64,000 bases of DNA from Eukaryota sp. TZLM1-RC (taxonomy: Eukaryota > Protista > Metamonada: BaSk clade). Each line of letters begins with the position of its first letter. The first letter of the stretch is position 1. The position numbers and the translations under genes were made by a program. Shown in pieces: positions 1 through 64,000 of the stretch. The DNA lies in contig JAUPSS010000001.1 in NCBI GenBank assembly GCA_040285825.1, forward strand, positions 434,001 through 498,000, written 5' to 3'. Below the pieces are notes generated by a model that saw only the letters and a list, made by a program, of their open reading frames with translations, was not told the origin of the DNA and did not search any database.

Positions 1-72
1 CACAAAAGATCAGGTAATCTTCAAGGAGTCCTCCAGCTCGTCAATGTTTTCCCTGGATGCATAGAATCCAGG

Positions 73-1604
73 ATGTTAAAATGGGTCATGGTAGAAGGTC
101 GTATAGAGAAAACACGCTTGGTTCAACCAGCGATCTCGGCTCACCAGGTTCCAGCCCAGATTGAAGAGACAGAACCTTCTCCTGAACCTCACCAAAATAA
201 AGTTCCACCCTCGGCAGAACAACCCATGGAAACTTCTACAAAACCCTCAACACAACCCTCGCATAATCCTCCCACGGAACAAACTGAAGAAGACGTTGCA
301 GTAGAAGTCAGTGATGAGTCCCCAACTCCAGACTCAATTCCAACTGTGCCAGCACCAATGGAACAAACTCCAGCACCTACACAGCCGATGGAACAATCAG
401 TGGTTCCACCCACACCTCCTTCCACTGGTTCAACAAGTTCACAACATGCGGCTCAACCAACACCTTCCACGGTTAGTTCTTCACGTTCTACTTTTTCAGG
501 TACTTACGATAGTAACCTTCTCCTATCTTGCATGGTGGGATCAAGAGATAAGGACAATAGACGCAGAGACCGCCCCAAATGTTTAACTCTCGACGCGACT
601 GATTTAAGAGACGTTGATAAACTCCTCAAGTTTGTAAACAAGTTCATCCTCTGGAGTCGCACGGATAGAATTGTAGACGAGGCTCGAGGCAACATTGAGG
701 ATCCTGCCCAAGTTGCTTTGGTCAGCGAAGTTGCTAGACTTCGCGAAGAACTTGAACTAGCTAGATCAGCAGAACTGGCATCTGATCAACGGTTCGACAG
801 TGAACCAATTCATGAATGGGATCTCTTCAGGTCTGCCATGCGCATTAGTTCCAGAGGCTTAGCTGAATGCGTTACACCCGAAGCTCTCATTGCTTTAAGA
901 TATCAAGGCATTGGCCTTTCAATTTCCTCTACCATGGTCCCAACCAGCAGAAATGAACGCAACATTTGGGAACAGATCCTAAGGAGAACCCGATTCAGCA
1001 GACTGGATCAAGCCCTCGACGCACTTCACGCTGTAAACATGGACTGGTCTGAGAGAGACTATGGTAACAGATGGATAGACTTCATGCTTAACATAGGCAG
1101 AGTCGTTCCACCGCTATCTAAGACGTTCGTGGTCTGACTCAACAAATGAGACACATCACCATCCACGGAAACCCCGTCGACCGATTTCCTGAATGGGAAA
1201 TTGCTTCTCACGTCATTGAAAGCATCGGTATTACCATCATCAAAAACAGACTCCTCAGGATCTGGTCCAATCTCTCCCATTACTACTCAGATGGCCACAC
1301 CCTAGGAGAATTTTTCAGCGTTTTTCAAAGAATACGAGAACTTTTGTAATGTTAGATCTTTTAAGAAGCAGATCAATCACGTGGACTTCTTGTATCAGAA
1401 CAGAATCTCATTTCAGACTGAGAGCCGTCGCAGACAGACAGTACCTTCTCCCCTGCTATTCCCAAACCAAGAGGTTCCAGCTCTGGCAGGAGTCCAAAAC
1501 AACAACGGCGAGAAGGAAGCTCTACTCAACCGTCTTCCACTCAATCTGAGTCCAACGTACAATGCAATTTCTGTAAACAAATGGGTCATCCGACTGAAAG
1601 GTGC
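73..1604 (+). pseudogene. gag: Gag (disrupted) with P/S/T-rich N-terminal region and CCHC zinc knuckle
   Basis: CNFCKQMGHPTERC (Cx2Cx4Hx4C) at 1563-1604, in frame with the RG-rich segment and protease. Frameshifts/stops at ~1137-1420. Confidence 0.75.
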
Positions 1605-2321
1605 CCTAGTGAGGACTGCCAAAGAAGCAAAAAGTGGAGAGGGCAACAAGCTCAACAACAAGCTCGAGGCAGAGGTTCTAGACGTTCTGGTTTCCGTAGT
1701 CGAAGAGGCACTAGCGGCAGAGGCAGAGGCTCTGCATCATATAATAAACGTTCCCGTCACTATTTACGCACTTTTGAAACCATACCCCCTTCAACCACAA
1801 CACATCCTCACACAGAAAACACAACATGGAAAGTTTCCCTAATCAATCCTTTGGCCTACTTGGAACATACCAAGACACACAACGTTCAAGCTAATTTCTT
1901 CTCAGAACAAGCTGAATATGATTCAGATACAATATTCATGGTACAATCCATAAAGTCCACAACCAACTGCCTACAATTAAACTTCTCGATCAACAATGTC
2001 GAAGTTAAAGGCATAATCGACTCCGGCGCAACTTGCTCAGTAGTCACGGAAGACGTCATCAGTAATTGTAACATGGCACGTTCCAACGAAACCATATCCT
2101 ACAAGATTGCTGATGGAACTACCTCACAGTCCCTTGGTACTGCTTCTGGAACCCTTAGCATTAGATTAGGCAGTGTTACCCAGATTATACATGTAAAACA
2201 CAAGTTCAGCATCGTCCCTGGACACGAGACCATCCTCATTGGTGGTGACTTGCTGAGTCACCTTGGACTGATGAACAACAAAGGCATTTATATTAGAATG
2301 GACGACACCTGTCGCACATAA
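1605..2321 (+). pseudogene. RG-rich linker plus retropepsin aspartic protease
   Basis: IIDSGATCS catalytic motif and ILIGGDLL motif. Confidence 0.85.
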
Positions 2322-2393
2322 CTATTACCTGAAGCCGAATTCGATCATCGAATATCACAAGCTTCAGAAGTCGTCAACGTTTTCACACGTTGG

Positions 2394-3900
2394 TTGAAAC
2401 ACATCAACTCATCCGCTTGTATCATCAACCTCGACAAAGACCATTTCAAGAAGTCCCTACTTCAAACCTTGAAAGAGTTCGAATTCGTATTTACCCTCAA
2501 ACCCCATGCTGAAGGTATTGATTGCCCTCCCATGGAAATCAACTTCTACAACAAAGACGTCAGAGTTAGAAGACTCCCCAGGACCCTGAATCCAGCCAGG
2601 CTAGAGGTCGTTAACCAAATTTTCGACGCACTCGTAGACTCAGGATTTGCTGTTCCATAGAACCATGAGTTCAGCTCCCCTGTCTGTCTAGTGGTCTACC
2701 CAGATCACCGTAAGCCCCGCCTTACTGGTGATTATAGTGGAAAGGACGGAGTCAACGCCAACACCATTCCTGTTGAGCCCAACCTTCCAAGGATCTCCGA
2801 TGTGCTGATATTTCTCTCCCAAGCGAACTACATAGGCACCCTTGACCTCCCCAAAGCCTTTTGGCAACTCAAAATTGCTGAAAAGGACTGGCAGAAAACA
2901 GCCCTGAGCATTCCTGGCAAAAGCATCATGTTCAAACGTGCAGCTTTTGGCCTCAAGAATGTCCCAGCCGTTTTCCAAAACGTCATGGCTGACATCTTCT
3001 CTGGAGACGGTGTCTTCATCTACATAGATGACATCATAATCATTGGTTCAACCTTTGACGAATTCATTGAACGCCTCCGCCGCGTCCTTGATCAAGCCAG
3101 ATGCAAAAGAGTTTCCTTGGGACTTCCAAAGTGCCATTTCGTGTTTTCCAGACACCCAATCAAGATACTGCGCAGTGTATTCCAAAACAAACAACGGCCT
3201 ATCGATCCCACTCGCGTTGAATCTTTGTTGAATCAACCTAGACCAAAGAGAATCAAAGACGTCCGCAGCCTCGTAGGATCAGTCAACTTCATTAGAAAAT
3301 GGCTTCCTCAGGTATCTGAGCTCATCGCTCCTATCATCAGATTGACTAAGAAGGATGGAAACAACTCCAACGTTAAACCCAAACCCCGCGCGCAACGCCT
3401 TCAATGGACCGACATGCACGACGGACTCCTTCAAAAAGTCAAACAACTGATAGCGAAGCACATGCCGCTCAGCTTACCTCCTCTGGAAAACCAAATTTCA
3501 ATTAGTTGCGATGCATCCGACATAGCTGTAGGCGGCGGCATATGGGAACAAATCGAACAAGTTGACGACCCCGGTACATCCCCCCCTGATCAACAGGAAA
3601 TGTAGGCCTATCAGCTTCTTCAGCCGGTTGTTAACCAACTCGCAAAAGAACTGGCCAACAAACCAAAAGGAACTCTATGCCATCCTGCTCATGTTTACTC
3701 AAAGTGGTTTTGCAAACTGCTTGAAAGGAAGGAAACTGGTCATATTCACAGACCATCAAAACCTTACCTACATGTTCACGGCTCCTGCGAAGAACAGAAT
3801 CGTAACTAGATGGTTACCCATGTTCTCCGAATTCTGCTTTGATTTGGTACATAACAAAGGGGAAGATAACTTCTGGGCTGATATGTTGTCTCGAATAGTT
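2394..3900 (+). pseudogene. pol: Reverse transcriptase plus RNase H (disrupted)
   Basis: LDLPKAFWQ, FGLKNVP, YIDD; RNase H motifs CDASD, KELYAI, FTDHQNL, NFWADMLSR. Stop at 2658 and frameshift near 3590. Confidence 0.92.
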
Positions 3901-4239
3901 CCGCCTATAGAATATCAAGAGATCAATCATTTGTTCCATCAAATGTCTCCAAATTTTTATCCAATATTTTACATCGATAAAATTGATGGAACAGAAAATG
4001 AAAGATACTGCATCGAAGACTTAAACAACTTTGAACGTATCATGGTCATCAGAGAACGATTTTCCAACGATTTGCCTATTTTCGAGCCATGGCTCTGTAG
4101 AATTAGGTCCGAACAGAAGCTTGTCATAGCTTCCAAAGACCCCTCTTTCAACAACTGTGTTCATAACAATAACCTTGATTTATATATAACGCACGAAAAC
4201 GAGATAGTGATACCCAAATCACTCATTAAGAACTCCCTT

Positions 4240-5586
4240 AACTTGTTGCATGGACTTCTGCAAGGAAACCATCCAAGCAAAGCTGAAAGCCTGAACAAGC
4301 TCAGGAACAGCGATTATTGGTGGCCAAACATGCTCACCGACATGAATAAGCACGTTTAAGAATGCCCCTCCTGTCAGAAAACAAAGCCAGTTCCCAAACT
4401 GCATGTTCCCCCAACCGGTTCATTGTGGGCTGACAGACCTTTTGCTCGCGTCAACGCCGGCGTTATTGGTCCTCTTCCAGAAGATCAAGAAGGCTACAAA
4501 TACATCCTCGTATCTATTGACAGCTTCTCTAGGTTCACGATCATCGTGCCTTTAAAAGAGATAAATGCCAATCTTACTGGAGATGCATTAATTTGGAAAG
4601 TATGTGCCATCTTTGGTATTCCATTTTAAATCCACCGCGATAATGGACCCAAATTTTTCAAGGCTGTCTTTGACGAACTAAGCAAATTTTTAGGCATAGA
4701 GGTGTCAAAGTCAATACCTAGGATTTCTCAGTCCAACGGCCTGGTAGAGCGCCGACACAGAGACATCCTGCAAAATCTCCGGAAATTGCTCGTAGACTTC
4801 AACACCTACGATGTGTGTTCTGAATACTTGCCTTATGTGCAATTATTGATCAACTCTTCCAAGAGCTCAATAACCAACCACACTCCATACCAAGTGTTTT
4901 TTGGCTCAAATGTGTCTCCTGGATCAGACCCTGGCAAAATTCTTGAAATCATTGAAAGCTCGACGTCTGAGTCATCTATTATTCAAGAAATTCAATCTAA
5001 ATTTCGAAGGTTGAAAGAGAAACAGGAAAAGGCAGCACACCATCAAGCTTCCAAAGCTTCCAAGCTAACTAGATCGACAACTTCAAAAGGGTTTGAAGTT
5101 GGCCAATTGGTATTGAGAGCATCTGGCTCTTCCGCTAAGTTTCATAGAGACTATTCAGGACCCTTCCTAATTACTGAAATCGTATCCAATTCGTCTGTGA
5201 ATATTAAGAATCTCTGCACCGGTACGATCGTCCAAGCTAGCGTCAAAAATTTAGCATCCTGGCACTCCAGCTTGCCCACCAACGATGAGTTCCACCCCTG
5301 GGGCGCTGCAGGTGATGTGGAAGACACATCATTGAAACAGGTGCTCAGTCAGGACGGTGGCTTTTGTCAAGTGCAATGGCCTGGAAAAGAGATCACCACT
5401 GAACACATGTCTACAGTCCAAAATACTGCCGCGTATAAGGACTTTACCAAGACTTCAAAAACACGTCGCCGTACTAAATCCGCTCCTCCCAAGAAGCGTA
5501 CCAATTGCAACGGTTCACCTCCTGTGACTAGAGCTCCCAGGGCTCGTCGCTCGAAAGAGAGAAAAGGCAGTGTTAGTCTTGAATAG
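4240..5586 (+). pseudogene. Integrase (HHCC, DDE core) with chromodomain-like C-terminus, disrupted
   Basis: H..GNHP..CPSCQK zinc finger; IDSFSR, DNGP, NGLVERRH; C-terminal VLSQ..CQVQWPG..TTEH..VQNTAAY. Stops at 4357 and 4627. Confidence 0.88.
5553..5570 (+). other. Polypurine tract (PPT)
   Basis: gaaagagagaaaaggcag directly abuts the TG at the LTR start. Confidence 0.8.
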
Positions 5587-5697
5587 TATTTATAGTTATT
5601 TAGTTAGTTAATTAGTATTCCGCCTATTAGTTTAAGAAGAGAGACTGCAATTCCTCTTTGTTATAAATTTCATTACTTCTCTACTGTATGTCTAACA
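5571..5697 (+). repeat. 3' LTR, 127 bp
   Basis: Starts TGTTAGTC and ends GTCTAACA (7/8 inverted terminal match), right after the PPT. Confidence 0.75.
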
Positions 5698-6239
5698 TTA
5701 ATGAGCAAAGACCATCAAAATCTGATTATCCTTTTGATGATTACTTTGATGAGCCGACTCTTTTTACCAAAATTGTCATTGTTTTCTGCAAAATCCAAGT
5801 CCATCAAACATGACAATTCTGTAATCATAAACATGCTGTACGACAATTATTCAAAATTAGCTGTATTATTCAAGTCATTTTTTCCGCTGGTGAATTCAGT
5901 AGTATTCAATTTTTCATTAAAAACTCGACAGAAAGCATGTAGTAGCACCTTCAAGCTTAAATATTATAAATGCAAGATGAATCAATTTCTCTTGATAATA
6001 ACTGACAATGTTCAGATGGATGCAATTTCAGAATATATTAATATATGAATCAATTTCAGAACCAGTATTTTGAATAGTGACATCTTAATCAAAAAGATTA
6101 GGGCAAATTGTGGTCAGGATGAACAAGAAGAAGAGAGAAGAGAAGAAGACCAGAGGCATCTTTGATAACCCTGTCCTACATTCATGCCGTTGCCCTGTGT
6201 CACATGATGACTGATCAAGATCAAGTTAGCTCTCCATAA

Positions 6240-9169
6240 TTGAATTTTTTAAATCTTGACGGTCTGATGCGCGCCTGCCCTTACTGGTATAATATCGATT
6301 TTAATACTGCTCAACATACACCACCCTTCCTCCGGTCCATTCACTCAGTAGCTGCCAATCTAAACTCTCACAAATATTTTATCACATACAATACGTCGCC
6401 TGCCAGTCACCAATTGCTCTCTCCTTCTTTTGTTCGTTTTTTACTTTTTTTCCCGATGTACCCGTCTTGTTCAAGAAATGCTATTGCTCTAAAAGAATAT
6501 GACCAGAATAAATCCCTCTACCTACCTACACGGAGTCTAAAAATAAACTACCTGGTACAAAAAGCTAACTGGAACTTTCGCATTTACTTTCAACACCCCA
6601 AGATGCCTTACCTGAACTATCTTTTTGAAGTCATGCCCTTGAACGCTCACCTGATTATTCCCAATTACTTCCACCCCGATATCACCCTGGGAACTCTTCT
6701 TGACAACGTTCACATCTTCCACCTAGTTTATCTTTCTACTCACATGACTCAATTCAGCTTTGAAAGGAATTTTTAGCTCACCAGTCGCTCCGGCCATATG
6801 ATTAATCAGCCCGACATAGTAAGCCATGACCTAGCTATGCATTTTTCTAGCCTCTGAAAACGCGCTAAACTATCTGGTGTACACTTCCACGATCCAGTCC
6901 TGTCTTGTGCAACCCCCGAGAGTGCCCCAACTCCCCAAAATGTGATCATTTTCATTGGAGCCCGAACATGCTCACTGTCAGCATCTATGGTGGAAAACTA
7001 TATGATTTCCGCCTACATCCAACAACCATAACATATGCCGATATGAGGCACCCTTTAGAACCTTCCAATTCCAACAATCATCAGGTTCTGCCTGATCTCA
7101 ACTATGACCAATATATCCTGAGCCTTTTTCGTAATGTGGACACCTTTATTCCCCTCTTTTTGCTTAAGCCTGTGGTTCATTTAGTTTATCAATATCGAAA
7201 CGATGAACTGACTTCTTGCCCTGACACATTCCCTGTATCAAACACATTTAAGGCCATCACATCGACCCCAGCAACAGTTCATGTATCACCTAATGCCTCT
7301 AGACTACCCTTCCGTTATAGAATCCTCCTTACCTTGTCCAGACCCGGAATTCCTCCATGATGTTCCTATCGATTGTCCTCACTTTCTCGAATTTGCATTT
7401 TTGCCTACGACCAGAAACGAATTGCTTTCTCGTTCAGAAATCTTTGACAACAACTCCTTTTGGTTAGATCACCAGTTGGCTCTGCAACCAGTCCATGGAC
7501 TTTAATGAAGAACTCCCTCCCTGAGAAGATCCCTCTCCTGGCTTACTCATCAATATTTCTTCTGATTTTCATAACGATGTACAATTGGTATCTGCTCTAT
7601 CAGCCACCACTCCATGCGACTTCTTTACTAGTTCTGATCACCTACCAACTATTTCCAGAAGCTTCCCTGCCCCAGCCGTAATTGATAAATTGTTCAAAGA
7701 ACAACAGAAGCTTTCCGATGACGATGCCTTCTTCACCAGCTGCCGAATCACTCCCCAATCTGGTCTAAAGCTATCCGACGCATACAAAATCCTGATCCCT
7801 TCGCCCTGAAATACTATTACTAATTCATGGAGCAGCAGAAGCAGGACACGCCTCATTTGATGATTGCTGGAAGAAACTGAAAGCATTCGACTACTACTGG
7901 CCATCCATAAGGCCTAATCTTGCTTCGCACATCAAAAACTGTATCCCTTGCCAGAAGACTGCCGCTGTGCCTTCCCGTTCCATATCCACCACTGGTTCCC
8001 TCAATTCTGCTCGCCGCCCATTTGAGTACCTACACAGTGACCGCTTTGTACCCTTGTTTTCCGACGTTGCCGGACATAAATTCATAATCCACTTCGTAGA
8101 CGCTTTCACTAAGTTTAGCATGCTAGTTTCTTCTCTCAACCTGAAATCCCAGACCATCGTAGACACTATACTCATTTATGTATTCTCAGTATTCGGCTCT
8201 CCTAAATCCATCCACTCTGATAACGGCCCCGAACTCTCCAGCCGAAATTTTGCCTTGATGTGATCCAATTTGAACATTGAGCATACTCTATCCATCCCCC
8301 ACTTCAATCAGTTCAACAGACTAGTGATATGGCAACACAGAACCTTTCTCCAGGCACTCTGGAAACTACTGCTCGATTTCTCTGAATATGGCAATTTGTC
8401 TTACTACGTTTTAATTTGCCAAATGTTGATCAATTCCCATAACGGCTTGTCTGTGGACTATTCCCCTAACCAACTGATATTTGGCACCAAAAACTATTTT
8501 TTTTGCTCCCTCATACCATACTAGACCGCTTTTCAATTAATCCTCAAGAACCAGACGTTCCTGAATATCTTCGCCACACCAATTTGGCCACAGAGCATTT
8601 AACCCATTCTTGGAGCTCCGCGCTCTTCTCTACCGAGAAAGGCTTTGAATCCATTCCCCCTAGGTGTACCCCTCAGATAAATTATCGAGTTTTTGTCCTG
8701 CGCGAGAAACCAAGCAAACTCCACGGCCATTATGTCGTACCTTTTTCAAAAGATACTCACTGACAGTTCCTTTTTCCTGCTTAACCCTTTGATTCGCCTC
8801 ACTTTCAAGACATCTGTCCACACTGTGAAACCCTGTCACTCCTCCTTACTCCAAGCCGTCATTGACGCCTACGCTACCGCTGACGTTGGGGAAACCTTCC
8901 TCGATGCAATCCTGGGTACTGAGTCCGACCTAGCTACTGTCCTGTGGTCCGACAAAACCACCACCGAACATCGTATAGCCTTTATAAAAAACACAGCCGC
9001 CTATCAACGGATCCTCAAATTGCCGGAAGAAAGAAGAAAAGACAGTGCTAGCTAGGCTAAACTCATCCTGCCCGTTTTGGAAAGTAGGATGTGACGCATC
9101 ACGTCATCATTAGTTTAAATTTGCTTAGTTATTTTTATATGTTGATTTTCTTACTTCTGTCTATAAACA
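6240..9169 (+). mobile_element. Second decayed Gypsy-like element: unknown coding region with CCCH finger, then integrase, PPT and short LTR; no RT/RH visible
   Basis: HGAAEAGH..CIPCQK, FEYLHSD, FVDAFTK, IHSDNGPE, chromo-like tail; ggaaagtagga followed by TGTGACG at 9090. Confidence 0.75.
9090..9169 (+). repeat. Putative 3' LTR (~80 bp)
   Basis: TG start after a purine tract and CA end at tataaaca; right boundary uncertain. Confidence 0.45.
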
Positions 9170-9224
9170 TCTGTGTTTTTTACGTTTATGGAATACCGTG
9201 CACTGAAGCCAACATAGAAGCAAG

Positions 9225-9586
9225 GTTCACGATGCTGTAGAGACCAGTTATTCTGTATGTGTAAGTCTCATAGAGTTGACTCTTTTTGGGAACCTCTGTT
9301 GTCAAATCTGTTTGATACTGAAAATGATTTTCATGAAAATAATAGAGGTGATGTAACATTACCTGGATTAGATGAAAGCTTTATTGTATTGAATGTAACG
9401 TCTGTTGATTTTTCTAACAGAAATTTTGAAAGATTGTTTTGGCAAAAAAGAATTGTGCTTTCATTTTTTAAGGGGATGTTGAAGATGGTTTCTGATGCTT
9501 TGCTTTCTCTTGAATCACACTATGAGAGAGTTGCAAAACACATGGAATATATCGTCATTGGAAGTAACACGAGGACAACACTTTAA
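9225..9586 (+). mobile_element. RLE-type (CRE-like) non-LTR retrotransposon fragment, internally deleted
   Basis: HDAVRD, EPLL, RGD and FWQKRIV motifs shared with the other copies in this window. Confidence 0.75.
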
Positions 9587-10344
9587 GCATGTTACTGGGG
9601 GCTTTGGGAAAACATAGATGCTGACAAGGCAAAACGAGATCAACATTGACAAAAGATTTATGTCAGCCGATCTGAGACATCTTGTCAGAAGTCCAGAAGT
9701 CTAACAAAAAAGACGCCACAGTAATGAAACAGTGAAATTTGAGGAGCAAGTGAAAGATGTGCGATGAAAAAATAATCTAGTTGAGAGATAAGAGAGCATG
9801 GCCTCCAACGACAGTGGTGGGGCAAACGGTGAGTGTTGTAAAATTACATCGGTACAATGAGAAGCACTAGAAACGCTGACATGAATAAAGGTGTGTGCAA
9901 ATTGATGTGAGTGACATTATTTTCGCACTGACATTAATTTGGCACTCACACTGATTAAGGAAAAGGGTGTAGATACAGCCCACATTGTGTGATTTAACAA
10001 AATGTATTTCATGAGAAACCATCTTCACCACAGCTGTAACACAGATAATCTTACTTACTATTTCCCAACAGAACACCATTGTTGGAGTTCACGAGGTTTA
10101 GCTTCTTCGGTGGCACATTACGTTTTTAACAAGATTTCCCAATTCAAATTCACTTCAGTAGTATACTACAAATGTGATAAACAACTCTTAAGTAAATGAG
10201 ATTACTAATTATAATGACATCTAGATACAACAAGCAGATACAACAAGTGGAATGGGTTTCACTTTGCCAAGGCTACGAATAACAAATTTCCACTTTTATA
10301 CTGAGATATTTCAGTCTTCTTCACTTGATTCCTTCTCAACAAGA

Positions 10345-13300
10345 ATGTCCTATCCTCAACTGCCGGGGTACTTCATTACCAGACAGTTAGGTGAGGGTTC
10401 GTGTGGACGTGTCTTCTTGGCAACTTCCACATTTACCTCTCGTGACTATTGTATAAAAGAAGTACAATTCCTTTCGGATGATCAAAGAGATCGATGGGAG
10501 ACAGAGTTCTTGCCGAAGTCGTTGGATTTGTCTTACTTATGCACTGTTAGAGACACCATCACCTTCAACAATCACTACTACATTGTCATGCATCTGTATT
10601 CCAATAGCTTGACACAGATGATTTATCATCAACCACAACGCACTCATTTGATCAAAGGGACTCCCTTACACTCTGATCAGGCGTGGAACATTTTTCGGAA
10701 ACTGGTTGAAGCTGTCCATTCACTTCACCAGGAACAGTTGTGTCATATGAACATTAAGCCTGAGAACATATTCCTCGATAATGAACTTAATGCTGTTCTT
10801 GGAGACTTTGGTCACTCTCGAGCATTCATGTCTGTAAATTTGTTTACATCTGCCGCTTCCCAAGCCTACCGTGCCCCTGAAATGTCCCGAAATCTGAGCC
10901 CCGAGTATGACAAGGAGGTTGATTACTTTGCATTGGGAGTTGTTTTTTACGAAATGCTAGTTGGAGAATTGCCCTGCAATCCAAACTCTTCGAATTGTAG
11001 TATCTCCTTGTCAGCACTGAATAAAGTAGCGGATGTGGAAGCAAGGAAAATCATCCAACAGTTAACGGTTCCTAATCCTCAACTTAGAGCAAGTTTTTTT
11101 CAACTATTACATCTTAACGTCCGTCAAAAGGAAAGCTTCAAAGAGGCCACACCAAGCATCATTCTTGCCTCTCCCTATTCACCAACAATACATAATAAGG
11201 TTCAGGTTCCAGAGTTCATTTCTGACTCGTCTGACGGCGAAGGATTTCTAGCTCCATCTGCAGTCTCCCTTCCAAGGTCATCACTGAGAACTGAACTTGA
11301 TGCAATGCTTAGTGACTCTTCTGATGACGAAATGCTTCCCACAACCCCACCGCCCACCAGACAACGTAAACGACAAAAAGGAAGAAATAATGGAGGAAAC
11401 AAGAAGACAAAGACTTTTGACGTCACTTTGTTCCTTCATCCTTTACAAAATCTTCCTAAACAAACCATTTCGGAGGCTGCTGAAAATCTTGTAGAAGATG
11501 AAGTCATGATGCTAGTTGAGGAAGTCGTTAGTCAGGAATTGTTTTCTATTAAATTTACGTCACAAAGTTCCTCTACTATTGGGAAGCTAAAGGAGTTGGC
11601 TCAAAGAATTTCAATCCAACTCCCTGGCACCTTCATCCAATGCCATGTCTTTCTCCGTAGAACTGATTTGGTCGTTCTTCTTCCCCAGCAGTCTTTTGAG
11701 GAGGTGAAAGCAGTACTTTTATCTCATACAACCGCCTGTCATGTGCTATTGAGATCTACTTACATAATGGAATCCAACAGACATAGTGTCTTTGAGATTA
11801 GTGTGTTGTCAAGAAGAACTAACTGTCATGAAGCAAATAATTTGACTACAAAGTGTCTACCTTTTGTTGTCACGTATTCGTTGAATAGCAAGTTCCACTA
11901 TGTTTTTCAAGTTGGAATTAGTCCTAGAGCAGATTCTAAGCAAGCGAGAAAAGTTTTGGATGAGCGGTTCAATCTTAAGAAGAGGAACTATATTTTGGTT
12001 GTTTTTAACGCTGAGTTACTTTTGTTCACAAGTTCTAGCAATTGTCCTCTCGCAGTTGGTAACACGTTTACTATTACGAATAGCCAACAGGAAACTAACC
12101 ATGTAGTTTCCCAACTTTCTAGGTACAATTCTCCCGTTTTGTCGGCTAGAAATCACAATTCTGACTCTTCTCGATCAAACAAAAAGCCAAGAACATCAAA
12201 TAAGTCACCATCGAAGCCAAAAAATTCTTCTGCCCCAAAGACTCTCAAACCCAATCCTCCGAAGAAGACACCATCCAATTCACCTACAATTAAGTTGTTT
12301 TGGAAACCTGAAGGGATTTGCAGTATTAAGTATTTAAGAGGACTTGCAAATACTCTTACTGCCAACTCAGCATCTTCAGTTGTTGTGCATAATATTGCTG
12401 CTGGCTTCTTTCGAGTTATTTTCAGAGAATGTCAGCCCACACTAGTGGATCGATTGAATGAAATGGCACAACGAGGACGTTACATCTCAGACCAGGTTTT
12501 TATCAAAGTGTTCCGGACACTTCCAGGATTTACTGTTATGTTTGCCCCAAAAGAGTTTGAAGAAGTGAGGAACCAACTTAAACCCCTTCTTGAAGGAAGT
12601 GAAATTATTAAAATTCGATCTATCGATCTGGGCAATCAATTCGGATATTTACATAATTTAATTGTTAATTCTGATGTAGATAGCGCTGCTGAGCTCTTAC
12701 ATAGAGTTTCTGGCACTTCCCTATCTTTTGTGGTTTCAAGGTATATTGATGGTAAACATATCTGCATTTATGAGCTTGGTGTCTTACCTTTTGTTAATTT
12801 AGTCGATGTGGCCACTGTTTTGGACAGCGAGTGTGATTTGGTTTCTATGAACAGTGTCTTGTATCCTTTTAACCGTCGCTTACTCTTGATTTCGGCTCGA
12901 CATAACTCTAATTCTAAGCCGCCCCTTCCTTCCAAAATAAAGTTTAATATTACTACTGAGGTGGGTTCCGCTAAGAATGAAGTTTTTTATATTCGAAATT
13001 ACAGTGCATCTTCACCAATCCCTCTTCTTTTGCCTGGAGAGGAGCCTCATATAAACTTGGCTCAACACTATGAATGTTTACTCAAACTTGATCCGAGTCA
13101 ACACTTCAAAACTTTGTTAACCAAGGTTTCATCATGCCAAAGTACTTTGGGTAGATTGAGCTACATTAGTCTTATTTATGCTTTAATTCAAGCCCATACC
13201 ATCGCCTCAGTGCGTGAGGGTTTCTATAAGCGCCTTTTGTCTGGGGAAGAAGAGAACATTAAGGTTGGGCTCAACCTCCACCAGCTTGAAAACACCTGCT

Positions 13301-16300
13301 ATTCATTTAACGATCTTTATGATCTCAACTATTCTTCTACTTTACCTTTATCTTGTAGAAGTGTGGATGTTTTACAAGACGATTCTCTGAATTGTGCATT
13401 AAATCTCGATCCAACTACTAACCGTGTTGGTGTCCTCAACATGGCTAATGAGGAACATCCTGGTGGTGGTTATCTCACGGGTGCCAGTGCTCAGGAAGAA
13501 TCACTTTTCAGAAGAACAACTCTAGGTGCTGCTTTGGATCCTGAACAGTATGGTGGACAGGTAGTTTCTGGTCAAAGGGTAGCATATCCATGGAAAACAG
13601 CTAAAATTGATGTTGTAGTTACCGAAAATGTGGAAATTTTCAAAACAACGGAAGCTACTGGATGTCAATTGCTTGAAAAACCACAAAGAGTTACCATTAT
13701 AAGTACTGCTGCTCCTCAGGAGCCAGAAATCTCAGAAGTTGAAAACTTTGGTGAAGACTATGCTCATTTTGATGATTTACAATTACTATACAAGAGATGG
13801 ACTTGTGTCTTTTTAGCTGCTATTAAACACGGAATTACTCATTTAGTGATTTGCCCTCTTGGTTGTGGAGCTTTCAGAAACCCTATTCCCGGTGCAATGA
13901 CTGTTTTATCATTTGTACTTTCCATTTTCCACAAGTTTTTTGATTCAATTACACTCAGTGCTTCTGAAGATCTTTATTCCAGCTGTGCATCATTATTAAG
14001 TGTTCAATCTATTAATGAATCTCGCCAGCTCAAACTCCCTTGTAGGTACCTTCTCAGTGAGTGTCCTTACATTAATGATTCCATTCACCGTGACCAGTTT
14101 GTTCATCCCACACATTGCCCTAATGGCAATTCGTGTTTAATGAAAAATTCACTTACACATGCTTCATTGCTTAAACATCCTGAAAAATGCAGAAAATTCA
14201 GTAATTGTGAATTACATGGCAAAGATTCAGTACATGACTCTTTGCATGATCACGCTGATCCTTGTCAAATGGGTGTTTATTGCACAGATTATTCTGATCA
14301 CCACCGTCGATCACTCTTCCATCCTCCTCTCTGTCCACAAGGAGTGGGTTGTTCAAACAGGACTAGTTGTCTCTATTCTCATGAAAGGGTTCAATGTCCC
14401 AACCCAAACTGTGTTGATTTAACTAGTGATCACCTGAACTCATTCAACCATTCACCCTTGGCTGACGATCCATTTGTTAACATCGAAAGTAGATGTATGG
14501 AGAGGTTTGTCTGTCGACACGGTAGGTCATGTAATAATAACGAACCTGAACATACTGAAAGGTTTATCCACATTGTTCGTCCAGAATGTCTTGGATGTGC
14601 ATCCTCCGATGAGGTTCATCTTTCAACGTACCATCACGTTGGCGTCCAAGACCTTCGTCCTTCGTGTCCTAATGGTGCAGCTTGTAAGAATTTGCTAAAC
14701 TTAAACCATGTGTATGAGTTTAGCCATCCGTCAAGCAAAGCTTTTGATATTGTTGGCAATTTGACTCCTCCTTCAAGGGGTTCAGAAGATCAAATTGATT
14801 TTTCACTCAATGTGGATCGTTTAGCTGGTTTTTGCATACCTCCAAACCAACAAACTCCACTGAATATCACCTCTATTGCTCACTTCATTCTTGGATTAAA
14901 ACCAGTTCATAGAATAAACGTGGAACCATTTCTTTCTTGCTTGGTCCATGGCAACTTCTATTCTCTAGAATATATGAAGACACAACTTTCTCAACCAGAA
15001 AGTGTTTTCTCCATTGCTCATGGCCACTTTAAACTCCATAGATACAGTAATCGTGCAGCAGTTGCTGATTATGTAGCTTTGGCAGCAAAGAATAAGTTTC
15101 TTGACATGAGAAACTTTGCATCGGATTATGGTGCTCAACAAGAAGCAAAGAGATTATTAATGATGAATGACACCGCTGACCTTGATGAACTGGCTGATTC
15201 TATTGCGGAAGCTGCCAATGAACTCAACAATTTGGCTACTAAGGAAAAATCCCGACAGGAGGATTGGAATTGGTTACCGCAAGGACAAAGAGCTCGGCAC
15301 CGATAAAACTGTATTTGCCAATCTTGGACCAAACACGTACAAGTCATATGGTCCCATTGCCATTTTCTTTAAGGAAGAGCTCACCAAGCACCCTGCCTCC
15401 TTTTTACACCTCACTGCCGCGACCTTCCATTACAGTCAGCCTGGATTGAAGTATCGAAGCCATGTCCCCGTTCCTGGAGAAGCCCACACCCCAGAACGTA
15501 TTGATTTTTACTACAAGTTGATACAAAATCTTGGTTGTTTAAAGGCTGCAGAAACGCTTGCTTGGGATTTGGCTAAGATGGTGGTTGAATATCGTCAACA
15601 GAAAAGAGGCGAATCAAGGCATGTAACTGATGTTACAGTTGAAGATTGTATCAATATGATGCTCAAATTGAACAGCCATAATTCTTTTGAATGTCACCTC
15701 CCTTCATCCATTCCCTTTTCACATGTTCGCCACATATTAATGCCTAAAGCCACGTTTGACTCGCTGCCACCAAATGTTCAACAGCAGCTATTTGAGATGG
15801 GAAATCTTGTCGATGATTTTTTGAAGGTTATTGACGGGGATGAAACATCAAAAGAATACAAAGATGTCATGAAAAAACTTTCAAGTACCACTGTTGATAA
15901 TGATAATGTTGCCTCTTTCCAAGGGTATAGCTTCGTTTTGAAAGCGTTGCCCTTTTTCACTATTCCCGAGTCCATTGGAGTTTCAGAACCTATTCATATC
16001 GCTTTCAGTGTAATGGCTTCATCAAACTTTCATGTGTTGCTTGTGATTGAAGGGTATTCAACTTTACGATTTGCCTTTCAACAAGGTACAATTTCCCTTT
16101 ATACGAACCAGAATGATCTTCTTTGTAGGCAAAGATTGTATTTCCCTTCAAGATTGGCTCAATTGTACCTGCGCTTTGGTCTTTCTGTTGAACGTGCAAC
16201 TGGTAAGATATTACTGCAACGAATTGGAAAGGAATGTAGCTTCAAGTTTGATCCTTTACAGTTTACGTTAGCTGAACCTATCACTTCCACTAATCCTTGT

Positions 16301-17020
16301 TATATTGGATTCAAATTAGACGGTGATGGTTATGCTTCGTTTAAGAATGTTTTGCTTAAAGCCTCTAGAACGATGATTTCTACGGTATCAGGTAGTGCTG
16401 CTGAACTTACGCTTAATCGTTTTAATTCTAATACTTTAGCATCTGATCCACCATTAGGAAATAAACGTGATTCAGATGACGATCCAGATTCTTCATTATC
16501 ATCATTGAGAATTAATCCTGACGAAAATGTTGATACTTCACGTGTGAATAACGTAGAAGCTCCACCTACTGAACGCAATCCACTTTGTCCTCATCCCTGG
16601 ACTTGTTCCTTCTACTATGATGACAAAAGGGCAAGAACTTCTCAAGGGGTACAGCATCAATCCAACTATCGCCACATATGTCGTTTCGGATATTCATGTA
16701 GAAACATAAATGATACAAACCACACAGACCATTTTATCCATATTCAACGTGAAAAATGTCCACAAGGGGAGAGTTGTAGAGAAATTGCCGATCCTGTTCA
16801 TCGCTTCAACTATGCTCATGGTACGCTCCATCTTATTCCATACAAGTGCAAGCATGGAAGTAACTGTCGTCGAAAGGAATCTCCGTCTTGCTTCAGAAAA
16901 TATGGTCACTGGGAAGTGGATAATGATCCTAGTGGTGTTGTTATGCCCAACTTACAATCAAATGATCGTTCTCTTTCAGGATTTCTCCATAGAGTGGCTT
17001 CAGCTATAGGCTTTAACTGA
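10345..17020 (+). CDS. Pseudokinase / microbial-type PARG / PBZ zinc fingers / putative ADP-ribosyltransferase fusion protein, copy A; one +1 frameshift at 15245-15249
   Basis: ORFs 10252-15306 and 15167-17020 join when one A is removed, matching copy B. Kinase GEGSCG..HMNIKPEN..DFG..APE; PARG LNMAN..PGGGY..GASAQEE..GCGAFRNP; 13 C-x-C-x-H-x-H/CCCH fingers. Start assumed at ATG 10345 (upstream ATG at 10252). Confidence 0.82.
13417..16949 (+). repeat. Left arm of a 3.5-kb near-identical inverted repeat (partner 38175-41706)
   Basis: Direct comparison shows only scattered substitutions and one 1-bp indel (3533 vs 3532 bp). Confidence 0.95.
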
Positions 17021-18109
17021 AATTCTTAACTCTTATATTGTTTCTTCACTGTTTTTTGTGAATTGTATAAATATGAATGTAAGTAATTTTTTTAACAACA
17101 TTCACACTTGAAATATACTATCAACATGCCTCAAAGAAATTATTCTCCGAAGTTTCAATCTGACTAGCCTCAATCTGAGTGATAGATATTACAATACAAA
17201 TTCTTGCACAATAACAATTGCCACTGTGACATTCTATTCTCAACTCAGATGTCGCTGTCGATTCTGGAGAAGCTTTCTAGGAGCCTTTCTAAAAGCCTTT
17301 TCATCTTTGAAAACACCATATCTGTTCTGTGCTCCAGTTGAACTTCCACCCAACAGCATGATTACTATATTCGAATAGCACTTTATGCCCGCTATGTGCT
17401 TCAAATCATAAAGTGCGGAAGAACAAAGAAGCATAAGCTAACACCAACGTTCCCTCTTGGGCAAGTATGATGCCATTTAAATTCACTGGTGAGTTTTGTA
17501 CCATATTGATTCATTGACTCTCGTTCATAAGCTTCTATTTAGCTGAGTTTATAATGTAGTGTGCTCAGACCCCAACAAATTGCCATCTTTACATTTGAAG
17601 AATTGCTTGAACTTTCTTTGATTGTAAACATGCGATAATGGATTTACAAAAAAAGCTAAATGTTTTTTTTGAATATATTCGTCAGCCATTTCAATTTCCG
17701 AACAAATTTTTAGAAGGTCAAGATCAAAAGTACAAAATCGAAATAAATTCTTCAACTCCTGATTCTGATTCAAGAACTACTGAAAAAATAATCAACATAT
17801 CTAGTTCTTTCGAACTAGACATGGAATACTGTTCTGTGTCGGTACACCACTCCGCCACCATTGGATCTATTAATTCAATTCAACATGTCTTTGAATATAT
17901 TCATTGTGATACAATAAGCCCACTTGCTACGAATGTTTATGGTAATAAGAACCAACTTCACTTCGTTGACGCATTCTCTAAATTCTGTATTCTTGTTCCT
18001 GTTTTCACTATAACTGTTTTATCGTAATTAACTCTGTCTTGGCTCATGTCTGATTTGTCTTTTTAGCTCCATATTCAATTTGATTCTGACAATAAATTTA
18101 AATTTAACA

Positions 18110-19468
18110 TTTAACGTTTTCGGTCCTAAATGTGTGTTTTGGATCAAAAATTAATCATCTTCTTCGTTCTTTATCTCCCACAATTTCTCATGATTTTGCA
18201 CGTCAATTTAATACTTTGAGAACAAATTTCTTAGGAAATTTAGTAGAAGTTTGTCCACCTAAAATTCCTTATCATGCATTTTTTAGTCCTAAATTTGGTG
18301 GAGTTGGTTTTTCAAAAGCAGAATATTTATGAAAAAGTGCTTTTATTGGTGGTATGAAAAATTTTCTTTTTGAGTGGAAACTTCGTTTTGATCATATTCC
18401 TTTGAATGAATCACATTCTTTATTAATTTTTCTTGAAAACATGGTGCAGGAACTACCTGTTGATGTTTGGAATAGGAGTTTTCCTTCAAGTTTGCCTGCT
18501 GTGCCTCCGAGATCTTTCACCAATCTTCATCTTGCTGTTGTTAAATTACAGAAGTCTGTTCTTATTGGTTTTGAAGACCTGGATTTTTCTAAACGACTTA
18601 GTGTGACTAAGATTAATAATCCCGTCTTTGCTGCCTGTTTATCAGACATTCAGAACTGTACTAGTTTAATATCTCAGCAACCAAGGCCATTTGGTCTTCA
18701 CTTAACAAATGAAGCTTGGAAACAAAACATGCGGTTGAGATTAGGGATGTGTCCAAGTGGTCTTTTGGACAATTCTTATTGTATTTGTAACAAAAAACCT
18801 ACTGCCAATTTTCGTCATATTGTGAGCTGTAAGAAATTTCTCCAATATAGGTCAGTTCTTCATAATGCCGTTCGTGATGTGACATATGAGATGTTCAAGT
18901 GTTACAATTTTAGTTGCAAAGTAAAACCTTTGTTGAAGTATTATAGTGATGATAATCTTTTTAATTCACGTCGAGGTGATTTAATTGCTCCTTTTGTGGG
19001 TTCCTCTCAAGTTGTTGTTTATTTCACTACAGTTGATCCCTTTGCTTTTGTTTATCGCGATGATGTTTAACTTAGTACTAATGGTCATTTAAACAAGGCT
19101 GAAGATCGTAAGAGAGATAAATATACTGAGATATTAAATGATTTAAATAAGAACCTTTATTCGAAGTTTTCGTTTGTTCCTTTTGCCTTTTCGATTTTTG
19201 GCAACATTGGACAATCCGCCTTGAATTTCATCAATGATTTAAGTAATTTATGTCGTTCAAGTGGTAAGAATTTTGCAGAGAATTTATGGAAAAATCGTAT
19301 CATTTTCGCTTTGTACAGTAGCTTTGTACAGTGTTCCCAAGTACTTGAGTTTAACGATGTCCAAACTTTGTAAGGATTCATCAAGAGTTGGCGTGGAGAA
19401 TTTAGTTTCTTATGTGTTTTAGTTTGTTTTGTTTTTATTTGATTCTTCGTACAAAATAAATAAATATA
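18110..19468 (+). mobile_element. 5'-truncated CRE-like non-LTR retrotransposon (RT thumb, CCHC, RLE)
   Basis: KINHLLRS, FGGVG, CICNK..HIVSC, HNAVRD, RRGDL, K..KY, FVPFAFSIFG; ends aataaataaatata. Confidence 0.85.
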
Positions 19469-19940
19469 TGATAAAAATACATTTAAATTCTTTAATTTTT
19501 TTTCATTCCTGTGTCAATTTCTGACTGTTGATCACACCATCTTTATACATCATTTTAACCAATCAAATTACTTGTGGAAAGACATCCTAAATCAGTTGAA
19601 CAGACTCTTAGTAATGTGCTTCAGCGTTGTGCTGCTTGTGAATCCCTGTGATTTTTCTTTGCCTGTGATTTTTCATATGTAGCTGCTAATAAAGGCGAAC
19701 ATGTCATTGATACTATCGATTTTATAAATCAAAACAAGGCCAGCATGATTTGGTGCGATAAAACAAGCATTGTCCAACTTGTTGACTCCAGCAAGAATAC
19801 CACTTTGGGTTTGTGGTTTGGAAAATAAACTATTTTATTAAAAACAGAATACCACTGCATACAAAAGACATTTGTTATTACATGAAGATCCACCTAGGAA
19901 GAAAAACCTGTTTTCCAGAAAAAAAATGAAACAGAGGTAG

Positions 19941-20038
19941 TGTTGGCGGTAGCTAAGTGAGTTTTTTGTTTTTGTAGCCGATGACGTGTCATCAGCGTAT
20001 TTAGAATTGTTTTGTTATCGAATTCTCCAGTTTCTACA
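19941..20038 (+). repeat. Putative 3' LTR (~98 bp)
   Basis: TG...CA after a PPT; contains gatgacgtgtcatc, similar to the core of the 9090 LTR. Confidence 0.5.
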
Positions 20039-20044
20039 ATAGTT

Positions 20045-20540
20045 GGTGGTATTGAAATTCAAGCCAAATTGTATTCAATTGATGCTATTCGTCATTTGGG
20101 TTCGTTTTTAGGAAATAATGATGAAGTCACCAAGAAATTGGTCATTTTCGGATCAAATTGACCGAATGATGACTTTAGATGTACAGAAACATATCAAATT
20201 TACCAAAACAAGACTGTGTATTGGTTCCAACTTCAATCATATATTTCGATCTACAAATCCTCTTATTAATAAATCTTTGGTCCAGAAGTTTAATGAATTA
20301 CGTGCAAAGATTTTAGTCACAATTACTGGGATGTAAACTGTTTCAAATTCCTGATCTTGTATATATTAGTACATATTATGGCGGATTAGGTTGGACGAAG
20401 GCTTCTACTTACTTCGTGTGCTTTTGTTGGTGGATGCAGAAATGTAATGTTTGAGTTTTCTGAAAGATTTGCAGATTGGGAAGATTTATTAATGACAACA
20501 CAAAGTTCCACTGTGTTTGCATTTAATTAAGAAATTTGAC
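20045..20540 (+). mobile_element. CRE-like non-LTR RT/thumb fragment
   Basis: IRHLGSFLG, FNHIFRS, YGGLG; its 3' part matches the reverse complement of 37800-37880. Confidence 0.7.
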
Positions 20541-20544
20541 AAAA

Positions 20545-20880
20545 ATTTTTATTCAACAACAAATATGAAAACATAAAATACACAATTAAAACTCCACATC
20601 CTTAAAACCTGCTTTCCCTACATCAAAACAATTAATTGCTAAAGATTCAGAAAATTTCCCAAATGAAGACAGTGAATCAGAAATCAGTTTTACCATTCCC
20701 CTAACAATAGAAAATACAATCCTGTTTTGCCAGTAAACACGATTGAAAATTCTCCCAGTTCTTTTCTTTACTACTACAACAAAATCCTCAAGGAAAGCCA
20801 TAGCAGCCTTACCCAAAGATCCAAGCAAAGAAACAACAAAGAGACATAAATTATGTGGAGCATGAAATTTTTCATATTGT
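20545..20880 (-). mobile_element. CRE-like RLE C-terminal fragment
   Basis: SLLGSLGKAAMAFLEDF..YWQNRIVFSI. Confidence 0.7.
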
Positions 20881-21714
20881 TTGTGAAAATGTTTACATTA
20901 TAAAAAATGAGTAATTGTAATTCTTCGACTACATTTACAAATTAAGATATGAGGTAATTTATCATGCCACATAAAGGAAGAAAAACTCATATTCAAAGTC
21001 CAACCAGAATCAGTTCAGAGAGTTCCATAAACTTGAGGATTGCATGTTGCTAAAGCTGAAGACGTTGCCTTAAGTTGGAGAATTACAAAAAGGACAAGTT
21101 AATTTATTTTCTATTGATATTCAAAAGCCTTAATGTGCCAACGAAGATGTACTATCACACTTAAGCGAAATCATTGTGATTTTGTGTGGATTACATAGTT
21201 TCTCAACTAATACTTCGACTAATTGTGACAATGTATTGACACTGCTTAACCAAAATTTTACTAAATATAAATGTAATCACGTACATTAAACATGGCATAC
21301 ATCAACGTTGAAATGAGAAGAATCAAGAATCAATGATTGACATCCTTTGCTGGCAATATAAAATTAAATTCGATTTTGTTACTGAAAACTGTAGTCAGAT
21401 AGGAAATTGAACCCAGATTATTCTGCTTTATTTTTCCCGTAAATGGGTTACCAATTACATCAGATAATCCCTATCAATTGCTGACACAATTCAATATTTA
21501 TAGCACACTTTTGATCAACTGCAATACAGAAGAGGTTTCACCATTGACAACCATTCACTTTGATATACTGGAATCAACAATGTAATGAATTTTCAGATGT
21601 CAAAACTGCCTGAGAAAATGTTATCATTATTCCCGCCAAATTACAGTATGTTTCAGTAAATTATTCATCATGTTTAGTTGAAGTTGTACTTCTTACGATT
21701 TCAATAATTGCCGT

Positions 21715-22330
21715 TACATTACATGATGCTGTTAGAGACACTGTTTTCAATATGGCACAAACTGCAAGGATATCGTGTGTCAAAGAGCCCCTGCTGAAGG
21801 AAACACTTTCTCTGAATAATTTTGGTTCTGATGATAGAGGTGTATACTGTGATTGGATTGATAATTTTGAAGTTATTGTGGACTTTGTCTCATGTAATGT
21901 TGCAAATGATACTTTGGTTGACAGAAAAAAACTTAATCCTGTGGCTGCTCTGAATTTTAAAGCAAAAGAGAAACATAGAAAATATGATAAAGATATTGAG
22001 GATGCTAATGTCGATAGAAATACACAGCTGGTTTTTATTGCTTTCCCATTTTCGATAAATGGAAGATTATCAGATGAAGCAGAAACTTTTTTGAATGACT
22101 TCCAAAAAATGGTGCAGGAAAAAACAATGAAAAGATTTGATATTTTTTTATGGCGTTCACGGATTCAAATTGCCATTATTAATAGATTACCGCGGTTTTT
22201 CAATCGAATAAGAGAAGCTTTAGCTAGACAGCAAGCAAATCAAGATTTTGTAGAGGAAATCTTGATTCATTGATAGTCGTCCCATTAGTAATGAATTAAT
22301 ATAAGTAAGTGTACATGTTCAATAAATATA
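21715..22330 (+). mobile_element. CRE-like RLE domain and 3' end (same family as 36754-37880)
   Basis: HDAVRD, EPLL, DDRG..VDFVS..KEKHRKY, FPFSING; 3' UTR ends aataaatata. Confidence 0.88.
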
Positions 22331-25300
22331 CTTATTTAGAACCTTGTAATTATTCTTCTGGTTTTCCATGTTGCATTGATAAACACTTAATCCGTTTGTT
22401 CTATTTTCACGTGCACAAAACATTTTTTCATCTTTAGCCAACAAAAATCGCTTACAGAAAGTTTATATAGACTTTCGTTTTTGCTTGAGTGGCATGTATT
22501 CATATATTAAGTTGAGTCCCCGTTGTTCTTTCTCTGGTCGATCTTATCATTCCACTATAATCGTATGGCCAGATTTTTGTGTTTTCGCAAATGGAAATGC
22601 TTTTAACTAACCGCGCTCTGACTTTTGATAGCCAATTTAATATAATAGACAAATCTAGGTGTTTTGCTAAGACCATGAATTGAATCTTAATTCTCGATAA
22701 TCAGACCATAGCAATTGCAGCAACTATATCCCAATTGTACAAGTTCAATTTATTCAATTATTAGTAGATTTACTGGTCACTCCACATACAATTTGATGTT
22801 TGGCAGTGACCACAGCCCTAGAGCTGATCCTAGTAATATGTTTGAACTAATAAAATCAGATAATGAAATAATCCCTTTGTTAATGACCTTGAAACAAAAC
22901 TTAAAAGAATTTCCAAGAAGATAGAAAAGGCAGAGCTCAGATAAGCTCAACAACTTATGAAGTTAGCAAACATAGGAATTCTTGTAATCAGGGTTACTTA
23001 GTTTAACGTCTAACGACTAATGATAAACTCCATGGTTGCTGCGCTGGCCCTGTTCTCCTTGAAAAATTGAATTCTAATGAAAGTTTATTAATCTTGTCAC
23101 TGGTTCGATGTCAACGGCTAGCACTTATCATTGTTAACTACGCCTCTTTGACTTTTCTAGTGAAGATAAAAATTGACATAACAACATTGTTGTCGGTGTT
23201 ATGGATGAATCTGTTATTATTGAAATTATAGATCACTTCGATTTTATAAACTATAATAACAAGGTTCCTTGTAGCAACGCAATTTGGGATGGTGAATAAC
23301 TTCCAAATAATGGTTCAAGAAAAACAATAAAAAGATTTTATGTTTTTGTATGGTGTTCACTGATTCAATTTGCCATTATTAATGGATTACCATGGTTTTT
23401 CAATCGAATAAGAGAAGCTTTAGCTAGAAAGCAAGCAGATCAAGATTTTGTAGAGGAAATCTTGATTCATTGATAGTCGTCCCATTAGTAATGAATTAAT
23501 ATAAGTAAGTGTACATGTTCAATAAATATACTTGTTTAGATCCTTGTAATTATTCATCTGGTTTTCCATGTTGCATTGATAAACACTTAATCCGTTTGTT
23601 CTATTTTCACGTGCACACAACATTTTTTCATCTTTAGCCAGCAGAGATCGCTTACAGAAAGTTTATATAGACTTTCGTTTTTGCTTGAGTGGCATGTATT
23701 CATATATTAAGTTGGGTCCCCGTTTTTCTTTCTCTGGTCGATCTTATCATTCCACTATAATCTTATGGCCAGATTTTTGTGTTTTCGCAAATGGAAATGC
23801 TTTTAACTAACCGCGCTCTGACTTTTGATAGCCAATTTAATATAATAGACAAATCTAGGTGTTTTGCTAAGACCATGAATTGAATTTTAATTCTCGATAA
23901 TCAGACCATAGCAATTGCAGCAACTATATCCCAATTGTACAAGTTCAATTTATTCAACTATTAGTAGATTTACTGGTCACGCCACATACAATTTGATGTT
24001 TGGCAGTGACCACAGCCCTAGAGCTGATCCTAGTAATATGTTTGAACTAATAAAATCAGATAATGAAATAATCCCTTTGTTAAAGACCTTGAAACAAAAC
24101 TTAAAAGAATTTCCAAGACGAAAGAAAAGGCAGAGCTCAGATAAGCTCAACAACTTATGAAGTTAGCAAACATAGGAATTCTTGTAATCAGGGTGACTTA
24201 GTTTAACGTCTAACGACTAATGATAAACTCCATGGTTGCTGCGCTGGCCCTGTTCTCCTTGAAAAATTGAATTCTAATGAAAGTTTATTAATCTTGTCAC
24301 TGGTTCGATGTCAACGGCTAGCACTTATCATTGTTAACTACACCTCTTTGACTTTTCTAGTGAAGATAAAAATTGACATAACAACATTGTTGTCGGTGTT
24401 ATGGATGAATCTGTTGTTATTGAAATTATAGATCACTTCGATTTTATAAACTATAATAACAAGCTTCCTTGTAGCAACGCAATTTGGGATGGTGAATAAC
24501 TTCCAAATAATGGTTCAAGAAAAACAATAAAAAGATTTTATGTTTTTGTATGGCGTTCACGGATTCAATTTGCCATTATTAATGGATTACCGCGGTTTTT
24601 CAATCGAATAAGAGAAGCTTTAGCTAGACAGCAAGCAAATCAAGATTTTGTAGAGGAAATCTTGATTCATTGATAGTTGTCCCATTAGTAATGAATTAAT
24701 TTAATCCAGTGTGCATGTTCAATAAATATACTTATTTAGATCCTTGTAATTATTCTTCTGTTTTTCCATGTTGCATTGATAAACACTTAATCCGTTTGTT
24801 CTATTTTCACGTGCACAAAACATTTTTTCATCTTTAGCCAGCAGAGATCGCTTACAGAAAGTTTATATAGACTTTCGTTTTTGCTTGAGTGGCATGTATT
24901 CATATATTAAGTTGGGTCCCCGTTTTTCTTTCTCTGGTCGATCTTATCATTCCACTATAATCTTATGGCCAGATTTTTGTGTTTTCGCAAATGGAAAAGC
25001 TTTTAACTGACCGCGCTCTGACTTTTGCTGGCCAATTTAAAATAATAGACAAATCTAGGTGTTTTGCTAAGACCATGAATTGAATCTTAATTCTCGATAA
25101 CCATACCATAGCAATTGCAGCAACTATATCCCAATTGTACAAGTTCAATTTATTCAACTATTAGTAGATTTACTGGTCACGCCACATACAATTTGATGTT
25201 TGGCAGTGACCACAGCCCTAGAGCTGATCCTAGTAATATGTTTGAACTAATAAAATCAGATAATGAAATAATCCCTTTGTTAAAGACCTTGAAACAAAAC

Positions 25301-28300
25301 TTAAAAGAATTTCCAAGAAGATAGAAAAGGCAGAGCTCAGATAAGCTCAACAACTTATGAAGTTAGCAAACATAGGAATTCTTGTAATCAGGGTGACTTA
25401 GTTTAACGTCTAACGACTAATGATAAACTCCATGGTTGCTGCGCTGGCCCTGTTCTCCTTGAAAAAAATTGAATTCTAATGAAAGTTTATTAATCTTGTC
25501 ACTGGTTCGATGTCAACGGCTAGCACTTATCATTGTTAACTACACCTCTTTGACTTTTTCTAGTGAAGATAAAAATTGACATAACAACATTGTTGTCGGT
25601 GTTATGGATGAATCTGTTATTATAGAAATTATAGATCACTTCGATTTTTATAAACTATAATAACAAGGTTCCTTGTAGCAACGCAATTTGGGATGGTGAA
25701 TAACTTCCAAATAATGGTTCAAGAAAAAAACAATAAAAAGATTTTTATGTTTTTTTGTATGGCGTTCACGGATTCAATTTGCCATTATTAATGGATTACC
25801 ATGGTTTTTCAATCGAATAAGAGAAGCTTTAGCTAGACAGCAAAGCAAATCAAGATTTTTGTAGAGGAAATCTTGATTCATTGATAGTCGTCCCATTAGT
25901 AATGAATTAATATAAGTAAGTGTACATGTTCAATAAATATACTTATTTAGATCCTTGTAATTATTCTTCTGGTTTTTCCATGTTGCATTGATAAACACTT
26001 AATCCGTTTGTTCTATTTTCACGTGCACAAAACATTTTTTCATCTTTAGCCAGCAGAGATCGCTTACAGAAAGTTTATATAGACTTTCGTTTTTGCTTGA
26101 GTGGCATGTATTCATATATTAAGTTGGGTCCCCGTTTTTCTTTCTCTGGTCGAACTTATCATTCCACTATAATCTTATGGCCAGATTTTTGTGTTTTCGC
26201 AAATGGAAATGCTTTTAACTAACCGCGCTCTGACATTTGATAGCCAATTTAAAATAATAGACAAATCTAGGTGTTTTGCTAAGACCATGAATTGAATCTT
26301 AATTCTCGATAACCATACCATAGCAATTGCAGCAACTATATCCCAATTGTACAAGTTCAATTTATTCAACTATTAGTAGATTTACTGGTCACGCCACATA
26401 CAATTTGATGTTTGGCAGTGACCACAGCCCTAGAGCTGATCCTAGTAATATGTTTGAACTAATAAAATCAGATAATGAAATAATCCCTTTGTTAAAGACC
26501 TTGAAACAAAACTTAAAAGAATTTCCAAGAAGATAGAAAAGGAAGAGCTCAGATAAGCTCAACAACTTATGAAGTTAGCAAACATAGGAATTCTTGTAAT
26601 CAGGGTGACTTAGTTTAACGTCTAACGACTAATGATAAACTCCATGGTTGCTGCACTGGCCCTGTTCTCCTTGAAAAATTGAATTCTAATGAAAGTTTAT
26701 TAATCTTGTCACTGGTTCGATGTCAACGGCTAGCACTTATCATTGTTAACTACGCCTCTTTGACTTTTCTAGTGAAGATAAAAATTGACATAACAACATT
26801 GTTGTCGGTGTTATGGATGAATCTGTTATTATTGAAATTATAGATCACTTCGATTTTATAAACTATAATAACAAGGTTCCTTGTAGCAACGCAATTTGGG
26901 ATGGTGAATAACTTCCAAATAATGGTTCAAGAAAAACAATAAAAAGATTTTATGTTTTTGTATGGCGTTCACGGATTCAATTTGCCATTATTAATGGATT
27001 ACCATGGTTTTTCAATCGAATAAGAGAAGCTTTAGCTAGAAAGCAAGCAAATCAAGATTTTGTAGAGGAAATCTTGATTCATTGATAGTCGTCCCATTAG
27101 TAATGAATTAATATAAGTAAGTGTACATGTTCAATAAATATACTTATATAGATCCTTGTAATTATTCTTCTGGTTTTCCATGTTGCATTGATAAACACTT
27201 AATCCGTTTGTTCTATTTTCACGTGCACAAAACATTTTTTCATCTTTAGCCAGCAGAGATCGCTTACAGAAAGTTTATATAGACTTTCGTTTTTGCTTGA
27301 GTGGCATGTATTCATATATTAAGTTGGGTCCCCGTTTTTCTTTCTCTGGTCGATCTTATCATTCCACTATAATCTTATGGCCAGATTTTTGTGTTTTCGC
27401 AAATGGAAATGCTTTTAACTAACCGCGCTCTGACATTTGATAGCCAATTTAAAATAATAGACAAATCTAGGTGTTTTGCTAAGACCATGAATTGAATTTT
27501 AATTCTCGATAATCAGACCATAGCAATTGCAGCAACTATATCCCAATTGTACAAGTTCAATTTATTCAACTATTAGTAGATTTACTGGTCACGCCACATA
27601 CAATTTGATGTTTGGCAGTGACCACAGCCCTAGAGCTGATCCTAGTAATATGTTTGAACTAATAAAATCAGATAATGAAATAATCCCTTTGTTAAAGACC
27701 TTGAAACAAAACTTAAAAGAATTTCCAAGAAGATAGAAAAGGCAGAGCTCAGATAAGCTCAACAACTTATGAAGTTAGCAAACATAGGAATTCTTGTAAT
27801 CAGGGTTACCTAGTTTAACGTCTAACGACTACTGATAAACTCCATGGTTGCTGCGCTGGCCCTGTTCTCCTTGAAAAATTGAATTCTAATGAAAGTTTAT
27901 TAATCTTGTCACTGGTTCGATGTCAACGGCTAGCACTTATCATTGTTAACTACACCTCTTTGACTTTTCTAGTGAAGATAAAAATTGACATAACAACATT
28001 GTTGTCGGTGTTATGGATGAATCTGTTATTATAGAAATTATAGATCACTTCGATTTTATAAACTATAATAACAAGGTTCCTTGTAGCAACGCAATTTGGG
28101 ATGGTGAATAACTTCCAAATAATGGTTCAAGAAAAACAATAAAAAGATTTTATGTTTTTGTATGGCGTTCACGGATTCAATTTGCCATTATTAATGGATT
28201 ACCATGGTTTTTCAATCGAATAAGAGAAGCTTTAGCTAGACAGCAAGCAAATCAAGATTTTGTAGAGGAAATCTTGATTCATTGATAGTCGTCCCATTAG

Positions 28301-31300
28301 TAATGAATTAATATAAGTAAGTGTACATGTTCAATAAATATACTTATTTAGATCCTTGTAATTATTCTTCTGTTTTTCCATGTTGCATTGATAAACACTT
28401 AATCCGTTTGTTCTATTTTCACGTGCACAAAACATTTTTTCATCTTTAGCCAGCAGAGATCGCTTACAGAAAGTTTATATAGACTTTCGTTTTTGCTTGA
28501 GTGGCATGTATTCATATATTAAGTTGGGTCCCCGTTTTTCTTTCTCTGGTCGATCTTATCATTCCACTATAATCTTATGGCCAGATTTTTGTGTTTTCGC
28601 AAATGGAAAAGCTTTTAACTAACCGCGCTCTGACTTTTGCTGGCCAATTTAAAATAATAGACAAATCTAGGTGTTTTGCTAAGACCATGAATTGAATCTT
28701 AATTCTCGATAACCATACCATAGCAATTGCAGCAACTATATCCCAATTGTACAAGTTCAATTTATTCAACTATTAGTAGATTTACTGGTCACGCCACATA
28801 CAATTTGATGTTTGGCAGTGACCACAGCCCTAGAGCTGATCCTAGTAATATGTTTGAACTAATAAAATCAGATAATGAAATAATCCCTTTGTTAAAGACC
28901 TTGAAACAAAACTTAAAAGAATTTCCAAGAAGATAGAAAAGGCAGAGCTCAGATAAGCTCAACAACTTATGAAGTTAGCAAACATAGGAATTCTTGTAAT
29001 CAGGGTGACTTAGTTTAACGTGTAACGACTACTGATAAACTCCATGGTTGCTGCGCTGGTCCTGTTCTCCTTGAAAAATTGAATTCTAATGAAAGTTTAT
29101 TAATCTTGTCACTGGTTCGATGTCAACGGCTAGCACTTATCATTGTTAACTACACCTCTTTGACTTTTCTAGTGAAGATAAAAATTGACATAACAACATT
29201 GTTGTCGGTGTTATGGATGAATCTGTTATTATAGAAATTATAGATCACTTCGATTTTATAAACTATAATAACAAGGTTCCTTGTAGCAACGCAATTTGGG
29301 ATGGTGGATAACTTCCAAATAATGGTTCAAGAAAAACAATAAAAAGATTTTATGTTTTTGTATGGCGTTCACGGATTCAATTTGCCATTATTAATGGATT
29401 ACCATGGTTTTTCAATCGAATAAGAGAAGCTTTAGCTAGACAGCAAGCAAATCAAGATTTTGTAGAGGAAATCTTGATTCATTGATAGTTGTCCCATTAG
29501 TAATGAATTAATATAAGTAAGTGTACATGTTCAATAAATATACTTATTTAGATCCTTGTAATTATTCTTCTGGTTTTCCATGTTGCATTGATAAACACTT
29601 AATCCGTTTGTTCTATTTTCACGTGCACAAAACATTTTTTCATCTTTAGCCAGCAGAGATCGCTTACAGAAAGTTTATATAGACTTTCGTTTTTGCTTGA
29701 GTGGCATGTATTCATATATTAAGTTGGGTCCCCGTTTTTCTTTCTCTGGTCGATCTTATCATTCCACTATAATCTTATGGCCAGATTTTTGTGTTTTCGC
29801 AAATGGAAAAGCTTTTAACTAACCGCGCTCTGACTTTTGCTGGCCAATTTAAAATAATAGACAAATCTAGGTGTTTTGCTAAGACCATGAATTGAATCTT
29901 AATTCTCGATAACCATACCATAGCAATTGCAGCAACTATATCCCAATTGTACAAGTTCAATTTATTCAACTATTAGTAGATTTACAGGTCACTCCACATA
30001 AAGTTTGATGTTTGGCAGTGAACACAGCCCTAGAGCTGATCCTAGTAATATGTTTGAACTAATAAAATCAGATAATGAAATAATCCCTTTGTTAAAGACC
30101 TTGAAACAAAACTTAAAAGAATTTCCAAGAAGATAGAAAAGGCAGAGCGCAGATAAGCTCAACAACTTATGAAGTTAGCAAACATAGGAATTCTTGTAAT
30201 CAGGGTGACTTAGTTTAACGTCTAACGACTAATGATAAACTCCATGGTTGCTGCGCTGGCCCTGTTCTCCTTGAAAAATTGAATTCTTATGAAAGTTTAT
30301 TAATCTTGTCACTGGTTCGATGTCAACGGCTAGCACTTATCATTGTTAACTACACCTCTTTGACTTTTCTAGTGAAGATAAAAATTGACATAACAACATT
30401 GTTGTCGGTGTTATGGATGAATCTGTTATTATTGAAATTATAGATCACTTCGATTTTATAAACTATAATAACAAGGTTCCTTGTAGCAACGCAATTTGGG
30501 ATGGTGAATAACTTCCAAATAATGGTTCAAGAAAAACAATAAAAAGATTTTATGTTTTTGTATGGCGTTCACGGATTCAATTTGCCATTATTAATGGATT
30601 ACCATGGTTTTTCAATCGAATAAGAGAAGCTTTGGCTAGACAGCAAGCAGATCAAGATTTTGTAGAGGAAATCTTGATTCATTGATAGTCGTCCCATTAG
30701 TAATGAATTAATTTAAGTAAGTGTACATGTTCAATAAATATACTTATTTAGATCCTTGTAATTATTCTTCTGTTTTTCCATGTTGCATTAATAAACACTT
30801 AATCCGTTTGTTCTATTTTCACGTGCACAAAACGTTTTTTCATCTTTAGCCAGCAGAGATCGCTTACAGAAAGTTTATATAGACTGTCGTTTTTGCTCGA
30901 GTGGCATGTATTCATATATTAAGTTGAGTCCGCGTTTTTCTTTCTCTGGTCGATCTTATCATTCCACTATAATCGTATGGCCATATTTTTGTGTTTTCGC
31001 AAATGGAAAAGCTTTTAACTAACCGCGCTCTGACTTTTGATTGCCAATTTAAAATAATAGACAAATCTAGGTGTTTTGCTAAGACCATGAATTGAATTTT
31101 AATTCTCGATAATCAGACCATAGCAATTGCAGCAACTATATCCCAATTGTACAAGTTCAATTTATTCAACTATTAGTAGATTTACTGGTCACGCCACATA
31201 CAATTTGATGTTTGGCAGTGACCACAGCCCTAGAGCTGATCCTAGTAATATGTTTGAACTAATAAAATCAGATAATGAAATAATCCCTTTGTTAAAGACC

Positions 31301-34105
31301 TTGAAACAAAACTTAAAAGAATTTCCAAGAAGATAGAAAAGGCAGAGCTCAGATAAGCTCAACAACTTATGAAGTTAGCAAACATAGGAATTCTTGTAAT
31401 CAGGGTGACTTAGTTTAACGTCTAACGACTAATGATAAACTCCATGGTTGCTGCGCTGGCCCTGTTCTCCTTGAAAAATTGAATTCTAATGAAAGTTTAT
31501 TAATCTTGTCACTGGTTCGATGTCAACGGCTAGCACTTATCATTGTTAACTACACCTCTTTGACTTTTCTAGTGAAGATAAAAATTGACATAACAACATT
31601 GTTGTCGGTGTTATGGATGAATCTGTTATTATAGAAATTATAGATCACTTCGATTTTATAAACTATAATAACAAGGTTCCTTGTAGCAACGCAATTTGGG
31701 ATGGTGAATAACTTCCAAATAATGGTTCAAGAAAAACAATAAAAAGATTTTATGTTTTTGTATGGCGTTCACGGATTCAATTTGGTATTATTAATGGATT
31801 ACCATGGTTTTTCAATCGAATAAGAGAAGCTTTAGCTAGACAGCAAGCAAATCAAGATTTTGTAGAGGAAATCTTGATTCATTGATAGTTGTCCCATTAG
31901 TAATGAATTAATATAAGTAAGTGTACATGTTCAATAAATATACTTATTTAGATCCTTGTAATTATTCTTCTGGTTTTCCATGTTGCATTGATAAACACTT
32001 AATCCGTTTGTTCTATTTTCACGTGCACAAAACATTTTTTCATCTTTAGCCAGCAGAGATCGCTTACAGAAAGTTTATATAGACTTTCGTTTTTGCTTGA
32101 GTGGCATGTATTCATATATAAAGTTGGGTCCCCGTTTTTCTTTCTCTGGTCGATCTTATCATTCCACTATAATCTTATGGCCAGATTTTTTGTGTTTTCG
32201 CAAAATGGAAATGCTTTTAACTAACCGCACTCTGACTTTTGCTGGCCAATTTAATATAATAGACAAATCTAGGTGTTTTTGCTAAGACCATGAATTGAAT
32301 CTTAATTCTCGATAATCAGACCATAGCAATTGCAGCAACTATCTCCCAATTGTACAAGTTCAATTTATTCAATTATTAGTAGATTTACTGGTCACTCCAC
32401 ATACAATTTGATGTTTGGCAGTGACCACAGCCCTAGAGCTGATCCTAGTAATATGTTTGAACTAATAAAATCAGATAATGAAATAATCCCTTTGTTAAAG
32501 ACCTTGAAACAAAACTTAAAAGAATTTCCAAGAAGATAGAAAAGGCAGAGCTCAGATAAGCTCAACAACTTATGAAGTTAGCAAACATAGGAATTCTTGT
32601 AATCAGGGTGACTTAGTTTAACGTCTAACGACTAATGATAAACTCCATGGTTGCTGCGCTGGCCCTGTTCTCCTTGAAAAATTGAATTCTAATGAAAGTT
32701 TATTAATCTTGTCACTGGTTCGATGTCAACGGCTAGCACTTATCATTGTTAACTACACCTCTTTGACTTTTCTAGTGAAGATAAAAATTGACATAACAAC
32801 ATTGTTGTCGGTGTTATGGATGAATCTGTTATTATAGAAATTATAGATCACTTCGATTTTATAAACTATAATAACAAGGTTCCTTGTAGCAACGCAATTT
32901 GGGATGGTGAATAACTTCCAAATAATGGTTCAAGAAAAACAATAAAAAAAGATTTTTATGTTTTTGTATGGCGTTCACGGATTCAATTTGGTATTATTAA
33001 TGGATTACCATGGTTTTTCAATCGAATAAGAGAAGCTTTAGCTAGACAGCAAGCAAATCAAGATTTTGTAGAGGAAATCTTGATTCATTGATAGTTGTCC
33101 CATTAGTAATGAATTAATATAAGTAAGTGTACATGTTCAATAAATATACTTATTTAGATCCTGGTAATTATTCTTCTGGTTTTCCATGTTGCATTGATAA
33201 ACACTTAATCCGTTTGTTCTATTTTCACGTGCACAAAACATTTTTTCATCTTTAGCCAGCAGAGATCGCTTACAGAAAGTTTATATAGACTTTCGTTTTT
33301 GCTTGAGTGGCATGTATTCATATATTAAGTTGGGTCCCCGTTTTTCTTTCTCTGGTCGATCTTATCATTCCACTATAATCTTATGGCCAGATTTTTGTGT
33401 TTTCGCAAATGGAAATGCTTTTAACTAACCGCACTCTGACTTTTGCTGGCCAATTTAATATAATAGACAAATCTAGGTGTTTTGCTAAGACCATGAATTG
33501 AATCTTAATTCTCGATAATCAGACCATAGCAATTGCAGCAACTATCTCCCAATTGTACAAGTTCAATTTATTCAATTATTAGTAGATTTACTGGTCACTC
33601 CACATACAATTTGATGTTTGGCAGTGACCACAGCCCTAGAGCTGATCCTAGTAATATGTTTGAACTAATAAAATCAGATAATGAAATAATCCCTTTGTTA
33701 AAGACCTTGAAACAAAACTTAAAAGAATTTCCAAGAAGATAGAAAAGGCAGAGCTCAGATAAGCTCAACAACTTATGAAGTTAGCAAACATAGGAATTCT
33801 TGTAATCAGGGTGACTTAGTTTAACGTCTAACGACTAATGATAAACTCCATGGTTGCTGCGCTGGCCCTGTTCTCCTTGAAAGATTGAATTCTAATGAAA
33901 GTTTATTAATCTTGTCACTGGTTCGATGTCAACGGCTAGCACTTATCATTGTTAACTACACCTCTTTGACTTTTCTAGTAAAGATAAAAATTGACATAAC
34001 AACATTGTTGTCGGTGTTATGGATGAATCTGTTATTATTGAAATTATAGATCACTTCGATTTTATAAAATATAATAACAAGGTTCCTTGTAGCAACGCAA
34101 TTTGG
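22093..34105 (+). repeat. Tandem array of 10 x ~1,200-bp units (RLE 3' end + unassigned ~385 bp + Gypsy integrase tail)
   Basis: Same marker sequence at 22715, 23915, 25115, 26327, 27527, 28727, 29927, 31127, 32330 and 33533; period 1200-1212 bp. Confidence 0.97.
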
Positions 34106-34298
34106 CATGTTGGTGAGACATCGTCTGTCCCAGTTGCTGACGTCAAAAGCACTGAGGCATACCAATCATATTTGCGTACCTCAAGCTCTTCACAGTTCCA
34201 GGAAGCGGGAAATGAATTCCGATTCTAAATCTGAGGCAAATTCCCCTGCAGTTAATTCGTATAGCTCTCGTACGAGATCTAAGAGTGGGAAAAGGTAG
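33533..34298 (+). pseudogene. Gypsy integrase C-terminal remnant continuing out of the last repeat unit, ending in a PPT
   Basis: YIPIVQ..TGH.TYNLMFGSDHSPRADP; C..IWHVGETSSVPVADVKSTEAYQ chromo-like tail; aagagtgggaaaaggtag. Confidence 0.7.
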
Positions 34299-35924
34299 TT
34301 TTGTACTCTCGGCAACATAGTGATCAACCTAACTGCTGAGCACAATTTTATTCACTGTTAAAGCGTAATTTCACAGGGCCCATTTGGTGAATTTTTCTTC
34401 TATTGTTAAGAATGGCTTTAGCATTTAGTAAACTGCTGCGTTCTTCGTCTAAAAAAGGAACAAGACGGTCAAGCGTAAGTAGCCCAAGTTGTGGAAACAT
34501 GACTATTGAATTGAAAATTTGTTCAATTCTGGTATAATGGGGGAATATGTTTCATGAAGAATATGGTTTCAAAGCGAATTGGTCGATACATTAGCAGCAG
34601 GGGAAAATTGTGAAATGGTGTCATCATTAAAGGAATTGAACGCTCATTTGGTGAATCTAGTCAAAAGACAGAACAATACTGTTCATTCTCAACTGAAGTC
34701 CTAACAATTGAGGCCACTGGGATCTGCCGTGGTTCATTGAAAATGCAATTGCAACTGCTCGATTGCATAAATCTATTTGTCAATGAACTTACTCAAATAC
34801 TTATCAGTGGTGCTACTACTTATGAATGAGACTGATATTTAAAAGAATCGCTTAGCTACTTGTTCCGACTGATCAGATTTAAATGCTAAGTACGGTTTCG
34901 GAGCTGTATTATGTGTTGATTTGTTGATGACAGATATACACCTACGTGATGTATTGTTCTATAATCACGGCCACGGGTCATGACCCTACCTCAGCTTCTA
35001 CTATGACCGCTATATCTACCTTTGAAACAATCAAAACATCCTTCCAACGGTTAACCACGGCCTCCACGTATATCGGTGCATTTGCGTTGACTTACGGGAA
35101 CTAAAGATTATGTGAAATTGGGATCTTCACATTCAAAGATCACATGGGCTGGTATTTGGTAAAATGTGCAGAATTTATTTAATCTACGTTTTGCATATTG
35201 ACCCGTCAATTCTGTGCTTGCTAGGACAAGGAGCTCCATAGTTTTTCCCATTATCGTAGTAAATAAAAGAACTTCTTTTAACTTAAGTATAGTTTCACTG
35301 ATGATTTGTAATGGCGCTCAATTTTCAGTGTTAGGGTACAGAGATGAATATGACGAGAGGGACTTAGCAAGATCCATTGGGTTCTTTTTGTTAGTACCCT
35401 TTTTACCAATGTAGCGAGAAGAGCTTCAAACTGTTGGGAGACGACAGAAAGATTTTTTTGTGATAACCTGAACGTCACCGGGGTGGTTTTAGCCGATGAG
35501 TGGGCTTTCTAGTCGGAAAGATGACCCTTTGTGTAAGAATTAGAGTTGGAAGGTGGTTCTTTTCCGAATTCGATGGATTTGCAGAAAAATGATGATTTTT
35601 GTTCCTTTGTGAAGAGGAATTTTGAAGACCCGAACTAGTTAGTGAAAGTCGGTTTTCGAGTACCCAAACATATTCTTCCGTTTAAAGTAATCACAGTACT
35701 CGAAAAATTGTTAGGAGGAGGATTAGAAGGCTTCTGTTTGAAATCTGATATAACTCGGATATTTTTTGCTGCACACAGCGCTGTTGTTTGCTGATGGTTG
35801 TGCCTGTACAAAACAGGTTTGGTTCTGATGACAAAGGTAATTTTGATTGAGTTTGGATTGATAACTCGGACGTTATTGTTGTTTTTGTCTCCTGTAATGA
35901 TATGAAATGACGTTTGGATCAAAG

Positions 35925-36210
35925 ACGGGAAACTTGATCCTGTTCATGGTTTCGATTACAAAGGGATAGAGAAACATAGAAAATATGGTAAAGAAATCGA
36001 AGAAGCTAATGCAGATAAAATTAACCCAAACGGAGAACAATCAGTAGAAGCAGATAAATTTTGAATAGTTTCCTAAAATTGGTTCAATAAAAATAATGTT
36101 CAGAATTGATACTTTTTTATCGCTCTCGAATATTTTGATAGATAGAGCACTTCGGTTTTTTCATCATCATATAAGAAAAGCTATGGCGAGAAATCTTGGT
36201 TCACTAGATA
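35925..36210 (+). mobile_element. Highly decayed RLE fragment
   Basis: gagaaacatagaaaatatggtaaagaaat matches the KHRKYDKEIE segment of the 21752 and 36814 copies. Confidence 0.6.
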
Positions 36211-36753
36211 TAATGCAATTAGTTCTCATTGTTTTATTGAGTGCTGTTGTTCAAACACATTGAATTTCCCACCATCTATCCAATAATTGAGGAAAATCTG
36301 CTTTACTGCAAAAAATGGATTCTACATTAATGATCGGTAATTCTGATAACAAACTTTTGTTTCAACATTAAGAAAATTCGGCGATATTGTTCTAGTATAA
36401 TTACCGCTGTTGCAAATAACCTATTGCTATGTCTTTTGATTGCCGAAATGCACGCTAACTTTCTATTTCTTTGATATGAGTTAAAGGGTTTGAAGAGACT
36501 GCGATTTAATTTAATATTATTCTGAATAAATTTAGCACTAGCGTGATATCAACAAATACTGAAAAACCTCTAATAGTGCAGCAGCCGCTATCCTAACAAC
36601 GGCCCCCAATTTTTGACCTACTATCAGGGGTTTTAAAGTAGATTAAGAATCGAAAATTTTGTTTTATTTGCTCAAAACCATAATTCAACTTTTCAACTAT
36701 TCTTTGAAGAAATTGACAGCAATGAAGAAAGTTCAGGATATGTGACAGATGTT

Positions 36754-37880
36754 TATATTTATTGAATTTGCACACTTGATTAAATTAAATCATAACTAAT
36801 GGGACGACTATCATTAAACCAAGATTTCCTCTACAAAATTTTGATTTGCTTGCTGTCTAGCTAAAGCTTCTCTAATTCGATTGAAAAACCGCGGTAATCT
36901 ATTAATAATGGCAAATTGAATCCGTGAACGCCATAAAAAAATATCAAATCTTTTCATTGTTTTTTCTTTCACCATTTTTTGGAAGTCATCCAAAAAAGTT
37001 TCTGCTTCAACTGATAATCTTCCATTTATCGAAAATGGGAAAGCAATAAAAACCAGCTGTGTATTTCTATCGACATTTGCATCTTCAATTTCTTTATCAT
37101 ATTTTCTATGTTTTTCTTTTGCTTTAAAATCCAGAGCAGCCACAGGATTAAGTTTTCTTCTGTGAACCAAAGTATCGTTTGCAACATTACATGAGACAAA
37201 GTCAACAATAGCTTCAGAATTATCAATCCAATCACAGTATACATCACCTCTGTCATCAGAACTAAAATTATTCAGAGAAAGTGTTTCCTTCAGCAGGGGC
37301 TCTTTGATACACGATATCCTTGCAGTTTGTGCCATATTGAAAACAGTGTCTCTAACAGCATCATGTAATGAAGAACGATAAGTTATCAATTTAGAGCAAT
37401 TTAGAGCATGGCGCAAAGTGAGTTGAGGTGAATTCGAACAAATACATTTTTCTTTTGATAATAATTGGTTAATGGGGATGTTCAAATATAATCTCATTTT
37501 TGTTACAAATGCTTCATTAGTGGCACACAATCCAAATCTTCGTGGTACAATGGTTACAAAAAGTGAAGAATCTGACGCCTTGTTTTCACAAACACCCTTT
37601 TCCAATAACAATGAGTGAAGATCTTGATTTAAAACAGCCGAGCTGCAAATATTATTATAAGGATCTTTTTCATACATTCCAGTCAATCTTTTCTGTAATG
37701 TTCGAAGAGTGTACTTCAAATTTAAAACATTTTTTTCTGGAATATTGCCATTGAATGATTGGGGAAAACATCGACCCCATTTTTCTACATCAATTCTTGA
37801 AATTTCTTCATTTAATGCAAAAACAGTGGAACTTTGCGTTGTCATCAATAAATCTTCCCAATCTGCAAATCTTTCGACAG
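36754..37880 (-). mobile_element. 5'-truncated CRE-like non-LTR element with open 344-aa CCHC+RLE frame (36814-37848)
   Basis: CICSNSPQLTLRHALNC, HDAVRD, RGDVY..VDFVS..KEKHRKY; 3' end aataaatata. Confidence 0.9.
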
Positions 37881-38163
37881 ATTCAACACATTATTTGCCA
37901 AAATTGGCTATGAAACACCAGATGATTGAACAGCCTTGTCTTAATTGCATCAAGCACTGCAAAAGTAATAATTTGATGAGCAGACTAAGAACCACAAATG
38001 TTCTCCCTTGCAATGATCTTATCTTCGAGATTATAATGTTGGACTATAACATTACAAGAACAGAAAAGGTCCCAAGCATTTAAAAGTATACTTTATTTTT
38101 ACAATGAAAAACAGTTGAATGGTTCTTTGATTCAGAATTCGAAAATGAAAACAACCAACCATT

Positions 38164-41100
38164 CTAGTTTAATCTGGGCATAACAACACCACTAGGATCA
38201 TTATCCACTTCCCAGTGACCATATTTTCTGAAGCAAGACGGAGATTCCTTTCGACGACAGTTACTTCCATGCTTGCACTTGTATGGAATAAGATGGAGCG
38301 TACCATGAGCATAGTTGAAGCGATGAACAGGATCGGCAATTTCTCTACAACTCTCCCCTTGTGGACATTTTTCACGTTGAATATGGATAAAATGGTCTGT
38401 GTGGTTTGTATCATTTATGTTTCTACATGAATATCCGAAACGACATATGTGGCGATAGTTGGATTGATGCTGTACCCCTTGAGAAGTTCTTGCCCTTTTG
38501 TCATCATAGTAGAAGGAACAAGTCCAGGGATGAGGACAAAGTGGATTGCGTTCAGTAGGTGGAGCTTCTACGTTATTCACACGTGAAGTATCAACATTTT
38601 CGTCAGGATTAATTCTCAATGATGATATTGAAGACTCTGAATCGCCAAGTGAATCACCGTGAATTTCTAATGGTGGATCAGAAGCTAAAGTATTAGAATT
38701 TAAACGATTAAGCGTAAGTTCAGCAGCACTATCTGATACCGTAGAAATCATCGTTCTAGAGGCTTTAAGCAAAACATTCTTAAACGAAGCATAACCATCA
38801 CCGTCTAATTTGAATCCAATATAACAAGGATTAGTGGAAGTGATAGGTTCAGCTAACGTAAACTGTAAAGGATCAAACTTGAAGCTGCATTCCTGTCCAA
38901 TTCGTTGCAGTAATATATCACCAGTTGCACGTTGAACAGAAAGACCAAAGCGCAGGTATAATTGAGCCAATCTTGAAGGGAAATACAATCTTTGCCTACA
39001 AAGAAGATCATTCTGGTTCGTATAAAGGGAAATTGTACCTTGTTGAAAGGCAAATCGTAAAGTTAAATACCCTTCAATCACAAGCAGCACATGAAAGTTT
39101 GATGAAGCCATTACACTGAAAGCGATATGAATAGGTTCTGAAACTCCAATGGACTCGGGAATAGTGACAAATGGCAACGCTTTCAAAACAAAGCTATACC
39201 CTTGGAAAGAGGCAACATTATCATTATCAACAGTGGTACTTGAAAGTTCTTTCATAACATCCTTGTATTCTCTTGATGTTTCATCCCCGTCAATAACCTT
39301 CAAAAAATCATCGACAAGTTTTCCCATCTCAAATAGCTGCTGTTGAACATTTGGTGGTAACGAGTCAAACGTGGCTTTAGGCATTAATATGTGGCGTACA
39401 TGTGAAAAGGGAATGGATGAAGGGAGGTGACATTCAAAAGAATTATGGCTGTTCAATTTGAGCATCATATTAATGCAATCTTCAACTGTAACATCAGTTA
39501 CATGCCTTGATTCGCCTCTTTTCTGTTGACCAAATTCAACCACCATCTTAGCCAAATCCCAAGCAAGCGTTTCTGCAGCCTTTAAACAACCAAGATTTTG
39601 TATCAACTTGTAGTAAAAATCAATACGTTCTGGGGTGTGGGCTTCTCCAGGAACGGGGACATGGCTTCGATACTTCAATCCAGGCTGACTGTAATGGAAG
39701 GTCGCGGCAGTGAGGTGTAAAAAGGAGGCAGGGTGCTTGGTGAGCTCTTCCTTAAAGAAAATGGCAATGGGACCATATGACTTGTACGTGTTTGGTCCAA
39801 GATTGGCAAATACAGTTTTATCGGTGCCGAGCTCTTTGTCCTTGCGGTAACCAATTCCAATCCTCCTGTCGGGATTTTCCTTAGTAGCCAAATTGTTGAG
39901 TTCATTGGCAGCTTCCGCAATAGAATCAGCCAGTTCATCAAGGTCAGCGGTGTCATTCATCATTAATAATCTCTTTGCTTCTTGTTGAGCACCATAATCC
40001 GATGCAAAGTTTCTCATGTCAAGAAACTTATTCTTTGCTGCCAAAGCTACATAATCAGCAACTGCTGCACGATTACTGTATCTATGGAGTTTAAAGTGGC
40101 CATGAGCAATGGAGAAAACACTTTCTGGTTGAGAAAGTTGTGTCTTCATATATTCTAGAGAATAGAAGTTGCCATGGACCAAGCAAGAAAGAAATGGTTC
40201 CACGTTTATTCTATGAACTGGTTTTAATCCAAGAATGAAGTGAGCAATAGAGGTGATATTCAGTGGAGTTTGTTGGTTTGGAGGTATGCAAAAACCAGCT
40301 AAACGATCCACATTGAGTGAAAAATCAATTTGATCTTCTGAACCCCTTGAAGGAGGAGTCAAATTGCCAACAATATCAAAAGCTTTGCTTGACGGATGGC
40401 TAAACTCATACACATGGTTTAAGTTTAGCAAATTCTTACAAGCTGCACCATTAGGACACGAAGGACGAAGGTCTTGGACGCCAACGTGATGGTACGTTGA
40501 AAGATGAACCTCATCGGAGGATGCACATCCAAGACATTCTGGACGAACAATGTGGATAAACCTTTCAGTATGTTCAGGTTCGTTATTATTACATGACCTA
40601 CCGTGTCGACAGACAAACCTCTCCATACATCTACTTTCGATGTCAACAAATGGATCGTCAGCCAAGGGTGAATGGTTGAATGAGTTCAGGTGATCACTAG
40701 TTAAATCAACACAGTTTGGGTTGGGACATTGAACCCTTTCATGAGAATAGAGACAACTAGTCCTGTTTGAACAACCCATTCCTTGTGGACAGAGAGGAGG
40801 ATGGAAGAGTGATCGACTGTGGTGATCAGAATAATCTGTGCAATAAACACCCATTTGACAAGGATCAGCGTGATCATGCAAAGAGTCATGTACTGAATCT
40901 TTGCCATGTAATTCACAATTATTAAATTTTCTGCATTTTTCAGGATGTTTAAGCAATGAAGCATGTGTAAGTGAATTTTTCATTAAACACGAATTGCCAT
41001 TAGGGCAATGTGTGGGATGAACAAACTGGTCACGGTGAATGGAATCATTAATGTAAGGACACTCACTGAGAAGATACCTACAAGGGAGTTTGAGCTGACG

Positions 41101-44100
41101 AGATTCATTAATAGATTGAACACTTAATAATGATGCACAGCTGGAATAAAGATCTTCAGAAGCACTGAATGTAATTGAAGCAAAAAACTTGTGAAAAATG
41201 GAAAGTACAAATGATAAAACAGTCATTGCACCGGGAATAGGGTTTCTGAAAGCTCCACAACCAAGAGGGCAAATCACTAAATGAGTAATTCCGTGTTTAA
41301 TGGCAGCTAAAAAGACACAAGTCCATCTCTTGTATAGTAATTGTAAATCATCAAAATGAGCATAGTCTTCACCAAAGTTTTCAACTTCTGAGATTTCTGG
41401 CTCCTGAGGAGCAGCAGTACTTATAATGGTAACTCTTTGTGGTTTTTCAAGCAATTGACATCCAGTAGCTTCCGTTGTTTTGAAAATTTCCACATTTTCG
41501 GTAACTACAACATCAATTTTAGCTGTTTTCCATGGATATGCTACCCTATGGCCAGAAACTACCTGTCCACCATACTGTTCAGGATCCAAAGCAGCACCTA
41601 GAGTTGTTCTTCTGAAAAGTGATTCTTCCTGAGCACTGGCACCCGTGAGATAACCACCACCAGGATGTTCCTCATTAGCCATGTTGAGGACACCAACACG
41701 GTTAGTGGTAGGATCAAGGCCAATCGCACATTCAAGACAGTCTTTTCGAGAGACTTTGATACCCTGACATGACCTAGCAGAGAAACCAGAAAAATCCAAG
41801 TCAATAAAATTTTCAAAAGAGAATATTGAATTGCATAACCCACGAACCTGGAGAGACACTAAAGTGTTTTTGTTTGATGACTTGCTATAAATCTCGTAAC
41901 TCTGATGTTGCATAGTTTCAATTGTGTGAGTCTGAATAAGACACAAGACAAGACGATGCTGTTTGATCAACCAAGGATCTGATGAAGCCATGGATTCCTT
42001 CAACAATTTCGCAAAAAGAGAAACCGGATAATGACTGACAAGTTCATTGACACAGAATCTCACATGAGGCTCTTGGTTTCCCTGAAGCTTGGGAATAGAC
42101 CAAGAATGAATATAAGGTCGAACTTTTGAAATTTGAGAATGAATTGTTCCTTGTTCGCTATTAATCACCAGACTGTCTCCTACAGAAAGGGGACAATTAT
42201 CACTGTCTGGAAACAGCAACAATTTGGAATGATACACTGCAGCAGTATACTTACGATGTTGCCTTAAAGAATCTGCTTTGATCGCATCAGCGGTTAAATA
42301 AAGATCAACTTCAGGAGAAAGAAAAATTTCAAAAACGTCATAATAAACGGCATTAGAAGAATTTGTCACAATGAAGGGTAATTGGAGACTACAAATACGG
42401 GCAATTTGGGCTTCAAGACTACTGGATGGATCAAATGAGAACACCAACACATTGAAACCAAAAACTGTTCTCTTGTTAAAGAAATACCTTCTTTTTGGAA
42501 CCACCTTGCAATTTTTCAAGTAAAGTTCCAATGTTCTAGAAACGACACAAAAATCGGAAGGAGCGAGTAAAACAGTGATCTCATGTTGAGAAGAGTAAAC
42601 ATCAATAGAAAGCTCAGGAGTTTGTATATTTCTGGACACAATGATTTCATTTAAAACCTCACAAACACTATCATCGCATCCATTGAAACCAACAGAAAAG
42701 AATCCACCTTCCACCGAATTGACAGATGTCTTGACAGAAGAACTAACAAGTTTGTCAGCTATCTTTTTTATATCATTCCGAGAGCATTTGGATTGTGGAT
42801 ACCAAAACAATTTAATATTGCATAGTTTAAAACTCTGAAGAGGAAGTGTGTTGGGATGGCCAGCAGCATTAACATTTGATTGAGAATTGCAAGGGAATAT
42901 TCCAGTAATAACAATTTCAATGCTACGCTGATTTTTGAGAATTGTTGCAGTATCATTGACTGAAACAGGACAAACATCTTTGTAATAGAATAAGAAAATT
43001 TTTCCTTTGAAGATGCACAAAAATGAAGGACTCTTAGAGATGTCCAACTTCTTACTCAGTTCCCTGACTTCTTGCTCTTCAGTTAGAGCTGGTATCATTT
43101 GGATTTCAAAAGCAAATTTCAAATTCACAATTGATGTCATGACAAACGGAAACGACAAAGCAGGGTCAGTAATTCTATTGATACAAATACTTTTATCAGA
43201 ATCATTCGAGAAAACATCAAATTCGATAATAGAGCCAATTTTTGAGGAGATATAAACAGTTTTCTTTATCAAAAATAAATACTCTGGAAATATATTTTGT
43301 AGCTGAGATCTAATAACTCTTTCTTCATCAAAACAAAATGAAGCAGAGCATTGAATTCTGTTTCTGAATACTTGGAAATAGTATCCTGTATACCTGTCGG
43401 TGAACCCCCTGTTTGAAACAACAATATTTAATAATGTGGATAGAAATAGTTCTTGTGAAATAAAATTGACTGCATAGCAACCATTCTTCATAGGCATTAC
43501 ATTAATGTTAGTAAAAGTCGAAACAATGGTTGTAACAGCTCGTTTTACAGAGTCACAATCAGTGGAAACATTGGGAATGAGGTAAAGCGTCTTAGTAAAG
43601 GAAGACGGGCGATTCCTCGAAAGTTTACACAAAACTGGCAAAGATGGTCCTTGAATTGTTAGTTCACCACCATCAAGGGTGCTTTCAAGGTTGCGTATCT
43701 CCTGAGCATCAGTATTAATTTTAATTGTAAATAGACCAGTTTTTCCTTGCTTTACCTCTACACTCCCTTCATCATTGAATCTATACTTAAAATGACGGAG
43801 AATGTAGTCACGATCTAAAGGTTCATGTGGTTGGAGGAAGAAAGTAGTTTCCATGAGGGATAATGCAAATGGAATAGAACATTCATCTTCTGAAGATGAG
43901 TCACTAAGCACGTTATTCACATTAGTCAACGAAGATGTTTTTGAATGAGAGGGCGTTCCTATGGGTGAGTTGCTGATAATGGGGAAATTAGAGTTTGAAG
44001 CAGTTGGTTGTGGTAGAGATTGACTTAAAGTTCCAATACCCATCTGATTTCTTAAATTTGATACAATTGACTTGAAATTACAAGTACGCTTCCGGGGATC

Positions 44101-44823
44101 AGAAACAGTTAGTTGCATAATGATTTCCCTAGCCCTTACATCACTAACTCTTTCCAGTGATTCCCTGCTAATGTAACGGTGATGAGAACTTAGGTCGTAT
44201 GGAAAGATACCAACCAGCATCTCATATAAAATGACACCCAATGCGAAGTAATCCACAGCAGGACTATAACGAGCTGTGTCCATCATTTCAGGAGCATGAT
44301 AGGGTTTGGTTTGTCTAGTTTCAAAAACATCAGCCGATCTAGTCTCAAACATACGTATCCCATCATAATCACAAATGGCTGAATTGTTATTATCATCGAG
44401 AAGTATATTTTCAGGTTTTAGATCTCGATGACAGTAATTTCGACTGTGGAGGAACTCGGTCCCTTCAACCAACTGATTAAAGATCTTGAAAGCAACATCG
44501 TAAGGCAAAGCTGTTCCGCGAGTGTCGATTTTGCGGTAAATGACTCCATAAATCTTTTGAGTGAGGTTTGAGGGAAAATACTTCATGACAACATGGACTT
44601 TTCCATCATCAGTAAAGATGTCTAATATAGGGCAAAGGGAGTTATGGTCATTGGACAGTTGTTGGATCTCCCTATATGATTGAAGACGTTCAGGTTTTGC
44701 GTTGAGAACAATTTTGATGGAGCACAGAAGTCCATCACTACGACAGGTTTTGTATACACTACCCTCACCACCCTCTCCGATAAGATGCCAATCTGTATAA
44801 TCAGATTTGCTGAATCTGAACAT
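38164..44823 (-). CDS. Kinase / microbial-type PARG / PBZ zinc fingers / putative ADP-ribosyltransferase fusion protein, copy B (intact, ~2,219 aa)
   Basis: Uninterrupted ORF, first ATG at 44823. Kinase GEGGEG..IK..HRDLKPEN..DYD..APE; PARG GGG..QEE..GCGAF; 9+4 Zn fingers; ART-like VHR..G..S / VFANLG..YG / FECHLP. Confidence 0.9.
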   Translation of the reverse strand: MFRFSKSDYTDWHLIGEGGEGSVYKTCRSDGLLCSIKIVLNAKPERLQSYREIQQLSNDHNSLCPILDIFTDDGKVHVVMKYFPSNLTQKIYGVIYRKIDTRGTALPYDVAFKIFNQLVEGTEFLHSRNYCHRDLKPENILLDDNNNSAICDYDGIRMFETRSADVFETRQTKPYHAPEMMDTARYSPAVDYFALGVILYEMLVGIFPYDLSSHHRYISRESLERVSDVRAREIIMQLTVSDPRKRTCNFKSIVSNLRNQMGIGTLSQSLPQPTASNSNFPIISNSPIGTPSHSKTSSLTNVNNVLSDSSSEDECSIPFALSLMETTFFLQPHEPLDRDYILRHFKYRFNDEGSVEVKQGKTGLFTIKINTDAQEIRNLESTLDGGELTIQGPSLPVLCKLSRNRPSSFTKTLYLIPNVSTDCDSVKRAVTTIVSTFTNINVMPMKNGCYAVNFISQELFLSTLLNIVVSNRGFTDRYTGYYFQVFRNRIQCSASFCFDEERVIRSQLQNIFPEYLFLIKKTVYISSKIGSIIEFDVFSNDSDKSICINRITDPALSFPFVMTSIVNLKFAFEIQMIPALTEEQEVRELSKKLDISKSPSFLCIFKGKIFLFYYKDVCPVSVNDTATILKNQRSIEIVITGIFPCNSQSNVNAAGHPNTLPLQSFKLCNIKLFWYPQSKCSRNDIKKIADKLVSSSVKTSVNSVEGGFFSVGFNGCDDSVCEVLNEIIVSRNIQTPELSIDVYSSQHEITVLLAPSDFCVVSRTLELYLKNCKVVPKRRYFFNKRTVFGFNVLVFSFDPSSSLEAQIARICSLQLPFIVTNSSNAVYYDVFEIFLSPEVDLYLTADAIKADSLRQHRKYTAAVYHSKLLLFPDSDNCPLSVGDSLVINSEQGTIHSQISKVRPYIHSWSIPKLQGNQEPHVRFCVNELVSHYPVSLFAKLLKESMASSDPWLIKQHRLVLCLIQTHTIETMQHQSYEIYSKSSNKNTLVSLQVRGLCNSIFSFENFIDLDFSGFSARSCQGIKVSRKDCLECAIGLDPTTNRVGVLNMANEEHPGGGYLTGASAQEESLFRRTTLGAALDPEQYGGQVVSGHRVAYPWKTAKIDVVVTENVEIFKTTEATGCQLLEKPQRVTIISTAAPQEPEISEVENFGEDYAHFDDLQLLYKRWTCVFLAAIKHGITHLVICPLGCGAFRNPIPGAMTVLSFVLSIFHKFFASITFSASEDLYSSCASLLSVQSINESRQLKLPCRYLLSECPYINDSIHRDQFVHPTHCPNGNSCLMKNSLTHASLLKHPEKCRKFNNCELHGKDSVHDSLHDHADPCQMGVYCTDYSDHHSRSLFHPPLCPQGMGCSNRTSCLYSHERVQCPNPNCVDLTSDHLNSFNHSPLADDPFVDIESRCMERFVCRHGRSCNNNEPEHTERFIHIVRPECLGCASSDEVHLSTYHHVGVQDLRPSCPNGAACKNLLNLNHVYEFSHPSSKAFDIVGNLTPPSRGSEDQIDFSLNVDRLAGFCIPPNQQTPLNITSIAHFILGLKPVHRINVEPFLSCLVHGNFYSLEYMKTQLSQPESVFSIAHGHFKLHRYSNRAAVADYVALAAKNKFLDMRNFASDYGAQQEAKRLLMMNDTADLDELADSIAEAANELNNLATKENPDRRIGIGYRKDKELGTDKTVFANLGPNTYKSYGPIAIFFKEELTKHPASFLHLTAATFHYSQPGLKYRSHVPVPGEAHTPERIDFYYKLIQNLGCLKAAETLAWDLAKMVVEFGQQKRGESRHVTDVTVEDCINMMLKLNSHNSFECHLPSSIPFSHVRHILMPKATFDSLPPNVQQQLFEMGKLVDDFLKVIDGDETSREYKDVMKELSSTTVDNDNVASFQGYSFVLKALPFVTIPESIGVSEPIHIAFSVMASSNFHVLLVIEGYLTLRFAFQQGTISLYTNQNDLLCRQRLYFPSRLAQLYLRFGLSVQRATGDILLQRIGQECSFKFDPLQFTLAEPITSTNPCYIGFKLDGDGYASFKNVLLKASRTMISTVSDSAAELTLNRLNSNTLASDPPLEIHGDSLGDSESSISSLRINPDENVDTSRVNNVEAPPTERNPLCPHPWTCSFYYDDKRARTSQGVQHQSNYRHICRFGYSCRNINDTNHTDHFIHIQREKCPQGESCREIADPVHRFNYAHGTLHLIPYKCKHGSNCRRKESPSCFRKYGHWEVDNDPSGVVMPRLN
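38175..41706 (-). repeat. Right arm of the 3.5-kb inverted repeat
   Basis: Reverse complement of 13417-16949. Confidence 0.95.
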
Positions 44824-45139
44824 TTGAGATGAAGGGATGAGGCTATTCAAAAGAACAAGTTGAGAAATTGATGAAATTTTTCCAACTTCAAATTGTGTTG
44901 TTCAAATTGGGTTCTGGTTTATTCCATTTCCATCATCAAGCGAGAATTTGTTTCATCGTTGAATATAAGTTTTCATAATCTTTTGAAGAACAGTGCTAAA
45001 GATTTAGGTTATATTTCAAAAATTTTGTTGAACTACAGAATTAAATAAAATTATATCAGAATAATTGGAACTAAAATCTACGAACCAAAATTTCCCATAC
45101 AAATTTCCGATCTGCTTGTTTTCTCGCCATTGCATTCGT

Positions 45140-45545
45140 CATTTGATAAAAGAACGCGGTAATCCATTAAAGAAAAATTTAGTGAATTAAAATCGTTAGT
45201 TCCACAAAAAAACGTCGAAACTCTTCATTGTGTGTTTTTGAACATAATTTTGGAAATCGTTCAAAAGAATTCCTGCTTTTACTGATAGTATTTCGCCTAT
45301 AGAAAATGGGTAAGCAATAAAACAAGTGGTCTAATTTTATCAGCATTAGCTTCTTCGATATCTTTGTCTTATTTTCTATGCTTTTATTGACTTTAAGTTC
45401 AAGAGCATTTACAGAATTAAGTTGTCTTCTGTGAACCAAAGAGTCATTTGCAACATAAAGGAGTCAGAGTGGACAGAGTCAACAACAGCTTCAGGGTTCT
45501 CAATCCAATCACACTACATATCACCTCTCTCATCAGAACCAAATG
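45140..45545 (-). mobile_element. Decayed RLE fragment (same family as 36814)
   Basis: Reverse complement matches ggttctgatgagagaggtgatatg..gattggattg and downstream RLE sequence. Confidence 0.7.
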
Positions 45546-46129
45546 TTGTTTATTGACATTGTTTCTTTCAGCAAAGGATCTTTAATTTGCGATATTCTTG
45601 TTCTTCTCCTTTTGATAAAAAGTGCAACAACATTATCTTAAGTGATGCCTGAGGGCTAGGGTTAGACATATGTATAAACAGAGAGTAGTTTATTATAATG
45701 ATAAATGAGCTGCAGCGAATTTCAATACCATCATCAGTGAAGTCTCCATGAATAACTAATATGCAAACTAACAACAAAAGAAACAAATAGATATGTCTAT
45801 CTACACTCTAGAATAGTTTAAAGACTAACATAAGCAAGATAAGATTTCCCTTTGGTACAACTCTGGAATTTCTCTATGTTTATCAATAAACTTTGGGTTG
45901 ATCCCTGCACTTCTTCATTGGAAGTTGATGAATACATTTGTCAAAATCATTTAATCAATATTTATTTATTTAGATTTCACAAAATGTTTTTACCCTATTT
46001 TTGTGATAGTCAACATTTTAAAGAGTTTGAATTTTGTGGTTTTGAAAGTGTTTTATGTTCATATCATTTCTTTAAGTACAAATTTTCAACTTCAATCAAC
46101 TTCCATTGAAATTAAATTCAAATTCAGTT

Positions 46130-47670
46130 TCATCACACAATGTTCTAGAACCAATCAATGTTTGTTAAATGGTAGAGACCCTGCTGAACTCATTATCAAT
46201 GGTCTAACTGTTCCTTTCATTAACTATTATGAATCAGGAATTCGTTTTTTAGGTTGTTGTCTAGGAAATTTTGATGAAATTAGAAATCAACTTTCAACTC
46301 TTTTAGCAAATTTTGAACAGTAATTTGCTGTACTTTCAGATTTGAACATAGAAAATCATCTCAAATTCTGCTTTTTCAGAATTTGTTATTCAGGTAAATT
46401 TACTGATATCCAGCGTTCAATTACACCATCAATTTTTCTTGAATTTTGCCGAATTTTCAACGAATTAAGAACCAAATTTTTGGCTAATTTGCTCGAAATT
46501 GATTCTTCTTTTTTACATAGTCATATTCTTTGTACGACAGAATTGGGAACAGTTTCTCAAATCTAAATATTTGTGTAAAGCTGCCTTTTTTGGTGGAGGC
46601 AAAAATTTCAATTTTCAATTTTTGAATCGTTTTCCTGAAAACCAACATTTAATTGAATGTTGTGTTAGTGTTTATTTGGTGTCTTCGCAGAATGAAATCG
46701 GCTGCCTCTCTCCTCAAATATGGTCCAAATGCTTTCCTACCAATATTCAAGAAATTCCACCCAGAAGTGTGATTTCTTTAAGATTTGCATACGCCAAATT
46801 GCAGAAAAAAATACTACAAGTTTTGGAAAACTTGGATTTTACTGTACGTTTTAGCTTGGCTAAGGAAAAGAATCCCGTTTTTGCTAACTTTTTAATTGAT
46901 CTTAAGGAAAGTAGCTCAAGTTGTCTCATTTCCCAAATCCCAAATGTTTATGGTTTATTGTTGAATGATCATCAATGGACAACTGCCCTCAAAATGAGGT
47001 GTTTTCTGTGGCGATGTAGTGTGCCAAATGATTTGATTTGTCATTTTGGTCAACTCATCAATCTGAATCATTTATTCGATTGTAAATTTAATATTACATA
47101 TCACTCAGTTGTTCACAATGCTGTTAGAGACCAACTATACGCTATGTGCAAAAGTCATCACACTGAAGCTTTTGTTGAACCTCTTGTGCGTAAATTGTCA
47201 CATGAAAATGAGGATGAAAATACTTTTGGGAAACGCCATGCTGATTTGATTACACCAGGGTCTGATGGTGTGATAAAAGTTGTTGATGTTGTCACTGTTG
47301 ATGTTTGTAAGAATTCAGTGAACCCTTATCTCAGCTAGGACGTGTTGATCATGTCAAGCATCAGCTGGTTCCATTTGCTGTTTCTCTTTTTGGTAACATT
47401 GGAATAGCTGGAATTGAATTTCTCGAAGGTTTCAGAAATTTAATAAAAGAGAGTAGGAAAAGAATTGAACTTCATTTTCTGGCACAACAGAATTGTTTTT
47501 AGTATACTTAAAGCAATTCCCGAAATGATAACCAAAGCACTGCTACAAGTAGGAATAGTGTATGAGAATCGCGCATTGAAGAGGTTTGATATTGTTGATG
47601 CGTGTATTGTGGATATTGAGTTCTAGTTTTTTGTTTAGTTGTTTTGTCTGCATTTCACAATAAAAAAATA
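46130..47670 (+). mobile_element. 5'-truncated CRE-like non-LTR retrotransposon (RT C-terminus, CCHC remnant, RLE), disrupted
   Basis: GIRFLGCCLG, RICYSGK, HNAVRD, EPLV, HADL..VDVVTVD, PFAVSLFG, FWHNRIVF. Confidence 0.85.
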
Positions 47671-48180
47671 TTAGAAAAAAGATGTTCTAGAAATTAAAAT
47701 TTTCTCAATTTTTAACTGACTTTTACGCTATGAAGAGTTATTTAATCGTCTTGATAAATTATGCGAATCCTTGGTTTATGGAGTTGGTCCCATCTTAAAA
47801 CAACCAACAACTTCCGTTGTTCACAATTTGACAGGAGAACTTGGTAGTAGCTAAATTCTGTGTTGTCCTCAACTGTACTAAACAAGGTAAAAGCTTTTTA
47901 ATTACAAACTCTAAAATTAAATTCTGTGTATAGGTTCTTCAAATTTTTTGAGAAAAAATATTATCAAAATAGACTGTTGAAAGTGTACATCTACACTGCC
48001 AAAACAGTGAATGTAATGCCCATTGAAATAGTGATGTCAACAGTGTCTAAACATGTGCTCATTCACATATTCATAATAGTTGTAGATCAAATTTGCTGCA
48101 AGACTGAGAGGGTGGTTTGGAAGGTTTAAAACACAAGAAATAATGATCATTTTTCAATTATTATTGCACATCCACGTCTT

Positions 48181-50349
48181 ATGAGTTACCAATATACATC
48201 CAAGAAGCAACATCCTACTCACTGGAATAACGGATTTGATTTAAAACCCAATAAGCTTCGCCATATCACAGAAACCATTCCATTAGCTGACCTTTCGGGA
48301 AAGCGCATAGCTTTTGATGCTATCTCCTTCTTTGAATGTATTCTCAAGGAAGTTCCTGATGGAGATGTCCTCGAAGTGTGGGCTATTGGTGGTGTGTCTC
48401 GTTATTTTAATTCTATCCTAAACAGGGTTTTGGACTCTTTTCAGCAAGTAGACATTTTCCCTATATTCGTATTCAATGGCCTATTCAACCAACGTTTCAA
48501 GTCCATTGACAACAGAAACACTTCTTCAACAGTAGCAGACGTGTACAGAACTTTTTACGAAAGTGGAAACTCCCTCTCTAACTGTGATAAGCCAATGGGT
48601 TTCAATCTCAGTCATAACAAATTACTGGAGAAGGCCAGTATTGATATTTTCCAGAAGAGAGACATTGATTACCTCTATGCTGCAGGGAAGACCACCGCTC
48701 AGTTAGCCGCCCTCCTCCATCAAGGATTAGTTGATGCTATTTATGGAAACACCTTCCTTTCCCTCTATTGTCCATCTGTCCTGATTGACTTTAAAGTCCC
48801 TTCTTCTGGTGAATCTGGCTCTGCTCCTCAATATGAATTTGCTGAACTTCAACAAAACAGGGTTGCCAAGTATCTAGGTTATTATCCCAATAGACTACTC
48901 GAAACTCATCTTTTCCTCTCAACCAAGCCTTTTGACGGATACAGCACCAAGGAAATCAGGCCTAGTGATACTGAAAGGAAAATAAGAGAGATTTCCAGAA
49001 TGGATAAGCATCCACTCCAGAAGCAGTTGAACGCTTGGTTGTACGGGGCACCTGTGTTTGATTACAGGTGCTTATTGGATGAGGGCCGGGAGGAAACTGA
49101 CTGTCTGGTGACGTTTTTGATTGATTTGGTTGACGTGACCTATGTTTCTATTATTTCCAATATAGAAGTTTTCCACAATTTACCAAAGTTTTCGAACACG
49201 ACTTGGTCATTACTAAGTCTTGGATTATTAGATACTGATGCACTGATTCACATCAACAATTCTTCATATAGAGTTGCCCAGCCTGATCTAATGACTGTGG
49301 AGTTCCAGTATGCTTACCACTATTTAAAGTCTCTCAATAACAAAACTTTTTCTCTGTTGAACGATGGATATCCAATGAAGGCCTATCCACCTAAAATTGA
49401 GGATAATGTCCCCACTGATGAAATTGGAGGTCCAGATTTTGCTTTACTAACTGGCTTCAATCTTTTCAACAAATTATCATTGAAACAGTTGTTAACCTAC
49501 TATCTAACTGAAAATGACGAGCAATTACGTCTGCCTGGACCATTTGACATTATTTGGTGGTTGAAGGAGGGTAAAACTCATCCTAAAAAGTATAAATTTA
49601 AGCCAACTGATAAGGATCTTGAAGTTTTGAAAGCTTATGTAAATGTTTGGGTCGAGTTCTTCATTGCTATTGGGTTTGTTATTATGGGAAATCAACCTCA
49701 AATTTCTGCATTTGGATTAGCTTACTACAATGTTGTTTCAGCAAATAGGCATTTTGAACATGTGATGATAGTTGTTCATCAACTATTACAAGTTCATTAT
49801 CTCAATTCAAAACCTCTCACCCTTCCAACCCAAGCCAAAACACCCAAAGATACCACTTTGTTACTTGCAAAGATCTTTAGTTTGGTTGAGTCTCCAAGAG
49901 TTGCTGGTACTTGTGAGTGGAACCAGTATCTTGACGCACACACTCGAGGATTCAGCTGCATTGTCAGTTATGTTGGTAGTTCTTTGCGGGGATTCCTCGA
50001 TGCATTGGTCATATCGCTGGAAAGTTTCAATTATTCAAAACACGTTAGTACAATGGTCGCGATGGAGTTATCACAGTACACTTTCTCAATCGATTCTTGC
50101 CTTGGCCATGTCATTACTGCAATCCTTGAAAATGAAGGCAATATTACTGATTTAAAGAAAGATTACCCTTTTGTCAGAGATATTAATGATGCAATCAAGA
50201 AAGGAATGTGTCTTGCTAATGATGTTGGTAAATACTTCAATACTGTTGCTCAATGCTGGAAGAATTGGCCCTCTGAATGGAATGAATCTGCAGCTAGTGT
50301 AGCAAAGGCCATTCCCGAGTTACTCAAGGTTGTTGATATGTTAGATTAA
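48181..50349 (+). CDS. MKT1: MKT1-like XPG/FEN1-fold post-transcriptional regulator (probably nuclease-dead)
   Basis: LSGKRIAFDA, PIFVFNG, AQLAALLHQGLVDAIYG (PIN/XPG fold lacking most acidic residues); C-terminal LLAKIFSL..W..F..V..SLR resembles MKT1_C. 722 aa. Confidence 0.7.
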   Translation: MSYQYTSKKQHPTHWNNGFDLKPNKLRHITETIPLADLSGKRIAFDAISFFECILKEVPDGDVLEVWAIGGVSRYFNSILNRVLDSFQQVDIFPIFVFNGLFNQRFKSIDNRNTSSTVADVYRTFYESGNSLSNCDKPMGFNLSHNKLLEKASIDIFQKRDIDYLYAAGKTTAQLAALLHQGLVDAIYGNTFLSLYCPSVLIDFKVPSSGESGSAPQYEFAELQQNRVAKYLGYYPNRLLETHLFLSTKPFDGYSTKEIRPSDTERKIREISRMDKHPLQKQLNAWLYGAPVFDYRCLLDEGREETDCLVTFLIDLVDVTYVSIISNIEVFHNLPKFSNTTWSLLSLGLLDTDALIHINNSSYRVAQPDLMTVEFQYAYHYLKSLNNKTFSLLNDGYPMKAYPPKIEDNVPTDEIGGPDFALLTGFNLFNKLSLKQLLTYYLTENDEQLRLPGPFDIIWWLKEGKTHPKKYKFKPTDKDLEVLKAYVNVWVEFFIAIGFVIMGNQPQISAFGLAYYNVVSANRHFEHVMIVVHQLLQVHYLNSKPLTLPTQAKTPKDTTLLLAKIFSLVESPRVAGTCEWNQYLDAHTRGFSCIVSYVGSSLRGFLDALVISLESFNYSKHVSTMVAMELSQYTFSIDSCLGHVITAILENEGNITDLKKDYPFVRDINDAIKKGMCLANDVGKYFNTVAQCWKNWPSEWNESAASVAKAIPELLKVVDMLD

Positions 50350-50484
50350 TTTGTGGTTTTTATTAAGTTTTTACACAAATAAATTTTTTTACAAACATTG
50401 GTTCATTTCAGCACTGTAAGTTCATTGGCAGTGATTTCAGCTATTTATCACGGAAATATGAAATAATAATTGGCACCTATAAAA

Positions 50485-50571
50485 CGGCACGAAGGAGGAA
50501 TCGAACCTCTGCGGGTTGCCCCGCCTACAGATTTGAAGTCTGCAACGACCACCAGGCCATGTCATCATGCC
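50485..50571 (-). tRNA. tRNA-Sec (anticodon UCA), 87 nt
   Basis: GGCATGATGACATGGCCTGGTGGTCGTTGCAGACTTCAAATCTGTAGGCGGGGCAACCCGCAGAGGTTCGATTCCTCCTTCGTGCCG: 9-bp acceptor with U-U, 6-bp D stem with 4-nt loop, 6-bp anticodon stem, long variable arm, 4-bp T stem, G73, followed by TTTT. Confidence 0.95.
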
Positions 50572-50700
50572 AACATAATGGGTTCTCAATGGTTAACGAT
50601 CTTGAAAGAAAATTACTGAAAACAGATCAAAATTATTGATACCTGCGGATGGAGAACAACTAATGTGTCTTTTGTTTGTTCAACATCACACAAGTACAAC

Positions 50701-51006
50701 ATGCAACATCAATCTCGCTTTGACAAACTCAAGTCAAAAATTCGCCGGGAACAAGCCCATGTTGACGCTGAAGAAAAAGGTAGAGAATTAGTTTGTTCTG
50801 AGGTTCCTTGTGGATCATCTACTGTCGAAGTATCTACAGGTCCTGTCACTGAAGAAGAATTTTTGGTTGTTGCTCCAGTAGGTAAGAAGAGGATTATCAG
50901 GGAACCAGTTGAAAGAGTTGTAGAAATTACTGAACCAGTTTCTGATGAAGAAACACAGGAGCAAGCCAAGGTTATAACCATGCCTCCAAAATATAGAGAG
51001 CAGTAG
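50701..51006 (+). CDS. Small hypothetical E/V-rich protein
   Basis: Open 101-aa frame from ATG 50701 with protein-like composition; no recognised motif. Confidence 0.3.
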   Translation: MQHQSRFDKLKSKIRREQAHVDAEEKGRELVCSEVPCGSSTVEVSTGPVTEEEFLVVAPVGKKRIIREPVERVVEITEPVSDEETQEQAKVITMPPKYREQ

Positions 51007-52625
51007 GCATCCCTTTTGTTAACATAAATAATCTTGATGCATGCACGTTGTACTAATAACAGTGGTATATTGTAATATTCACATGGTTAGTTTCAAGTGT
51101 AGAGCTAAATTACATATGTTTCCTAATGCAACGACGTTCATTCAATTATGGGAGGTTTAGTAAATAACTCTCCTCACCATTCGGTTGTTGATGGCTTTGG
51201 AAAAATAATTCAAATTGAGTCAATAAAACAAAGAATATCTTGAAATGACGAACCTACAGTTCTGATAATACTCATCACTGATTCAAAAACACGAACACAA
51301 TCTCCTAAAGAAGTGTTTCTGAATCAACAAAACTCGAAATGTAAATTATGTTGTTGTTAACTACAAGGGAATAGATTTGAATCAAATTAACAGAGTTCAT
51401 TCTTTAGCTGATTTGGGTTATGCAGAGTTGGAATTTAAAATGTGTTGTTTTCTTTCTCTATGCTGTGGAATTAATTAAATTGCAAAATACATTAACAAAG
51501 TCATAATCAACAATGAAATATTACTTTATAGGTGTTCGTTCGAAAAGTTCGTCGCAGATTTTTTGGACAGAAGAAAATCTTTATTTATTTCTGAGTACTA
51601 AAATTGTACACATGGGCCAGCTGTTGTACCGATAACTATACTCCTTCTTTTTATTTCTTTTCCAATTTCCATAAACGGAAGACCATCGATAGTAGCAGGA
51701 AATATTTTGAATGATTTCCAAATATTGGTTCAAGAAAAAACCATGAAGAGATTGATTGAATTTAGTCCCATTAGTTCTGATTTTATTTTGTTGAGTTTTG
51801 TAGTTCAATAAAACAACATGTTGTAACTGTTTTAAATTATGATTGGTTGAATTGAAAATTTTTAAAAACGAAAATCAAATTTGATTTCAGCGCAACAATT
51901 CAATGATATAAATGGAAGAAATCCTTTTTATTAACAATTTTGACAGAGTCTAAGAGAAGACAAAAGTTGGATTGTGAATGAGCTGACGATGGAGAGGAAT
52001 GGCAATATATGAAGAGTTTAGGGCGAGTCCAAAAATTGTTTTAAGAAAACCAACTGCAGATATAAGGTAACAAAAAGTCAAAGATGAGAAGAAAAACACG
52101 TAGAAAGAGTACATGGGGAGTCTTTAGGCTCGGAAAAGAAGGTAAGTGAGGGAAATAAGAATGATTGAAAAAAAAATCCATATAAATCACACAAGGGAGC
52201 AAAATAAGAGAGAGAGAATTGAGAGAGTAACACTTGTTGCGCAATGAGGTCTATTCAAGGTTCCGTTGCGACAATACAAGAACCTAGTTTATCAAGTGAG
52301 GGGAAAGAGAGTGAAAACTCCCAGAACCAAGTCGACGGTTAAAAACCTGCCAAAACAGGCACCCAGAAGTTGAAAATTTGGTGACAAGTGTAAAATTTGA
52401 TAGATGAGCTGCTTATTCTCACTACATGTCAGACGCCCCCCCCCCATCGTGTCACATGTATTCACTCGGTCATGTGCACTTCACTCGCTAATGACCCCTA
52501 CTGCAGTGCAACAAATTGGGACTGGCCTTCCTTTGGTCACGCATATTTGTCATGAAGCTCCTTTATTCCTTCAATCTTTTCTTTGTGAATTTTCCGTTTG
52601 CATTTAGAGTTGTAGTGGAACAAGA

Positions 52626-54400
52626 TGTATGTTATCTTTATGACCGTCATCAGCACTGGTTCTTTTCCAAAGCCTTCCACCTCTAAAGGACAACGCCAAT
52701 CACTACATATCTTTTACAATGGACTTCTTCCTGAATGCCCACAAGACAAGTCTTTTGTTTCTTTCGTTCCTAATTGAAATTCATTCAATATTTTTCTCAA
52801 TGATTGGCTGCAATCACAGAGATGCAATTTTGCTAATAGAAAAAGATTTTTCCTTACACTGCTTGTCGGGCTCGTCAATTGGCACCTAAAGTTAAGATGA
52901 GTTTACCGAAAATTTGTCAATCCTGGACAAAAAACTTCATTCGTGCTCATTGTAGAGCTCTGGCTAAAACGAATGCCTTTGCCAATTATCTTTTCCCTCT
53001 AATACCAGATGAATCCTTAGCACCTCTAGGAGCTAGTGAAATAACATAAGATCGGCAACACGTAGAAGTTGTTATTCATTCTATTCTCGAACTTTACATC
53101 AATTTCCTTCTTAATAATTCAAGAGAAAAATTCTTTTTATTAAATGCATGTAATTTTATCTTGAGTCTCTTTCAAAAATTTCCTGCCACTGCTTCTTTAC
53201 TATTTTCAAATGATAGAATCTTCTTTTCATCAAAGGAAATTGGCGTGCTTTTTCTCTGTAATCCCAAAATTTCACAATACTTATTTTTTTTCATTTGCAT
53301 TGTTGGAAAAAATTGAAAATACAAAAATTAGCTTCTCACACAGATTCCGAATTTCTTGAGGCATCTTCACAAATGTTTCAACCTTTGAAAAAATTCCCAT
53401 TGATTGAAGGATTGTATTCCAAGACAAAATTTATCAAAAATCAATGTTGAAAACGAATATTTGAACGATGTTTTTATCAAAAATTTACTATCATCAATAA
53501 AGTTGGGAAAATAGATTTAAAAAAATTTATTGAAAACCAAGGGCAGTGAGCTGCTTTTGACATTTGAAGGTAAAAAATAATGATTTAGAAAACAGATGAG
53601 CTGGACGAGCCACCGAAAAAGAAAACAAGATCAAGAAAAACAATAAAAAGTGGCCCTGATGCCATCAATACATGAAAAGTACTGCTGAAGGGCACTAAAC
53701 AAATGACCCGTCAAAGACGCAGACAACCTGTCGAAATAACACCTGAAGAACCCCTTATCAGCGTTGATCTGGGCCAATCTAGATTTTGTGGTTACTTCTT
53801 AAATGATAATCAATGTGAAATTATCCCTTGTCCAACTGGTAGAAGATACATGACAAAACCTCCACCCAGTAAACACTCCCCCAACCAATATTCCGTTCAA
53901 AATTTTAACCAATATTTGAACCATTGGAATTTGGTCAGGAGGAATGTGTACTTGACAAGTAATCGCCAGAAATGGAAAATAATTAAATTTGATAACCGCA
54001 GACGAAAAGAAGAACGGTTACGAGACAGCCTCAACAAAGCTCAAAGGCTGGCAGGACATCCTGAAAAACTCTACCTTGTCGTGGGCTCTGCTGATTTCCT
54101 TCTCAGTGCCGAAAAATCAAACGATATTAATCAGCAAGGGTTTTCAGAAAATGGTTGTGTTATCAAAAAGACGTGAAGCACTTGTCAACCAGTGAGTTTA
54201 ATACAAGCAAACTGTCCAGTTGTTGCATGGCCGAGAATATTCAAGCAGGCTCATGACAGATGCGTATTTGTACTGAGTGTCAAATAGTAGTCAAATATTA
54301 GCATGACAGAGATATTTCCGCTGCAAAAAAATTTCAAATTAAGAAAGCGGAATTGTGGCCGGAAAGCCTCATTTGCCCAGAAGTTCTGTTGAAGAGATGA
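52626..54400 (+). pseudogene. Decayed Fanzor (eukaryotic TnpB-family RuvC nuclease)
   Basis: In order, across frameshifts: IETKG (TDG-like, ~53535), ISVDLG (53757-53774), LVVG, SEFNTSKLSSCC (~54191), CTEC, HDRDISAA (54302). 5' boundary uncertain. Confidence 0.72.
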
Positions 54401-55011
54401 ATGAGGAACCTAAACAAACAGAAACTAAAACTTTGGAAAAACTTTTATTTCATTTTGATTTTTGGTATTGTATTTTTAATTTCTTTTAAAAACTTTTGAG
54501 ACCGATCTGCAATTGCCTTAGTAGTATTTGGTAGATCCACTGAGTTACAACAAGTCACGAGGATTTGTTCTGTGAAAGCAGTATGTGTATTTAAGTGAGG
54601 TAGCCATTGATGAAGATCATGATTGTCTTCGTCAAATGACGCAACATGTCTCTTACAGCCTGTGAATAGAATTTGAGAAAGTTGAAAACAGGAGTGAATT
54701 TCACAGTAACAGAGTACAAACTAGGGATGACTAAAGTGGTCCAAAATTCAAAATCTTTAAGCTTTACTTTATACTTTATATCATATTCCTTAAAATTGCT
54801 AAAGTCCCTAAAGTTGACGAGTAGAAGGTTAGAAGAACGTTGGTGCTGATTCGCCATGTACGTGTTGATGGTTTTCATTCCGTTTTTGATGAGTTTTTTG
54901 AGGAAATGAAGTGTTTTGATATCTTTGTTAACTTTTCTGTTCAAGAAGCAAACATTTTTCGTAAGTTGTGTCAAAAACATTGTTCACACTATAAAAACAA
55001 AGCGTCTTTAT

Positions 55012-56058
55012 CTACACAGCTTCTTCATGTTCCCCAATCCCTGCACTCATTAAGTTCTTCATGTCTTCACTAATAGAAGAAAATGGTAAAGATCCCCCTG
55101 TTTCAGCATCAATCCTTCCTGCTAGTTCCTCCATAATCTGCAGTGTGACTGGACCACAGACAGACATAACAGGCTTCCCGTCAATTGTATGAATGGGGCG
55201 AATCAATTGCGAAGTACTTGTTAGGAAAGCTTCCTCGGCATGACTTAGACTCCATAGTGATAAAGGTTCATGATCGTTGACAGGAATACCAAAGGATTCA
55301 CCAATTTCCAGAACTAGAGAACGAAGCATACCAGGTACTACTCCAGTATGGGGTCCTGCAGGTGGCGTATGAAGCTCTCCATTAATGAAGGCAAATACAT
55401 TGGCAAAAGTGGCCTGTGAAACGTTTCCATTGCTGTCTACAAACAGTGCATCGTCACAGTGTTGCTGTTGAGCGGCTCTCAGTGCTTGAATGTTTGGTAA
55501 CAACTGACAGCTCTTTATATCAGATCTAGCCCAACGATCGTCCTCTGCAGTGAGCAGATTAAATCCTTCCACAATCTCGGCAACACTTGGAAGTCTTGAG
55601 GGTAGACATTCAATAACAAGTGTTGGTGTTAGTACAGCAGGGGCGTTCTCTACTCCATAATTACCAGGAGTTGAACAGAGACGGACAAAGCAATCAGACA
55701 CATTGTTACGTGAAACTACACTCCTTACAGCTTGCATGAGCCTGGAACAATCAAGAGGTAGTGGGACGCCAATGCTTCTGCTGGTTTCAATGAACCTCTT
55801 ACAGTGATCTGACAGTTGAAAGGGTTGACCATTGCGGAACAGCACACTTTCGTAACATCCTGCACCATGAGTGAAGCCTAGGTCATGATAGGGAGATACC
55901 TCGTCTTCTGACTTTACTAAGCCATCAATGAAACAGTATCGAAAAGCAGTGACCTTGGATTGTTGTTTGGCAGAATCAGACCAGCCTCTAGTTGGAAATT
56001 CTTTGACTTGCTGTTCTTGTGCTCCTAATAAAGGTTCTTGTGCTCCAGTTGTCGACAT
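55012..56058 (-). CDS. PLP-dependent class IV aminotransferase (D-amino-acid transaminase / BCAT-like)
   Basis: DLGFTHGAGCYE, HCKRF, DDRWARSDIKS..LLPN (PLP lysine), ANVF, PGMLR, EEAFLTST. Confidence 0.9.
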   Translation of the reverse strand: MSTTGAQEPLLGAQEQQVKEFPTRGWSDSAKQQSKVTAFRYCFIDGLVKSEDEVSPYHDLGFTHGAGCYESVLFRNGQPFQLSDHCKRFIETSRSIGVPLPLDCSRLMQAVRSVVSRNNVSDCFVRLCSTPGNYGVENAPAVLTPTLVIECLPSRLPSVAEIVEGFNLLTAEDDRWARSDIKSCQLLPNIQALRAAQQQHCDDALFVDSNGNVSQATFANVFAFINGELHTPPAGPHTGVVPGMLRSLVLEIGESFGIPVNDHEPLSLWSLSHAEEAFLTSTSQLIRPIHTIDGKPVMSVCGPVTLQIMEELAGRIDAETGGSLPFSSISEDMKNLMSAGIGEHEEAV

Positions 56059-56407
56059 GTGTATGAATGTGGTTTTATTCAGAAAATTTACAGTAGGTGA
56101 AATCCGAAAGTCAACAGATAAGTGACGTCACCAACACTATACTTGTCCCTTGGAGGAGAACGGAAATGACTGTTAAACTTCAAAGCCAAAAGATTCATCA
56201 GCAGGAGGAGATTCTCCGACCAAAGACTTTGTTCAAAGATTCATAATCATATTGAGATATGTAACAATCCATTTTGCTCTCATTTAGATTTAAAAACGAT
56301 TCTTTACGGGTGCACAAGTAGATTATTAACCCTTAAAATGTGATGATTACTATACTAAGTTAAAATGTTTTTTCAAAATGGTGTTTTTTCTCTTTCTTTT
56401 ACTTAGT

Positions 56408-56773
56408 ATGAGTTTTTCTGCTGAACAACTGGCCCAAATCCAAAACCAAGGTGTACCCCAGCAACAGTCTGCCCAAGATGAGAAACAGCAACAAGCTGAG
56501 GAACAACGCAGACAGCTCCTTTCTTCTATACTAGAGTCAGACGCCCGAGAAAGACTTAACCGTATTGCCCTAGTTAAGCCAGAGAAGGCACGTCAGTTAG
56601 AGAACACTATCCTCCATTTGTGTCAGACGAACAAGCATGTAGGAACATTTGGAGACAACAAGTTGGTACAACTTCTTGAACAACTTGACCAAAAGAATGA
56701 GACTAAGATAAATATCAAACGTCGTCCTGTTTTTGAGGAGGATGACCTTGGAGATTTGGATGAACTTCTCTAG
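56408..56773 (+). CDS. PDCD5: Programmed cell death protein 5 (dsDNA-binding, TFAR19 family)
   Basis: QLLSSILESDARERLNRIALVKPEKARQLEN..KINIKRR. Confidence 0.93.
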   Translation: MSFSAEQLAQIQNQGVPQQQSAQDEKQQQAEEQRRQLLSSILESDARERLNRIALVKPEKARQLENTILHLCQTNKHVGTFGDNKLVQLLEQLDQKNETKINIKRRPVFEEDDLGDLDELL

Positions 56774-56892
56774 GTTTTGGATTGTCTATGTGTAATGTAA
56801 TAAAGCTGTGAAGATAAATCTTGGATGCATTTTATGAATATATCCGTTTAAACTTGTAAATCAAATAAAAGACAAATTCCACTCGTAAACAA

Positions 56893-57215
56893 CTACTGAC
56901 TCATTGCATTTGGTGCAGGAAATACTGCAGATATATTGTCTCCTTTGAGAAGGATGCTGCCTAGAATTTTGCGAGTTTGTTTCTTCACATTCAGTTCTTC
57001 AGCATCCTGTAAAACAATGTTCATAAACTCATCAAATCCTGATATAACGCCTTCTATCCTGAGATCTTTATTTTCGTATAACATAAACTGTACTCGAGCT
57101 TTCTGGAATAAGAATAGAAAAAGAAGCAAACTTCTGTGAAAAAGCGGAACAGAACTTTGATCGGACTTATCATAGAAGGAGGAAGAGGCTGTGATGCTTT
57201 TGCAGCGGAAGACAT
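56893..57215 (-). CDS. SNRPE: Small nuclear ribonucleoprotein E (exons 57215-57132 and 57102-56893; 97 aa)
   Basis: MISPIKVLFRFF joined to RVQFMLYENKDLRIEGVISGFDEFMNIVLQDAEE..GSILLKGDNIS; the exons join in frame after removing a 29-nt GT-AG intron. Confidence 0.93.
57103..57131 (-). other. 29-nt spliceosomal intron in SmE
   Basis: GTTTGCTTCTTTTTCTATTCTTATTCCAG; its removal restores the SmE reading frame. Confidence 0.85.
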
Positions 57216-57289
57216 GGTTTGTGGAAGTATGTGATGTAGGTGAAAGTGGGTTACCTTCACATTCAAATCCTATCCACCCCAAATATCTC
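57216..57289. promoter_or_regulatory. 74-bp divergent intergenic region (putative bidirectional promoter)
   Basis: Lies between the SmE ATG (57215, -) and the ATG at 57290 (+). Confidence 0.5.
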
Positions 57290-59365
57290 ATGCTGGATCC
57301 ACTCATTCAGACCCTCGACTCCCTTATTCACAGCCTATCCACACAGCTTGCTGAAGTGGATCGTTTGTCTGATATCCCTGAAGATTTTGAACATTGTTTG
57401 GCCAGCTTCAATACTGCTTTTACTGAGCTTTTATCTAATCTCTCTTCTGTTCGTCTCGCAGACAGCTTGCGAGAACTATCTAAGACAGCTCACAATGCTG
57501 CCTTACAAGTTGATAGAACCCAACAGAAGCTTCAACACACCATCAATGCTTCCATAAGAGAGGCTAACTTCCACTCAGACAAGGTCTCCTCCTTTTCCAA
57601 TCATTCTAACAAGACTAAACTTAGATTAACTCTTTCTGAACTCAACGAGCTTTCAAAAGAAGCTTGCTCAACCAACACTTCAGAAACCAAACCTCTTGTT
57701 TCAAGGATTATTAAAACAATTGAAAGAGTTAATGAAGAACACGATGTTGATTGTAGCATTAATACCACGTTGACCGATAACTCAAAAAATGTATCTAAAT
57801 TAAGCAACATTTTAGCTAACGGTCAGGACACGTTAGAAAAGTTTACGACCATCGACACTGTAATCAATGAATTCAATCAATCACTTTCCGATTTCACGGT
57901 CGATAACCTTGAATCAATCTCTTCCTCGCTAACCCGACTAACATCTTCCTTTTCTTGTACCACTTCTTCTCAACTTTCTTCTTCTGATCTTGAATGTAAG
58001 TGTGGTGGCTCTGACTGTTGTATTTTCAAAAGTAGAGCAATAGCATATGAAACAATGCTGATTAGTCATCGAACCAAGACAGTTTTTAATTGTGAAGAAT
58101 GCAAGTCGCTACGACAGAAACTTGCCGAGTTCAGAGTCAAGGTCAAAAATAGAAAAAGTTTTGTAAAGTCAACACCGCCACGTTTGCCATCACGTCATCA
58201 GACACGTCCAGATTCCTCACTTTCACTTACCTCACCCTGTTTACGGAGGTCTTCACCAACTCCACTTATAACAACCGCACAAGAGCAGACACCAGTAGAC
58301 AAAAGTCAACGAGAAGTCAAGAAAATTCAAGAGATGGAGGCTCATAATTACCCAATCAGGAAGGTGGTTTCCGTTTATTCAACTAGTCAATTCTTTGTGA
58401 TTACTGTTGACGTCATGGGAAATCTGAGGGTGTGGGTCAGAAATATGGATCAAAATCAAGATAGTCTTGTGAATTCCAACGACTCTGATGAAATTGGAAC
58501 TAATAACAGATCTTTTGAGTTTTTTTCTGAGGTAAATAACCTGGGAAACGTGTCAAATATTGCAGTCGTGGAGGTCAATCAAACCTTACTAGTTGCCGTA
58601 TCCATAAATAGTAACACAATCAAACTACTATCAATCACAATCAACTCTGATCCTCAATCAGAACTGATTGGAACTGTTGTTCCTGACGATGGTTCAGTCA
58701 TTTCACTTGCTTTTGAATCGTCCTTGGATGTTTACCCTAGATTAATTTGTGGAATGTACCAAAAACTACTTTTTCTTCGGACAGATCCTAATAATATTGA
58801 TGACGTTTTAACTGTTTCGAGAACCTTTTTCGATCACCAGGCCATGTCTTTTACCTCTTTGCAATGTTTTGGCCAAATAGTTGCTGCAGTTTCCACTTCA
58901 AGTGTTTCGTTATTTGATCTCAGAACTCCTTCTGCTGATCCAAGTCATAGGTTAATGTTTGGTCAAGGATCTTCTCCTTTGGTTGTTAAGAATCTTGATT
59001 CGTCGACTAATGCTTTGCTCTCAGTTGTGATGAGAGGTGATAGATTTTCAGATTTGAAAATTTTAGAGAAAAATTTCGATGTTCAGACATCTAGGTCTGT
59101 TTTAACTAAGGTTTTACCATTTAAATCTATCCCAAAGTTTTATTTCCGGACCCCTTCATTAGATAACACTGGAGGTGTTGGTAATGTCCTATGTGTAAAC
59201 TCTCAAGGCAATGTTCTTTACCATTGTGTAGATTATGGAGATAAGTTTGGCGTTTTGTCCAAAACTAGTTTTTCTTTCAACGTAGCTGATTTAATTGTCT
59301 CTTCTTTCGGGAATTTTGTGGTAGTAATAACTATGGATGGTAAATTGTTGGTCTATTCATTGTAG
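57290..59365 (+). CDS. Hypothetical protein with N-terminal coiled coil, Cys cluster and C-terminal WD40-like beta-propeller
   Basis: 691-aa open frame from the first ATG not overlapping SmE; helical heptads; beta-strand repeats (GNLRVW, SLFDLR, DGKLLVYSL). Confidence 0.7.
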   Translation: MLDPLIQTLDSLIHSLSTQLAEVDRLSDIPEDFEHCLASFNTAFTELLSNLSSVRLADSLRELSKTAHNAALQVDRTQQKLQHTINASIREANFHSDKVSSFSNHSNKTKLRLTLSELNELSKEACSTNTSETKPLVSRIIKTIERVNEEHDVDCSINTTLTDNSKNVSKLSNILANGQDTLEKFTTIDTVINEFNQSLSDFTVDNLESISSSLTRLTSSFSCTTSSQLSSSDLECKCGGSDCCIFKSRAIAYETMLISHRTKTVFNCEECKSLRQKLAEFRVKVKNRKSFVKSTPPRLPSRHQTRPDSSLSLTSPCLRRSSPTPLITTAQEQTPVDKSQREVKKIQEMEAHNYPIRKVVSVYSTSQFFVITVDVMGNLRVWVRNMDQNQDSLVNSNDSDEIGTNNRSFEFFSEVNNLGNVSNIAVVEVNQTLLVAVSINSNTIKLLSITINSDPQSELIGTVVPDDGSVISLAFESSLDVYPRLICGMYQKLLFLRTDPNNIDDVLTVSRTFFDHQAMSFTSLQCFGQIVAAVSTSSVSLFDLRTPSADPSHRLMFGQGSSPLVVKNLDSSTNALLSVVMRGDRFSDLKILEKNFDVQTSRSVLTKVLPFKSIPKFYFRTPSLDNTGGVGNVLCVNSQGNVLYHCVDYGDKFGVLSKTSFSFNVADLIVSSFGNFVVVITMDGKLLVYSL

Positions 59366-59703
59366 AGAAAATAGAGCAGGTTTTAATAACTATTTCATTT
59401 ATTTGCAGAACTAAATAAAATAAATAAAAAATAATAATAAATAAAATAGGTTCATGTCCAATAGGACAACATAGATTGGCCTAGATTGAATAAATTTTGA
59501 TTTAAGTTTTTCTTTCTGTATTCATTCCACAGTTCTTATCTTTATGTTATTGGAATTCCGACCAAAGCTGCTTCTCGTTCTTTTTTCTATAGGCAAATCA
59601 TTTGGTCTGTTGTTGTATTTCCAATTCTACAATTTCGCTATTATTTGCATCACCAAATACAAATTGGTGTTTGTGTCACCAATTTTGATTTCTAATATAA
59701 TGC

Positions 59704-62700
59704 TCAATCATTTGAGATTGTGGAATGCCCAAAATCATTACCTAAGTCTGATTTATTACTCAATTGTTCAATGAATCTAATTGGTTGACAAATTCTATTA
59801 TCGAACTCACATTCAGCATTTAAGATGGTGCGATGTTCGCGATCCAACTCAATATTAAAACCGTGCTCCGTGCGTAGCCCCAAGGTTTGTAATAAGTCTC
59901 TTCCGATCAAAAAATTATTGGTAACAGGAATGATCTGAAATTCGATCCTTAAAAACACTTGAGTGGCCAAGCTACCCACATTTAGAGCAAGAACACCACT
60001 TGCACATCCCGGGGTCGTGGAGCGAATACCATTTGCCGATAAGTATTCGACAGTCTTATTGTCATTAACTGTCATATTACATTTAGAGGCTAAATCCATT
60101 GATAATGCTGAAAATGCAGCTCCGTTATCAATTTCGCCTTGTACTTCCACGTTATTTATGGTGCAGGTTAACCAAAGTTCCCCGTTAGAACTTTCTTGGT
60201 CCTCTGCTACCCTGGATAGTCTAACACTGTGGATGGAACCCACAGGATTGGATGACTCTCTAAATCTTTTTAATGGATTTAGGTGATTATAATTCGAATC
60301 TGTTTTGCTCATTTTATAAATGGATTTGATTGAATTATTTGTAAGGTTATTGTTAAAAGATGTATAATCATCTGATTTATTACTACTACTTTTACGTTTT
60401 CTATCACGTCTTTCACCTCCTTGACGCTTTTTCGAACCAGGTCTTCCCACTAATTTAAAACATTTCTCTTCAGGATGTTTATTGGTTTTACATAAGTTAC
60501 ACCATTGCTCTGAAGGGATGGGTCGACTGCTTACTCTAGGGTTCTTAAAAGGACCTTTTGACTGGCTTCGTCCTTTTTGCGCAGGAGCGTGAGCACCAAA
60601 AGCTGTTCTTATCAAATTCATGTATTTGATCGAGGATTCAAGGCTATTGACCTTGTTAACAAATGCGCTACCTAAATCGTAGATCGCATCGCCCAGTTTC
60701 TCGTTGCTCGAATCATGTGTCCATCAATTGATTGTTTGTTTTGTCGTTAATAGTTTCGAGAAATCTCTTTGCTGGGTAGACGACAGACGGATTACCATCC
60801 GTTCCAGGCATAATTGTAGAGCGTCGAATTATATGATCTGCTCTATGAAGGCTGTCCATGAAGATTCAGCAGTCATTCTGCGACTGATCTCAGGTGGTCT
60901 TACAGACCTTAAAGCCTTCTCAACATCGGTAGGGTATTTGTACTGGGTGCTGAGTAGCAAATATTCCCAGATTTCGGCGTCAGATGGGTTGTTGCCTAAC
61001 ACGTTTGTTCGGCCTCCATAAAAACTCTGCCATTCTGCGATGACCTTACCCTCGATCATAAATCTCAAATACAAGGGGTCCACTTCGAAGAACATAGATC
61101 TAACGAAGTCGTACTGATGAACAGGTTGACCGTATTTGGTGATCGGCGTAAATGCTCTGGTGGGTCCATCGCGATCCCTAACTGTTTTAGCCCAATTGCC
61201 AAAGTTAAGAACGAAGTCGAAGATCTTCTTGGCGTCAAACGCTTCATTTAACTTAACTAGACATCTGAGTTTGTTGTCTATTCTTTTCCTCAATTTCTCC
61301 TCGTCTGTTACAGGAGTTCTATAAAGACCGAGGGTGTCGACGAGAGAATCTCTAGAAGCATTCGTTCCTTGGGGTTGCGTGGGTATAGATGATTTTGTAA
61401 CAGATGCTTGTGTAGGAGTTGCTTCACAAGAAGCTCTCCTAGATGCCAGAGGCCCTACAAAAGGTGTACTAAATAGGTTCATATTCCTCTCTTCTGAAGG
61501 CAATGTTTCGCCCAACTTAATGATAAATCTTGTCTTAGGAGGTTCCTCCTGCACATGTACAGTCTGGGCTGGTGGCCTTAAATCCACCCAATCTGGTGCA
61601 TCTTTAGATTCTCTAGGGACCCCTGCTAGTTTATGATCATATGGAAGGCAACTGCTCTTTATTAAGACATTCTCAAAAACATTTTGGTCGGGCCAGCTAT
61701 CAACCCATGCCTTAAGTTTTGCCATCCATGCATCAGGGTATACTAGTTTTAACTTGTTGGGGCCAACACGTTGCTCTTTCAATTCAATTACCCTTGTGCC
61801 TATTTCTCTAATATAGGACTCTTTGGTATGAAATTGAAGGGTGTCACCTCGAGATTCATCGAATCTGCCCCCAAGCATAATAAAAATGTCCGCAATGGAA
61901 TCTTTTGGGTGTACATTCTCCACTAGGAAATGCCTTACGACGCCTCTAAGGTTTCTACCTTGTTGATTATGAGGGTACATCTTAGCTATCCAAAATAGTC
62001 TGTCGTAAGCTTCTTGATTTCCACTGAAATATATTTTGTGGTCATCAATTGCATCCCTATGCCATTTGGCAGGCCTGGGAGTAGCAGCTTGATATTTTGA
62101 ACGAGGTGCGCTAAAATAGCAATCCTCGACTGCACTCATTCCACACGAGACTGCCGAATAGGTAAGATCATCCAATCTCTTCAAAAGATTTGGACTCTGA
62201 TCATAACTCTCGTAGACGACGTCGTCAAGTGTTTTGCCGTGGGCTTCCCCAAAGAGGAAGGGCCAACGTTTCGCTAAACAGTCACGTCGGACCTTCTCAC
62301 ATTCGGCTGGGTCTAGTTCTCTCGCAAGACGCTCTGACTCATTCTCAGCCATTTTTAATAATTCGTCATCACTCCAATCCATTACATCTTCGGGAGGATT
62401 GGCGATGAGGTCCAATAAGAAATCTCTAGCTACAGCCTCAACTGCCTTTGCTAATTTCCTTCGGTAAGGACCCTGAGAAGTCCTTTCCGTAGATGGGAAA
62501 CTAGGAGTTGGATTAGGAGGATTGGGTGTATGAGGTGGTTCATCATCGCTCTCATCCCCCCTCCTGCTGTAGTTCTGATTAAGAGATCCTCTGGAATCAC
62601 TTTGAGGTTCCTCACTTGAGCTGATGTCAGAAGTAGGTGAGGAGGGAGTTTTACGTGAGGAGCTAGTCGTAGACTGTTGCTCGCCTTCGCCTCCTTTACC

Positions 62701-63268
62701 TGCTGTACAAGCGTCAGATTTATTACTTACAACAAACGCTTTGAATCTCCGTTGCTCGCTCGGAGTGAGAAAACTCTTCCTACAAGGAAGGAGCTCCGAG
62801 GAGTTATTGGGATATGTGTACAGTTCTGTCACATCCACAACGTGGTTACCTCTCTCCTTATTAGGGAGGTGACTTCCTGTCTGGGAGGAAGGACTCTCCT
62901 CAGTGTGAAGTTCATTCTCCTTATTGGGGAGGTGGCTTTCTTTCTGAGAGGCAAGGCTCTTCTCAGCGGAAAGCTCACTCTCCTTAGGAGGATTACTCTT
63001 CCCGAAGGAAGGATTACTCTCTGGAGGATTACTCACCGTGGGTGGTGGATTGTTCTCCTTCAAAGAAGGGACATTACTCTTCCTCAGAGAGGAAGGAGGG
63101 TTATCATTGTGGCTTTTCAGGCCATTAATTAATGATGCTTTATCCATATATGATAACAAAGAATAAGGAATAATTTATTAGAATTTCACCGGCCCTTATA
63201 AAGGCCATCACTAGTGAACTATGTTATATAAACATAAATGTACTAGACTAATTGTCCACAGTACAACA
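59704..63268 (-). mobile_element. 3'-truncated Gypsy element: 5' LTR, very long Gag (63147-60829), Zn knuckle and protease (60621-59704)
   Basis: WCNLCKTNKHPEEKC knuckle; EIDNGAAFS protease motif; NAECEFDNRI matches EAEFDHRI after the protease of element 1. Confidence 0.85.
63151..63268 (-). repeat. Putative 5' LTR (118 bp)
   Basis: TGTTGTAC...TTATCA; interrupts the upstream integrase; contains TATAA and AATAAA; the Gag ATG starts at the 4th base after it. Confidence 0.6.
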
Positions 63269-64000
63269 ATCTGCGTTTATTCGAGCAAAAGGTCGATCTG
63301 CTCAAAGAGAGCCAGATGATTCAGTGACAGTTTTAGGCAGATGTGCCTTCTTTTGGCATGCTGGACTTCTCTTCATTTAATTAAACATGTCTTTGCGCAT
63401 GTCTGGCCAAAATTAATCACTTTCAAGTAGTTTCTTTACACTAGTCGTCACACTAGGATGGCCAACATTTGCATGTCCATAAACGATAGTTAAAGTCTGC
63501 TTGTTTAAGCTATCTGGAATAACAATTTTCCCACGATTGTTGGTAAACAATTGAATAGATGAATCATACTTGTAATCTTTATAATGATCTGGGTTTGGAT
63601 CAACGTCTATGAGTTGTTCTTGTCAGATTTTCGAAATCCAGTTTCAATTTTAAATCAAATTTAGGATTTTCAACTGCTTCTTATAGTGTCAATAAGCTAT
63701 TAATCGTGGGTAACTTAAATGTTGACAGTTGACTAATGTCACTTACTTGTTGGACTCGATGGTGTTTATGGGTTTAAATCAACCAATCTAGACAACAAGT
63801 CTGCCCAATAATTCTCCTCGCCTGCAGTGTGAACTACTTCAAAATTGAATTCTGACAATATTGTTAGCCATTTTTTCACAATTCTGTTCTTTTCAGGAGC
63901 TGATATGAGGTATGCTAAATTTCTATGATCAGTGAAAATAGTTAATTTCCTCGAAATTAAATAATTTTCTAAACTACTGTTGGTGATAATTAGTAAAATT
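63269..64000 (-). pseudogene. Gypsy RNase H and integrase Zn-finger remnant, cut by the LTR at 63268
   Basis: IFTDHRNLAYL..APEKNRIV..NYWADLL; HANVGHP..FWPDMRKD..ACQK; ADRPFARINAD. Confidence 0.85.

Follow-up and report, generated by a model that had tools for sequence, protein, structure and literature searches.

A Skoliomonas gene joining a protein kinase to a bacterial-type PARG, PBZ-type zinc fingers and a domain of ADP-ribosyltransferase fold

A single-exon gene next to satellite and transposon fragments

The window analyzed here is a stretch of 64,000 nucleotides from Skoliomonas sp. TZLM1-RC, an anaerobic flagellate. Its minus strand contains an unbroken open reading frame (38164-44850), whose first ATG lies at 44823 and whose product has 2,219 amino acids (Table 1). 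The earlier note on this DNA, made from its letters, had put the frame at ~2,220 residues, and the NCBI assembly (GCA_040285825.1, contig JAUPSS010000001.1, 472164-478823) carries the identical 2,219-residue product as one uninterrupted, single-exon gene on that strand. The gene is real and intact, and because the frame is unbroken its domains are predicted to lie on one mRNA. All of the motifs quoted earlier were located in the translation: HRDLKPEN at aa 132, GGG-x7-QEE at aa 1055-1067, GCGAFRNP at aa 1188, VHR at aa 1536, LVHGNFYS at aa 1548, LGTDKTVFANLG at aa 1665, HNSFECHLP at aa 1793 and IPFSHVRHI at aa 1804.

Table 1. Features of the gene and their positions in the window
Feature	Position (nt)	Strand	Residues, extent and basis
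Whole gene	38164..44823	-	2,219 codons plus stop, single exon; ORF list, translation, NCBI gene call
Ser/Thr protein kinase domain	44038..44796	-	aa 10-262; Pfam Pkinase, E 1e-37
Region without assigned domain	41944..43866	-	aa 320-960; no Pfam family
Bacterial-type PARG macrodomain (predicted)	41119..41931	-	aa about 965-1235; PF10021 and TIGR02452
N-terminal PBZ-like array, nine fingers	40396..41082	-	aa 1248-1476; pattern search
ART-fold domain, undescribed family	39289..40251	-	aa 1525-1845; homologs, alignment, AF2, Foldseek, VIA-align, Atlas
Concanavalin A/legume-lectin-like beta-sandwich	38734..39201	-	aa 1875-2030; jackhmmer, AF2, Foldseek, VIA-align
C-terminal PBZ-like array, four fingers	38215..38544	-	aa 2094-2203; alignment to A. 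vaga P0038 array
3' 3.6 kb (PARG to stop), one arm of inverted duplication	38146..41742	.	repeat search, substitution count

The other arm of the inverted duplication (13381-16978) is 97-99% identical to the 3' part of the gene and carries a frameshift. The gene also adjoins a 12-kb satellite and transposon fragments. Both the surroundings and the frameshifted twin would suit a segmental duplicate of recent origin, lying in DNA rich in transposons and either unexpressed or degenerating into a pseudogene. We regard such decay or silence as very improbable. A 6.7 kb open frame at 35-40% G+C cannot persist by chance, the catalytic motifs of three enzymes are all retained, and many of the changes relative to the twin are synonymous (synonymous to nonsynonymous, 14:13 and 20:29).

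Kinase, PARG and zinc-finger arrays

The Ser/Thr-type kinase described earlier is borne out by the Pfam match (PF00069; 130 bits, cut-off 31.7) and by retention of the catalytic residues: K37 (the beta3 Lys), E52 (the alphaC Glu), HRD at 132-134 with D134, N139, D152 and APE at 177-179. Its sequence matches in the PDB are CDKL, CDK1 and BRSK2, at E about 1e-19. Missing from the earlier description is the replacement of the usual D-F-G by D152-Y-D154. The earlier list of domains also passed over about 700 residues (aa 300-960) between the kinase and the PARG. No Pfam family matched aa 320-960, and Atlas offered RRM_PARP14-like leads only, all of them sub-threshold. A module of ~240 residues in this region (aa 665-901, nt 42121-42831) is common to the Skoliomonas paralogs, with P0003, P0001 and P0002 as its only phmmer matches.

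The macrodomain that follows exceeds the cut-offs of both PF10021 (E 7e-17; 62.6 bits, cut-off 23.5) and TIGR02452 (E 1.2e-17; 64.3 bits, cut-off 50). Its catalytic signature GGG-x7-QEE is intact (GGGYLTGASAQEE, aa 1055-1067), and GCGAFRNP (aa 1188-1195) provides the Gly-rich loop for diphosphate binding. The GGG..QEE and GxGxF loops both align with those of the T. curvata PARG (3SIG, E 5.7e-14) and of the D. radiodurans PARG (E 5e-10). Profile and signature alike point to the bacterial-type poly(ADP-ribose) hydrolase that had been proposed, and we predict this activity for the domain.

The zinc fingers number 13 in two arrays, a pattern search having returned the nine and four counted before. 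Their spacing is mostly C-x5-C-x7-H-x5-H, with a middle loop one residue longer than in the classic PBZ finger; the exact PBZ spacing, C-x5-C-x6-H-x5-H, is present in one finger (aa 1405-1424), and two fingers are CCCH. The earlier likening to PBZ holds by homology, but not by the scores of these fingers themselves, which reach at best 13.1 and 12.8 bits against the Pfam PBZ model (PF10283), below its gathering score of 22.7. The homology is with a protein of the rotifer Adineta vaga (P0038). Its fingers align with the C-terminal array (E 3e-10), finger 11 lying opposite a 44-bit PBZ hit. The A. vaga array passes as PBZ (E 2e-11), and its PBZ-scoring finger has the x7 loop as well. Of 40 family members, 10 match the PBZ model at E <= 0.001 (best 2e-11), and 435 PBZ-spaced fingers were observed in the family where shuffling gives an expectation of 0.15. 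This homology supports the assignment of the fingers as PBZ-type, and thereby as putative ADP-ribose readers.

A domain with the fold of ADP-ribosyltransferases

The family of the domain between the arrays counts at least 173 proteins, and Pfam has no model for it. Its AF2 model (pLDDT 95.1, pTM 0.92) includes a helical insert of ~95 residues (about aa 1556-1650). Exhaustive comparison of this model with 48,161 PDB chains by VIA-align placed SopF, OspC3, CopC, DarT1, DarT and Tpt1 in the nine best chains (Z 9.1-12.0). Mouse Tpt1 (Z 6.0) and an uncharacterized NMR structure (Z 5.8) occupy ranks 10 and 11, and unrelated helical chains begin at Z 5.7; PARP1 attains only Z 3.7. The shape neighbours in Atlas are clusters of DUF3626 (the SopF family), DarT, DarT-macro and ART-PolyVal. 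The top matches of this pLDDT-95 model in Foldseek and VIA-align are all ADP-ribosyltransferases, and no other strong matches were seen. Of the earlier proposal of an ART fold like that of DarT, the ART fold thus stands, but the nearest folds are SopF and OspC rather than DarT, since they score Z 12 and 10 against 9-9.6. Searches against Pfam, PDB sequences and PADLOC gave no match for the domain. In particular, when 47 copies of the domain were compared with Pfam at E up to 1 and with PADLOC at E up to 10, no copy matched DarT, and the SopF family profile PF12294 (DUF3626) did not match either, so that the likeness to SopF is at the level of fold only.

An alignment of 47 sequences shows H1537, S1555, D1662, F1672, Y1683, E1797 and H1799 to be 94-98% conserved (H1537 96%; F1672, Y1683 and E1797 94% each), and these residues, the last two as E1797-x-H1799, form a candidate NAD site. 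The VHR pointed out earlier is present and contains the near-invariant histidine (H1537, in 'PVHR'), while the histidine of 'LVHG' (H1550) is less conserved. On the model the conserved His, aromatic and Glu residues sit on strands 36-40, 172-176 and 298-301, which are the first, the third and the one that follows the long loop. Fold model and conserved ART-type residues together support assignment of the domain to the ART fold, as a predicted enzyme.

Structural comparison with the best match, SopF of Salmonella (DUF3626, PF12294; PDB codes 7DN8 and 7DN9), extends over ~200 residues (Z 12.0-12.2, rmsd 3.6-3.7). SopF likewise presents Glu-x-His on the catalytic strand: its E325-A-H327, read from a published E325A primer, matches E1797-x-H1799, and it has two aromatic residues for nicotinamide (PMC11937434). 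SopF differs in that it is secreted by bacteria as an effector, is switched on by host ARF and modifies Gln124 of ATP6V0C, and its sequence relationship to our protein is undetectable. The Skoliomonas protein is eukaryotic, carries the helical insert and is fused to PARG, fingers, lectin-fold domain and kinase. The ADP-riboxanases OspC3 of Shigella and CopC of Chromobacterium also have an ART-like fold (Z 9.6-10.3, ~205 residues). Their H-F-E triad with its essential E-x-H, and an Asp that precedes the Phe by ~10-11 residues, run parallel to H1537, D1662, F1672 and E1797-x-H1799; in CopC the site is H137-F183-E325/H327, and D172 lies eleven residues ahead of F183 (PMC9239266). These enzymes differ in having ankyrin repeats and in needing calmodulin; they have no sequence-level match to our protein, and the second catalytic Asp of CopC, D230, has no assigned counterpart in it. 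We infer the residue equivalences to the CopC and SopF triads from strand order, spacing and conservation rather than from residue-level superposition.

A fused toxin and antidote in the manner of DarTG would read the same domains otherwise. The ART domain might then ADP-ribosylate bases or ends of DNA or RNA, as do DarT and Tpt1, with the macrodomain reversing or restraining it, in a defence or repair effector directed at nucleic acids. The fold matches strongly those of DarT1, DarT and Tpt1 (Z 9.1-9.6), the DarT and DarT-macro clusters appear in Atlas, and the union of a writer with a macrodomain recalls DarTG; the N-terminal 'H-x...S-I-L..G' motif probably resembles DarT and PARP. We nevertheless judge this reading by analogy quite unlikely. 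The protein-modifying SopF and OspC3/CopC score higher (Z 10-12) and share the E-x-H and D...F features with our domain, the Tpt1 match covers its NAD lobe alone, and the DarT profile is silent. DarT of the DarTG toxin-antitoxin pair (PF14487; ART fold, Z 8.5-9.6) is matched with a macrodomain eraser, but the sole macrodomain here is PARG-type, not DarG/TARG1-type, and the protein contains no DarG-type antitoxin partner. Writer and eraser are moreover held on one eukaryotic polypeptide, together with readers and a kinase.

Family architecture and a proposed mechanism

The beta-sandwich (AF2 pLDDT 85) matches lectin and galectin in Foldseek and gives Z 12-13.4 over 142 residues in VIA-align. 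It was detected by jackhmmer in 40 of 151 family proteins (domain E < 1e-3), always C-terminal to the ART domain, and PARG lies N-terminal to ART in 40 of the 151. The ART family spans metamonads, rotifers and Diphylleia. When the architecture was sought in eukaryotes, the core order of PARG, fingers, ART, sandwich and fingers recurred in Skoliomonas paralogs, in Kipferlia and in bdelloid rotifers, as in A. vaga P0038 (PARG 722-882, ART ~1342-1694, beta-sandwich ~1821-1991, PBZ 2167-2190). The core is not unique to this gene. Its product is a member of an undescribed eukaryotic family that combines bacterial-type PARG, a PBZ-type array, a new ART-fold domain, a ConA-like sandwich and further PBZ-type fingers, and the N-terminal kinase is a Skoliomonas addition to that core, the rotifer protein having none. 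Slade 2011 and Perina 2014 (PMC4245714) had already remarked on the fusion of bacterial-type PARG to PBZ in A. vaga; the latter gives the A. vaga PARG only its PBZ fingers and leaves the intervening ART and lectin-fold domains unmentioned. The animal pathway of PARP1, APLF/CHFR (PBZ) and PARG similarly comprises a writer, a PBZ reader and a PARG eraser acting on ADP-ribose, but as three separate proteins and with a PARP as writer; the eraser of our protein is of the bacterial type.

A four-part description, writer, reader and eraser plus kinase, is supported by sequence, by fold and by the residues that are conserved. We lean towards a PARG-PBZ-ART-sandwich-PBZ family member with an added kinase, for which the following mechanism is proposed. 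The ART domain would bind NAD+ through H1537, F1672/Y1683 and E1797 and transfer ADP-ribose to a substrate offered by the neighbouring beta-sandwich. Since the closest folds, those of SopF and OspC/CopC, have the D...F...E-x-H pattern in common with our domain, a protein side chain is a likelier substrate than DNA. With its 13 PBZ-type fingers the enzyme would stay bound to oligomers or polymers of ADP-ribose, where the PARG in cis may trim the chains, either resetting the signal or restraining self-modification. The kinase could phosphorylate proteins assembled at the modified site, or regulate its own enzyme. A chain of this kind, with kinase, eraser, reader fingers and a writer-fold domain, may form an ADP-ribose signalling machine complete in itself, of a sort not yet studied. 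Against the proposal stand finger scores of 13 bits against 22.7 and the longer middle loop of most fingers, DYD for DFG, and the position in transposon-rich DNA beside the frameshifted twin.

Bacterial-type PARG cleaves ribose-ribose bonds, and would therefore lack a substrate if the ART domain only mono-ADP-ribosylates, unless canonical PARPs supply polymer. A bolder version of the proposal makes the ART domain a non-PARP builder or extender of ADP-ribose chains, so that the polypeptide alone would run a complete polymer cycle of SopF/OspC-like writing, holding by 13 PBZ fingers and erasing by PARG. The constant company of polymer-specific PBZ and PARG with ART across distant eukaryotes allows such a reading, which we consider quite doubtful. 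Were it true, a continuous cycle would make the protein a switchable effector under kinase control that consumes NAD+ or produces free ADP-ribose, for instance to defend the cell from viruses or mobile elements.

Alternatively, the protein may only read and erase, the ART fold being a pseudoenzyme or a module that binds NAD+ or ADP-ribose, and the PBZ fingers bringing a kinase-bearing PARG to poly(ADP-ribose) made by the ordinary PARPs of the cell. Polymers are what PBZ and PARG act on, and their known makers are PARPs; eukaryotic ART-fold pseudoenzymes such as LRRC9 are known (PMC7955679). We find this unlikely, as the His, the aromatic residue and the Glu-x-His show 94-96% conservation in metamonads, rotifers and Diphylleia alike, a pattern of a working active site that is unexpected in pseudoenzymes. 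The catalytic Glu that both SopF and CopC require is retained.

Three enzyme-type domains and two finger arrays in one gene

ADP-ribose writers, readers and erasers are normally separate proteins. The gene studied here, from a Skoliomonas (Eukaryota sp. TZLM1-RC is an anaerobic, free-living, soda-lake metamonad of this group), combines in one reading frame three domains of enzyme type, all with their catalytic motifs intact, and two arrays of PBZ-type fingers. The minus strand is open without interruption from 38164 to 44850, and its first ATG, at 44823, yields 2,219 residues; in local DNA of 35-40% G+C, a 6.7-kb ORF is far beyond chance. An identical product is annotated as a single unbroken gene at 472164-478823 of JAUPSS010000001.1 (GCA_040285825.1). 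The single ORF of ~2,220 residues described in an earlier note is therefore present, and every motif quoted there was found where the note had placed it. The proposed domain order holds for the domains named, but a stretch of ~700 residues that separates the kinase from PARG (aa 300-960) is missing from it.

The Ser/Thr-type kinase proposed for the N-terminus is supported by Pfam (E 1e-37) and by retention of the glycine loop, K37, E52, H132-R-D134, N139 and A177-P-E179. It aligns with CDKL, CDK, BRSK and Aurora kinases at ~1e-19. The usual D-F-G reads D152-Y-D154, so the magnesium-binding aspartate, D152, is retained. For aa 300-960, Pfam gives nothing significant (top match PMM, E 0.0062, 16.8 bits, below the 22.4 cut-off), and BLASTP finds no self-repeat. 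Feature searches of the Atlas return no match for aa 661-960, and for aa 310-660 only chance-level rows resembling RRM_PARP14, the RRM repeats of PARP14 (0.75-0.77).

The assignment of a bacterial-type PARG from its GGG..QEE motif is borne out by PF10021 (E 7e-17) and TIGR02452 (E 1.2e-17, aa 1019-1220). The domain aligns with the solved PARGs of T. curvata and D. radiodurans, and its catalytic loop (GGG-x7-QEE) and diphosphate loop (G-x-G-x-F) both line up with theirs.

Most fingers are spaced C-x5-C-x7-H-x5-H; a single finger keeps to the classic PBZ spacing, and another two are CCCH. The C-terminal array aligns (E 3e-10) with that of P0038, an Adineta vaga member of the family, and finger 11 faces a P0038 finger that scores 44 bits as PBZ (E 2e-11) and is likewise x7-spaced. 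Because of this alignment and common spacing, we read the fingers as probable divergent PBZ-type fingers, which may bind ADP-ribose polymers. The earlier PBZ-like assignment thus gains homology to a PBZ-scoring array, although the protein's own fingers reach only 13 bits with the Pfam PBZ model, under its 22.7-bit threshold. Across 151 listed family proteins there are 435 PBZ-spaced fingers, compared with 0.15 in shuffled sequences.

Coordinates of the domains, duplicated segments and related genes (window positions in nucleotides; residues numbered in the protein under study)
Feature	Window position	Strand	Residues	Remarks
Protein kinase		-	10-249	
Region without family assignment	41944-43866	-	~640 aa	kinase to PARG; no family matched
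Module common to the protein and its paralogs		-	665-901	~240 residues; present twice in copy A
Bacterial-type PARG		-	~965-1235	
First finger array		-	1248-1476	nine fingers
ART domain		-	1525-1845	core shared by homologs, 1525-1831
Beta-rich domain		-	1875-2030	immediately C-terminal to the ART domain
Second finger array		-	2094-2203	four fingers
Inverted duplicate, gene under study	38146-41742	-		3.6 kb, PARG to stop
Inverted duplicate, copy A side	13381-16978	+		
Copy A	10252-15306	+		second kinase-PARG-ART gene; 3' end within 13381-16978
Copy A kinase	10252-11100	+		
Copy A frameshift	~15246 (15241-15250)	+	~1649	mid-ART
Copy A open frame past the shift	15167-17020	+		
ORF just downstream of the gene	36814-37848	-		
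Inverted segments common to that ORF and the satellite edge	36754-37370 / 21717-22330			
Other ART-domain proteins				P0006, 582 aa, 6.9-Mb contig, TZLM1-RC; P0004, P0007-P0010, GEM-RC1

The predicted ART fold and its candidate catalytic site

Searched with aa 1490-2040, a set of 1.84 billion representative proteins yielded 173 matches at E up to 1e-3. Neither the ART region nor its 46 homologous copies matched a Pfam family or a PADLOC model, and the region matched no known family in NCBIfam. Against PDB sequences, single-sequence and profile searches gave only unrelated proteins (best E 0.046 and 0.12). When stand-alone homologs were sought with a word-indexed profile search, two Skoliomonas fragments were the only matches.

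Structure comparison provides the assignment. The AlphaFold2 model built from the alignment of 47 copies has a mean pLDDT of 95.1 and a pTM of 0.92. As the earlier note had proposed, this model was submitted to Foldseek; its top matches are all ARTs, with SopF first (E 1.3e-4), followed by DarT1, OspC3, M. tuberculosis DarT, CopC and Thermus DarT. VIA-align of these matches gives Z 12.2 for SopF (199 residues, rmsd 3.6), 9.8-10.3 for OspC3 and CopC, 8.5-9.6 for DarT1 and DarT and 9.3 for yeast Tpt1; the following chain has Z 5.2. Exhaustive alignment to 48,161 PDB representatives, independent of Foldseek, places the same nine ART enzymes on top (Z 9.1-12.0). After them come mouse Tpt1 (Z 6.0), an uncharacterised NMR structure (Z 5.8) and, from Z 5.7 downward, unrelated helical proteins that match the helical insert only. 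Neighbors in the ESM Atlas, bacterial clusters of similar shape among them, are a cluster from rotifers that bears PBZ, hypothetical proteins of bacteria, DarT clusters, ART-PolyVal and a cluster of DUF3626, the family of SopF (PMC6682159). These comparisons give an ART fold good support. The ART fold, which the earlier note took to be like DarT, stands, but the bacterial virulence effectors SopF and OspC3/CopC are closer than the DarT toxin among these nearest structural relatives.

Three other assignments were rejected. A Tpt1-like RNA 2'-phosphotransferase matches by the NAD lobe alone (111 residues), PARP1, representing PARP-type writers, reaches only Z 3.7, and LRRC9-ART (PMC7955679) is a separate family.

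Near-invariant positions in the alignment are P1535, H1537, S1555, D1662, T1667, F1672, G1676, Y1683-G1684, H1697-P1698, H1793, E1797 and H1799-L-P. The histidine stressed in the earlier note, that of LVHG, is less conserved; the invariant residue is H1537, of PVHR. In the model, strand 1 carries H1537 and strand 3 carries F1672, while E1797 stands at the start of the strand after a long loop. D1662 precedes F1672 by ten residues, Y1683 follows it, and E1797-C-H1799 forms an E-x-H. The 11-residue spacing from F1672 to Y1683 is presumably also that of Y896 and Y907 in PARP1. CopC uses H137-F183-E325, with H327 and D172 also essential, and OspC3 uses E326/H328 (PMC9239266). SopF requires Y224, Y240 and E325, and its E325A primer reads Y-I-[E]-A-H-I-H, that is, E-x-H (PMC11937434). 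From strand order, spacing and conservation, rather than residue-level superposition, we infer that the conserved positions are equivalent to the CopC, OspC3 and SopF sites. With these residues in place, a protein that reads and erases ADP-ribose through its fingers and PARG and carries a dead ART domain appears unlikely.

An ART and lectin-fold pair and its family

The ART and lectin-fold domains form a conserved pair. Of the 151 family proteins listed, 40 carry the beta-rich domain (domain E < 1e-3), always C-terminal to the ART domain. Its model (pLDDT 85) is a jelly roll of the concanavalin A/legume-lectin kind; VIA-align gives Z 12-13.4 across 142 residues, and Foldseek matches lectins and galectins. 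This beta-sandwich may partner the ART domain in binding a substrate or ligand.

PARG lies N-terminal to the ART domain in 40 of the 151. When 40 full-length members were scanned with Pfam, 13 had PARG, 10 had PBZ, 4 had a kinase and 2-3 had VWA. The family proteins with a named source come from Skoliomonas TZLM1-RC and GEM-RC1, Kipferlia bialata, Diphylleia rotans (transcriptome) and the bdelloid rotifers Adineta, Rotaria and Didymodactylos. The order PARG, ART, sandwich, PBZ is the same in the A. vaga protein as in the gene studied here; a Kipferlia member (P0018) reads PARG, ART, VWA. Among the family proteins listed, kinase fusions occur only in Skoliomonas and in one protein of unknown origin. 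One of the 40 members also bears a classical NAD:arginine ART (PF01129, E 3.8e-13).

A quick tree joins the protein to its TZLM1-RC paralogs P0001 and P0002 within a Skoliomonas clade, itself part of a wider metamonad clade; the rotifer proteins form a clade of their own. In each of the two Skoliomonas genomes the ART domain occurs in five or more genes or gene fragments, a lineage-specific expansion.

The bacterial-type PARG of A. vaga with its PBZ repeats was already noted (PMC4245714; PMC6445106), and the ART domain accounts for what separates PARG from the PBZ fingers in these rotifer proteins, reported in 2011-2014. The ART-fold family appears to be new: it has no Pfam model, and the literature found, which did not cover the 2015 ART review of Aravind et al., describes neither its ART nor its lectin-fold domain. 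Metamonads, bdelloid rotifers and Diphylleia have its ART domain permanently coupled to PBZ and PARG, and in Skoliomonas a kinase is coupled to it as well.

In the mechanism we propose, the ART domain would use NAD+ to ADP-ribosylate a substrate that the sandwich domain selects. DNA would be a somewhat less likely target than a protein side chain, since SopF and OspC/CopC, with which the domain has the E-x-H and D...F features in common, are nearer to it than DarT. A writer acting on nucleic acids with its antidote in the same chain, after the manner of the toxin-antitoxin pair DarTG, would suit the DarT matches and the PARG; with the effectors ahead of DarT, we consider it quite improbable. 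In the proposed protein modifier, the fingers would tether the enzyme to ADP-ribose chains, PARG would trim these chains or block self-modification, and the kinase would provide a phosphorylation input or output. The constant pairing of the ART domain with two polymer-specific modules, PBZ and PARG, would allow a less likely reading, that it makes the chains itself; to our knowledge, the only makers of poly(ADP-ribose) are PARPs. If active, the domain would be a eukaryotic counterpart of the bacterial effector enzymes among its nearest relatives and a compact experimental system for ADP-ribose signaling. It might then also offer a second way to make ADP-ribose polymers or to consume NAD+ under regulation.

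The inverted twin and local context

The 3' part of the gene has an inverted duplicate, 97-99% identical, that includes the end of copy A, a second kinase-PARG-ART gene. The two proteins are 52% identical overall and ~35% (estimated by eye) in their N-terminal halves. Near-identical catalytic halves beside diverged N-terminal halves point to recent gene conversion, as judged from the two copies. Copy A has AAAAA where the gene under study has AAAA, which shifts its frame. The frame downstream is still open, so the shift may be an assembly error in a homopolymer or else a very recent mutation. That the gene under study is itself a silent, decaying copy seems highly improbable; its own reading frame is unbroken. 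The kinases of the pair also differ: the gene under study has HRD and DYD, and copy A has HMN for HRD, hence no catalytic aspartate, and retains DFG.

The two genes flank a 12-kb satellite. Immediately downstream of the gene under study, an ORF contains inverted segments that are 94-98% identical to the satellite edge and 85-92% identical to satellite units; as these segments are common with the satellite, the ORF is probably transposon-derived.
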